The notes under the pieces: model-generated
Seen by the model: only the letters and a program-made list of their open reading frames with translations
Database searches by the model: none
Told to the model about the DNA's origin: nothing
In this document: positions 1 to 64,000 of the stretch, in pieces
Numbering within the stretch: the stretch's first letter is position 1
How the letters are laid out: each line of letters begins with the position of its first letter
Position numbers and translations under genes: made by a program
Assembly (NCBI GenBank): GCA_964016885.1
Contig: OZ024741.1
Span: 413,168,001 to 413,232,000 of the forward strand
Length of the DNA: 64,000 nt
DNA from: Eledone cirrhosa
Taxonomy: Eukaryota
Reading direction: 5' to 3'

Positions 1-1474
1 TGGGGGTGAATATTACACCAGTTTCACTTTGGAGGTGAATATTACACCAGTTTCAATTTGGGGTGAATATTACACCAGTTTCACTTTGGAGGTGAATATA
101 ACACTAGTTTCAATTTGGGAGTGAATATTACACCAGTTTCATTTTGGGGGTGTATATTACACCAGTTTCACTTTGGAGGGGTATATTACACCTGTTTCAC
201 TTTGGGGGTGAATATTACACCAGTTTCAGTTTGGAGGGGAACGTTACACCGGTTTTGCTTTGCAGGTGAATATTACACCTGTTTTACTTTGGAGGGGAAT
301 ATTACACCTGTTTCACTTTGGGGGTGGGGATATTACACCTGTTTCACTTTGGAGGGGAATATTACACCTGTTTTAATTTGGAGGGGAATATTACACCAGT
401 TTCACTTTTGAGGGGAATATTACACCAGTTTCACTTTGGAGGTGAATGTTACACCAGTTTCACTTTGGGGGTGAATATTACACCAGTTTCACTTTGGAGG
501 GGAATATTACACCAGTTTCACTTTGGGGGTGAATATTACACCAGTTTCACTTTGGAGGTGAATATTACACCACTTTCAATCTGGAGGGGAATATTACTGC
601 AGTTTTACTTTGGACGTGAATATTACAGCAGTTTTACTTTGGGGTTAAATATTTCACCAGTTTCAATTTGGGGGAGAATATTACACCAGATTCACCTTGG
701 AGGAGAATATTACACCAGCTTAACTTGGAGGTGAATATTACACTTGTTTCACTTTGGAGGTGAATATTACACCAGTTTCACTTTGGAGGTGAATATTACA
801 CTTGTTTCACTTTGGAGGGGAATATTACACCAGTTTTACTTTGGTGGTGAATATTACACCAGTTTCACTTTGGGGGTGAATATTACACCACTTTTACTTT
901 GGGGGTGAATATTAAATAAGAGTCAATTTGGAGGGGAATATTACACCAGTTTCACTCTGGAGGTGAATATTACACCAGTTTCACTCTGGAGGTGAATATT
1001 ACACCAGTTTCACTCTGGAGGTGAATATTACACCAGTTTCACTTGGGGGGGGGGGGTAATATTACACCAGTTTCACTTTGGAGGGTAATATTACACCAGT
1101 TTCACTTTGGGGGTGAATATTACACCAGTTTCACTTTAGGGGGGGATATTACACCAGTTTCACTTTGGAGGGTAATATTACACCAGTTTCACTTTGGGGG
1201 TGAATATTACACCAGTTTCACCTTGAAGTTGAATATTACACCAGTTTCACTTTGGGGTGAATATTACACCAGTTTGACTTTGGGAGTGAATATTACACTG
1301 GTTTCACTTTGCAGGGGAATATTACACCAGTTTCAATTTCTAGGGGAATATTACACTAGTTTCACTTTGGAGGGGAATATTACACCTGTTTTACTTTGGA
1401 GGGGAATATTACACCAGTTTCACTTTAGGAGTGAATATTAGACCAGGTTCACTTTAGGGGTGAATATTACACCT
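1..1474. repeat. ~30-bp minisatellite (TTTGGAGGTGAATATTACACCAGTTTCAC)n, runs off window start
   Basis: Roughly 49 tandem copies visible; the unit contains the imperfect palindrome GGTGAATATTACACC. Confidence 0.97.
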
Positions 1475-1585
1475 ACCTTTTAAAAGGGTTCTATGCCCCA
1501 AGCTTTAAACAGGGTTTTTTTTACAATTTTCCCAATTTAACTGGTAAAATTTTAACTTTATGTTTTTTATTATATTTATTTATTT

Positions 1586-1824
1586 GTCCTTTTAGTTACC
1601 AAACCAGCCAAAAGCAGTTCTGGTTCTATTAAATAACCCCCTCCCCCATTTTAAAGTTTTCCAATTTAAATTAAAATCTTCCAACATAAATTTATATAAG
1701 AACCTTACATTAATTTACTGTCTTAGTAATGAAATAATTACTAATTTTAATAAATCCCTCAGAATTCTTCATTAAATAATTAAAAGTGTGTATTTCATTA
1801 GAAATGTGCTGATGAAAGGGTTAA
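1586..1824. mobile_element. Decayed non-autonomous DNA transposon (TTAA-CCC terminus, piggyBac-like MITE)
   Basis: Right end AAAGGGTTAA; left end degenerate (TCCTTTTAGTTACC); a similar end occurs near 19315. Confidence 0.3.
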
Positions 1825-1914
1825 TGTATTTCTTTAACTAAACCAATCAATTATTTAATTAATAATCAATAATACGTAACAACTTCACACATGATTTTAT
1901 ATAAATATATTTTT

Positions 1915-2360
1915 ATCTCCCCCTCCCTCTATCTCCCTCTCTCTCTCCCTCCCTCTCTCACCCTCTTTCTCCCTCTCTCTCTCTTTACTCTATCTCTTCC
2001 TCCCCCTCGCCCCCTCCATCTCTCTCTCACCCCTATCTCTTTTCTTCCCCCTCTCTCTATCTCCCCCTGTCCCCCTCTCTCTATCTCCTCCCTCTCCCCC
2101 CTCCCCCCTCTTTCCCTCTCTCTCATTTTATTTCATAATAATCATGGTGATTGGCTTCATTGAAATTCAAGTACTCATCAACCAATACACACACACACAT
2201 ATATACATACACACACACACACACACACCCACATATATACATACACACACACCCACATATATACACACACGCAGACACACATATATATATATATATATGT
2301 GTGTGTGTATGTATGTATATATATATATATATGTGGGTGCGGGTGTGAGTGTATATATAT
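1915..2360. repeat. CT-rich then CA/TA/TG microsatellites
   Basis: Direct reading of low-complexity tracts. Confidence 0.95.
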
Positions 2361-2609
2361 TGTTATACTTTGGGTGGGTCATGCTGCCAATAAAAACACA
2401 TGCACCTGTTGGTTTTCACTTCAATTTACTATAAACTCACAATCGGTTATTTAAATAACTGGATGGTTCTTTAGTTGTTGATTGTCAAAGGTCTTTTGTC
2501 ACACATTCTATGACTTCAGTGACTGACTACCTTTGTTGTTATTTTGTGTCCTACACCATCTTGTTTTTGTGGGCTGTCATAAATATATATATATATACAA
2601 GTATATATA

Positions 2610-2670
<61 letters not shown>

Positions 2671-2674
<4 letters not shown>

Positions 2675-2980
2675 ATGTATATATTGTGTATTTTGCAATA
2701 CACTGTATGCTTAATTAAAAGCATTTCGAATACCTTATGCTATTGTTTTAGAGTAGTGATAGACTCACTTACTTTAATTTTCAGCAAACAGGGGAGATAA
2801 TGCTGACAGGGTCCTGTTTCACATTTATTGATGTTATCAAAGCCAACTACTCCTCCTGTTTGCTGAAATCATGGATGTTTGGTTCTTATAGAATTCTAGT
2901 AAATAATCAGGAACTGATTATACAGAGCGGTTGCCGGTCAAGCAGAAATTGAAAATTAGAATCGGTGCTTTGAAATAGCT
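2671..2980 (-). mobile_element. Family A HHR element, one full monomer between (TA)n tracts
   Basis: Closely similar to 3217-3506; carries a partly decayed TTGATAA...GAAA...GTC motif at about 2802-2844 (-). Confidence 0.75.
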
Positions 2981-3088
2981 ATATATATAAAAGAACGATC
3001 GACTTTCGTCAAATCGAACCGAGGGAACAATGTTTCCGTTGGTCTTTCCAATTGCTAATACTATCTATCAGTCGCAACTCCCGGTAGA

Positions 3089-3208
3089 AGGAGCAACGTG
3101 AAATAAAGTGTCTTGCTCAAGGACATAACACATCGCCTGGTCCAGGAATCGAACTCACAACCCTACGATTGCGAATCCAATTCTCTAACCACTCAGCCAC
3201 ACGCGCTC
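3089..3208 (-). mobile_element. tRNA-derived SINE 5' part
   Basis: On the minus strand: A box TGGCTGAGTGG, B box GAGTTCGATTCC, then CCTTGAGCAAGACACTTT, shared with the SINE at 33635. Confidence 0.85.
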
Positions 3209-3213
3209 TCTCT

Positions 3214-3644
3214 ATATATGGATGTATATATAGTGTATTTTGCAATACACTGTATGCTTAATTAAAAGCATTTCGAAGACCTTATGCTATTGATTTAGAG
3301 TAGTGACAGTCTCACTTACTTTAATTTTCAGCAAACAGGGGAGATAAAGCTGACAGGGCCCTGTTTCGCATTTATTGATGCTTATCAAAGCCAACTACTC
3401 CTCCTGTTTGCTGAAATCATGGATGTTTGATTCTTATAGAATTCTAGTAAATAATCAGGAACTGATTATAGAGAACGGTTGCCGGTCAAGCAGAAATTGA
3501 AAATTAAAGTAAGTGAGTCTGTCACTACTCTAAGACAATAGCATAAGGTCTTCGAAATGCTTTTAATTAAGCATACAGTGTATTGCAAAATGCACTATAT
3601 ATACATTCATATATATATAGCTATTTCAGAGCACCAATTCTAAT
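3214..3644. mobile_element. Family A HHR element with fold-back (arms ~3214-3330 / ~3498-3620) plus 24-nt tail
   Basis: The right arm is the reverse complement of the left; the switch occurs at the shared TGAAAATTA; flanked by TA repeats. Confidence 0.8.
3348..3392 (-). ncRNA. Type I hammerhead ribozyme, U3-A8 variant (family A)
   Basis: ggct TTGATAA gcat-caataa-atgc GAAA cagggccct GTC agct. Stems I-III pair; stem I is extended by ttcagcaaacagg/cctgtttgctgaa. Confidence 0.8.
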
Positions 3645-3815
3645 ATATATATAATGTATTTTTAACTCTGATACTGGTTCAGTCTAGTTCAACCGGATTG
3701 GTCTGTCCCAGTCATTCATTGAGCAACATCGGTGAGGTTGGCACCCTTAACTCACGGTTGGGTGTGGATGCATTCATGTATATGTGTGTGTCCGCATGTA
3801 TCTGTGTGCTTCTAA

Positions 3816-3858
<43 letters not shown>

Positions 3859-3864
<6 letters not shown>

Positions 3865-4355
3865 AGATTTGAATGGATACAGTTTAGTTGAAAGGAATTT
3901 ATTGACACGTGTTTCTATAACAGTTACATAACCTAAAACAGCTGCTATCTACAAACTTTTAGTTATGCAGACATTCAATATTTCAATGTTATTATTTACT
4001 GTCATTTCATCAGAATAATATTACTGAGGACCTATTTAGTTTTTATAGAGAATATTCTCTATAAAAACTAAATAGGTCCTCAGTAATATTATTCTGATGA
4101 AATGACAGTAAATAATAACATTGAAATATTGAATGTCTGCATAACTAAAAGTTTGTAGATAGCAGCTGTTTTAGGTTATGTAACTGTTATAGAAACACGT
4201 GTCAATAAATTCCTTTCAACTAAACTGTATCCATTCAAATCTTTCTATTTTTCTCCGGATTACTTTTGGAACTACAACTGGAACCGTCGAGCAAACTCTA
4301 CGTGAGCTGATAATCTACTGTGTGTAATATTTATATTACAACACAACGGAAAATA

Positions 4356-4358
<3 letters not shown>
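3859..4358 (+). mobile_element. Family B HHR element: spacerless 390-bp palindrome (3859-4248) plus 110-nt tail
   Basis: Arms mirror about 4053|4054 with no mismatch found by eye; long (TA)n on both sides. Confidence 0.85.
4089..4208 (+). ncRNA. Type I hammerhead ribozyme with long branched stem II (family B); mirror copy 3899-4018 (-)
   Basis: ttatt CTGATGA a-atgacagt...actgttat-a GAAA c-acgt-GTC aataa; palindromic stem III as in PLE minimal HHRs. Confidence 0.75.
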
Positions 4359-4444
<86 letters not shown>

Positions 4445-4447
4445 CAT

Positions 4448-4495
<48 letters not shown>

Positions 4496-4499
<4 letters not shown>

Positions 4500-5014
4500 G
4501 GAAAAAATGAAACGATATTTCATTTCCCACTCTTAGTACGGCTGTTACTTAAATATAAGTATGTACACGTACATACATATATGTATACCGACGTACAGTA
4601 GTATGTATATATATATATATACATACATGCACACATATATATATGCACGTATGGATTCACCGAACATTTATTATAATGCTCGGTGTGTTTGTAAACAAAC
4701 ATCCCGTATTAAGCCGTAGTGTCTAGCAACCACCGTTTCTCGTTTGTTCAACACTGACAAAGGAACGCTGTACTAGTTTCAAGCCTGTTAGCTATCGTCA
4801 GCAACGTATACCTTCCTGCCAGATTGTTGAACGTATATACTTACCTTATGCTTACCTTATATATATACTTACCTTGTTTACAAACACACCGAGCATTATA
4901 ATAAATGTTCGGTGAATCCATACGTGCATATATATATGTGTGCATGTATGTATATATATATATACATACTACTGTACGTCGGTATACATATATGTATGTA
5001 CGTGTACATACTTA
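4496..5014 (-). mobile_element. Family C HHR element with inverted arm (4874-5014 mirrors ~4553-4699)
   Basis: Homologous to 23961-24587; TA-flanked; small CTTACCTT stutters at the inversion junction. Confidence 0.8.
4766..4806 (-). ncRNA. Minimal type I hammerhead ribozyme (family C)
   Basis: cgttg CTGACGA t-agct-aaca-ggct-t GAAA cta GTA cagcg. Confidence 0.85.
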
Positions 5015-5025
5015 TATATATATAT

Positions 5026-5102
5026 AACGAAGGAAGTTTGGTAATGAACCAGGTGGACCATAACGCACCAGAGTACTCAATACTTAGGGTAGTAGAGTGG
5101 GA
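5026..5102 (-). mobile_element. Family D tail fragment
   Basis: Matches the reverse complement of 10577-10655. Confidence 0.8.
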
Positions 5103-5130
5103 CTTGAACATTTTCCTAATATATATATAT

Positions 5131-5385
5131 AGTAATAATAATAAATGTGAAAACTAAGATCCACGCTCCATATAACGACGTATTATCTGCACTTTTTTCC
5201 GTTCATTGCCAGGGAACGTCTTCACGAACCAAAGTATCGTCTTCCTGTTTTCCTTCGGTTGCAACGTTTTTCGAAATATTTACTTCTGCGTTCACAGATT
5301 CATCTTTTTAGTTTCAGAAGATCCCGTTAAGGGTGAAACAGCGATTCTTTGCTGAAACTTTAATCTGTTATTTTAATAAATGAAT
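5131..5385 (+). mobile_element. TA-flanked island with decayed HHR (core partly deleted)
   Basis: t-ccc-gttaa-ggg-t GAAA cagc at 5322-5342, enclosed by agtttcag/ctgaaact and acagatt/aatctgt; no intact CTGANGA. Confidence 0.45.
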
Positions 5386-5913
5386 ATATATATATATATA
5401 TATAGGGGAGGGTCATATTTGCGTAATATTGCCAGAATTAATAACAGAACACACTCACTGTTTGGTTGGTTTTCGCTTCTCGCTGTCTTTTATATATATG
5501 TATCTGCGATCTAACTTACTCGGTCCTCAATGTTGCCATTGACTGACCGGCGGTCAAAAATAATACAGATACAATATAGACAAACACATATATATATAGT
5601 TTACATAAATCTTTCGTTGCACATCTGCAACATCGTCAGTGGTGTTATATTCATTGTTCCTCCTGTTGTGTTGTATGTCTACGCCATTTTTTTTTTGTTC
5701 AGTCTGTCTATATATTTATTTATTTATTTGCTTGTTTGTTTATCTTATTTTATTTTGTCTTCTTTGCGCATGCGTTTGCGTGTGTGTATAGTGTTATGTG
5801 TGATGTGTGACTAGTGTGTATAGTGTTGTGTCTGCTGGGTGACTAGTGTGTGTTTATGTGCTTGTGTATGTATTTATTTATCTTATTTTATTTAATTTAA
5901 TTTACTTATTTAT

Positions 5914-7806
5914 TTATACTTCTCTTAGGTCAGTGTTGTTTGTTTGGGTGTTGTTGTTGTTCCACTCATTCTTTCTGTTTAGCTTTGGTCTTCTAATTTT
6001 TATTTCACTGGCCTCTCTGATTTGCCTATCTGCTGGGTCATTCCTATGTTTAGATATTATTCTAATTTCTATGTTGTCTATGTTACCGTCATGATGTTGT
6101 CTAGCATGTTCGTATAGTACTGACCCGTTTTTTCGTCCTTTTAGTTCCCCCCAGTGTTGGTCTATCCTTTCACCTATGCTACGAGCTGTCTCACCTATGT
6201 ATGTTGTTGTCGTGTTTCTGCAAGTACCCTCTGTACATCTTATGCTATAGACTACGTTTCTAGTTTTACAGTTTATCCGGGGGTTCACCTTACATATGAT
6301 ACATTTCCTATTGGTACAGTGGGTTTTCTTAAAAGGGTAGGTTTTGCTGATCAGGGATTTTATGGTGGTTCCTGGCTTTTCTACCACCTTTATTTTTAAG
6401 TGGGTCTTTCTCAGGGCCTTTCTACACTGGTTAGCTAATTTCCCTCCAGGGGTGGCGTCCACAAACATGACACTCTGATATCTCTGGTTGTCGTACCATG
6501 ATGTGGCCTTCCCTATCTTATGTCTAGCCCTATCTAAGCTATTCCATGATTTGCTCCTGTATAGTGGGCAAATTCCTTTCATGTCCAGTTCTATGAGGGT
6601 CTTATACTTTTCCATGGCTCCTTCGTATACTCTGACTCTGTCTCTTTGGTTGTAGCCAGAGAACTGCATGCGGTTGATGAAGTGTTGGATGTGTCCTTCC
6701 ATTTCTGTTGGGTCGCACATGCTGGACACATTCTTCATCACTCGTACCAAATCTGCGATCAGAATATTAAACTTAGCACTACTGGACATTGCTGAGTTTT
6801 TGAGTATCAGGTATTTGGAGGCCATGGGTTTAGCATAGTGTGAGTGGAGAATTTGGGCTCTCTCGTCTATAGTGTTAATCCAGAGTTCTGTGTCTAATAC
6901 AGGTAGTCTATTGTTAGGGTGTTTGGAAGGGAAGTCTATAGTTACAGTTATACTCTGGTGTATGGAATTAGCTATCTGCTGGATGCTTTCCATCGTGCTA
7001 CGTTCTAAATCAAACTTGTTAGTGCTCTCTAGTGGGGGTGTTCTTATAACTATATTGATATCGTCTACATAACGAGAGTACATGATGAGGTCTATGGAGC
7101 TATTATTAAGGAGATCTTTAAGACTCCTTTCCCACCATACCATGAAAAGGTTGGCAACATCGCCAGCTATGCTGACGCCGATGGCTGCTCCCTCATTTTG
7201 GGTGTAGATTTTCTCATTGAACTTAAATATGTGGCCCTTTAGGGTAGTTTTGATACTAGCCCCTATTGCATGTGCGACCATTTTTCTTACCTGATCAGTG
7301 TTTTGGGGGGTCCGTATAGCTTTGGTCCACCCAATCCACCTTCCTATGGGAGTCTTTTTAGCCATTGAGGTTATGGTGGGGGGTCTACCTCTTATAGGTC
7401 TACTAGGGCAGAAACATCTAAGGTCATGGCTGTCTAGGTAGTCAGTGTCGTAGGTAAGTCTAAGTAGGAGGCCCAGTTCGTCTGTGTCGACGTCGCAGAA
7501 CTCCACCTCACTCTCAATGATCATCTCCACACATCTTTTCACAGCAAAATCAATGTTAATGGATGGGTACAGTGACACCACATCCATGCTGCCTATTATG
7601 CAGTTGGATAGGCTCCTGTTTTTGTTGCACTCACTGATTCTGCTGAGGAGGTCCTCTGTACTTTCACATACATCTGGGGACATCTTGATTATGGGGCGTA
7701 TAACCATTGAGAGGAAGTAGGAGATCCTGTAGTTGCTAGCTATATTAGCTCCGCATACAGGTCTTGTTGGTGGTCCTATTGTCGGGTCGTCGACTGTCTT
7801 GTGGTC
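5914..7806 (-). CDS. 5'-truncated PLE reverse transcriptase + GIY-YIG endonuclease (Naiad-like, tentative)
   Basis: DHK..GPPTRPVCG, DVVSLYPSI, GAAIG, YSRYVDD, LPVLD, Cx4Cx2C linker, VVY..C..C..YIGET, two His, LNR. No internal stops. The first ~9 aa of the listed ORF come from the opposite arm. Confidence 0.93.
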   Translation of the reverse strand, partial: DHKTVDDPTIGPPTRPVCGANIASNYRISYFLSMVIRPIIKMSPDVCESTEDLLSRISECNKNRSLSNCIIGSMDVVSLYPSINIDFAVKRCVEMIIESEVEFCDVDTDELGLLLRLTYDTDYLDSHDLRCFCPSRPIRGRPPTITSMAKKTPIGRWIGWTKAIRTPQNTDQVRKMVAHAIGASIKTTLKGHIFKFNEKIYTQNEGAAIGVSIAGDVANLFMVWWERSLKDLLNNSSIDLIMYSRYVDDINIVIRTPPLESTNKFDLERSTMESIQQIANSIHQSITVTIDFPSKHPNNRLPVLDTELWINTIDERAQILHSHYAKPMASKYLILKNSAMSSSAKFNILIADLVRVMKNVSSMCDPTEMEGHIQHFINRMQFSGYNQRDRVRVYEGAMEKYKTLIELDMKGICPLYRSKSWNSLDRARHKIGKATSWYDNQRYQSVMFVDATPGGKLANQCRKALRKTHLKIKVVEKPGTTIKSLISKTYPFKKTHCTNRKCIICKVNPRINCKTRNVVYSIRCTEGTCRNTTTTYIGETARSIGERIDQHWGELKGRKNGSVLYEHARQHHDGNIDNIEIRIISKHRNDPADRQIREASEIKIRRPKLNRKNEWNNNNTQTNNTDLREV

Positions 7807-9185
7807 AGGTAAGAAAAATGGTCGCACATGCAATAGGGGCTAGTATCAAAACTACCCTAAAGGGCCACATATTTAAGTTCAATGAGAAAATCTACACCCA
7901 AAATGAGGGAGCAGCCATCGGCGTCAGCATAGCTGGCGATGTTGCCAACCTTTTCATGGTATGGTGGGAAGGGAGACTTAAAGATCTCCTTAATAATAGC
8001 TCCATAGACCTCATCATGTACTCTCGTTATGTAGACGATATCAATATAGTTATAAGAACACCCCCACTAGAGAGCACTAACAAGTTTGATTTAGAACGTA
8101 GCACGATGGAAAGCATCCAGCAGATAGCTAATTCCATACACCAGAGTATAACTGTAACTATAGACTTCCCTTCCAAACACCCTAACAATAGACTACCTGT
8201 ATTAGACACAGAACTCTGGATTAACACTATAGACGAGAGAGCCCAAATTCTCCACTCACACTATGCTAAACCCATGGCCTCCAAATACCTGATACTCAAA
8301 AACTCAGCAATGTCCAGTAGTGCTAAGTTTAATATTCTGATCGCAGATTTGGTACGAGTGATGAAGAATGTGTCCAGCATGTGCGACCCAACAGAAATGG
8401 AAGGACACATCCAACACTTCATCAACCGCATGCAGTTCTCTGGCTACAACCAAAGAGACAGAGTCAGAGTATACGAAGGAGCCATGGAAAAGTATAAGAC
8501 CCTCATAGAACTGGACATGAAAGGAATTTGCCCACTATACAGGAGCAAATCATGGAATAGCTTAGATAGGGCTAGACATAAGATAGGGAAGGCCACATCA
8601 TGGTACGACAACCAGAGATATCAGAGTGTCATGTTTGTGGACGCCACCCCTGGAGGGAAATTAGCTAACCAGTGTAGAAAGGCCCTGAGAAAGACCCACT
8701 TAAAAATAAAGGTGGTAGAAAAGCCAGGAACCACCATAAAATCCCTGATCAGCAAAACCTACCCTTTTAAGAAAACCCACTGTACCAATAGGAAATGTAT
8801 CATATGTAAGGTGAACCCCCGGATAAACTGTAAAACTAGAAACGTAGTCTATAGCATAAGATGTACAGAGGGTACTTGCAGAAACACGACAACAACATAC
8901 ATAGGTGAGACAGCTCGTAGCATAGGTGAAAGGATAGACCAACACTGGGGGGAACTAAAAGGACGAAAAAACGGGTCAGTACTATACGAACATGCTAGAC
9001 AACATCATGACGGTAACATAGACAACATAGAAATTAGAATAATATCTAAACATAGGAATGACCCAGCAGATAGGCAAATCAGAGAGGCCAGTGAAATAAA
9101 AATTAGAAGACCAAAGCTAAACAGAAAGAATGAGTGGAACAACAACAACACCCAAACAAACAACACTGACCTAAGAGAAGTATAA
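7806..9185 (+). CDS. Second, more truncated copy of the same PLE RT-GIY-YIG ORF
   Basis: Identical protein from QVRKMVAH onward except WERSL vs WEGRL; the listed N-terminus is antisense of the spacer. Confidence 0.92.
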   Translation, partial: QVRKMVAHAIGASIKTTLKGHIFKFNEKIYTQNEGAAIGVSIAGDVANLFMVWWEGRLKDLLNNSSIDLIMYSRYVDDINIVIRTPPLESTNKFDLERSTMESIQQIANSIHQSITVTIDFPSKHPNNRLPVLDTELWINTIDERAQILHSHYAKPMASKYLILKNSAMSSSAKFNILIADLVRVMKNVSSMCDPTEMEGHIQHFINRMQFSGYNQRDRVRVYEGAMEKYKTLIELDMKGICPLYRSKSWNSLDRARHKIGKATSWYDNQRYQSVMFVDATPGGKLANQCRKALRKTHLKIKVVEKPGTTIKSLISKTYPFKKTHCTNRKCIICKVNPRINCKTRNVVYSIRCTEGTCRNTTTTYIGETARSIGERIDQHWGELKGRKNGSVLYEHARQHHDGNIDNIEIRIISKHRNDPADRQIREASEIKIRRPKLNRKNEWNNNNTQTNNTDLREV

Positions 9186-9459
9186 ATAAATAAGTAAATT
9201 AAATTAAATAAAATAAGATAAATAAATACATACACAAGCACATAAACACACACTAGTCACCCAGCAGACACAACACTATACACACTAGTCACACATCACA
9301 CATAACACTATACACACACGCAAACGCATGCGCAAAGAAGACAAAATAAAATAAGATAAACAAACAAGCAAATAAATAAATAAATATATAGACAGACTGA
9401 ACAAAAAAAAAAAATGGCGTAGACATACAACACAACAGGAGGAACAATGAATATAACAC

Positions 9460-9497
9460 CACTGACGATGTTGCAGATGTGCAACGAAAGATTTATG
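9460..9497 (+). ncRNA. Minimal HHR-like motif in PLE 3' UTR; mirror copy ~5604-5641 (-)
   Basis: ca CTGACGA t-gttgca-gatg-tgcaac GAAA gat TTA tg. Core and stem II are clear; stem I is only 2 bp. Confidence 0.55.
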
Positions 9498-9764
9498 TAA
9501 ACTATATATATATGTGTTTGTCTATATTGTATCTGTATTATTTTTGACCGCCGGTCAGTCAATGGCAACATTGAGGACCGAGTAAGTTAGATCGCAGATA
9601 CATATATATAAAAGACAGCGAGAAGCGAAAACCAACCAAACAGTGAGTGTGTTCTGTTATTAATTCTGGCAATATTACGCAAATATGACCCTCCCCAAAT
9701 ATAACAATATCTGTTTCGACACACGATTTCATATAAAAAACCTCGCAAAACTAATTCATCGCCG

Positions 9765-9794
<30 letters not shown>

Positions 9795-9799
<5 letters not shown>

Positions 9800-10652
9800 A
9801 GCAAGTAAGACCCCGACGGCTGAGCTCAAGCCGTTTCGATGGCTAATTCTGGACTGAATGAAAATTTATTCTGGTATTTAAATAGCCGAGCTTATCAAGG
9901 GGTAATTCCATATATGGTCAAAGAGATAATCACCAGGATTGGTCACATCACAAGTTAGTAGTAAATCTGTGATGGCAAATTGGTGGGGAAAGGGGTAGCT
10001 AAACCTGCCGGTAGGAGAAATAGGGAGAGGGGGTGGAGTAGACCCATTCATGCGTTGGTAGTGCCGGCTACAGCTGGGCGTGAGGTCAAAGAGGATACTG
10101 AGGAGGGGGAGGGGGAGGAAATCGAAACGGTAAGTAGAACAATGAAGGGTAAAACTATAAAAGGTACTGAGAGAGAAAAAAAATAAGCAAAGTTTGGTTA
10201 CTAAGACTTAAGTCTCTCGCTATTGCTAGGCTAAAGAAATACATAAATAAATAAATAAACTCCCCCTCCCCAGTATCCTCTTTGACCTCACGCCCAGCTG
10301 TAGCCGGCACTACCAACGCATGAATGGGTCTACTCCACCCCCTCTCCCTTTTTCTCCTACCGGCAGGTTTAGCTACCCCTTTCCCCACCAATTTGCCATC
10401 ACAGATTTACTACTAACTTGTGATGTGACCAATCCTGGTGATTATCTCTTTGACCATATATGGAATTACCCCTTGATAAGCTCGGCTATTTAAATACCAG
10501 AATAAATTTTCATTAAGTCCAGAATTAGCCGTCGAAACGGCTTGAGCTCAGCCGTCGGGGTCTTACTTGTTCCTATTACCCACTCTACTACTCTAAGTAT
10601 TGAGTACTTTGGTGCGTTATGGTCCACCTGGTTCCTTACCACATTTCCTTCG

Positions 10653-10655
<3 letters not shown>
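9795..10655 (+). mobile_element. Family D HHR element, longest copy: arms 9795-10111 / 10260-10576, 148-bp spacer, 79-nt tail
   Basis: Inverted arms with about 5 differences; (TA)n on both sides. Confidence 0.88.
10468..10561 (+). ncRNA. Type I hammerhead ribozyme, U3-A8 variant (family D); mirror copy 9810-9903 (-)
   Basis: acccc TTGATAA g-ct-cggcta...tagccg-t-c GAAA cggct-tgagctc-agcc GTC ggggt; predicted cleavage after 10556. Confidence 0.82.
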
Positions 10656-10690
<35 letters not shown>

Positions 10691-10696
<6 letters not shown>

Positions 10697-11320
10697 CGTA
10701 AAATAAGAAAATCTTTTTTAAAAAATGAAAAAAAAAAATGTTTGCTTACTTAAATTTTCACTCCAACTAATTAGTTTCTGCAATGGGATAAAGACAGTTA
10801 CGTAATCTAACTGTCGAGAATTCATTGCGTCATCAGGGAGTCTATTCTCAGCTAAGTCTCCAGGCAATGCGCGGACACTGGCGGCTCATATAAAAATAAT
10901 AATAATTCGGTAGATGGAACAGCTAACGAGGACTGAATTCCATGCACTGAAATCCTCACTGCCTCTAGTCAAATGGCCGATTCTAAAGAATCAATCACGT
11001 GACACAGAGGCTAGTCAGAAGGAATGGGATGGTAAGATGACAGACGCCTACTAACACCCCCCCAAAAAAATTTTTTTAGAAGTGGTTTTGGCAGGTTTGC
11101 TCGACAAATCAGTGATTTGGAGATAAATATAGATAATTTAATATATCAACTAACATAAGCGCACAGATGCACGCCTATGCCAGCAAATACACAGGTTATG
11201 TCATAGTACCTAGGTGGTTCAATGCAGGAGGATGCAGAACAATAATATAAAAGACGTAAAATAAGAAAATCCTTTAAAAAAAATTTTTTTTTAAAATTTT
11301 TACTTACTTACTTAAATTTA
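10691..11320 (-). mobile_element. Family E HHR element, ~558-nt monomer plus ~70-nt direct terminal repeat
   Basis: AAAAGACGTAAAATAAGAAAATC at 10691 and 11249; TA-flanked. Confidence 0.75.
10761..10840 (-). ncRNA. Type I hammerhead ribozyme (family E)
   Basis: ctcc CTGATGA c-gcaatg..gacagtta-gattacg-taactgtc..cattgc-a GAAA ctaatta GTT ggag. Confidence 0.8.
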
Positions 11321-11337
11321 TATATATATATATATAT

Positions 11338-11515
11338 GCAGAGGTTATATTTAATATATATTTTTTCCGGGTATGTCAATATTTATTTATAAAACAAATC
11401 TGTATTTTATCTGATGAAAGCGCACCACAATTTGCCTTGGTTGCCCTTAAAATATATATAATAAAATAAATATGGTTTTATAAATATAGTTTCCATTTAT
11501 TAATATATTGTCTAT
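11338..11515 (+). mobile_element. Family F element with HHR at 11403-11468 (GAAA mutated to AAAA)
   Basis: tattttat CTGATGA aag..ctt AAAA tatat ATA ataaaata; homologous to 32981-33040. Confidence 0.65.
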
Positions 11516-11681
11516 ATATATATATATATATATTCTATTATTCGCATTAGTTATCTGCAGTTATTACATAACTTGGTGCTGGAAACACTTCCTCAGCAGG
11601 TGAGCGCCTTCCATGAATGGAAAAGTTTGTTTAAATCACTCCTACAAGTCTATTTGCTGCCCTTACAAGTGTAGCAGTTTC

Positions 11682-13005
<1,324 letters not shown>

Positions 13006-13006
13006 T

Positions 13007-13209
13007 AACAAAGGAATTGTGGTAAGGAACCAAATGGACCATAATGCACCAGAGTATTCAATACTCAGTGTAGTAGAGTAGGAAATAGGAAAAAGTATGA
13101 CCCCGACGGCAGAGCTCAAGCCGTTTCGACGGCTATTTCTGGATTCAGAGTCCAGAAATAGCCGTCGAAACGGCTTGAGCTCTGCCGTCGGGGTCATACC
13201 TTTTCCTAT
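13007..13209 (-). mobile_element. Family D short fold-back copy (tail + ~124-bp palindrome)
   Basis: Palindrome centred near 13147; same two termini as the other D copies. Confidence 0.88.
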
Positions 13210-14249
13210 ATATATATATGTATAAAGTTTTCAGTTCCAGTCATGACAAACCAATAGTTTGGTTGTTCAGTCAAGACAGTCAGAACCTCTACCAAAGCAT
13301 GTGTGAACAAGTGCCTCTGGCCACTGGGCAGTAAATTAATGTCAGTATTTTCTCTGCGACCCTGCCAAAATTAGTGATATATGTGTAGAGAGAAACATAC
13401 AGCACACAGACACAATAAAGAAATATATTGTTAGCTGGTAACAACTACAGTAACACAACAATAATGTGGGAGAGGATAGCAATGTGAAATTATGAAGCTA
13501 AGATAAGTCTAAGAGAATAGAAATAGACTGTAATTTGAAATCAGAGTCACTCAAGGTAGAGCTGTTATTTCTCCAAATTAAGAGATCACAGCTCCGATAT
13601 TATGGGTATGGGGTTAAAATGTCTTACGAAAGAATCGCTGGACAGCGATTCTTATAGGCAAAACCAATTGGCAGGAGACCCAGGGTAGACCCCGAGCTAG
13701 ACGGTTGGATAATATCCAAGAGCTTGGTTGGTATCACTTGGGGATCCAGTCAGAGCAGTAGTAGCTGGTTGCTTTTGACAGGACCCTCTGGAAGGAGTGT
13801 TTGAGGACTCTGCCCCACGAACCTCTGAAAGGAGTGTTTAAGGTCTCTTCCCCCATGACCCTCTCAGGAATAAGTGGGAGAAGAAGAAGGAGGTCTGAAA
13901 CTCATGGATTCAAAAGGACCATTATGTCAAGAGAAGAGGCAGGGCAGGCCAAAAGTGAGATGAGATTTGGTGGGAGACAGAGGGATTTCTACCAGTTACT
14001 CTAATACATGTTCCAGCTGAATGACTGAGGCCATGCTGGGGCACTGACATTTGTTAGAGAGATTCCATTTGTTTGTCCATTTCATTGTATTTCATTGGTA
14101 AATTCTAATAAATGGAATTATACCATTGATATTATTGAAGCAAAGAAAATACAATTGTTCTGCCAGGGACGTTAGTAAAGTAATTTGCTGGCTGTGGGCG
14201 GGAGCACATGTCTTTAATACATCATGAAAATGATATTAATAATAATAAA

Positions 14250-14572
14250 GATTTCTACCATAGGCACTAGACCAGCAATTTTGGGGAGGGGAAAGTTGAT
14301 TAAATGAACCCCAGTGTGTTACTGGTACTTTATTTTATCAACCCCGTAAGGATGAAAGACAAAGCTAACCTCAGCGTGATTTGAACTCAGAACATAAAGA
14401 ACCATAACTCTATGCCACAAAGCATGTTGTCCAACGCTCTACCGATTCTGCTAATCCACTGACCTTAGTGCCTCTATAATTGTTTCTACTTTTGGCACAA
14501 GGCCAGCAATTATCCCAGTGTATTACTGGTGCTTTATTTTATCGACCCCGTAAGAATAAAAGGCAAAGTTAA
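14250..14572 (-). mobile_element. tRNA-derived SINE plus partial second copy
   Basis: Shared block TACTGGTACTTTATTTTATC.ACCCCGTAAGGATGAAAG.CAAAG and B-box-like GAGTTCAAATC on the minus strand; same family at 30575 and 34657. Confidence 0.75.
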
Positions 14573-14657
14573 TGCCTCTATAATGAAAATTCAACACAAC
14601 CCTTTAATACATCCCTGAGTACTAAGTTTCGCTTCCTTCCTAATTATATGAACTAAC

Positions 14658-16876
14658 ATGATGTTGCTGCACAGTCTGTGATGTTGCTGCACAGTCTGTG
14701 ATGTTGATGTGCAGTCTGTGATGTTGATGTGCAGTCTGTGATGTTGATGTGCAGTCTGTGATGTTGCTGCACAGTCTGTGATGTTGATGTGCAGTGTGTG
14801 ATGTTGATGTGCAGTGTGTGATGTTGCTGCACAGTCTGTGATATTGCTGCACAGTCTGTGATGTTGCTGCACAGTCTGTGATGTTGATGTGCAGTATGTG
14901 ATGTTGCTGCACAGTCTGTGATGTTGCTGCACAGTCTGTGATGTTGCTGTGCAGTGTGTGATGTTGATGTGCAGTGTGTGATGTTGATGTGCCGTCTGTG
15001 ATGTTGCTGCACAGTCTGTGATGTTGCTGCACAGTCTGTGATATTGATGTGCAGTTGGTGATGTTGCTGCACAGTCTGTGATGTTGCTGCACAGTCTGTG
15101 ATGTTGCTGCACAGTCTGTGATGTTACTGCACAGTCTGTGATGTTGATGTGCAGTATGTGATGTTGCTGCACAGTCTGTGATGTTGCTGCACAGTCTGTG
15201 ATGTTGCTGCACAGTCTGTGATGTTGATGTGCAGTTGGTGATGTTGCTGCACAGTCTGTGATATTGCTGCACAGTCTGTGATGTTGCTGCACAGTCTGTG
15301 ATGTTGCTGCACAGTATGTGATGTTGATGTGCAGTATGTGATGTTGCTGCACAGTCTGTGATGTTGCTGCACAGTCTGTGATGTTGATGTGCAGTCTGTG
15401 ATGTTGCTGCACAGTCTGTGATGTTGATCTGCAGTTGGTCATGTTGCTGCACAGTCTGTGATGTTGCTGCACAGTATGTGATGTTGATGTGCAGTATGTG
15501 ATGTTGCTGCACAGTCTGTGATGTTGATGTACAGTTGGTGATGTTGCTGCACAGTCTGTGATGTTGCTGCACAGTCTGTGATGTTGATGTGCAGTTGGTG
15601 ATGTTGATGTGCAGTTGGTGATGTTGATGTGCAGTTGGTGATGTTGATGTGCAGTCTGTGATGTTTATGCACAGTCTGTGATGTTGATGTGCAGTTGGTG
15701 ATGTTGATGTGCAGTATGTGATGTTGATGTGCAGTTGGTAATGTTGCTGCACAGTCTGTGATGTTGCTGCACAGTCTGTGATGTTGATGTGCAGTTGGTG
15801 ATGTTGATGTGCAGTTGGTGATGTTTATGTGCAGTCTGTCATGTTGATGTGCCGTCTGTGATGTTGATGTGCAGTCTGTGATGTTGATGTGCAGTGTGTG
15901 ATGTTGATGTGCAGTGTGTGATGTTGATGTGCAGTCTGTGATGTTGATGTGCAGTCTGTGATGTTGATGTGCAGTCTGTGATGTTGATGTGCAGTCTGTG
16001 ATGTTGATGTGCAGTTGGTGGTGTTGATGTGCAGTCTGTGATGTTGATGTGCAGTCTGTGATGTTTCTGCGCGTCTGTGATGTTGATGTGCAGTCTGTGA
16101 TGTTGATGTTCAGTGTGTGATGTTGATGTGCAGTCTGTGATGTTTCTGCGCGTCTGTGATGTTGATGTGCAGTCTGTGATGTTGATGTTCAGTGTGTGAT
16201 GTTGATGTGCAGTGTGTGATGTTGATGTGCCGTCTGTGGTGTTGATGTGCAGTCTGTGATGTTTCTGCACACTCTGTGATGTTGATGTGCAGTCTGTGAT
16301 GTTGATGTGCAGTGTGTGATGTTGATGTGCAGTGTGTGATGTTGATGTGCAGTTGGTGATGTTGCTGTGCAGTGTGTGATGTTGATGTGCAGTGTGTGAT
16401 GTTGATGTACAGTGTGTGATGTTGATGTGCCGTCTGTGATGTTGATGTGCAGTGTGTGATGGTGATGTGCAGTCTGTGATGTTGATGTGCAGTCTGTGAT
16501 GTTGATGTGCAGTCTGTGATGTTGATGTGCAGTCTGTGATGTTTATGTGCCGTCTGTGATGTTGATGTGCAGTGTGTGATGTTGATGTGCAGTGTGTGAT
16601 GTTGATGTGCAGTGTGTGATGTTGATGTGCAGTCTGTGATGTTGATGTGCAGTGTGTGATGTTGATGTGCAGTCTGTGATGTTGATGTGCAGTGTGTGAT
16701 GTTGATGTGCAGTGTGTCATGTTGATGTGCAGTGTGTGATGTTGATGTGCAGTGTGTGATGTTGATGTGCAGTCTGTGATGTTGATGTGCAGTGTGTGAT
16801 GTTGATGTGCAGTCTGTGATGTTGATGTGCAGTGTGTGATGTTGATGTGCAGTCTGTGATGTTGCTGCACAGTCTG
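14658..16876. repeat. 20-bp minisatellite, ~110 copies, two main variants (GATGTTGCTGCACAGTCTGT / GATGTTGATGTGCAGTCTGT)
   Basis: Exact 20-bp phase across lines. Confidence 0.97.
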
Positions 16877-16979
16877 CAACTTGCGGAGTTTAGCGTCAAA
16901 AGATGAATATGTATCTAATATTCCAACATCCACAACAAAAACCAGTAGCAGAAGATTTCTTCACCTACATACCAGATGT

Positions 16980-17189
16980 GGCTGTTGTTGTTATTGTTTT
17001 TGTTACTGTTGTTGTTGTTACTGTTGGTGTTGTTACTGTTGTTGTTATTATTGTTGTTGTTGTTGTTGTTATTGTTGTTGCAGTTATTGCTGTGTTTTTC
17101 TTTTCAATTTGCTGATTTAACAATTCTGTCAACACCCTTGATTTATATACATATATATATATATGTATATATATGTGTGTGTGTGTGTG

Positions 17190-17222
<33 letters not shown>

Positions 17223-17332
17223 GTGTGTGTATATATATGTGTGTGTGTGTATATGTATGTGTGTGTGTATATATATGTGTGTGTGTATATATATATATGT
17301 GTGTCTGTATATATATATATATATATATATAT
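16980..17332. repeat. (GTT)n then TA/TG microsatellites
   Basis: Direct reading. Confidence 0.9.
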
Positions 17333-17508
17333 AAATCTCACCATGCGGTGCCAACTACCACCTTCCCCCATATACTCTGATACCATCCCCCACCACCACA
17401 ACACTCCCTCTCGTCATCCCGACCCCCACCAACAACAGAATTATTCATTAACTGATCTAAAATGTTTCATTTTAGTTTTTAATTCATGAGTCAACATGAT
17501 AATAACAA

Positions 17509-18288
17509 TGGTGATGGTGGTGGTAGTGGTGGTGGTGGTGGTAGTGTGGTGGTGGTGGTGGTGGTGGTGGTGGTGGTGGTGGTGGTGGTGCGGTGGTGTT
17601 GGTGGTGGTAGTGTGGTGGTGGTGGTGGTGGTGGTGGTGGTGGTGGTGGTGGTGGTAGTGTGGTGGTGGTGGTGGTGGTGGTGGTGGTGGTGGTGGTGGT
17701 GGTGGTAGTGTGGTGGTGGTGTGGTGGTGGTGGTGGTGGTGCGGTGGTGGTGGTGGTGGTAGTGTGGTGGTGGTGGTGGTGGTGGTGGTGGTGGTGGTGG
17801 TGGTGCGGTGGTGGTGGTGGTGGTAGTGTGGTGGTGGTGGTGGTGGTGGTGGTGGTGGTGCGGTGGTGGTGGTGGTGGTAGTGTGGTGGTGGTGGTGGTG
17901 GTGGTGCGGTGGTGGTGGTGGTAAGGTGGTGGTGGTGGTGGTGGTGGTGGTGGTGGTGGTGGTGGTGGTAGTGGTGGTGGTGGTTGTGGTGGTGGTGGTG
18001 GTGGTGGTGGTAGTGGTGGTGGTGGTGGTGGTGCGGTGGTGGTGGTGGTGGTGGTGTCGTAGTGGTGGTGGTGGTGGTGGTGGTAGTGGTGGTAGTGGTA
18101 GTGGTGGTGGTGGTGGTGTGGTGGTGGTGGTAGTGGTGGTGCGGTGGTGGTGGTGTGGTGGTGGTGGTAGTGGTGGTACGGTGGTGGTGGTGGTGGTGGT
18201 GGTGCGGTGGTACGGTGGTGGTGGTGGTGGTGGTGGTGGTGGTGGTGGTGCGGTGGTATGGTGGTGGTGGTGGTGTGGTGGTGGTGGC
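17509..18288. repeat. (GGT)n trinucleotide tract
   Basis: Direct reading. Confidence 0.97.
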
Positions 18289-18619
18289 CAGGTGTAGTGG
18301 GAGGATTAGCAATAACAGTTGTAGTTGGACTGTATTTGTTTATGAAGCTGTGGTACTGACACATATATAATAGAAAAAACAATTGAAGACAAACATACAT
18401 ATGTACACACACACACGCACGTTTGTGTGTGTGTGTAAGTGTGTGTGTGTAAGTGTGTGTTTGTGAGTGTGTGTGCACGTGCATGTTTTAAATATTCAGG
18501 TTTTCATAATTATAAAAAAGTATGGCCAATGAAAGAAAATAAACAACGAGAGAGAGAGTGAGAGAGAGAGAGTGAGAGAGAGTGAGTGAGAGAGAGTGAG
18601 AGAGAGAGAGATTAAGAAG

Positions 18620-19056
18620 TTTGCAATGATTAAGTCCCAGGTTCAATCCCACTGTCTGCCACTTGGGCAAGTGGTATCTACTCTAGACTTGGGTTAATTC
18701 AAGTATTGACAGAGACTCTTATCCCATTAGACTTTCTCTACTTGGGATTCAATAGCCTGTTCTTGTCACACAGTTATGCTGAATCTCCCTGAAAATTACA
18801 TTAAGGATGTACATGTCTGGAATGTTCAGCCTCTTCTCAGGAAGATTTAGTATGACCCATTGTGAGACAAGACTGGCCCCTTGAATTCCAGTCCATTTGA
18901 CAGGCTTCCAAACTGTCTCCATCTCCACAATTTCACTCACACAAGTTTGGGTCGACTCAGAGCTATGGTAAATGACATTTGTCCAAGATTCCATACAGCA
19001 GTGTTGAACACGGGATCTTAAAATTGTGAACAAAACTTCTTAACCATTTAGCCATG
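18620..19056. mobile_element. Cluster of decayed SINE fragments
   Basis: GGTTCAATCCC..CTTGGGCAAGT (+); CTGAATCTCCCTGA block shared with ~25428; SINE head-like end TTAACCATTTAGCCATG (-). Confidence 0.5.
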
Positions 19057-19875
19057 TTGTGTCCACATCAATTTCATTAATAAATCCATTTACTATCTGT
19101 AGCAGTGTTTCCAATTGTTCATCATCTGCAGTGTATAGCTTGAGGTGATCTATAAATAAAAGATGGTTTATTGCTCTCTAATAGCATTTGTATCTGAATA
19201 CAGTTCAATTTAAGATGATAGTAAACCTATTGATAGCAAATCACTTGAAATTACTCCTGGTTTTATAATACATAGGTAGTGTCTTTCTTTAAAAATATGG
19301 TAATGGAAGGGTTAAAGGGTTTAGAACCTATGAGAAAAGTAGCAGAGACTGGAACTCTCCTGGAAATATTCCTCTTCAAATAGAGATGGCATTAAATTTT
19401 CAAATTTATTTTTATAAAATATTTTAGGCTTAAGTATTCAGTAAGAATGTGTGTTGGTGTGTGTGTGTGTGTGTTGGCGTGTATGTGTGTATGTGTGTGT
19501 GTGTGTGAAATAAAAGGAAATTTACAGCTCCCACCTGTGTAGGTTTTGTGGGGCATCTTATAGGAGGTTTCTAAAGTGTTTTAATGGTAAGGGCCTCAGT
19601 TCATGGAATACAACATAGAAGGAAGTGTCTTGTTTAAGAACTCAACATGCCACACATTATTGTGAGTCCAACACCCTAGCCCGTAGGGTTAGGGTGTTGG
19701 ACTCACAATGACTTTCTGTGTATTTATGCCTGTGTGTGTGTGTATGTGTGTTTATGTATAGGTGTGTATGTATGTGTGTGTGAACTAGCATAGCTAAATG
19801 GTCATGAAATCAGCTTAGTAATCGTTATGTTGATGGTTTGATCCAACTGTGAGAGTTACATTATCTGCAGGTTGA

Positions 19876-19997
19876 CCAGTGCTGGACTTACCTAAAAGCT
19901 ATAACTTAGGGCTACACACCCTTGGGGGCCTCAGTGTAGCCAGTGCTGGACTTATCTATAAGCTATAACTTAGGGTCACATACCCTTGGGGGCCTCA
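19876..19997. repeat. ~64-bp tandem duplication
   Basis: CCAGTGCTGGACTTA...CCCTTGGGGGCCTCA occurs twice. Confidence 0.85.
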
Positions 19998-20059
19998 TTT
20001 TCTAAAATATATTTGTATTGTATCATTAGTTTTTATTCTTTAAAAATTATATATATATA

Positions 20060-21336
20060 CAGGGTGGAGCTTAAAAACTGTTACAAAATAAAATGCAAGT
20101 AGTTCTTGAAAAAAACATTTATTTCAAGATCCGACTTCAACAAATAGTAAGTAATATACTATTAAACAACTGCACAAAAATTTATTCGAAATGCTTTCCT
20201 CTAGCTCTCACTACTGCTCGAAGACTTCTAGGAAAGTCTTCGATGGCTGCACGAACAGTTTCCATGGGTATTTTCTCCCATACTTTATTCAGTTTTGATT
20301 TTAGAGTTTCAATATTTTGGCTAGAAGTAGAGCAGGCTTCACTCTCAAGAATTGACCATAAAGAAAAATCGAGAGGGTTGAGATCTGGTGATGTGGGAGG
20401 CCACTCTTCCTTACTGATCCATGCAGGACAATGGTTTCTACACCACTGTTGTGTTATGTGAGCAGTGTGGCTCGTCACTCCATCTTGTTGGAGAGTCCAA
20501 ATGTCATCGTCATAAACAGATGTGCACCATGGCATCAGTGCTCCTTCCAGAATATCCTTTATTGTTAATTTTAACTCCTTGAGGCACAAAAATCAGAGGA
20601 GACTTCCCTCTTTCAGAAATGGCTGCCCAAAACATCACTGATGCTGGTTTCTGTGTTCTGAACACTTTTCCTACACTTGAAGGAATTGATTTGAGACTTT
20701 TTGCAAGTACTCCATCATTTTGACGATTGTGAAACTGCTGCACAGTGAATAACTTCTCATCTGTAAAGATGATGTTTTGCAGCGTGCCATCCTTGATACG
20801 GTTCAATAACTTCTGGAGAGCCTCTTTTCAATTGTGGCTGCAGAAAGAAGTTGCCTCTTTTGGAACTTATAGGGTGACATCCCCAGATCATCTCGACATA
20901 TCCTCCGCATAGTTTTCGGCGAAGTTTCTGCTTCTTCTGCCATTTTTCTCGTGGACCTTCTTGGATTTCGCCTTATTTTTTCCCTCACACTTTTAACGAG
21001 TTTTTGTGTTCTTGAAGTGCGAGGGCATCCGGGTTGAGGTCTGTCTTTGGTCGAGGAAGTTTCCTTAAATCGATCGATTGATCAACATTCTATTGATCTT
21101 AAGAGTTTTCCCCAGTTTAAATATCTCAGGTGGAGTCAGGCCTTTTTCATGCTTCTCTATTATGAACTTTCTTTTCAATTCTATGGACATTGCAATTTGT
21201 TAATGGAGTAATGTTCTGAAAAATAGTTAATATAGTTATAGTGCATGGATCTGATACAAATATATTAGTTATATTAGCAACATAATGTATTTTTAAAAGA
21301 TTTAAAACTTTGTAACATGAATTATGCCCCACCCTG
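20060..21336 (-). mobile_element. Tc1/mariner transposon, DD37D (maT) family, full length but decayed
   Basis: Imperfect ~28-bp TIRs CAGGGTGG.GC.TAA....TGTTACAAA with TA on both sides; internal transposase. Confidence 0.93.
20182..21190 (-). pseudogene. DD37D transposase pseudogene (frameshifts and stops)
   Basis: MSIELKRKF.. start, HTH region RRNPRRS.RKMA, IIFTDEKLF, QQDG, WPPTSPDLNPLD; 37 residues counted between the 2nd and 3rd Asp; split over several ORFs. Confidence 0.92.
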
Positions 21337-21381
21337 TATATATATATTGTATATACATATATATATATATATTGTATATAC

Positions 21382-21820
21382 ATCATCATCATCATCGTTT
21401 AACGTCCATCTTCCACAGTTGCATGGGTTTGGACGGGAATTTTCCCATTTGAGGCAAGATTGGTTGTCTTGCTCGTATAGGACTGTCTGGCGGGTTTTCT
21501 ACGGCTGGATATTCTTCCTAACACCAACCACGTTTACAGTGTGGACTGGGAGGTTTTTACCGTGTTACCTACACGGCCACATTACAGTGGGGACTGTGTT
21601 TTTTTGCCGTGACACCTACACGACCTCATTTGTTTCGGACTGGATGTTGTGGTACCAACATAACTTTACATTGAAAGGGGTGGTGTGGATGGGGTGGGGG
21701 TAGTGGGGCAGGGGGTGTTTTTGTTAGAGGTGCCTACTGACTGTAGGTTTCGCTTTGTACTTAGGCAAGGCGGGTCTTCTGTATTACTGTGTAGCGCCAA
21801 AGATCTCGGTTCAGTGACAT
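21382..21820 (-). mobile_element. SINE-like element with RTE-type 3' tail ending (GAT)n
   Basis: Ends GGACGTTAAACGATGATGATG; homologous to 33215-33608. Confidence 0.75.
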
Positions 21821-21846
21821 TTATATATATATATATATATATATAT

Positions 21847-21980
21847 AATGAAGGAAATGTGGTAAGGAACCAGGTGGACCATAACACACCAAAGTACTCA
21901 ATACTTAGGGTAGTAGAGTGGGTAATAGGAACGAGTAGGACCCCGACGGCTGAGCTCAAGCCGTCGGGGTCCTGCTCGTT

Positions 21981-21985
<5 letters not shown>
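21847..21985 (-). mobile_element. Family D shortest fold-back copy
   Basis: Tail plus 60-bp palindrome turning inside the stem III hairpin (GGCTGAGCTCAAGCC). Confidence 0.88.
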
Positions 21986-22014
<29 letters not shown>

Positions 22015-22034
22015 ATATACATATATATATATAT

Positions 22035-22123
<89 letters not shown>

Positions 22124-22124
22124 C

Positions 22125-22166
<42 letters not shown>

Positions 22167-22168
<2 letters not shown>

Positions 22169-23212
22169 TCATCATCATCATCATCATCATCATTTTACGC
22201 CCGCTTTTCCCTGCTTGCACAACATCTCTCCACTTGTCACGGTCCTTCGTCATCTCCACTGTGAGCTTCAGCGATGTGATGTCTGTTCTCACCACCTCTG
22301 CCCATGTTTTTCGTGGTCTACCTCTACCACGTCTTCCCTCAACTGTCATTTCCTGGCACTTCTTCACCCATCGGTCATCCTCCATGCGCATCACATGTCC
22401 ATACCACCTCTGTCTCCTCTCTCGCACACTACATTCTATCCCATTCAGACACAGTTTCTCTCTCAACACATTCATGCTGGGTCATTCACACACATTTACA
22501 TTGCACATCCAACGGAGCATGCTTGCCTCATTTCTCTCCAGCCGTCGCATATCCTCTTAAGTTGCTGCCCATGTCTCACTACCATGCAGCATCGCACTCC
22601 TCACACAGGCATCATATAACCGGCCTTTCGTACGCAGGGAGAAACCCTTCTTCGTCAGCAGAGGAAGCAGCTCCCTAAACTTCTTCCAACCCGTCCTTAT
22701 TCTAGATACTATGGCCTCGGAACAGCCCCCCTCCCATGCTAATCTAATCTCCTAGGTACCGGAAGCTATCCACCACTTCTATAACAGCCGCTTGCACTTG
22801 AAAAATGTGTCTATCAATGCGACTACTGTCTAATTTCCCTGTACATCTACTGCATACATATTTCTCCCTACCTTTTAGTTTGCCTGCTATCCCGCTACAT
22901 CTCTTGTGTACCCAGGATCTGCATTATGTGCATTTTATAGAATTTATGCCAGTTCCTTTTCTGCATATCGAACAATGCCATTTCCCTGACGGAATCAGAG
23001 TTTTGTCCTCTTTTCTACTCATGAACACTTTTGTCTTAACTAGGTTCTCTCTCAGTCCTCTTGCTTCCAATTGGTGTTTCCATAGCCAGAATTTATTCTC
23101 TAGCTCCGCTACTGATTCTGCTATAAGAACCAGATCGTCAGTATAGAGAATTTCCCATGGGCAGCCAGTCTTAAACTCCTCTATTATGGTTTGGAGGACT
23201 ATAATGAACAAT
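22167..23212 (-). mobile_element. 5'-truncated RTE-clade LINE (decayed RT C-terminus)
   Basis: [47 protein letters not shown]; very short 3' UTR and (GAT)n tail. Confidence 0.92.
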
Positions 23213-23230
23213 CTATATATATATATATAT

Positions 23231-23427
23231 AACGAAGGAAATGTGGTAAGGAACCAGGTGGACCATAACGCACCAAAGTACTCAATACTTGAGGTAGTAG
23301 AGTGGGTAATAGGAACCAGTAAGACCCCGACAGCTGAGCTCAAGCCGTTTCGACGGCTAATTCTGGAGTCCAGAATTAGCCGTCGAAACGGCTTGAGCTC
23401 AGCTGTCGGGGTCTTACTGGTTCCTAT
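23231..23427 (-). mobile_element. Family D short fold-back copy
   Basis: Tail plus palindrome centred on CTGGA-G-TCCAG (~23368). Confidence 0.9.
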
Positions 23428-23448
23428 ATATATATATATATATATATA

Positions 23449-23707
23449 TAAAGAATTAGTACATCTACCAACATATATATACAGATGCATACCTATGCTA
23501 GCAAATATATAGGTTTTGTCTTAGTAACTTTGTGGTTCAATACAAGGGGATGTCAGGTATCTTAGCTGAGAACATACTTCCTGATGACGAAACGGCTTCT
23601 CCATGCTTTCCATTTGGAAACCATGTTTATTCCCTTTCAGAAACTAATTAGTTGGAGTGAAATTTTAGTAAGTAAGTTAAATTTTATAATTTTCTTATTT
23701 TACGTCA

Positions 23708-23710
<3 letters not shown>
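23449..23710 (+). mobile_element. Diverged family E copy with inverted 5' segment; HHR at 23577-23657
   Basis: cttc CTGATGA c-gaaa..tttc-a GAAA ctaatta GTT ggag. 23481-23552 resembles ~11163-11234 in the same genomic orientation while the HHR is in the opposite one. Confidence 0.75.
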
Positions 23711-23756
<46 letters not shown>

Positions 23757-23761
<5 letters not shown>

Positions 23762-23946
23762 AACCAGTAAGACCCCGACAGCTGAGCTCAAGCCGTTTCG
23801 ACGGCTAATTCCAGAATTAGCCGTCGAAACGGCTTGAGCTCAGCTGTCGGGGTCTTACTGGTTCCTATTACCCACTCTACTACCTCAAGTATTGAGTACT
23901 TTGGTGCGTTATGGTCCACCTGGTTCCTTACCACACTTCCTTCGTT
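23757..23946 (+). mobile_element. Family D short fold-back copy
   Basis: Palindrome centred near 23812 plus 79-nt tail; same variants as the 23231 copy. Confidence 0.9.
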
Positions 23947-23960
23947 ATATATATATATAT

Positions 23961-24587
23961 AAATGGAAAAAATGAAACGAAATTTCATTTCTCACTCTTA
24001 GTACGGCTGTTACTTAAATATAAGTATGTATGTGTACATTGTACATACATATATGTATACAGACGTACAGTAGTATGTATATATATACATACATGCACAC
24101 ATATATGTATGTACGTATGGATTTACCGAACATTTATTATAATGCTCGGTTTGTTTGTAAACAAACATCCCGAATTAAGCCATACAGTGTTTAGCAACCA
24201 TCGTTGCCCTTTTGTTCAACACTGACAAAGGAACGATGTACTAGTTTCAAGCTCATTAGCTATCGTCAGCACCGTATACTTTCCTGCCAGATGATTGAAC
24301 GTCTGAAAGTATATACTTTCCTTATGCATATTAACGGCTGAGCAGCCTAATTTGCATCTCGAGTGAGTTAATCGGCCGGGCGCACCGAAAACGATAAATG
24401 GAAAAAATGAAACGAAATTTCATTTCTCACTCTTAGTACGGCTGTTACTTAAATATAAGTACATACATGCACACACATATATATATATGTACGTATGGAT
24501 TTACCGAACATTTATTATAATGCTCGGTTTGTTTGTAAACAAACATCCCGAATTAAGCCGTACAGTGTTTAGCAACCATAGTTGCCC
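23961..24587 (-). mobile_element. Family C element, ~1.4 head-to-tail monomers (period 435 nt); HHR at 24234-24274
   Basis: AAATGGAAAAAATGAAACGAAATTTC at 23961 and 24396; cggtg CTGACGA t-agct-aatg-agct-t GAAA cta GTA catcg. Confidence 0.85.
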
Positions 24588-25295
24588 TCATATAAATGGG
24601 AGGGCCTTAAACCTCATATATCTTGGGAGGGCCTTAAACCTCATATAACTTAGGAGGGCCTTAAACCTCACATATCTTAGGGCCTTAAACCTCATATAAC
24701 TTGGGGTCTTAAACCTCATATATCTTAGGGTCTTAAACCTCATATAACTTAGGAGGACCACAAACTTCATATAACTTGGGGCCTTAAATCTCATATAACT
24801 TAGGAGGACCTTAAACTTCATATAACTTGGGTCCTTAAACCCCATATTACTTAGGAGGGCCTTAAACTTTATATAACTTGGGTCCTTAAACCTCATATAA
24901 CTTGGGAACGCCTTAAACCTCATATAACTTGGGAGGACCTTAAACCTCATATAATTGGGAGGGCCTTAAACCTCATATAACTTGGGACCTTAAACCTCAT
25001 CTAACTTGTGACCTTAAACCTAATATAACTTAGGACCTTAAACCTCATATAACTTGGGAGGACCTTAAACTTCATATAACTTAGGAGGACTTTAAACCTC
25101 ATATAACTTAGGAGGACCTTAAACTTCATATAACTTGGGACCTTAAACCTCATATAACGTGGGAGGGCCTTAAACCTTATATAACTTGGGACCTTAAACC
25201 TCATATAACTTGGGAGGGCCTTAAACCTCATATAACTTGGGGGCTTAAACTTCATATAACTTGGGAGGGCCTTAAACCTCATATAACTTGGGACC
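24588..25295. repeat. 27-30-bp minisatellite (CCTTAAACCTCATATAACTTGGGAGGG)n
   Basis: About 24 tandem copies. Confidence 0.95.
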
Positions 25296-25319
25296 TCAGC
25301 TGGTGAATGTTCAGCCCTG

Positions 25320-25570
25320 AGGTCAACCTCTGCTTTGTCAGTGTAATTGGGTAGATAGAGTCTGTGAGGAAGTCTGTAGGGTGGACTATAGCTGTAAAGG
25401 ACCTGTCTTTCCACACACTGTGTCACACTGAATCTCCCTGAGAATTATGTTAGCGGTAACTATGGATGTAGAATGCTTAGGCACTTCCACGTTAATTTCA
25501 TGAGCAAGCTGTTCCATTGATTAAACTAGTGGAACACTCTTCCTTGCAACTGACTGAGGTCCATCAATGC
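25320..25570. mobile_element. Decayed SINE-like fragment
   Basis: GTCACACTGAATCTCCCTGAGAATTA block shared with ~18765-18805. Confidence 0.4.
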
Positions 25571-25571
25571 A

Positions 25572-26125
25572 CGTATGTGTATATATATGTGTATATGCGT
25601 GTGTGTGTATATGTGTGTGTACATGTGTATATGTACATGTGTGTATATATATATATGTGTATATGTGTGTGTATGTGTGTATATGTATATATATGTGTGT
25701 ATATGTGTGTATATGTATGTGTGTGTATATGTGTGTGTGTGTGTATATGTATGTGTGTCTATATGTACAAATGTATATGTATGTGTGTGTATATGTGTGT
25801 ATATGTATGTGTGTGTATATGTACAAGTGTATACGTATGTGTGCTTTCTCTACCACTATAAACACTATACTAAATATCTGTATGTTTATGTATGCGTGTT
25901 TATGTCTATGAATCTATGTATGTATGTTTATGAATATATATGTGAATGTATGTCTGTGCATGTGTGTGTTTGTACATGTGCATATATATATATGTATATG
26001 TGTGTATGTTTATATATATGTATATGTATGCTTGGTTTCTTCACTACCACCAACACCAGCTCTGCTACTGTAAATATGTGTATGTCTACATTTATATTTG
26101 TATGTATGCAATATATATGTATACG
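25572..26125. repeat. TG/TA low-complexity tract
   Basis: Direct reading. Confidence 0.93.
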
Positions 26126-26174
26126 ATGCTCCTCCTCCCACCACTTACACGCTAACCCCCTCCCCCACCACAAG

Positions 26175-29100
26175 TACCACCATAACCACCACCACTACCA
26201 CTACCATCACCACCACCACCACCACTACCATCACCACCACTACCACTACCATCACCACCACCACCACCACTACCATCACCACCACTACCATCACCACCAC
26301 CACCACTACCATCACCACCACTACCATCACCACCGCTACCACTACCATCACCACCACTACCATCACCACCACTACCATCACCACCACTACCATCACCACC
26401 ACCACCACTACCATCACCACCGCTACCACTACCATCACCACCGCTACCACTATGATCACCACCACTACCATCACCACCACTACCATCACCACCACTACCA
26501 TCACCACCACTACCATCACCACCGCTACCACTACCATCACCACCACTACCATCACCACCACTACCATCACCGCCACCACCACTACCATCACCACCACCAC
26601 CACTACCATCATCACCACTACCATCACCACCACTAAATCACCACCACTACCATCACCACCACCACCACTACCATCACCGCCACCACCACTACCATCACCA
26701 CCGCTACCACTACCATCACCACCACTACCATCACCACCACTACCACTACCATCACCACCACTACCATCACCACCGCTACCACTACCATCACCACCACTAC
26801 CATCACCACCACTACCATCACCACCACTACCATCACCACCACCACCACTACCATCACCACCGCTACCACTACCATCACCACCGCTACCACTATGATCACC
26901 ACCACTACCATCACTACCACTACCATCACCACCACTACCATCACCACCACTACCATCACCACCGCTACCACTACCATCACCACCACTACCATCACCACCA
27001 CTACCATCACCGCCACCACCACTACCATCACCACCACTACCATCACCACCACCACCACTACCATCATCACCACTACCATCACCACCACTAAATCACCACC
27101 ACTACCATCACCACCACCACCACTACCATCACCGCCACCACCACTACCATTACCACCGCTACCACTACCATCACCACCACTACCATCACCACCACTACCA
27201 CTACCATCAGCACCACTACCATCACCACCACTACAATCACCACCACTACCATCACCACCACCACCACTACCATCACCACCACCACCACTACCATCACCAC
27301 TGCTACCACTACCATCACCACCACTACCATCACCACCACTACCATCACCACCACTACCATCACCACCACTACCATCACCACCACCACCACTAACCATCAC
27401 CACCACTACCATCACCACCACTACCATCACCACCACTACCATCACCACCACTACCATCACCACCACTACCATCACCACCACCACCACTAACCATCACCAC
27501 CACTACCATCACCACCACTACCATCACCACCACTACCATCACCACCACTCCCATCACCACCACCACCACTACCATCACCACCACTACCATCACCACCACT
27601 ACCATCACCACCACTCCCATCACCACCACCACCACTACCATCATCTCTACTACCATCATCACCACTACCATCACCACCACTACCATCACCACCACTCCCA
27701 TCATCACTACCACCACTACCATCACCACCACTACCATCACCACCACTACCATCACCACCACTCCCATCACCACCACCACCACTACCATCATCTCTACTAC
27801 CATCATCACCACTACCATCACCACCACTACCATCACCACCACTCCCATCATCACTACCACCACTACCATCACCACCACTACCATCACCACCACTACCATC
27901 ACCACCACCACTACCATCACCACCACTACCATCACCACCACTACCATCACCACCACCACCACTACCATCACCACCACTACCATCACCACCACCACCACTA
28001 CCATCATCACCACTACCATCACCACCACTAAATCACCACCACTACCATCACCACCTCCACCACTACCATCACCGCCACCACCACTACCATTACCACCGCT
28101 ACCACTACCATCACCACCACTACCATCACCACCACTACCACTACCATCAGCACCACTACCATCACCACCACTACAATCACCACCACTACCATCACCACCA
28201 CCACCACTACCATCACCACCACCACCACTACCATCACCACTGCTACCACTACCATCACCACCACTACCATCACCACCACTACCATCACCACCACTACCAT
28301 CACCACCACCACCACTAACCATCACCACCACTACCATCACCACCACTACCATCACCACCACTACCATCACCACCACTACCATCACCACCACTACCATCAC
28401 CACCACCACCACTAACCATCACCACCACTACCATCACCACCACTACCATCACCACCACTACCATCACCACCACTCCCATCACCACTACCACCACTACCAT
28501 CACCACCACTACCATCACCACCACTACCATCACCACCACTCCCATCACCACCACCACCACTACCATCATCTCTACTACCATCATCACCACTACCATCACC
28601 ACCACTACCATCACCACCACTCCCATCATCACTACCACCACTACCATCACCACCACTACCATCACCACCACTACCATCACCACCACTCCCATCACCACCA
28701 CCACCACTACCATCATCTCTACTACCATCATCACCACTACCATCACCACCACTACCATCACCACCACTCCCATCATCACTACCACCACTACCATCACCAC
28801 CACTACCATCACCACCACTACCATCACCACCACCACTACCATCACCACCACCACCACTACCATCACCACCACTACCATCACCACCACTACCATCACCACC
28901 ACTACCATCACCACCACTACCATCACCACCACCACCACTACCATCATCACCACTACCATCACCACCACTACCATCACCACCACTACCATCACCACCACTA
29001 CCATCACCACCACTACCATCACCACCACTACCATCACCACCACCACCACTACCATCATCACCACTACCATCACCACCACTACCATCACCACCACTACCAT

Positions 29101-29515
29101 CACCACCACCACCACTACCATCACCACCACTACCATCACCACCACTACCATCACCACCACTACCATCACCACCACTACCATCACCACCACTACCATCACC
29201 ACCACCACCACTACCATCACCACCACCACCACTACCATCACCACCACTACCATCACCACCACTACCATCACCACCACCACCACTACCATCACCACCACCA
29301 CCACTACCATCACCACCACTACCATCACCACCACTACCATCACCACCACCACCACTACCATCACCACCACCACCACTACCATCACCACCACTACCATCAC
29401 CACCACTACCATCACCACCACCACTACCATCATCACCACTACCATCATCACCACTACCATCACCACCACTACCATTACCACCTACCACCATCACCACACC
29501 ACCAACGCCACCACC
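26175..29515. repeat. (CAC/TAC/CAT)n tract with 12-bp motif CACCACTACCAT and internal block duplications
   Basis: The rare marker ACTAAATCACC recurs at ~26632, 27088 and 28028. Confidence 0.97.
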
Positions 29516-29611
29516 ACAAGTACCCCCCCCCCTCCACCACCATATATTTACCAAGAAACCTGTTTCAAAGTAAAACTATTGAAAACAAAAAACTTACAAA
29601 AACCTGTGAAC

Positions 29612-29625
29612 GTTACCATAGCAAC
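29612..29625. promoter_or_regulatory. Candidate RFX X-box GTTACCATAGCAAC
   Basis: Close match to the GTNRCCATRGYAAC consensus in a short unique island; sequence match only. Confidence 0.35.
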
Positions 29626-29894
29626 TGTTGTTGATCTACTTGTGGTTGTTGTTTAACCCTTGGTCGACCTTCTTTCAGCAACACATATCATCATCATCAT
29701 CATCATCATCATCATTATTATTATCATCATTATTTGTTATGTCCCTATTCCCAGTCTAGCATGGGTTTGACAGGTTCACCCATCACTCTATCTCTCTACT
29801 TGTCACATTCCTTCTCTGAGTCTCACTTATTTGATGTCAGCTTTTCACCTCTGCCCAGGTCTTCCTCTACTGTAGCTTCCTTCCACTGGTAGGA

Positions 29895-30473
29895 GTGGTG
29901 GTGGTGGTGGTGGTGGTTGTGGTGGTGGTGGTGGTTGTAATGGTGGTGGTGGAAGTGGTGGTGGTGGTGATGTGGTGGAAGTGGTGGTGGTTGTGGTGGT
30001 TGTGGTGGTTGTGGTGGTGGTGGTGGTTGTGGTGGTAGTGGTGGTGGTAGTGGTGGTTGTGCTGGTGGTAGTGGTGGTAGTGGTGGTGGTGTTAGTGGTG
30101 GTTGTGGTGGTGTTAGTGGTGGTTTTGGTGGTGGTAGTGGTGGTAGTGGTGTTAGTGGTGGTTGTGGTGGTGATAGTGGTGGTTGTGGTGGTGGTAGTGG
30201 TGGTGGGGGTGTGGCGGTGTGTATGTTGTGATACTATGTTGTTGTGATAGTGGCAATGATTGTGGTGGTGGTGGTGGGGGTGATAAAGGTGGTGCTGATA
30301 GTGGTGGTGGTGGTGGTGGTGGTGGTGGTGGTGATGAAGGCGGTGCTGATAGTGGTGGTGGTAGTGGTGGTGTGGCGGTGTGTATGTTGTGATACTATGT
30401 TGTTGTGATAGTGGCAATAATTGTGGTGGTGGTGGGGCTGATGAAGGCGGTGCTGATAGTGGTGGTGGGGGTG
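29895..30473. repeat. (GGT)n tract with a duplicated block
   Basis: Direct reading; GTGGCGGTGTGTATGTTGTGATACTATG occurs twice (~30210 and ~30372). Confidence 0.93.
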
Positions 30474-30574
30474 TAGGACAGAACAAAGGAGGGACACAAA
30501 ATAAGAAGATTAGTCACAGGATGTGTGAAGAAAGAGCTATGATGATATATAAACAACTGGACATTTATAATATA

Positions 30575-30746
30575 ATTGTTTCTACTTTAGGCACAAGGCC
30601 AGCAAAACCCAGTGCATTACTGGTACTTTATTTTATTGACCCCGTAATGATTAAAGGCAAAGTCAACCTCGGCGGGGTTTGAACTCAGATCGTAAAGGGA
30701 CATAACTATGCTGGAAAGCATGGCGTCCCACCCTCTACTGCCAATC
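30575..30746 (-). mobile_element. tRNA-derived SINE (same family as 14250, 34657)
   Basis: Shared TTGTTTCTACTTTAGGCACAAGGCCAGCAA...TTTGAACTCAGA. Confidence 0.75.
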
Positions 30747-30759
30747 AATAAGGGCTTTA

Positions 30760-30881
30760 TTCGCAGTGCTTACAATTGTTTCTTTAATCACGTATGTCTA
30801 GAGTTCGCTAATCGCTAGATGTTGCGTCAATCGAACTCCAATACTTTGTTTATAACCAGTTAATTCATCAGAGCGAGCGAA
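30760..30881 (-). ncRNA. Type I hammerhead ribozyme with long stem II insert
   Basis: ttcgc-tc-gct CTGATGA a-ttaa...ttaa-a GAAA c-aatt-GTA agc-act-gcgaa. Confidence 0.7.
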
Positions 30882-31900
30882 TGTGAGGATAATATACAAG
30901 GCATGGCTTTTATAGAGGAGTGGTATTAGACCAGAACAATAATATCAATAACAAAATAACTAGATACTGAATAGTTAAATTAATAACATCAATATAAGTG
31001 AGAAATAGAATATAATGATAAAATGATAAAACTAGCATGGTAACCGAACTGATATGATACAGATGTATGAAGTTGACATGTGAAAACTACAATAGGTTAC
31101 TTTAGACGTAGTTTTTGAGGGATGAAGAGATAACTAATAAAATGTACGCAGAGTCAGATTTTTGGAATCTGCCCCTTTAAGTGCAATTATGAGTGATCTA
31201 GATACAAGTGTGCTGTGGTTCTAAAGGCACGCTAGCAATAAACCGGAGATTGATTTATGGTCTGATAGATAAGTATTTTCGTTGTATTAACTTAGTTATA
31301 TTGATAGAGTGAGTGTATAAAGATATATGGTTCTTAGGTAGTATTAAGTGAAATTGTAGATTCAGTATTTTAAGGTTTAGGTGGCTTATTTTAAATGTTG
31401 GGATTGCTAGTTCGAATCATGGGGGTTTAGTTTTCACAACTTCGATGACAAATAGCGTATACTTAAGACAATAAATCAACAATAAAATACGCATGGTAAA
31501 TAGATAGAGAACATGATGAACAAAATTAGGGATAGGGTACATTGAGATGATCATAATAGTAATAAGAAGAAAATAAGAGTTTCAAGGAGTGTAAGGGTAA
31601 TAAAATAATGTACTTAGAATTAAGTTCATCTGTTAGAGATCATGGGTGCTAATATGAGATATGTAGATATAATTGTTTGGTCCAAAAGAATAAACAACAG
31701 CAAATGCTAGATTGATTTATGGGCTGACATGATAAATGGTAGATGTTTGTAGATATTACTGCCTGATCTTGGTGGTATAGATGTAGGGAGGCTGGAAGAT
31801 GTTTATAAAAGATGATTCTGAGGTGGGCTGTGCGAGAATGCGGATTTCATACGTTAAATTCTAAGTGATTTTCCATTAAGTTCGGGGATGCTGGTTCGAA

Positions 31901-32149
31901 TCACGGTGGTTTAAATCTCATAAATTTAGTACCAATCCTATGCCTGCAGAAAATTGACTTTTCTATTTTGCTGTTAAGCAGCATTTTATCGTACCTTAAG
32001 ATATGTAGCAATTCAAGGTTGCAGAGCCCGCAATGGGACATACTGCTGCTATAGGCCTTTGCGGCCGCTAATTTCGACCAGCTAATATTGTAATCAAGTT
32101 TTTTGTCCTTAAGTTGCCAGATTTTATTGGTAAGGGTTGTGGAATTCAC
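31901..32149 (-). CDS. C-terminal fragment of PLE GIY-YIG endonuclease
   Basis: NSTTL..IW.LKD...YNI.W......AY....CGLC.LE...IL.....LLN......CRH pattern with CxxC..CxH. Confidence 0.75.
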   Translation of the reverse strand: MNSTTLTNKIWQLKDKKLDYNISWSKLAAAKAYSSSMSHCGLCNLELLHILRYDKMLLNSKIEKSIFCRHRIGTKFMRFKPP

Positions 32150-32338
32150 CAGTGCACGGTTCCAGTTACACCAGTCCAGCCTCCTGTTATTTCATAATAA
32201 TTAACTCTGTACTTGCACCACCAACAATACAAACGAAGACGTGTGAGTTGCAGTACGTCGAGTGCTCTCCCTAATATTACATCAAGGTTGACCATACGGA
32301 ATGACCAGTTCTATCCAGTGGTGAACCAACAAACCTAA

Positions 32339-32421
<83 letters not shown>

Positions 32422-32432
32422 TATATATATAT

Positions 32433-32687
32433 AGTGGTAGAACACTGAAAGGTAATATCGGTAGTGGTAGACCACTCAGTCCAGGGGAGGAGTTAGGTAG
32501 AAGTTGTTACACAACAGTTAGTTCACCATGCCGAGAACAATTGTTTCACCTTAGCGGATCCTCAGCTCGTAATGGACATGGTTATACGGAACTCTTCCGT
32601 ATAACCATGTCCATTACGAGCTGAGATCCGCTAAGGTGAAACAATTGTTCTTAGTATGGTGAACTATCTGTTGTGTAACCACTTCTA
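32433..32687 (-). mobile_element. Family G: 65-nt tail plus ~190-bp palindrome (centre 32593)
   Basis: Arms 32498-32591 / 32595-32687; TA-flanked. Confidence 0.85.
32532..32569 (-). ncRNA. Minimal type I hammerhead ribozyme (family G)
   Basis: cgag CTGAGGA t-cc-gctaa-gg-t GAAA c-aatt-GTT ctcg; stem I extended by accatgt/gcatggt. The opposite arm has lost one G of the core. Confidence 0.78.
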
Positions 32688-32704
32688 TATATATATATAT
32701 ATAT

Positions 32705-33179
32705 ATATTAATAATAGTAATAAATGGAAAATATCACTATAGCATCATCATCATCATCATTTAACGTCCATTTTCCATGCTAGCATGGGTCTGGATGGGC
32801 ATATTTATTTTATTATAATTATTTCAAGGATAGTAAATTATAGTATGCTTTCATCAGCTAAAATACAATATTTGATGTATAAGGTATACCCAAAGTATAA
32901 ACTTACAACATCAGCTTACAGCGAGCATGTCCACTGTAAGCTGACATTGTAAGTTTATAAACACTTCTTGAATTTTATTGTATTTTATCTGATGAAAGCA
33001 TACTATAATTTAGTATCCTTGAAATATGTATAATAAAATAAATATAATGCTATAGTGATATTTTCCATTTATTACTATTATTAATATTATAATAATCCAA
33101 ATATAATTTCCCTTGTAGAGTGCTTCATAACTGTTATGAACATAACTCTGTTGAACATTTATCAACAAAGCATATTACT

Positions 33180-33184
<5 letters not shown>
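32705..33184 (+). mobile_element. Family F fold-back (arms 32705-33087, centre ~32927) plus ~97-nt tail; left arm interrupted by a short (CAT)n RTE/SINE tail at ~32743-32800
   Basis: Reverse-complement arms; the inserted CATCAT..TTTAACGTCCATTTTCCATGCTAGCATGGG is absent from the right arm. Confidence 0.82.
32981..33040 (+). ncRNA. Type I hammerhead ribozyme (family F); mirror copy ~32806-32865 (-)
   Basis: tattttat CTGATGA aag-c-atacta-taatt-tagtat-c-ctt GAAA t-atgt-ATA ataaaata. Confidence 0.8.
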
Positions 33185-33214
<30 letters not shown>

Positions 33215-33218
<4 letters not shown>

Positions 33219-33573
33219 CCACTACCCCTACTCTATCCTCCCACTCCCACCAACACCACCCTCTCTCTATAAAGTTGGTACCACAACATCCAGTCCAAAT
33301 AAATGAGATAAATGAGATCAAGATCGACATCGTGTAGGTGTCACGAGAAAAAAAACACACAGTCCATGCTGTAATGTGGCCGTGTAGCTAACACGGTAAA
33401 AAGTTCCCAGTTCCACACTGTAAATGTGGTTGGTGTTAGGAAAGGGCATCCAGCTGTAGAAAACCTGCCAGACAGTCCTATATGAGCGAGACACGGTCAC
33501 CCAACCAGCCTTGCCTCAAGTGGGACAATTCCCATCTAACCCATGCTAGCGTGGAAAGTGGATGTTAAACGAA

Positions 33574-33608
<35 letters not shown>
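33215..33608 (+). mobile_element. SINE-like element with (GAT)n tail
   Basis: Homologous to 21382-21720 (reverse strand). Confidence 0.75.
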
Positions 33609-33609
<1 letters not shown>

Positions 33610-33634
33610 ACACACACATATATATATAGTATAT

Positions 33635-33977
33635 GGAGGCACATGGCTTAGTGGTTAGAGCATTGGCCTTGCAATCGAAAGATTGTCAGTTCAATTCTCA
33701 GACCGGGTGATGTGTTGTTTCCTTGAGCAAGACACTTTATTTCACATTGCTCCAGTTTACTCAGCTGTAGAAATGAGATGATAGGGACTGGGGTCCCTAT
33801 CATTCCACTGCAAAGTGGTCGTGGAAGCGCCACGGCAAAAAAGCACCCAGCACTCACTGTAAATGAGGTTGGTGTTAGGAAGGGCATCCAGCTGTAGAAA
33901 TTAAGCCAGAATCAGTTCCCGTCCCACCCTTGCAAGCAGGGAAAAAGCGGACGTAAAATGGTGATGATGATGATGAT
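33635..33977 (+). mobile_element. Full-length tRNA-derived SINE with RTE-derived tail
   Basis: A box TGGCTTAGTGG, decayed B box AGTTCAATTCT, CCTTGAGCAAG block, tail TGCAAGCAGGGAAAAAGCGGACGTAAAATG(GAT)n. Confidence 0.88.
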
Positions 33978-34102
33978 ATATATATACTGCAGAAACAATA
34001 CTGCTCTGTTTTACACGTGGTTACACTATAGGGAAAAATAAGATGTTTTTCATGTGGTTACACTGCAAGACTAACTTCTAAGCTATAAATCTCTTATTGT
34101 TG

Positions 34103-34656
34103 TAATCTACTACAACATACCATCCTGGTGTAAATAGTTCCATAATCTACCACAACATTCCATCCTGGTTTACATAGTTCCATAATCTACCACAACATAC
34201 CATCCTGGTGTAAATAGTTCCATAATCTACCACAACATTCCATCCTGGTTTACATAGTTCCATAATCTACCACAACATACCATCCTGGTGTAAATAGTTC
34301 CATAATCTACCACAACATACCATCCTGGTGTAAATAGTTCCATAATCTACCACAACATACCATCCTGGTGTAAATAGTTCCATAATCTATCACAACATAC
34401 CATCCTGGTGTAAATAGTTCCATAATCTACCACAACATACCATCCTGGTGTAAATAGTTTCATAATTTACCACAACATACCATCCTGGTGTAAATAGTTC
34501 CATAATCTACCACAACATACCATCCTGGTGTAAATAGTTCCATAATCTACCACAACATACCATCCTGGTGTAAATAGTTCCATAATCTACCACAACATAC
34601 CATCCTGGTGTAAATAGTTCCATAATCTACCACAACATACCATCCTGGTGTAAATA
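34103..34656. repeat. 40-bp minisatellite (CATAATCTACCACAACATACCATCCTGGTGTAAATAGTTC) x~14
   Basis: Near-perfect tandem copies. Confidence 0.97.
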
Positions 34657-35052
34657 ATTGTTTCTACTTTAGGTCAAAGGCCAGCAATTATACCAGTGTA
34701 TTACTGGTACTTTATTTTAATAACCCCATAAGGATGAAAGGCAAAGCTTACCTCGGCAGGATTTGAACCAAGAACGTAAAAGGCCGTAACTCTGTACTGC
34801 AAAGAATGGCGTCCGACCCTCTACTGGTACTGCCAATCCACCAAATCCTGTTGCTACAAATAGCACAAGGCCAGCAATTTGAAGGGAAAAGTTGATTAAA
34901 TTGATGCCCCAGTACATTACTGGTACCTTGATTTATTGATTATGGAAAGATGAAAGTCAAAATTGACCTCAGCAGGATTTAAACTTAGAAGATAAAGGAC
35001 TGTAAATAAGTTATATAAAGTATTATATCAGATGCTCTACCTATTCTTCCAA
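34657..35052 (-). mobile_element. Two adjacent tRNA-derived SINE copies
   Basis: Same blocks as 14250 and 30575. Confidence 0.7.
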
Positions 35053-35249
35053 CTCACGATGCTGCTGATGATGGTGGTGATGATAATGTCATAGGAAATA
35101 ATTTCACCAACACTGTTGCCTCTCAAGTTTATATTGATAGTAACTTAGTATCTAGTACTACTCTATATAGTTAGTACATTAGCGCTACACTGTATAGAGT
35201 CATAGTACCTTAGTCCTACACTATATAGAGTTATAGTACTTAGTACAAC

Positions 35250-38200
35250 ACTATTATAGTTAGTATCTAGGGCACTACACTACACTATCAGTTAGTATCT
35301 AGGGCACTACACTACACTATCAGTTAGTATCTAGCGTACTACACTATACTATCACAGTTAGTATCTAGGGCACTACACTATCAGTTAGTATCTAGGGAAC
35401 TACACTACACTACACTATCAGTTAGTATCTAGGGCACTACACTACACTACACTATTACAGTTAGTATCTAGGGCACTACACTACACTACACTATCACAGT
35501 TAGCATCTAGGGCACTACACTACACTACACTATCAGTTAGTATCTAGGGCACTACACTACACTACACTATCAGAGTTAGTATCTAGGGCACTACACTACA
35601 CTATCCGTTAGTATCTAGGGCACTACACTACACTATCAGTTAGTATCTAGGGCACTACACTACACTATCAGTTAGTATCTAGGGCACTACACTACACTAC
35701 ACTGTCAGAGTTAGTATCTAGGGCACTACACTACACTATCCGTTAGTATCTAGGGCACTACACTACACTATCAGTTAGTATCTAGGGCACTACACTACAC
35801 TATCAGTTAGTATCTAGGGCACTACATTATCACTATCAGTTAGTATCTAGGGCACTACACTATCAGTTAGTATCTAGGGCACTACACTACACTACACTAT
35901 CACAGTTAGAATCTAGGGCACTACACTACACTATCAGGTAGTATCTAGGGCTCTACACTCCACTATCAGTTAGTATCTAGGGCACTACACTACACTATCA
36001 ATTAGTTTTCTAGGGCACTACACTACACTATACTATCACAGTTAGTATCTAGGGCACTACACTACACTACACTATCAGTTAGTATCTAGGGCACTACACT
36101 ACACTACACTAGACTATCACAGTTAGTATCTAGGGCACTACACTACACTATCAATTAGTATCTAGGGTACTACAGTACACTATCAGTCAGTATCTAGGGC
36201 ACTATACTATACTACACTATCAGTTAGTATCAAGGGCACTACACTACACTATCAGTTAGTATCTAGGGCACTACACTACACTATCAGTTAGTATCTAGGG
36301 CACTACACTACACTATTAGTTAGTATCTAGGGCACTACACTACCAGTTAGTATCTAGGGCACTACACTACACTATCAGTTAGTATCTAGTGCACTACACT
36401 ACACTACACTATCAGTTAGTATCTAGGGCACTATACTACACTATCACAGTTAGTATCTAGGGGACTACACTACACTATCAATTAGTATCTAGGGTACTAC
36501 ACTACACTATCAGTTAGTATTTAGCGCACTATACTACACTACACTATCAGTTAGTATCTAGGGCACTACACTACACTATCAGTTAGTATCTAGGGCACTA
36601 CACTATCAGATAGTATCTAGGGCACTACACTATTAGTTAATATCTAGGGCACTACACTACACTACACTATCAGTTAGTATCTAGGGCACTACACTACACT
36701 ATCACAGTTAGTATCTAGGGCACTACACTACACTACACTATCATAGTTAGTATCTAGGGCACTACACTACACTATCACAGTTAGTATCTAGGGCACTACA
36801 CTACACTACACTACACTACGCTATCGCAGTTAGTATCTAGGGCACTACACTACACTATCACAGTTAGTATCTAGGGCACTACACTACACTATCAGTTAGT
36901 ATCTAGGGCACTACACTACACTATCAGTTAGTATCTAGGGCACTACACTACACTATCAGTTAGTATCTAGGGCACTACACTACACTCTCAGTTAGTATCA
37001 AGGGCACTACACTACACTCTCAGTTAGCATCTAGGACGCTACACTACATTTTCACAGTTAGTATCTAGGGCACTACACTACACTACACTATCAGTTAGTA
37101 TATAGGGCACTACACCACACTACATTATCACATTTAGTATCTAGGGCACTATACTAGACTATCACAGTTAGTATCTACGGCACTACACTACGTTATAAGT
37201 CAGTATCTAGGGCACTACACTACACTATCAGTTAGTATCTAGGGCACTACACTACACTATCAGTTAGTATCTAGGGCACTACACTACACTATCAATTAGT
37301 ATCTAGGGTACTACACTACACTGCATTATCAGTTAGTATCTAGGGCACTACACTATCATAGTTAGTATCTAGTGCACTACACTACACTAAACTATCAGTT
37401 AGTATCTAGGGCACTACACTACACTATCAGTTAGTATCTAGAGCACTACACTACACTATCACAGTTAGTATCTAGAGAACTACACTACACTATCAATTAG
37501 TTTCTAGGGCACTACACTACACTACACTATCAGTTAGTATCTAGGGCACTACACTACACTATCCCAGTTAGTATCTAGGGCACTATACTACACTATACTA
37601 TCAGTTAGTATCTAGGGCACTACACTACACTATCAGTTAGTATCTAAGGCACTACACTACACTACACTATCAGTTAGTATATAGGGCACTACAGTACACT
37701 ACACTATCAGTTAGTATCTACAGCACTACACTACACTAGACTATCAGTTAGTATCTAGGGCACTATACTACACTACACTATCAGTTAGTATCTAGGGTAC
37801 TACACTACACTACACTATCACAGTTAGACTCTATGGCACTACACTACACTACACTATCACAGTTAGAATCTAGGGCACTACACTACACTATCAGTTAGTA
37901 TCTAGGGCACTACACTACACTATCAGTTAGTATCTAGGGCACCACACTACACTATCAGTTAGTATCTAGGGCACTACACTACAATATCAGTTAGTATCTA
38001 GGGAACTACACTACACTACACTATCAGAGTTAGTATCTAGGGCACTACACTACACTATCCGTTAGTATCTAGGGCACTACACTACACTATCAGTTAGTAT
38101 CTAGGGCACTACACTACAGTATCAGTTAGTATCTAGGGCACTACACTATCAGTTAGAATCTAGGGCACTACACTATCAGTTAGAATCTAGGGCACTACAC

Positions 38201-41200
38201 TACACTACACTACACTACGCTATCGCAGTTAGTATCTAGGGCACTATACTACACTATCACAGTTAGTATCTAGGGCACTACACTACACTATCAGTTAGTA
38301 TCTAGGGCACTACACTCCACTATCAGTTAGTATCTAGGGCACTACACTACACTACACTATCAGTTAGTATCTAGGGCACTACACTACACTATCACAGTTA
38401 GTATCTAGGGCACTACACTATCACAGTTAGTATCTACGGCACTACACTACGTTATAAGTCAGTATCTAGGGCACTACACTACACTATCAGGAAGTATCTA
38501 GGGCACTACACTACACTACACTATCAGTTAGTATCTAGGGCACTACACTACACTATCAGTTAGTATCTAGGGCACTAAACTACACTATCCCAGTTAGTAT
38601 CTAGGGCACTACACTATCATAGTTAGTATCTAGTGCACTACACTACACTAAACTATCAGTTAGTATCTAGGGCACTACACTACACTATCAGTTAGTATCT
38701 AGGGCACTACACTATCACAGTTAGTATCTAGTGCACTACACTACACTACACTATCAGTTAGTATCTAGGGCACTATACTACACTATCACAGTTAGTATCT
38801 AGGGCACTACACTACACTATCAGTTAGTATCTAGGGCACTACACTCCACTATCAGTTAGTATCTAGGGCACTACACTACACTACACTATCAGTTAGTATC
38901 TAGGGCACTACATTACACTATCACAGTTAGTATCTAGGGCACTACACTACACTACACTATCACAGTTAGTATCGAGGGCACTACACTACACTATCAGTTA
39001 GTATCTAGGGCACTACACTACACTACACTATCAGTTAGTATATAGGGCACTACACTACACTATGCGTAAGTATCTAGTGCACTACACTACACTACATTAT
39101 CACATTTAGTATCTAGGGCACTATTTCTAGACTATCACAGTTAGTATCTAGAGCACTACACTACACTATCAATTTGTATCTAGGGCACTACACTATCACA
39201 GTTACAATCTACGGCACTACACTACATTATAAGTCAGTATCTAGGGCACTACACTACACTATCAGGAAGTATCTAGGGCACTACACTATCAGTTAGTATC
39301 TAGGGCACTACACTACACTATCAATTAGTAACTAGGGCACTACACTACACTACAGTATCAGTGAGTGTCTAGTGCACTACACTACACTACACTATCAGTT
39401 AGTATCTAGGGCACTACACTATCAGATAGTATCTAGGGCACTACACTATTAGTTAGTATCTAGGGCACTACACTACACTACACTACACTATCAGTTAGTA
39501 TCTAGGGCACTACACTACACTATCATAGTTAGTATCTAGGGCACTACACTACACTATCAGTTAGTATCTAGGGCACTACACTACACTATCAGTTAGTATC
39601 TAGGGCACTACACTACACTATCAGTTAGTATCTAGGGCACTACACTACACTATCACAGTTAGTATCTAGGGCACTATACTATCAGTTAGTATCAAGGGCA
39701 CTACACTACACTCCCAGTTAGTATCTAGGACACTACACTACATTTTCACAGTTAGTATCTAGGGCACTACACTACACTATCAGTTAGTATATAGGGCACT
39801 ACAGTACACTACACTATCAGTTAGTATCTACAGCACTACACTACACTAGACTATCAGATAGTATCTAGGGCACTATACTACATTACACTACACTATCAGT
39901 TAGTATCTAGGGCACTACACTACACCACACTATCACAGTTAGACTCTATGGCACTACACTACACTACACTATCACAGTTAGTATCTAGGGCACTACACTA
40001 CACTACACTATCAGTTAGTATCTAGGGCACTACACTACACTATCAGTTGGTATCTAGGGCACTACACTACACTATCCGTTAGTATCTAGTGCACTACACT
40101 ATCAGTTAGAATCTAGGGCACTACACTACACCACGCTATCTCAGTTAGTATCTAGGGAACTATACTACACTATCACAGTTAGTATCTAGGGCACTACACT
40201 AGACTATCAGTTAGTATCTAGGGCACTACACTACACTACACTATCAGTTAGTATCTAGGGCACTACACTACTACACTATCACAGTTAGTATCTAGGGCAC
40301 TACACAACACTACACTATCACAGTTAGTATCTAGGGCACTACACTACACTACACTATCAGTTAGTATCTAGGGCACTACACTACACTATCAGTTAGTATC
40401 TAGGGCACTACACTACACTACACTATCACATTTAGTATCTAGGGCACTACACTACACTATCCGTTAGTATCTAGGGCACTACACTACACTATCTATTTGT
40501 ATCTAGGGCACTACACTACACTATCAGTTAGTATCTAGGGCACTACACTATACTATCAATTAGTATCTAGGGTACTACACTATCAGTGAGTATCTAGGAC
40601 ATTATACTACACTACACTCTCAGTTAGTATCTAGGGCACTACACTACACTATTAGTTAGTATCTAGGGCACCACACTACACTATCAGTTAGTATCTAGGG
40701 CACTACACTACACTACACTATCAGTTAGTATCTGGGGCACTACACTACACTATCACAGTTAGTATCTATGTCTCTATACTATCAGTTAGTATCTAGGGCA
40801 CTACACTATCAGTTAGTATCTAGGGCACTACACTACACTATCACAGTTAGTATCTAGGGCACTACGCTACACTACACTATCAGTTAGTATATAGGGCACT
40901 ACACTATCAGTTAGTATCTAAGGCAGTACACTACACTATCACAGTTAGTATCTATGTCACTACACTACACTATCAGTTAGTATCTACGGCACTACACTAC
41001 ACTAGAATATCACTTAGTATCTAGGGCACTATACTACACTACACTATACTATCACAGTTAGTATCTAGGGCACTACACTACACTATCACTATCAGTTAGT
41101 ATCTAGGGCACGACACTACACTACACTATCAGTGAGTATCTAGGGTACTACACTATATTACTCTATCACAGTTAGTATCTAGGGCACTGCACTACGCTAT

Positions 41201-44200
41201 CAGTTAGTATCTAGGGAACTACACTACACTATCAGTTAGTATCTAGGGCACTACAATACACTATCAGTTAGTATCTAGGGCACTACACTACACTATCAGT
41301 TAGTATCTAGGGCACTACACTACACTACACTATCAGTTAGTATCTAGGGCACTACACTACACTACACTATCACAGTTAGTATCTAGGGCACTACACTACA
41401 CTGCACTATCAGATAGGATCTAGGGCACTACACTACATGATCAGTTAGTATCTAGGGAACTATACTACACTATCAGTTAGTATCTAGCGCACTTCACTAT
41501 ACTATCACAGTTAGGATCTAGCTCACTATACTATCAGTTAGTATCTAGGGCACTACACTACACTACACTATCAGTTAGTATCTAGGGCACTACACTACAC
41601 TACGCTATCAGTTAGTATCTAGGGCACTACACTACACTACACTATCAGTTAGTATCTAGGGCACTATACTACAATACACTATACTATCAGTTAGTATCTA
41701 CGGCACTACACTATACTATCACAGTTAGTATCTCGGGCACTATACTATCAGTTAGTATCTAGTGAACTACACTACACTACACTATCAGTTAGTATCTAGC
41801 GCACTACACTAAACTATCAGTTAGTATCTAAGGCACTACACTATCAGATAGTATCTAGGGCACTACACTATTAGTTAGTATCTAGGGCACTACACTACAC
41901 TACACTATAAGTTAGTATCTAGGGCACTACACTACACTACACTATCATAGTTAGTATCTAGGGCACTACACTACACTACACTATCACAGTTAGTATCTAG
42001 GGCACTACACTACACTACACTACACTACGCTATCGCAGTTAGTATCTAGGGCACTATACTACACTATCACAGTTAGTATCTAGGGCACTACACTACACTA
42101 TCAGTTAGTATCTAGGGCACTACACTATCAGTTAGTATCTAGGACACTACACTCCACTATCAGTTAGTATCTAGGGCACTACACTACACTACACTATCAG
42201 TTAGTATCTAGGGCACTACACTACACTATCACAGTTAGTATCTAGGGCACTACACTACACTATCACAGTTAGTATCGAGGGCACTACACTACACTATCAG
42301 TTAGTATCTAGGGCACTACACTACACTACACTATCAGTTAGTATATAGGGCACTACACTACACTATCCGTAAGTATCTAGTGCACTACACTACACTACAT
42401 TATCACATTTAGTATCTAGGGCACTATTTCTAGACTATCACAGTTAGTATCTAGAGCACTACACTACACTATCAATTTGTATCTAGGGCACTACACTATC
42501 ACAGTTACTATCTACGGCACTACACTACGTTATAAGTCAGTATCTAGGGCACTACACTACACTATCAGGAAGTATCTAGGGCACTACACTATCAGTTAGT
42601 ATCTAGGGCACTACACTACATTATCAGTTAGTATCTAGGGCACTACACTACACTATCACAGTTAGTATCTAGAGAACTACACTACACTATCAATTAGTAT
42701 CTAGGGCACTACACTACACTACACTATCAGTTAGTGTCTAGTGCACTACACTACACTATCAGTTAGTATCTAGGGCACTACACTATCAGATAGTATCTAG
42801 GGCACTACACTATTAGTTAGTATCTAGGGCACTACACTACACTACACAATCAGTTAGTATCTAGGGCACTACACTACACTATCATAGTTAGTATCTAGGG
42901 CACTACACTACACTATCAGTTAGTATCTAGGGCACTACACTACACTATCAGTTAGTATCTAGGGCACTACACTACACTATCAGTTAGTATCTAGGGCACT
43001 ACACTACATTATCACAGTTAGTATCTAGGGCACTATACTATCAGTTAGTATCAAGGGCACTACACTACACTCCCAGTTAGTATCTAGGACACTACACTAC
43101 ATTTTCACAGTTAGTATCTAGACCACTACACTACACTATCAGTTAGTATATAGGGCACTACAGTACAATACACTATCAGTTAGTATCTACAGCACTACAC
43201 TAGACTATCAGTTAGTATCTAGGGCACTATACTACATTACACTACACTATCAGTTAGTATCTAGGGCACTACACTACACTACACTATCACAGTTAGACTC
43301 TATGGCACTACACTACACTACACTATCACAGTTAGTATCTAGGGCACTACACTACACTACACTATCAGTTAGTATCTAGGGCACTACACTACATTATCAG
43401 TTAGTATCTAGGGCACTACACTACACTATCCGTTAGTATCTAGTGCACTACACTATCAGTTAGAATCTAGGGCACTACACTACACTACACTATCCGTTAG
43501 TATCTAGGGCACTACACTACACTATCAGATAGTATCTAGGGCACTACACTACACTATCAGTTAGTATCTAGGGCACTACATTACACTACACTATCAGTTA
43601 GTATCTAGGGCACTACACTACACTACACTATCACAGTTAGACTCTATGGCACTACACTACACTACACTATCACAGTTAGTATCTAGGGCACTACACTACA
43701 CTATCAGTTAGTATCTAGGGCACTACACTACACTACACTATCACATTTAGTATCTAGGGCACTACACTACACTATCCGTTAGTATCTAGGGCACTACACT
43801 ACACTATCTATTTGTATCTAGGGCACTACACTACACTATCAGTTAGTATCTAGGGCACTACACTACACTATACTATCAATTAGTATCTAGGGTACTACAC
43901 TATCAGTGAGTATCTAGGACATTATACTACACTACACTCTCAGTTAGTATCTAGGGCACTACACTACACTATCAGTTAGTATCTAGGGCACTATACTACA
44001 CTACACTATCAGTTAGTATCTAGGGCACCACACTACACTATCAGTTAGTATCTAGGGCACTACACTACACTACACTATCAGTTAGTATCTAGGGCACTAC
44101 ACTACACTATCACAGTTAGTATCTATGTCACTATACTATCAGTTAGTATCTAGGGCACTACACTATCAGTTAGTATCTAGGGCACTACACTACACTATGA

Positions 44201-47200
44201 CAGTTAGTATCTAGGGCACTACGCTACACTACACTATCAGTTAGTATATAGGGCACTACACTACACTATCAGTTACTATCTAGGGCAGTACACTACACTA
44301 TCACAGTTAGTATCTATGTCACTACACTACACTACACTATCAGTTAGTATATAGGGCACTACACTACACTACACTATCACAGTTAGTATCTTGGGCACTA
44401 CACTACACTATCAGTTAGTATATAGGGCACTACACTACACTATCAGTTAGTATCTACAGCACTACACTACACTTCACTATCAGTTAGTATCTACGGCACT
44501 ACACTACACTAGAATATCACTCAGTATCTAGGGCACTATACTACACTACACTATACTATCACAGTTAGTATCTAGGGCACTACACTACACTATCACTATC
44601 AGTTAGTATCTAGGGCACTACACTACACTACACTATCAGTTAGTATCTAGGGTACTACACTATATTACTCTATCACAGTTAGTATCTAGGGCACTGCACT
44701 ACACTATCAGTTAGTATCTAGGGAACTACATTACACTATCAGTTAGTATCTAGGGCACTACACTACACTATCAGTTAGTATCTAGGGCACTACACTACAC
44801 TATCAGTTAGTATCTAGGGCACTACACTACACTACACTATCAGTTAGTATCTAGGGCACTACACTACACTACGCTATCAGTTAGTATCTAGGGCACTACA
44901 CTACACTACACTATCAGTTAATATCTAGGGCACTATACTACAATACACTATACTATCAGTTAGTATCTACGGCACTACACTATACTATCACAGTTAGTAT
45001 CTCGGGCACTATACTATCAGTTAGTATCTAGTGAACTACACTACACTACACTATCAGTTAGTATCTAGCGCACTACACTATACTATCACAGTTAGTATCT
45101 AGGTCACTATACTATCAGTTAGTATCTAGGGCACTACACTACACTATCAGTTAGTATCTAGGGCACTACACTACACTACACTATAAGTTAGTATCTAGGG
45201 CACTATACTACACTACACTATATTATCAGTTAGTATCTAGGGCACCACACTACACTACACTATCAGTTAGTATCTAGGGCACTATATTGCACTACACTAT
45301 ACAATCAGTTAGGTCTAGGTTACTAAACTACACTACACAATCAGCGAGTATCTAGGGCACTATACTACACTACACTACACTATCAATTAGTATCTAGGGC
45401 ACTACACTACACTATCAATTAGTATCTAGGATACTTCTCTTCACTATCAGTTAGTATCTAGGGCACTACACTACTCTATCAGTATCTAGGGCACTACACT
45501 ACACTATCAGTTAGTATCTAGGGCACTACACTACACTGCACTATCACAGTTAGTATCTAGAGCACTACACTACACTATCACTATCAGTTAGTATCTAGGG
45601 CACTACACTACACTATCAGTTAGTATCTAGGGCACTACACTACACTATCACAGTTAGTATCTAGAGAACTACACTACACTACACTATCAGTTAGTGTCTA
45701 GTGCACTACACTACACTACACTATCAGTTAGTATCTAGGGCACTATACTACACTAGCAGTTAGTATCTAGGGCACTACACTACACTATCCCAGTTAGTAA
45801 CTAGGGCACTATAGTACACTATACTATCAGTTAGTATCTAGGGCACTACACTACACTACACTATCCGTTAGTATCTAGGGCACTACACTACACTATCTAT
45901 TTGTATCTAGGGCACTACACTACACTATCAGTTAGTATCTAGGGCACTACACTACACTATACTATCAATTAGTATCTAGGGTACTACACTATCAGTGAGT
46001 ATCTAGGACATTATACTACACTACACTCTCAGTTAGTATCTAGGGCACTACACTACACTATCAGTTAGTATCTAGGGCACTACACTACACTATCAGTTAG
46101 TATCTAGGGCACTATACTACACTATCAGTTAGTATCTAGGGCACTATACTACACTACACTATCAGTTAGTATCTAGGGCACCACACTACACTATCAGTTA
46201 GTATCTAGGGCACTACACTACACTACACTATCAGTTAGTATCTAGGGCACTACACTATCAGTTAGTATCTAGGGCACAACACTACACTATCACAGTTAGT
46301 ATCTAGGGCACTACGCTACACTACACTATCAGTTAGTATATAGGGCACTACACTACACTATCAGTTACTATCTAGGGCAGTACACTACACTATCACAGTT
46401 AGTATCTATGTCACTACACTACACTACACTATCAGTTAGTATATAGGGCACTACACTACACTACACTATCACAGTTAGTATCTAGGGCACTACACTACAC
46501 TATCAGTTAGTATATAGGGCACTACACTACACTATCAGTTAGTATCTACAGCACTACACTACACTTCACTATCAGTTAGTATCTACGGCACTACACTACA
46601 CTAGAATATCACTCAGTATCTAGGGCACTATACTACACTACACTATACTATCACAGTTAGTATCTAGGGCACTACACTACACTATCACTATCAGTTAGTA
46701 TCTAGGGCACTACACTACACTACACTATCAGTTAGTATCTAGGGTACTACACTATATTACTCTATCACAGTTAGTATCTAGGGCACTGCACTACGCTATC
46801 AGTTAGTATCTAGGGAACTACATTACACTATCAGTTAGTATCTAGGGCACTACACTACACTATCAGTTAGTATCTAGGGCACTACACTACACTATCAGTT
46901 AGTATCTAGGGCACTACACTACACTTCACTATCAGTTAGTATCTAGGGCACTACACTACACTACGCTATCAGTTAGTATCTAGGGCACTACACTACACTA
47001 CACTATCAGTTAATATCTAGGGCACTATACTACAATACACTATACTATCAGTTAGTATCTACGGCACTACACTATACTATCACAGTTAGTATCTAGGTCA
47101 CTATACTATCATTTAGTATCTAGGGCACTACACTACACTATCAGTTAGTATCTAGGGCACTACACTACACTACACTATAAGTTAGTATCTAGGACACTAT

Positions 47201-50200
47201 ACTACACTACACTATATTATCAGTTAGTATCTAGGGCACCACACTACACTACACTATCAGTTAGTATCTAGGGCACTATATTGCACTACACTATACAATC
47301 AGTTAGGTCTAGGTTACTACACTACACTACACAATCAGCGAGTATCTAGGGCACTATACTACACTACACTATCAATTAGTATCTAGGGCACTACACTACA
47401 CTATCAATTAGTATCTAGGATACTTCACTTCACTATCAGTTAGTATCTAGGGCACTAGACTACTCTATCAGTATCTAGGGCACTACACTACACTATCAGT
47501 TAGTATCTAGGGCACTACACTACACTGCACTATCACAGTTAGTATCTAGAGCAATACACTACACTATCACTATCAGTTAGTATCTAGGGCACTACACTAC
47601 ACTATCAGTTAGTATCTAGGGCACTACACTACACTATCACAGTTAGTATGTAGAGAACTACACTACACTACACTATCAGTTAGTGTCTAGTGCACTACAC
47701 TACACTACACTATCAGTTAGTATCTAGGGCACTATACTACACTATCAGTTAGTATCTAGGGCACTACACTACACTATCCCAGTTAGTAACTAGGGCACTA
47801 TAGTACACTATATAATCAGTTAGTATCTAGGGCACTACACTACACTATCAGTTAGTATCTAGGGCACTATACTACACTATCAGTTAGTATCTAGGGCACT
47901 ACACTACACTATCACAGTTAGTATCTAGGGCACTATACTACACTATACTATCAGTTAGTATCTAGGGCACTACACTACACTATCAGTTAGTATCTAGGGC
48001 ACTACACTATCAGATAGTATCTAGGTCACTATACTATCAGTTAGTATCTAGGGCACTACACTACACTATCAGTTAGTATCTAGGGCACTACACTACACTA
48101 CACTATAAGTTAGTATCTAGGACACTATACTACACTACACTATATTATCAGTTAGTATCTAGGGCACCACACTACACTACACTATCAGTTAGTATCTAGG
48201 GCACTATATTGCACTACACTATTCAATCAGTTAGGTCTAGGTTACTACACTACACTACACAATCAGCGAGTATCTAGGGCACTATACTACACTACACTAC
48301 ACTATCAATTAGTATCTAGGGCACTACACTACACTATCAATTAGTATCTAGGATACTTCACTTCACTATCAGTTAGTATCTAGGGCACTAGACTACTCTA
48401 TCAGTATCTAGGGCACTACACTACACTATCAGTTAGTATCTAGGGCACTACACTACACTGCACTATCACAGTTAGTATCTAGAGCACTTCACTACACTAT
48501 CACTATCAGTTAGTATCTAGGGCACTACACTACACTATCAGTTAGTATCTAGGGCACTACACTACACTATCACAGTTAGTATGTAGAGAACTACACTACA
48601 CTACATATCAGTTAGTGTCTAGTGCACTACACTACACTACACTATCAGTTAGTATCTAGGGCACTATACTACACTATCAGTTAGTATCTAGGGCACTACA
48701 CTACACTATCCCAGTTAGTAACTAGGGCACTATAGTACACTATACTATCAGTTAGTATCTAGGGCACTACACTACACTACACTATCAGTTAGTATCTAGG
48801 GCACTATACTACACTATCAGTTAGTATCTAGGGCACTACACTACACTATCACAGTTAGTATCTAGGGCACTATACTACACTATACTATCAGTTAGTATCT
48901 AGGGCACTACACTACACTATCAGTTAGTATCTAGGGCACTACACTATCAGATAGTATCTAGGGCACTACACTATTAGTTAGTATTTAGGGCACTACACTA
49001 CACTACACTATCAGTTAGTATCTAGGGCACTACACTACACAACACTACACTATCACAGTTAGTATCTAGGGCACTACACTACAATATCAGTTAGTATCTA
49101 AGGCACTACACTACACTATCAGTTAGTATCTAGGGCACTACACTACACTATCAGTTAGTATCTAGGGCACTACACTACACTATCAGTTAGCATCTAGGGC
49201 ACTACTCTAGACTACACTATCAGTTGGTATCTAGGGCACTACACTACACTATCCGTTAGTATCTAGTGCACTACACTATCAGTTAGTATCTAGGGCACTA
49301 CACTACACTATCAGTTAGTATCTAGGGCACTACACTACACTATCAGTTAGCATCTAGGGCACTACTCTAGACTACACTATCAGTTGGTATCTAGGGCACT
49401 ACACTACACTATCCGTTAGTATCTAGTGCACTACACTATCAGTTAGTATCTAGGGAACTATACTACACTATCACAGTTAGTATCTAGGGCACTACACTAC
49501 ACTATCAGTTAGTATCTAGGGCACTACACTATCAGTTAGTATCTAGGGCACTACACTCCACTATCAGTTAGTATCTAGGGCACTACACTACACTACACTA
49601 TCAGTTAGTATCTAGGGCACTACACTACTACACTATCACAGTTAGTATCTAGGGCACTACACTACACTATCACATTTAGTATCTAGGGCACTACACTACA
49701 CTACACTATCATAGTTAGTATCTAGGGCACTACACTACACTACACTATCAGTTAGTATCTAGGGCACTACACTACACTATCAGTTAGTATCTAGGGCACT
49801 ACACTATCAAATTTATTAGCTAGGGCACTATACTAGACTATCACAGTTAGTATCTAGGGTACTACACTACACTATCAATTTGTATCTAGGGCACTACACT
49901 ATCACAGTCAGTATCTAGTGCACTACACTACACTACACTATCTGTTAAGTATCTAGGGCACTATACTACACTATCAGTTAGTATCTAGGTCACTCCACTA
50001 CACTATCCCAGTTAGTATCTAGGGCACTATATTACACTATCAGTTAGTATCTAGGACACTACACTATACTACACTATCACAGTTAGTATCTAGGGCACTA
50101 TACAACACTATCACAGTTAGTATCTAGAGCACAACACTACACTATCAATTAGTATCTAGGGCACTACACTACACTACACTATCACAGTTAGTATCTAGGG

Positions 50201-53200
50201 CACTACACTACACTACACTATCAGTTAGTATCTAGGGCACTACACTACACTCCATCAGTTAGTATCTAGGGCACTACACTACACTACACTATCACAGTTA
50301 GTATCTAGTGCACTACACTACACTCCATCAGTTAGTATCTAGGGCACTACACTACACTACACTACCACAGTTAGTATCTAGGGCACTACACTACACTATC
50401 AGTTAGTATCTAGGGCACTACACTACACGCTCAGTTAGTATCTAGGGCACTATACTACACTATCACAGTTAGTATCTAGATGACTACACTACACTATCAA
50501 TTAGTATCTAGGGTACTACACTACACTATCAGTTAGTATCTAGGGCACTATACTACACTACACTATCAGTTAGTATCTAGGGCACTACACTACACTATCA
50601 GATAATATCTAGGGCACTACACTACACTATCACAATTAGTATCTATGTCACTATACTATCAGTTAGTATCTAGGGCACTACACTACACTATCAGTTAGTA
50701 TCTAGTGCACTACACTACACTACACTATCAGTCAGTATCTAGGGCACTATACTACACTACACTATCAGTTAGTATCTAGGGCACCACACTACACTATCAG
50801 TTAGTATCTAGGGCACTACACTACACTACACTATCAGTTAGAATCTACGGCACTACACTACACTATCAGATAATATCTAGGGCACTACACTACACTATCA
50901 CAATTAGTATCTATGTTAATATACTATCAGTTAGTATCTAGGGCACTACACTACACTATCAGTTAGTATCTAGGGCACTACACTACACTATCACAGTTAG
51001 TATCTAGGGCACTACACTACACTACACTATCAGTTAGTATATAGGGCACTACACTACACTACACTATCAGTTAGTATCTAGGGCAGTACACTACACTATC
51101 ACAGTTAGTATCTATGTCACTACACTACACTACACTATCAATTAGCATATAGGGCACTACACTACACTATCAGTTAGTATCTACGGCACTACACTAGACT
51201 ATCAGTTAGTATCTAGGGCACTATACTACACTACACTATACCATCACAGTTAATATCTAGGGCACTACACTACACAATCAATTAGTATATAGGGCACTAC
51301 AATACACTATCAGTTAGTATCTACAGCACTACACTACACTATCAGTTAGTATCTATGGCACTACACTACACTAGACTATCAGTTAGTATCTAGGGCACTA
51401 TACTACACTATACTATACTATCACAATTAGTATCTAGGGCACTACACTACACTACACTACACTACACTATCACAGTTAGTATCTAGGGTACTACACTATA
51501 TTACTCTATCACAGTTAGTATCTAGCTCACTGCACTACGCTATCAGTTAGTATCTAGGGAACTACACTACACAGGGCACTACATTACACTGCACTATTGG
51601 ATAGGATCTAGGTCACTACACTACACAATCAGTTAGTATCTAGGGAACTATACTATCAGTTAGTATCTAGGTCACTACACAACACTACACTAACAGTTAG
51701 TATCTAGGGCACTACACTACACTACACTATCAGTTAGTATCTAGGGCACTATACTACAATACACTACACTATCAGTTAGTATCTACGACACTACACTATA
51801 CTATCACAGTTAGTATCTCGGGCACTATACTATCATTTAGTATCTAGTGCACTACACTACACTCCACTATCAGTTAGTATCTAGGGCACTATACTACACT
51901 ACACTACACTATCAGTTAGTATCTATCACACTACACTATACTATCACAGTTAGTATCTAGGGCACTATAGTATCAGTTAGTATCTAGGGCACTACACTAC
52001 ACTATCAGTTAATATCTAGGGCACTACACTACACTACACTATAAGTTAGTATCTAGGGCACTACACTACACTATCACAGTTAGTATCTAGAGCACTACAC
52101 TACACTATCAATTAGTATCTAGGGCACTACACTACACTACACTATCAGTTAGTGTCTAGGGCACTACACTATCACAGTTAGTATCTAGTGCACTACACTA
52201 CACTACCCTATCAGTTAGTATCTAGGGCACTATACTACACTATCAGTTAGTATCTAGGGCACTATACTACACTATCCCAGTTAGTATATAGGGCACTATA
52301 CTACACTACACTATCAGTTAGTATCTCGGGCACTACACTACACTATCAGTTAGTATCTAGGGCACTACACTATCAGATAGAATCTAGGGCACTACACTAT
52401 TAGTTAGTATCTAGGGCACTATACTACACTACACTATCAGTTAGTATCTAGGGCACTACACTACACTATCCGTTAGTATCTAGGGCACTACACCACACTA
52501 TCAGTTATTATCTACGGCACTACACTACACTATCAGTTAGTATCTAGGGCACTACACTACACTACACTATCAGTTAGTATCTAGGGCACTACACTACACT
52601 ATCCGTTAGTATCTAGTACACTACACTATCAGTTGAAATCTAGGGCACTACACTACACTACACTACGCTATCACAGTTAGTATCTAGGGCACTATACTAC
52701 ACTATCACAGTTAGTATCTAGGGCACTACACTACACTATCAGTTAGTATCTAGGGCACTACACTACACTATCCGTTAGTATCTAGTGCACTACACTATCA
52801 GTTAGTATCTAGGGAACTATACTACACTATCACAGTTAGTATCTAGGGTACTACACTACACTATCAGTTAGTATCTAGGGCATTACACTATCAGTTAGTA
52901 TCTAGGGCACTACACTCCACTATCAGTTAGTATCTAGGGCACTACACTACACTACACTATCAGTTAGTATCTAGGGCACTACACTACTACACTACCACAG
53001 TTAGTATCTAGGGCACTACACTACACTACACTATCACATTTAGTATCTAGGGCACTACACTACACTACACTATCACAGTTAGTATCTAGGGCACTACACT
53101 ACACTACACTATCAGTTAGTATCTAGGGCACTACACTACACTATCAGTTAGTATCTAGGGCACTACACTATCAAATTTATTATCTAGGGCACTATACTAG

Positions 53201-56200
53201 ACTATCACAGTTAGTATCTAGGGTACTACACTACACTATCAATTTGTATCTAGGGCACTACACTATCACAGTCAGTATCTAGTGCACTACACTACACTAC
53301 ACTATCTGTTAAGTATCTAGGGCACTATACTACACTATCAGTTAGTATCTAGGTCACTCCACTACACTATCCCAGTTAGTATCTAGGGCACTATATTACA
53401 CTATCAGTTAGTATCTAGGACACTACACTATAATACACTATCACAGTTAGTATCTAGGGCACTATACAACACTATCACAGTTAGTATCTAGAGCACAACA
53501 CTACACTATCAATTATTATCTAGGGCACTACACTACACTACACTATCACAGTTAGTATCTAGGGCACTACACTACACTACACTATCAGTTAGTATCTAGG
53601 GCACTACACTACACTCCATCAGTTAGTATCTAGGGCACTACACTACACTACACTATCACAGTTAGTATCTAGTGCACTACACTACACTCCATCAGTTAGT
53701 ATCTAGGGCACTACACTACACTACACTACCACAGTTAGTATCTAGGGCACTACACTACACTATCAGTTAGTATCTAGGGCACTACACTACACTCTCAGTT
53801 AGTATCTAGGGCACTATACTACACTATCACAGTTAGTATCTAGATGACTACACTACACTATCAATTAGTATCTAGGGTACTACACTACACTATCAGTTAG
53901 TATCTAGGGCACTATACTACACTACACTATCAGTTAGTATCTAGGGCACTACACTACACTATCAGATAATATCTAGGGCACTACACTACACTATCACAAT
54001 TAGTATCTATGTCACTATACTATCAGTTAGTATCTAGGGCACTACACTACACTATCAGTTAGTATCTAGTGCACTACACTACACTACACTATCAGTAAGT
54101 ATCTAGGGCACTATACTACACTACACTATCAGTTAGTATCTAGGGCACCACACTACACTATCAGTTAGTATCTAGGGCACTACACTACACTACACTATCA
54201 GTTAGAATCTACGGCACTACACTACACTATCAGATAATATCTAGGGCACTACACTACACTATCACAATTAGTATCTATGTTAATATACTATCAGTTAGTA
54301 TCTAGGGCACTACACTACACTATCAGTTAGTATCTAGGGCACTACACTACACTATCACAGTTAGTATCTAGGGCACTACACTACACTACACTATCAGTTA
54401 GTATATAGGGCACTACACTACACTACACTATCAGTTAGTATCTAGGGCAGTACACTACACTATCACAGTTAGTATCTATGTCACTACACTACACTACACT
54501 ATCAATTAGCATATAGGGCACTACACTACACTATCAGTTAGTATCTACGGCACTACACTAGACTATCAGTTAGTATCTAGGGCACTATACTACACTACAC
54601 TATACCATCACAGTTAATATCTAGGGCACTACACTACACTATCAATTAGTATATAGGGCACTACAATACACTATCAGTTAGTATCTACAGCACTACACTA
54701 CACTATCAGTTAGTATCTATGGCACTACACTACACTAGACTATCAGTTAGTATCTAGGGCACTATACTACACTATACTATACTATCACAATTAGTATCTA
54801 GGGCACTACACTACACTACACTACACTACACTATCACAGTTAGTATCTAGGGTACTACACTATATTACTCTATCACAGTTAGTATCTAGCTCACTGCACT
54901 ATGCTATCAGTTAGTATCTAGGGAACTACACTACACAGGGCACTACATTACACTGCACTATCGGATAGGATCTAGGTCACTACACTACACAATCAGTTAG
55001 TATCTAGGGAACTATACTATCAGTTAGTATCTAGGTCACTACACAACACTACACTAACAGTTAGTATCTAGGTCACTACACAACACTACACTAACAGTTA
55101 GTATCTAGGGCACTATACTACAATACACTACACTATCAGTTAGTATCTACGGCACTACACTATACTATCACAGTTAGTATCTCGGGCACTATACTATCAT
55201 TTAGTATCTAGTGCACTACACTACACTCCACTATCAGTTAGTATCTAGGGCACTATACTACACTACACTACACTATCAGTTAGTATCTATCACACTACAC
55301 TATACTATCACAGTTAGTATCTAGGGCACTATAGTATCAGTTAGTATCTAGGGCACTACACTACACTATCAGTTAATATCTAGGGCACTACACTACACTA
55401 CACTATAAGTTAGTATCTAGGGCACTACACTACACTATCACAGTTAGTATCTAGAGCACTACACTACACTATCAATTAGTATCTAGGGCACTACACTACA
55501 CTACACTATCAGTTAGTGTCTAGGGCACTACACTATCACAGTTAGTATCTAGTGCACTACACTACACTACCCTATCAGTTAGTATCTAGGGCACTATACT
55601 ACACTATCAGTTAGTATCTAGGGCACTATACTACACTATCCCAGTTAGTATATAGGGCACTATACTACACTATACTATCAGTTAGTATCTCGGGCACTAC
55701 ACTACACTATCAGTTAGTATCTAGGGCACTACACTATCAGATAGAATCTAGGGCACTACACTATTAGTTAGTATCTAGGGCACTATACTACACTACACTA
55801 TCAGTTAGTATCTAGGGCACTACACTACACTATCCGTTAGTATCTAGGGCACTACACCACACTATCAGTTATTATCTACGGCACTACACTACACTATCAG
55901 TTAGTATCTAGGGCACTACACTACACTACACTATCAGTTAGTATCTAGGGCACTACACTACACTATCCGTTAGTATCTAGTACACTACACTATCAGTTAA
56001 AATCTAGGGCACTACACTACACTACACTACGCTATCACAGTTAGTATCTAGGGCACTATACTACACTATCACAGTTAGTATCTAGGGCACTACACTACAC
56101 TATCAGTTAGTATCTAGGGCACTACACTATCAGTTAGTATCTAGGGCACTACACTCCACTATCAGTTAGTATCTAGGGCACTACACTACACTACACTATC

Positions 56201-59200
56201 AGTTAGTATCTAGGGCACTACACTATACTACACTATCACAGTTAGTATCTAGGGCACTACACTACACTACACTATCACAGTGAGTATCTAGGGCACTACA
56301 CTAAACTAAACTATCAGTTAGTATGTAGGGGACTACACTACACTACACTATCAGTTAGTATCTAGGGCACTACACTACACTATCAGTTAGTATCTAGGGC
56401 ACTACACCACACTACACTATCAGTTAGTATCTAGGGCACTACACTACACTACATTATCACATTTAGTATCTAGGGCACTATACTAGACTATCACAGTTAG
56501 TATCTAGGGCACTACACTACACTATCAGTTAGTATCTAGGGCACTACACTATCAGTTAGTATCTAGGGCACTACACTACACTATCAGTTAGTATCTAGGG
56601 CACTACACCACACTACACTGTCAGTTAGTATCTAGGGCACTACACTACACTACATTATCACATTTAGTATCTAGGGCACTATACTAGACTATCACAGTTA
56701 GTATCTAGGGCACTACACTACACTATCAATTTGTATCTATGGTACTACACTATCACAGTTAGTATCTACGGCACTACACTACGTTATATGTCAGTATCTA
56801 GGGCACTACACTACACTATCAGGAAGTATCTAGGGAACTAAACTACACTATCAGTTAGTATCTAGGGCACTACACTACACTATCAGTTAGTATCTAGAGC
56901 ACTACACTACACTATCAATTAGTATCTAGGGCATTACACTATCACAGTTAGTATCTAGTGCACTACACTACACTACACTATTAGTTAGTATCTAGAGCAC
57001 TATACTACACTATCAGTTAGTATCTAGGGCACTACACTGCACTATCCCAGTTAGTATGTAGCGCACTATACTACACTATCAGTTAGTATCTAGGGCACTA
57101 CACTATACTACACTATCACAGTTAGTATCTAGGGCACTACACGACGCTACACTATCAGTTAGTATCTAGGGCACTACACTACACTATCACAGTTAGTATC
57201 TAGGGCACTATAGTATCAGTTAGTATCTAGGGCACTACACTACACTATCAGTTAATATCTAGGGCACTACACTACACTACACTATAAGTTAGTATCTAGG
57301 GCACTACACTACACTATCACAGTTAGTATCTAGAGCACTACACTACACTATCAATTAGTATCTAAGGCACTACACTACACTACACTATCAGTTAGTGTCT
57401 AGGGCACTACACTATCACAGTTAGTATCTAGTGCACTACACTACACTACACTATCAGTTAGTATCTAGGGCACTATACTACACTATCAGTTAGTATCTAG
57501 GGCACTACACTACACTATCCCAGTTAGTATATAGGGCACTATACTACACTATACTATCAGTTAGTATCTCGGGCACTACACTACACTATCAGTTAGTATC
57601 TAGGGCACTACACTATCAGATAGAATCTAGGGCACTACACTATTAGTTAGTATCTAGGGCACTATACTACACTACACTATCAGTTAGTATATCGGGCACT
57701 ACACTACACTATCCGTTAGTATCTAGGGCACTACACCACACTATCAGTTATTATCTACGGCACTACACTACACTATCAGTTAGTATCTAGGGCACTACAC
57801 TACACTACACTATCAGTTAGTATCTAGGGCACTACACTACACTATCCGTTAGTATCTAGTACACTACACTATCAGTTAAAATCTAGGGCACTACACTACA
57901 CTACACTACGCTATCACAGTTAGTATCTAGGGCACTACACTACACTATCAGTTAGTATCTAGGGCACTACACTATCAGTTAGTATCTAGGGCACTACACT
58001 CCACTATCAGTTAGTATCTAGGGCACTACACTACACTACACTATCAGTTAGTATCTAGGGCACTACACTACACTATCAGTTAGTATCTAGGGCACTACAC
58101 TATCAGTTAGTATCTAGGGCACTACACTACACTATCAGTTAGTATCTAGGGCACTACACCACACTACACTATCAGTTAGTATCTAGGGCACTACACTACA
58201 CTACATTATCACATTTAGTATCTAGGGCACTATACTAGACTATCACAGTTAGTATCTAGGGCACTACACTACACTATCAGTTAGTATCTAGGGCACTACA
58301 CCACACTACACTATCAGTTAGTATCTAGGGCACTACACTACACTACATTATCACATTTAGTATCTAGGGCACTATACTAGACTATCACAGTTAGTATCTA
58401 GGGCACTACATTACACTATCAATTTGTATCTATGGTACTACACTATCACAGTTAATATCTACGGCACTACACTACGTTATATGTCAGTATCTAGGGCACT
58501 ACACTACACTATCAGAAAGTATCTAGGGAACTACACTACACTATCAGTTAGTATCTAGGGCACTACACTACACTATCAGTTAGTATCTAGAGCACTACAC
58601 TACACTATCAATTAGTATCTAGGGCATTACACTATCACAGTTAGTATCTAGTGCACTACACTACACTACACTATTAGTTAGTATCTAGAGCACTATACTA
58701 CACTATCAGTTAGTATCTAGGGCACTACACTGCACTATCCCAGTTAGTATGTAGCGCACTATACTACACTATCAGTTAGTATCTAGGGCACTACACTATA
58801 CTACACTATCACAGTTAGTATCTAGGGCACTACACGACGCTACACTATCAGTTAGTATCTAGGGCACTACACTACACTATCACAGTTAGTATCTAGTGCA
58901 CTACACTACACTCCACTATCAGTTAGTATGTAGGGCACTACACTACATTACACTACCACAGTTAGTATCTAGGGCACTACACTGCATTACACTATCAATT
59001 AGTATCTAGGGTACTACACTATCAGTTAGTATCTAGGGTATTATACTACACTACACTATCAGTTAGTATCTAGGGCACTACACTACACTACACTCTCAGT
59101 TAGTATCTAGGGCACTACACTACACTACACTATCACAGTTAGTATCTAGGGCACTACACTACACTATCACAGTTAGTATCTAGGGCACTACACTACACTA

Positions 59201-62200
59201 TCAGTTAGTATCTAGGGCACTACACTACACTATCAGTTAGTACCTAGGGCACTACACTACACTATCAGTTAGTATCTAGGGCACTACACTACACTACACT
59301 ATCAGTTAGTATCTAGGGCACTACACTACACTATCAGTTAGTATCTAGGGCACTACACTACACTACACTATCAGTTAGTATATAGGGCACTACACTACAC
59401 TATCAGTTAGTATCTAGTGCACTACACTACACTACATTATCACATTTAGTATCTAGGGCACTATACTAGACTATCACAGTTAGTATCTAGTGTAGTACAC
59501 TACACTATCAAGTTGTATCTAGGGCACTACACTATCACAGTTAGTATCTACGGCACTACACTACGTTATAAGTCAGTATCTAGGGAAACTACACTAAACT
59601 CTCTGGAAGTATCTAGGGCACTACACTACACTACACTATCAGTTAGTATCTAGGGCACTACACTACACTATCAGTTAGTATCTAGGGCACTACACTACAC
59701 TATCACAGTTAGTATCTAGAGCACCACACTACACTATCAATTAGTATCTAGGGCACTACACTACACTGCACTATCAGTTATTATCTAGGGCACTACACTA
59801 TCAATTAGTATCTAGGGCACTACACTACACTATCACAGTTAGTATCTAGAGCACTACACTACACTATCAATTAGTATCTAGGGCACTACACTGCATTGCA
59901 CTATCAGTTAGTATCTAGGGCACTACACTATCACAGTTAGTATCTAGTGCACTACACTACACTAAACTATCAGTTAGTATCTAGGGCACTATACTACACT
60001 ATCAGTTATTATCTAGGGCACTACACTACACTATCCAAGTTAGTATCTAGGGCACTATACTACACTATCAGTTAGTATCTAGGGCACTAAACTATACTAC
60101 ACTATCACAGTTAGTATCTAGGGCACTACACTACACTATCAGTTAGTATCTAGGGCACTAAACTATACTACACTATCACAGTTAGTATCTAGGGCACTAC
60201 ACTACACTATCAGTTAGTATCTAGGGCACTATACTACACTATCACAGTTAGTATCTAGAGCACTACACTACACTATCAATTAGTATCTAGGGCATTACAC
60301 TACACTACACTATCACAGTTAGTATCTAGGCCACTACACTACACTACACTATCAGTTAGTATCTAGGGCACTACACTACACTACACTACATTACCACAGT
60401 TAGTATCTAGGGCACTACACTACACTACACTATCAATAGTATCTAGGGTACTACACTATCAGTTAGTATCTAGGGCATTATACTACACTACACTATCAGT
60501 TAGTATCTAGGGCACTACACTACACTATCAGTTAGTATCTAGGGCACTACACTACACTATCAGTTAGTATCTAGGGCACTACACTACACTACACTATCAG
60601 TTAGTATCTAGTGCACTACACTACACTACACTATCAGTTAGTATCTAGGGCACTACACTATCACAGTTAGTATCTAGTGCACTACACTACACTACACTAT
60701 CAGTTAGTATCTAGGGCACTATACTACACTATCAGTTAGTATCTAGGGCACTATACTACACTATCAGTTAGTATCTAGGGCACTACACTACACTATCCCA
60801 GTTAGTATGTAGCGCACTATACTACACTATCAGTTAATATGTAGGGCACTACACTATACTACACTATCACAGTTAGTATCTAGAGCACTACACTACACTA
60901 TCAATTAGTATCTAGGGCAATACACTACACAAACACTATCACAGTATCTAGGGCACTACACTACGCTACACTATCAGTTAGTATCTAGGGCACTACACTA
61001 CACTATCACAGTTAGTATCTAGTGCACTACACTACACTCCACTATCGGTTAGTATCTAGGGCACTACACTACACTACACTACCACAGTTAGTATCTAGGG
61101 CACTACACTACACTACACTATCAATTAGTATCTAGGGTACTACACTATCAGTTAGTATCTAGGGCATTATACTACACTACACTATCAGTTAGTATCTAGG
61201 GCACTACACTACACTACACTCTCAGTTAGTATCTAGGGCACTACACTACACTATCACAGTTAGTATCTAGGGCACTACACTACACTATCACAGTTAGTAT
61301 CTAGGGCACTACACTACACTATCAGTTAGTATCTAGGGCACTACACTACACTATCAGTTAGTACCTAGGGCACTACACTACACTATCAGTTAGTATCTAG
61401 GGCACTACACTACACTACACTATCAGTTAGTATCTAGGGCACTACACTACACTATCAGTTAGTATCTAGGGCACTACACTACACTACACTATCAGTTAGT
61501 ATATAGGGCACTACACTATCAGTTAGTATCTAGTGCACTACACTACACTACATTATCACATTTAGTATCTAGGGCACTATACTAGACTATCACAGTTAGT
61601 ATCTAGTGTAGTACACTACACTATCAAGTTGTATCTAAGGCACTACACTATCACAGTTAGTATCTACGGCACTACACTACGTTATAAGTCAGTATCTAGG
61701 GAAACTACACTAAACTCTCTGGAAGTATCTAGGGCACTACACTACACTACACTATCAGTTAGTATCTAGGGCACTACACTACACTATCAGTTAGTATCTA
61801 GGGCACTACACTACACTATCACAGTTAGTATCTAGAGCACCACACTACACTATCAATTAGTATCTAGGGCACTACACTACACTGCACTATCAGTTAGTAT
61901 CTAGGGCACTACACTATCAATTAGTATCTAGGGCACTACACTACACTATCACAGTTAGTATCTAGAGCACTACACTACACTATCAATTAGTATCTAGGGC
62001 ACTACACTACATTGCACTATCAGTTAGTATCTAGGGCACTACACTATCACAGTTAGTATCTAGTGCACTACACTACACTAAACTATCAGTTAGTATCTAG
62101 GGCACTATACTACACTATCAGTTATTATCTAGGGCACTACACTACACTATCCAAGTTAGTATCTAGGGCACTATACTACACTATCAGTTAGTATCTAGGG

Positions 62201-64000
62201 CACTAAACTATACTACACTATCACAGTTAGTATCTAGGGCACTACACTACACTATCAGTTAGTATCTAGGGCACTAAACTATACTACACTATCACAGTTA
62301 GTATCTAGGGCACTACACTACACTATCAGTTAGTATCTAGGGCACTATACTACACTATCACAGTTAGTATCTAGAGCACTACACTACACTATCAATTAGT
62401 ATCTAGGGCATTACACTACACTACACTATCACAGTTAGTATCTAGGGCACTACACTACACTACACTATCAGTTAGTATCTAGGGCACTACACTACACTAC
62501 ACTACATTACCACAGTTAGTATCTAGGGCACTACACTACACTACACTATCAATAGTATCTAGCGTACTACACTATCAGTTAGTATCTAGGGCATTGTACT
62601 ACACTACACTATCAGTTAGTATCTAGGGCACTACACTACACTATCAGTTAGTATCTAGGGCACTACACTACACTATCAGTTAGTATCTAGGGCACTACAC
62701 TACACTACACTATCAGTTAGTATCTAGTGCACTACACTACACTACACTATCAGTTAGTATCTAGGGCACTATACTACACTATCACAGTTAGTATCTAGGG
62801 GACTACACTACACTATCAGTTAGTATATAGGGCACTACCATACACTACACTATCAGTTAGTATCTAGGGCACTACACTATCACAGTTAGTATCTATGTCA
62901 CTACACTACACTACACTACACTACTCTATCAGTTAGTATATAGGGCACTACACTACACTATCAGTTAGTATCTACGGCACTACACTACACTATCAGTTAG
63001 TATATAGGGCACTACACTACACTATCAGTTAGTATCTACGGCACTACACTACACTAGACTATCAGTTAGTATCTAGGGCACTACACTACACTACACTATC
63101 ACAGTTAGTATCTAGGGAACTACACTACACAGGGCACTACACTACACTGCACTATCAGTTAGGATCTAGGGCACTATACTACACTATCACAGTTACTATC
63201 TAGTGTACTACACTACACTTTCAGTTAGTATCTAGGGCACTATACTACACTATCAGTTAGTATCTAGGGCACTATATTACACTACACTATACAATCAGTT
63301 AGGTCTAGGTTACTACACTACACTACACAATCAGCGAGTATCTAGGGCACTATACTACACTACACTATCAATTAGTATCTAGGGTACTTCACTACACTAT
63401 CAGTTAGTATCTAGGGCACTACACTACTCTATCAGTATCTAGGGCACTACACTACACTATCAGTTAGTATCTAGGGCACTACACTACACTACACTATCAG
63501 TTAGTATCTAGGGCACTACACTACACTACACTATCACAGTTAGTATCTAGGGCACTACACTACACTATCACTATCAGCTAGTATCTAGGGCACTACACTA
63601 TCAGTTAGTATCTAGGGCACTACACTACACTATCAGTTAGTATTTAACGCACTACACTATACTATGACAGTTAGTATCTAGGGCACTATACTACACTACA
63701 CTATCACAGTTAGTATCTAGGGCACTACACTACACTACACTCACACAGTTAGTATCTAGAGCACTACACTACACTATCAGTTAGCGTCTAGTGGACTACA
63801 CTACACTACACTATCAGTTAGTGTCTAGTGCACTACACTACACTACACTATCAATTAGTATCTATGGCACTACACTATCAGTTAGTATCTATGGCACTAC
63901 ACTATCAGTTAGTATCTAGGCCACTATACTACACTATCACAGTTACTATCTAGGGTACTACACTACACTTTCAGTTAGTATCTAGGGCACTATACTACAC
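35250..64000. repeat. Large satellite CAGTTAGTATCTAGGG(CACTA)2-5 T(CA), unit ~27-45 bp, runs off window end
   Basis: About 28.7 kb continuous, single orientation, no ORFs of 60 aa or more. Confidence 0.99.

Follow-up and report, generated by a model that had tools for sequence, protein, structure and literature searches.

Candidate U3-A8 type I hammerhead ribozymes in two apparently unrelated mobile-element families of Eledone cirrhosa

Introduction

A 64-kb stretch of the 3.0-Gb Eledone cirrhosa assembly (contig positions 413168001-413232000, here called the window) contains hammerhead-like motifs in which the heptamer TTGATAA occupies the place of the usual CTGANGA core. Are these motifs hammerhead ribozymes with a U3-A8 core pair instead of C3-G8, and from which core did the pair arise? 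The U3-A8 variant itself has already been published (2011, 2014), and the two families described below, A and D, add members to it. Covariation of positions 3 and 8 was described in several natural hammerheads, earlier shown to be active in vitro (Perreault et al. 2011, PMC3088659), and U3-A8 cores, with about 1,300 matches including UUGAUAAA, were found in Schistosoma Penelope elements (Cervera and de la Pena 2014, PMC4209133). Penelope hammerheads are of low activity and have the consensus CUGANGAH (PMC4209133). In one deep-mutagenesis data set, only the G3-C8 swap rescued activity, other core double mutants remaining low (Roberts 2023, PMC9901934). A Penelope hammerhead was reported to need protein, and insertion in vitro did not depend on ribozyme cleavage (Frangieh et al. 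2024, PMC11167929). Both of these last results count against a reading of U3-A8 motifs as cleaving ribozymes. Related reviews and side papers include PMC6765202, PMC2920678, PMC6155905 and PMC7151607.

Results

Detection of hammerhead motifs in the window

Bases 1-34000 of the window consist of nested elements inserted into (TA)n, and the remainder is a 32-bp satellite. The 64 kb were searched with a descriptor of the type I hammerhead in which positions 3, 7 and 8 were unconstrained, and four sites were found. Three of them passed a strict filter (Watson-Crick 3-8 pair, stems I and III each of at least 4 bp), all with the core TTGATAA: 3388 with C17 at 3352 (minus strand), 9898 with C17 at 9815 (minus) and 10473 with C17 at 10556 (plus). 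In 30 dinucleotide shuffles of bases 1-34000, strict matches averaged 0.07 and loose ones 0.4. On its own the heptamer YTGANRA is at chance level (72 matches observed, 72 expected). The placement of TTGATAA at hammerhead positions 3-9 in A, D and a mirror copy of D, put forward by a sequence-only reading of the window, is confirmed by this excess of 3 against 0.07, and the cleavage positions which that reading predicted (3352/3351 and after 10556) match the C17 sites of the descriptor. Rfam scans gave no hammerhead among 84 matches, nor among the 150 matches listed of 231; those listed were microsatellite-driven miRNA only, and the C3-G8 sister families of A (see below) were likewise without a hammerhead among the Rfam matches listed. 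Among sequencing runs, none of RNA was listed as containing the motifs; contigs from three runs of one sample span the stretch and show no RNA ends.

A and D both show the type I architecture, with three helices around the core and the ends in stem I. U4 G5 A6, A9, G12 A13 A14, A15.1-U16.1 and H17 are present in the window motifs; the conserved core letters are invariant in alignment A1 except at position 17, and invariant between the D lineages. The 3-8 pair is Watson-Crick (U-A) in the window copies and is not so in the CTGAGAA relatives of D. When A and D were compared, no common sequence was found (best match 11 nt, E 0.066), in keeping with the independence claimed for them: as judged by alignment, they are unrelated families. 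Common descent of their cores was considered and ruled out by the core rows, the tree and this comparison.

Family A

The features of family A are as follows.

3348..3392, minus strand: type I hammerhead (descriptor and fold prediction)
3392-3389 with 3351-3348, minus strand: stem I, 4 bp
3388-3382, minus strand: core TTGATAA
3381-3368, minus strand: stem II, 4 bp, with a 6-nt loop
3367-3364, minus strand: GAAA
3363-3354, minus strand: stem III, palindromic
3352, minus strand: predicted cleavage, after C17
3213..3645, minus strand: insertion made of part of a monomer and an inverted arm
2666..2980, minus strand: second copy, decayed

Within the insertion, 3213-3506 (minus strand) represents most of one retrozyme-like monomer of about 319 nt and 3498-3645 is the inverted arm; both ends are TA-rich, and the hammerhead is closed by a 14-bp outer helix. 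The second copy has an intact core (2834-2840), a deleted G10.1 and mutated stems II and III. The 6-nt loop II and bulged stem I of A we take to be similar to the Schistosoma type. In the genome, family A is a non-coding monomer of about 319 nt that occurs singly, as inverted pairs and in tandem, the tandem form having a period of 319 nt, one type I hammerhead per monomer and no ORF. Many copies are single or inverted pairs, not tandem. Its circular fold is well paired (z -3.8), and copies have preferred ends about 133 and 167 nt beyond the cut site (14/87 and 9/87).

With exact flanks and the core left free, 283 genomic copies were retrieved. Among the 100 listed and counted by hand, the core was TTGATAA in 92, U3 was present in 100 and A8 in 99, and none had C3-G8. 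Such conservation inside a young family reflects descent, not selection. In the subfamilies of A, pairs of stems II and III are altered and the core is unchanged. An autonomous partner of A was not found, and there was no match to the three Penelope-like families compared. Assignment of A as the pLTR of an adjoining GIY-YIG fragment (locus L064) was rejected, ten copies of that element being without A sequence.

Covariation of positions 3 and 8 in the A superfamily

A motif common to the A superfamily has 17,666 exact matches, mostly in 310-311-nt arrays of a family B, whose monomer is homologous along its full length to that of A (68% over 464 columns). A further family, C, gave 1,955 first-look candidates and is 69-74% identical to A; monomers of the sister families measure 310-312 nt. 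After removal of 8 false pattern matches from 99 rows, U3-A8 was found in 66/66 rows of A, C3-G8 in all 20 distinct rows of B, and CTGATGA in 22/25 rows of C. In an alignment of 45 hand-picked intact copies (20 A, 15 C and 10 B), 94.8% of the cells pair and 18 of the 27 pairs change on both sides, against 34-45% pairing in slid controls. The 3-8 pair is C-G in 25 rows and U-A in 20, with no mismatch, a count shaped by the choice of intact rows by hand. A tree of 31 copies, built with positions 3 and 8 masked and rooted at the midpoint only, placed the U3-A8 copies in one clade (support 100/100).

Since sister families B and C have C3-G8 cores, positions 3 and 8 truly covary in the A superfamily. 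On this comparative evidence, the U3-A8 pair of A is a true compensatory change relative to C3-G8, apparently made in a single event. At 10.1-11.1 the C3-G8 sisters show A-U or U.U, and their stem III is short, while in A this pair is G-C and stem III reaches 5 bp; comparison of the three families suggests that the weaker U-A core pair of A may be offset by stronger helices. One genome thus holds a natural series of homologous retrozymes with C3-G8 and U3-A8.

Family D

The features of family D are as follows.

10468..10561, plus strand: type I hammerhead of the main arm (descriptor and fold prediction)
10473-10479, plus strand: core TTGATAA
10534-10537, plus strand: GAAA
10538-10554, plus strand: stem III, near-palindromic
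10556, plus strand: predicted cleavage, after C17
10260..10653, plus strand: main arm, the pLTR of a Penelope-like element truncated at its 5' end
9795..10259, minus strand: inverted arm of the same insertion
9810-9903, minus strand: mirror hammerhead (core 9898-9892, C17 9815)
21819-21985, no strand assigned: short hairpin-shaped D-type insertion
23211-23450, no strand assigned: short hairpin-shaped D-type insertion
23734-23964, no strand assigned: short hairpin-shaped D-type insertion
12990-13224: fourth D-type insertion
4985-5102: D-type fragment

Stem I has 5 bp; stem II consists of the G10.1-C11.1 pair, a 2x1 internal loop and 6 bp, and is closed by a loop of about 37 nt. The main arm terminates at (TA)n 97 nt past the cleavage site and the inverted arm at (TA)n about 17 nt past it. 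The mirror belongs to the inverted arm of the main-arm insertion and hence is no independent copy. Of the hammerhead, the three hairpin-shaped insertions (21819-23964) contain only the 3' half, together with the tail.

At locus L061, a pLTR (2737-3235) is followed by a frameshifted ORF (3300-5474), a pLTR (6276-6731) and then (TA)n. The two pLTRs are 3.5 kb apart, and the layout is pLTR-ORF-pLTR with the hammerhead in the pLTR. RT and GIY-YIG motifs are visible in the translated ORF, whose Atlas neighbours (0.94-0.96) include RVT_1 and GIY-YIG clusters; Pfam gave no match on the D ORF itself, and a PDB search with a related ORF returned weak WD40 matches only. Two tail motifs have 16,378 and 11,975 exact genomic matches, most of these copies being short hairpins that lack the hammerhead's 5' half. 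Copies end at +97 nt from the cut site in 99/297 cases and at +17 nt in 93/297. Inverted 5'-truncated copies and fixed tails, both of them Penelope-like traits, are found in D. As far as its organisation can tell, the D hammerhead belongs to the pLTR of a Penelope-like retroelement of the autonomous kind. Its insertions run through the cleavage site, a point against cleavage, and no pile-up of 5' ends at the cut site was seen by eye in 30 loci.

The core of family D and its history

D cores were counted by hand with the core left free, among the first 100 matches listed per group; these lists cover the beginning of contig 1 and include main and inverted arms of the same insertion. The listed copies of D1 (599 copies) have TTGATAA in 46, TTGAGAA in 48 and other cores in 6. 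For D2 (1,252 copies) the list gives CTGAGAA 62, TTGAGAA 30 and others 8, and for D3 (2,041 copies) TTGAAAA 35, TTGACAA 30, CTGAGAA 12, TTGATAA 3, TTGAGAA 2 and others 18. In the 300 listed copies together, G8 is absent, A8 occurs in 299 and C3 in 82. C3 thus stands opposite A8 in 66 of the 100 listed D2 copies and 15 of the 100 listed D3 copies, and lineages of this kind have transposed to hundreds of copies, which is a further point against cleavage. G7 accompanies C3 in 65/66 (D2) and 12/15 (D3) of the C3 copies listed. All four letters occur at position 7 in D; A, C and U became lineage states only once U3 was present. No 8-nt or G8 ancestor of the core was seen among 142 cores or among the 300 copies listed.

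TTGATAA is the core in 92/100 listed copies of A and in 46/100 listed copies of D1, next to 48 TTGAGAA. CTGATGA is not the prevailing core in either family, C3-G8 being found in 0/100 listed copies of A and G8 in 0/300 of D. The proposal that U3-A8 compensates for C3-G8 stands for A, which has C3-G8 sister families, and oversimplifies the case of D, where no G8 is listed among 300 and some lineages have C3 opposite A8. As had also been stated, a CUGANGA search misses both motifs, their cores being TTGATAA. This confirms a known blind spot of such searches, by which thousands of hammerhead copies are overlooked in this genome.

A first tree of D without D3 (52/82 rows) placed CTGAGAA inside TTGAGAA, so that C3 seemed derived from U3; this was reversed by D3 and the ORF. 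In the second tree, with D3 included (84/118 rows; positions 3, 7 and 8 masked; bootstrap not settled), CTGAGAA forms a grade and the window subfamily is nested inside it. An independent tree from 1.1 kb of the ORF in 21 copies agrees: U3 falls in two clades, and the alternative of one U3 clade is rejected (p-AU 5e-32). Midpoint rooting places the root of this tree among CTGAGAA copies, a position that distant outgroups do not settle. Both trees have the CTGAGAA state on the backbone between the two U3 clades. Whatever the root, these topologies imply at least one change from C3 to U3 in the presence of A8; probably there were two. By pairwise differences, D1-T is youngest (0.022, n=4) and the CTGAGAA lineage of D3 oldest (0.166, n=3, one truncated).

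Constraint on the motif was assessed in 69 copies of six lineages, positions 3 and 7 being excluded as group-defining. In core and stems 3/55 columns differ, against 51/114 in loop II and flanks (p 5e-8); for the 5' half of the motif the figures are 1/19 against 47/102 (p 6e-4). Eleven other core columns never change between lineages, and the helices are conserved, without covariation. This low rate of change indicates that the motif was under constraint through the CTGAGAA stage. Because no G8 is seen in the 300 listed copies and CTGAGAA lies on the backbone, the U3-A8 pair of D points to an origin from a mismatched or slipped core; D likely gained it from a CTGAGAA ancestor, not directly from C3-G8. 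The prediction that a U3C mutation abolishes cleavage may fail in D where position 7 is G.

Predicted folding

The hammerhead lies 4.4 (A), 2.6 (D) and 3.0 (D mirror) kcal/mol above the lowest-energy fold, so that the predicted ground state of the monomer is not the hammerhead in A or D. Stems I and III of A have a predicted ensemble probability of about 0. Both results count against cleavage. Compared with shuffles, the fold energy is better in A (z -6.1) and no better in D (z -0.9), where a competing hairpin is predicted to mask GAAA. Self-duplexes of stem III are predicted to be strong (-24 and -28 kcal/mol), which agrees with the dimer mode reported for metazoan type I motifs (PMC4209133).

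Discussion

Taken together, these features suggest that A and D are U3-A8 type I hammerheads of two unrelated mobile elements, which likely cut their own tandem transcripts after C17; we give this reading a probability of about 0.7. Like C3-G8, a pair of U3 with A8 would hold the 2'-OH of residue 8 in place at the scissile bond, and cutting after C17 would free unit-length RNA. Cleavage is probably slow and aided by dimerisation or protein. In A, the monomer of about 319 nt would be released and circularise, and the circle could be inserted at (TA)n in trans by a Penelope-type enzyme. A would have acquired U3-A8 once, from C3-G8 relatives, and the window subfamily of D from a CTGAGAA ancestor.

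Chance matches, or canonical hammerheads that decayed by two neutral changes, are scarcely credible as a source of the motifs. The heptamer frequency equals chance and Rfam has no hammerhead here, but Rfam lists none for the C3-G8 sisters either, the strict descriptor exceeds its shuffles, and hundreds to thousands of copies have U3-A8 as a fixed state, with covariation and selection; the explanation is already refuted by the copy counts. We consider it rather unlikely, though worth more weight, that the fold is kept as a structural signal for protein binding or as RT template, with cleavage negligible or dispensable, above all in D, and with U3-A8 and C3.A8 near-neutral. The C3.A8 copies of D2 (66/100 listed) and D3 (15/100 listed), insertions that read through the cut site and the hairpin hiding GAAA of D would all suit this, as would the dispensability of Penelope cleavage for insertion in vitro (PMC11167929) and the success of Naiad elements without canonical hammerheads (Craig 2021). 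It is opposed by the constancy of the 11 other core columns of D together with its conserved 5' half (p 6e-4), by the gain of U3 at least once and probably twice on an A8 background, and by the exact two-sided 3-8 change in A.

The history of the D core can be understood in more than one way. Tentatively, and with odds that we regard as well short of even, the ancestral CUGAGAA may have been an active hammerhead lacking position 7, its C3 paired with the G one step early, and C3U would have restored the register twice. The next two A's would then be A9 and the extra base typical of Penelope hammerheads (CUGANGAH), and one C3U change would give a normal U3-A8 core and free position 7. This slipped register fits CUGANGAH minus one base and also the free variation of position 7 once U3 is present. 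If true, C-G and U-A versions of the catalytic core pair were bridged by a slipped register, of which this genome keeps the record. A view to which we give somewhat less than even odds is that CUGAGAA is a tolerated C3.A8 mismatch in normal register, with G7 as inherited baggage and not as the pairing partner of C3. All C3 copies belong to one continuous lineage, so that the C3-G7 association is a single event and not significant; the C3 path has a length of only about 0.05 changes per ORF site, an unchanged position 7 being often expected by chance, and no 8-nt ancestral core occurs among the 142. Against a tolerated mismatch stand the generally low activity of core single mutants (PMC9901934) and the G7 of nearly all listed C3 copies (65/66 in D2, 12/15 in D3), with A, C and U only after U3. 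A third reading of the D core is that the CUGAGAA stage had no useful cleavage. The D lineages form a series in a near-constant scaffold (CUGAGAA, UUGAGAA, UUGAAAA, UUGACAA and UUGAUAA), which makes testable both core-pair switching without a dead intermediate and the need of Penelope elements for ribozyme cleavage.

No report of a U3-A8 retrozyme was found in the literature searched, nor of a natural CUGAGAA core, including in the motif list of Fig. S3 (PMC4209133, accessible part), subscription journals lying mostly outside the search; this absence is weak evidence of novelty. The closest counterpart of D is Cercyon of Schistosoma mansoni (PMC4209133), a Penelope-like element whose pLTR likewise carries a type I motif, with U3-A8 cores (UUGAUAAA and UUGAAAAA in Fig. 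S3), inverted pairs of copies and a core missed by the CUGANGA descriptor. Unlike Cercyon, D combines a complete stem III of 6 bp with a long loop II, lacks an additional base between 9 and 10.1, and includes CUGAGAA lineages, a core absent from the motifs listed in Fig. S3. D also resembles PAc, the Anolis Poseidon element (PMC11167929), in its pLTR-ORF-pLTR layout, putative C-terminal GIY-YIG, AT-rich targets and fixed internal ends ("tails") past the hammerhead; however, PAc has C3-G8 and a hammerhead that overlaps the ORF start, whereas the cut site of D lies about 220 nt before the ATG. Family A is similar to the metazoan non-LTR retrozymes of Cervera and de la Pena 2020 (PMC7229834) and Li et al. 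2026 (10.64898/2026.07.22.740005). It shares with them tandem monomers of 310-320 nt that are non-coding and bear a single type I hammerhead each, with a 4-bp stem II and 6-nt loop and a palindromic stem III, as well as a well-paired circular fold. It differs from them in its U3-A8 core. The natural variants of Perreault et al. 2011 (PMC3088659) show the same 3-8 covariation, but in the present case both states occur in homologous sister families of one genome, so that the change can be placed on a tree.

A possible alternative hairpin in family D

In the hammerhead of the Penelope-like family D, the 3' arm of stem II and the 5' arm of stem III can pair as a hairpin across GAAA (window 10527-10542), an alternative that competes with the hammerhead fold. 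This potential hairpin is retained in subfamilies D1, D2 and D3 alike and is a possible conformational switch.

Other Penelope-like families

Family E, also Penelope-like, has a 727-aa ORF with 45% identity to that of family D. In its pLTR hammerhead candidate, position 4 is C (CCGATGA) and loop II spans ~75 nt; the candidate has this form in four loci of the genome (L065, L066, L069 and L073). A large inverted pair at window 5397-9703 represents a third Penelope-like element. The window's second half (35258-64000) is occupied by a satellite whose 32-bp unit recurs about 846 times.

Features of these families
L065 1233 and 4684: family E pLTR hammerhead candidate, CCGATGA
Window 5914-7839, minus: third element, 641-aa ORF, weak RVT_1 match
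Window 7749-9185, plus: third element, other ORF stretch
Window 9462, plus, and 5633-5639, minus: third element, candidate hammerhead cores, canonical C3-G8 plus extra base
Window 31907-32161, minus: GIY-YIG fragment with 36% identity to family D endonuclease, from another Penelope-like family

Canonical candidates and family B arrays

A perfect 390-bp palindrome (window 3859-4248) contains mirrored hammerhead candidates with a 5-bp stem I, a loop II of ~80 nt and a palindromic stem III.

Window 4094, plus: candidate, canonical CTGATGA
Window 4013, minus: its mirror, canonical CTGATGA

The 17,666 genome-wide matches to the motif common to the superfamily that includes families A and B are mostly retrozyme-like arrays of family B (for example L076 5135-6501). 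Their units (310-311 nt) are nearly identical and frequently arranged head-to-head, with U.U at 10.1-11.1 in many of the arrays.

Short D-type insertions

Hairpins of ~200 nt make up >90% of the D-type insertions in the window and in loci L180-L289.

Window 12990-13224, 21819-21985, 23211-23450 and 23734-23964: D-type hairpin insertions

Their arms have fixed ends at two points, 17 and 97 nt past the predicted cleavage site, and their junction lies within the 3' half of the hammerhead. Their shape looks as if reverse transcription had been primed by both target strands.

Follow-up and report, generated by a model that had tools for sequence, protein, structure and literature searches.

We analysed a window of 64,000 nucleotides, the whole stretch of Eledone cirrhosa DNA considered here (contig OZ024741.1), with a focus on positions 5405..9765. 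This region is a young insertion of two 5'-truncated copies of a Penelope-like retrotransposon (PLE) that lie head to head in (TA)n. Pairwise alignment delimits a left arm at 5405-7294 (minus strand, 1890 nt) and a right arm at 7805-9696 (plus strand, 1892 nt) within the 4.4-kb region. The features, in window positions, are:

5386..5404, no strand: (TA)n target tract, left flank, read from the sequence
5405..7806, minus: left copy, 5'-truncated PLE, 2402 nt; its 3' end, at 5405, lacks a tail, and its 5' break falls at 7806 (DHK codon)
5604..5639, minus: hammerhead motif of the left pLTR (mirror copy)
5914..7806, minus: putative RT and GIY-YIG coding frame, stop-free, 630 aa, N-terminus missing
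7569, 7191, 7080 and 6318, minus: frame motifs YPS, GAAIG, YSRYVDD and CX4CXXC linker, respectively
6255/6201, minus: endonuclease motifs VVYSIRC/YIGET, with H in the regions of 6111 and 6096
7123, minus: left-arm private change, sense A to T, Arg to Ser
7295..7804, minus: spacer, 510 nt; unique sequence from the upstream portion of the left copy's ORF
7805..7806, no strand: 2-nt microhomology TC linking both 5' breaks without added bases, judged from native continuations in loose contig ends
7805..9765, plus: right copy, 5'-truncated PLE, 1961 nt, with a tail at the 3' end and an open frame up to 9185
7971, plus: right-arm private change, sense A to G, Arg to Gly
9186..9696, plus: non-coding 3' region/pLTR, ending in four codons (ATG at 9685) that are probably the next unit's ORF start
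9462..9497, plus: minimal type I hammerhead motif (CUGACGA, bulged U, 6-bp stem II, GAAA, 2-bp stem I); stem III self-complementary, with two G-U pairs
9543..9591, plus: stable nested hairpin in the pLTR (z = -4.1)
9697..9765, plus: one-sided tail, 69 nt
9766..9797, no strand: (TA)n target tract, right flank, common to the neighbouring insertion 9795-10655

The element and its protein

The encoded protein is 68% identical to an Octopus vulgaris protein. Its RVT_1 match (E = 1e-4) lies below the Pfam cut-off, telomerase RTs are the top two fold matches (E = 7e-7 and 1e-6), and a search of solved structures by sequence returned two weak bacterial RT matches only. No endonuclease appeared among the fold matches shown, and Pfam gave no match to the window's endonuclease domain; PF01541, the GIY-YIG family, is precomputed for 2 of 120 listed homologues. 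A GIY-YIG domain with CCHH is recognised by motif only, from VVYSIRC...YIGET with two Cys inside and a His pair that is conserved in a 21-sequence alignment. Upstream of this GIY-like motif, CTNRKCIIC at residue 497 corresponds to the CX2-5CXXC linker, a linker type also found in Nematis. The protein is that of a C-terminal-endonuclease PLE of Neptune type, a clade assignment made by motifs and not by a tree. The preliminary description had seen a young PLE, which stands, and had left its clade between Naiad and Neptune/Poseidon; the motifs make it Neptune-type, not Naiad.

Other placements were rejected. Naiad and Chlamys elements have an N-terminal endonuclease and no canonical hammerhead, whereas here the endonuclease is C-terminal and a hammerhead is present. 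Penelope and Poseidon lack the Zn-finger linker that precedes the EN here, and the Hydra clade, in which CCHH is absent and the linker is CxCX5C, differs from the CCHH-type residues and CX4CXXC of this protein. The N-terminal part of the ORF is missing from both arms, so the insertion would not be autonomous.

The motif at 9462-9497 shows the hammerhead traits given in PMC4209133. It was found by a relaxed pattern (0.005 matches per shuffled element); a strict pattern missed it because of the bulged U, and Rfam lists no hammerhead within the element. Elsewhere in the window, at 3330-3405, Rfam has its one hammerhead match, which is weak. The tail has no second match in the window. A frame runs open from the ATG at 9685 to the tail end (27 codons), and on this basis, and by analogy, the tail is likely the ORF start. 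Comparison of the 27-codon peptide with the N-termini of 25 long homologues gave no significant similarity (the best shuffle p, without correction, was 0.04). A bulged hairpin at ~9708-9727 is weak (-0.8 kcal/mol), and 272 of 300 tail shuffles fold as well.

Arms, junction and recurrence of the layout

The 1.9-kb arms are 99.6% identical; their only differences are two substitutions, 7128/7971 and 7123/7976, and the length of one A-run (10 vs 12 nt). Both frames are free of stops, and the 510-nt spacer lies inside the 641-codon frame of the left arm (7839..5914). The preliminary description had reported the inverted pair with these few differences, as well as a spacer that extends the ORF of the tail-less arm, and the alignment and ORFs confirm it on both points. 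It had also likened the spacer of 9795-10655 to the tail-less arm, a weak likeness that concerns composition only.

Contigs of all four runs carry A at 7971, those of three of four runs in a further comparison carry the right-arm base at 7123, and no alternative base occurs at 7976 among the contig pieces listed, which points to one private change per arm on a common ERR background. ERS and EGR thus appear, in the runs tested, to be private changes of the family's ERR state, and the earlier suggestion that they might mark separate subfamilies is not supported there. Both arms hold bases that are absent from all or most contigs of other runs, at 7937, 7995 and 7997 and further at 8887/6212, 9005, 9056 and 9099, which indicates one source lineage for both. 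The distance between the private changes is 5 nt (chance 0.005). The right-arm A to G falls on the sense strand in an AAG context, and seven other arm pairs showed no clear A-to-G excess among their differences. The same change also resembles a homopolymer shift.

In loose contig ends of related copies, native sequence runs on behind 7806 and before 7805, and the join is therefore an exact 2-nt overlap with zero added bases. No palindrome was found at the main junction. None of the listed contig pieces of the four runs, which may not come from the source animal, spans it. Both ends of the insertion are flush with (TA)n, in which a target duplication is not readable.

The same layout recurs. 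Among the 14 inverted pairs of the unmasked window, 10 show the head-to-head PLE signature. In the neighbouring family, a single pair of fixed sites marks the ends of all five two-armed copies, and copy-specific variants are common to both arms; in the main insertion, the two 3' ends are 69 nt apart in element coordinates. The longer arm is the tail-less one in 5405..9765, 23230-23427, 13006-13209 and metagenome locus L033, and the tailed one in 4497-5020, 21846-21985 and 23757-23947, although in the short copies the lengths differ by only 2-14 nt, by eye. The tail also sits on the shorter arm in short copies with arms of ~60 nt. L033, the only one of 33 metagenome loci examined with a readable head-to-head unit, holds an unrelated PLE with a ~30-nt tail on its short arm and an intact target duplication; loci L029 and L031 have inverted pieces at contig ends. 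Perfect zero-spacer palindromes are also present in the window, e.g., 3859-4248. The geometry is not unusual: it is the known PLE insertion signature, which recurs in the window and in an unrelated PLE. The preliminary description was right that simple fold-back, with one sense-templated cDNA, does not fit, but it overstated how special the geometry is.

Origin of the inverted pair

Published PLE insertions characteristically carry an inverted 5'-truncated copy at the 5' end and a tail at either end, often only one (PMC8557442), and this is the layout found here. A PLE protein studied in vitro cleaves both target strands, extends them and begins at two RNA sites, which set the limits of the tail; a dimer is predicted for this protein (PMC11167929). 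We consider it probable that both target strands were nicked by the element's endonuclease and that each of the exposed ends served as primer for a separate cDNA of the element's RNA. The GIY-YIG domain would nick both strands of (TA)n; priming by one end at the downstream RNA start site (9765) would yield the tailed arm, and priming by the second end at the upstream one (9696) would yield the tail-less arm. Each cDNA would terminate independently of the other, with 510 nt between the two stops. Because both have the same polarity, they could not anneal, so host end-joining would link them at TC, with gaps filled. Either arm could be the longer, and the template may be one RNA copied twice or two sibling RNAs. 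The fixed sites of the neighbouring family, the short-arm tail of L033 and the lack of a palindrome at the main junction favour this two-ended priming, as does a pLTR and tail containing the first ORF codons (PMC3846280). The proposal of the preliminary description, a pair of cDNAs primed from opposite target strands, is still the best reading, and the microhomology it noted at TC proved exact. Against two-ended priming, the junction is unspanned in the listed pieces, which leaves room for misassembly or a flipped spacer; self-priming would account equally well for zero-spacer palindromes and near-equal 5' ends; the spacing of the private changes is unexplained; and the in vitro system is a Poseidon element, not Neptune, with no joined product.

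As a refinement rather than an exclusive alternative, two distinct RNAs could have sat in the protein dimer, one per arm, and the right-arm A to G may be an edited adenosine. Heavy A-to-I editing is a feature of cephalopods. The 1.89 kb of template common to both arms would be hard to reconcile with a single RNA if the first cDNA was not displaced, the arms do differ at two sites, and a dimer is predicted for PAc (PMC11167929). We nevertheless think two RNAs unlikely: the shared bases speak for one lineage, neither allele is seen as a subfamily, a single A-to-G site proves nothing, the seven other arm pairs show no clear A/G excess, and the two changes could equally stem from RT error, later mutation or consensus error. 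The fuller version, in which each nicked strand is copied from a fixed start site by a dimer with two RNAs and A-to-I editing marks the templates, is doubtful.

Self-priming has been proposed in print for PLE inverted junctions (PMC3846280). Here, a cDNA from the tailed end would fold at TC and copy itself into a nested structure, and recombination or the assembler would later invert the spacer, whose orientation is fragile between 1.9-kb arms of such identity. The palindromes in the window are compatible with this, and a double change in one arm followed by exchange between the two sites would yield the ERS/EGR pattern. That exchange, however, must fall inside a 4-nt interval, and an extra event is required. 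The main junction has no palindrome, and the shorter-arm tails of L033, with its duplication intact, and of the short copies also disagree, so we regard fold-back and inversion as improbable.

A collapsed or misjoined repeat is a less credible explanation still. The family is of high copy number, the junction is unbridged in the listed pieces, the A-run and the homopolymer-like change could be assembly errors, and assemblies are known to struggle with PLE structures (PMC8557442), but the ends are meaningful (a tail in frame from ATG, flush TA tracts), the join is an exact 2 nt, and many short insertions easily spanned by reads show the same layout. The preliminary description's speculation that self-complementary hammerhead stem III brings two RNAs together, in line with a proposal that PLE hammerheads act as dimers (PMC4209133), is very improbable, because the duplex is too weak (0.0 kcal/mol for the 6-mer, -1.8 for 12 nt), a self-complementary stem III is generic to metazoan PLE hammerheads, catalytic mutants leave in vitro insertion unchanged (PMC11167929), and Naiads form the same inverted structures without canonical hammerheads (PMC8557442). 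Stem II arms could pair more strongly in trans (-22.8 over 51 nt), in competition with the hairpin.

Relation to known elements and significance

In L1 twin priming, the second target strand primes a second cDNA, and the two join head to head at microhomology; the arms there meet end to end or share little overlap, and annealing of the inner primer is a chance event. The present insertion differs in its 1.89-kb arm overlap and fixed start sites. It resembles the Neptune clade in its RT, CX2-5CXXC linker, C-terminal GIY-YIG with CCHH, hammerhead in the pLTR, microsatellite target, inverted 5'-truncated copy and one-sided tail (PMC8557442). The tail is 69 nt here and 30-40 nt there, and both copies here are truncated, without a full-length unit or direct pLTR. 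Partial tandems with direct pLTRs are typical of PLEs but not obligatory (PMC8557442), and no direct repeat was found in 5405..9765. Naiads, including Naiad_Obim and Naiad_Ovul, share the (TA)n target, inverted layout, tail and octopus hosts, and differ in endonuclease position and hammerhead as noted above (PMC8557442).

Pen2a_Av and its relatives in Adineta vaga likewise have a head-to-head inverted pLTR, an optional tail and first ORF codons encoded by pLTR plus tail, but their inverted segment measures ~180-210 bp, its junctions are palindromic and target duplications are evident (PMC3846280), in contrast to the long arms, microhomology and unreadable duplication here. Poseidon_Ac has two RT start sites in the 5' part of its ORF, cuts and extends both strands and uses an AT-rich target, as proposed here; it belongs to a different clade, joining of two cDNAs was not shown, and its start sites lie 111-118 nt into the ORF (PMC11167929), whereas those proposed here follow the putative ATG by ~12 and 81 nt.

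The origin of PLE inverted structures is still called open (PMC8557442). The layout is already published and a single copy adds little by itself, but copies with intact frames and exact junctions provide clean footprints for two-ended versus self-priming, and a young Neptune family would be a candidate for in vitro work, so far confined to Poseidon. If dimers with two RNAs and editing were confirmed, arm differences would record both RNAs, and two-ended PLE integration could be counted genome-wide.

Structure and coding content of the inverted pair

Base-by-base alignment resolved the young Penelope-like element (PLE) at 5405-9765 into two head-to-head copies:

5405-7294, minus strand: left arm, without tail
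7295-7804: spacer
7805-9696, plus strand: right arm
9697-9765: 69-base tail, extra on the right arm

The arms differ by two substitutions, 5 nt apart (7128/7971 and 7123/7976), and by the length of one A-run (10 in one arm versus 12 in the other), which bears out the inverted pair of the preliminary description. Its assignment of the 510-nt spacer to the tail-less arm also held, since the left arm's stop-free frame includes it. The tail has no second match elsewhere in the window. Because (TA)n adjoins both ends, any target duplication is unreadable. In contigs of related copies, native sequence runs on behind 7806 and before 7805, and the join is therefore an exact 2-nt overlap without added bases. 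A strong 5′ splice-site-like word (CAG/GTAAGA) lies in the coding frame at 7806-7814, with the right arm's 5′ break just before it, which may be chance.

The best of 306 protein matches was to an Octopus vulgaris protein (68% identity). With long homologues extending to about 1050-1120 aa, the 630-aa frame is missing an N-terminal part. Telomerase reverse transcriptases were the closest folds to the predicted protein model. A CX4CXXC linker lies upstream of the C-terminal GIY-YIG-type motif, in which Cys and His are conserved; a Pfam search gave no match for this endonuclease. Judged from sequence by the criteria in the accessible part of PMC8557442, the element is assigned to the Neptune type or Nematis and not to Naiad, Poseidon or Hydra.

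The 3′ region of each arm contains a minimal hammerhead with a bulged U, a 6-bp stem II, a self-complementary stem III and a 2-bp stem I, the same traits as the PLE hammerheads in the available text of PMC4209133. A very stable nested hairpin (z -4.1; 0/200 shuffles) occupies 9543-9591 in the 3′ non-coding terminal-repeat region (pLTR) and is a possible protein-binding or promoter element. The frame from an ATG at 9685 is open to the tail end (4 codons in the arm and 23 in the tail), paralleling elements whose first 22 codons are carried by pLTR and tail (PMC3846280, accessible part). The tail-frame peptide showed no significant homology to other N-termini.

Recurrence of the layout

According to the accessible text of PMC8557442, the PLE 5′ end carries an inverted, 5′-truncated copy, and a tail of 30-40 bp may sit at either end, frequently at just one of them; that of PMC8969392 gives the same layout in brief. 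With satellites masked (about 23.6 kb left), 10 of the 14 inverted pairs in the window, among them the main element, directly abut (TA)n at one end and extend ~53-110 nt further at the other. Of the remaining four, one is a cross-match between two copies, one lacks an extension, one has TA only at a distance from either side, and one shows no relation to TA. The geometry is not unusual; it is a known PLE insertion signature. Some insertions carry the tail on the longer arm, others on the shorter. Among 33 metagenome loci, one distant PLE (L033:253-2001) bears a ~30-nt tail on its short inverted arm of ~105 nt; both of its arms contain a hammerhead, and a target duplication of 11-14 nt is present. 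Other repeats in the window are:

9795-10655, 13006-13209, 21846-21985, 23230-23427, 23757-23947; remnant 5013-5101: non-coding family
4497-5020 and 23946-24578: another two-armed family, ~430-nt tandem unit
3859-4348: perfect 195+195-nt palindrome without spacer, extended by ~100 nt on one side and flanked by (TA)n tracts
1-1480, 14500-19000, 26000-30300, 35259-64000: large satellite arrays

The non-coding family comprises (TA)n insertions with head-to-head arms; the same two 3′ end sites, about 78 nt apart, recur in all five two-armed copies, each with private variants common to both its arms, and three copies share nearly the same 5′ break. A pattern search found no hammerhead in this family. 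The junction of 4497-5020 (4852-4873) contains filler of about 22 nt, repeated locally, which resembles polymerase-theta joining. Hammerhead-like CTGATGA cores occur in the palindrome arms. At 2666-3644, a ~300-nt unit is present in direct and inverted copies, retrozyme-like, with a weak Rfam hammerhead match (3330-3405, E 0.25). Two further, older inverted pairs (79-98% identity) adjoin (TA)n at 32434-33140, one with hammerhead-like cores. The satellite arrays include one with a 20-nt unit near 14500, and a degenerate ~27-32-nt unit takes up about 29 kb.

Origin of the pair

One folded cDNA is unable to put a sense-strand tail on the shorter arm, and simple fold-back, as already argued in the preliminary description, does not fit. 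Work on a Poseidon protein (PMC11167929, accessible part) shows that it cuts both target strands in vitro and extends them, with synthesis beginning at two positions on the RNA that delimit the tail. The simplest interpretation, which we consider fairly probable, is that the main element represents two cDNAs: one would be primed on each target strand from its own RNA start site, both would end independently, and host repair would link them at TC, this joining being a proposed step. On this reading, the short copies would owe their fixed, near-equal 5′ ends to run-off at a defined end of the RNA. Two separate RNAs as templates, a refinement of this reading, seem rather unlikely. Zero-spacer palindromes fit self-priming and count against two cDNAs. 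Fold-back with the spacer flipped later or by assembly we regard as improbable. None of the listed contig pieces bridges the junction, a further point against two cDNAs, and pure misassembly has a slim chance. Hammerhead pairing that brings two RNAs together is very improbable.

Our literature search did not find the two-cDNA joining model stated outright; older PLE reviews may contain it. Nothing on this geometry appears in the accessible part of a preprint from 2026 that deals with retrozymes and PLEs (10.64898/2026.07.22.740005).

Alleles, source lineage and age

Contigs of four sequencing runs were compared over 7720-8040. A at 7971 accounted for essentially all depth (197063/197151, 14.3/14.3, 101.9/101.9 and 214/214), and no alternative base was listed at 7976 with a cut-off of 1%. 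At 7123, outside that interval, the right-arm base took all depth in three of four runs, the fourth being without cover. The family state is therefore ERR, with one private change per arm (ERS left, EGR right). The separate ERS and EGR subfamilies envisaged earlier find no support in these runs; contigs drop rare variants, and subfamilies in the source genome are possible. Several bases common to both arms are mostly missing from the runs, which places both arms in one source lineage; the runs are probably from other than the source animal. Runs that bear several different organism labels contain the family, and their contig pieces show 99-100% identity. In one contig the sequence steps back by 165 nt and gains 11 bases, a partial tandem; another stops at 9710, a possible third end site, before (TA)n.

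At the octopus rate in the accessible text of PMC13282606, the insertion is about 0.15 Myr old if both changes are post-insertion, and younger if both are copying errors. The probability that two independent changes would fall within 5 nt of each other is 0.005; the cluster could reflect a local error hot spot, a purine-run consensus error, or a double change followed by arm exchange. The main element is a young PLE insertion carrying the known insertion signature, and its continuing interest lies in the clustered private changes and in whether one or two RNA templates are used genome-wide.
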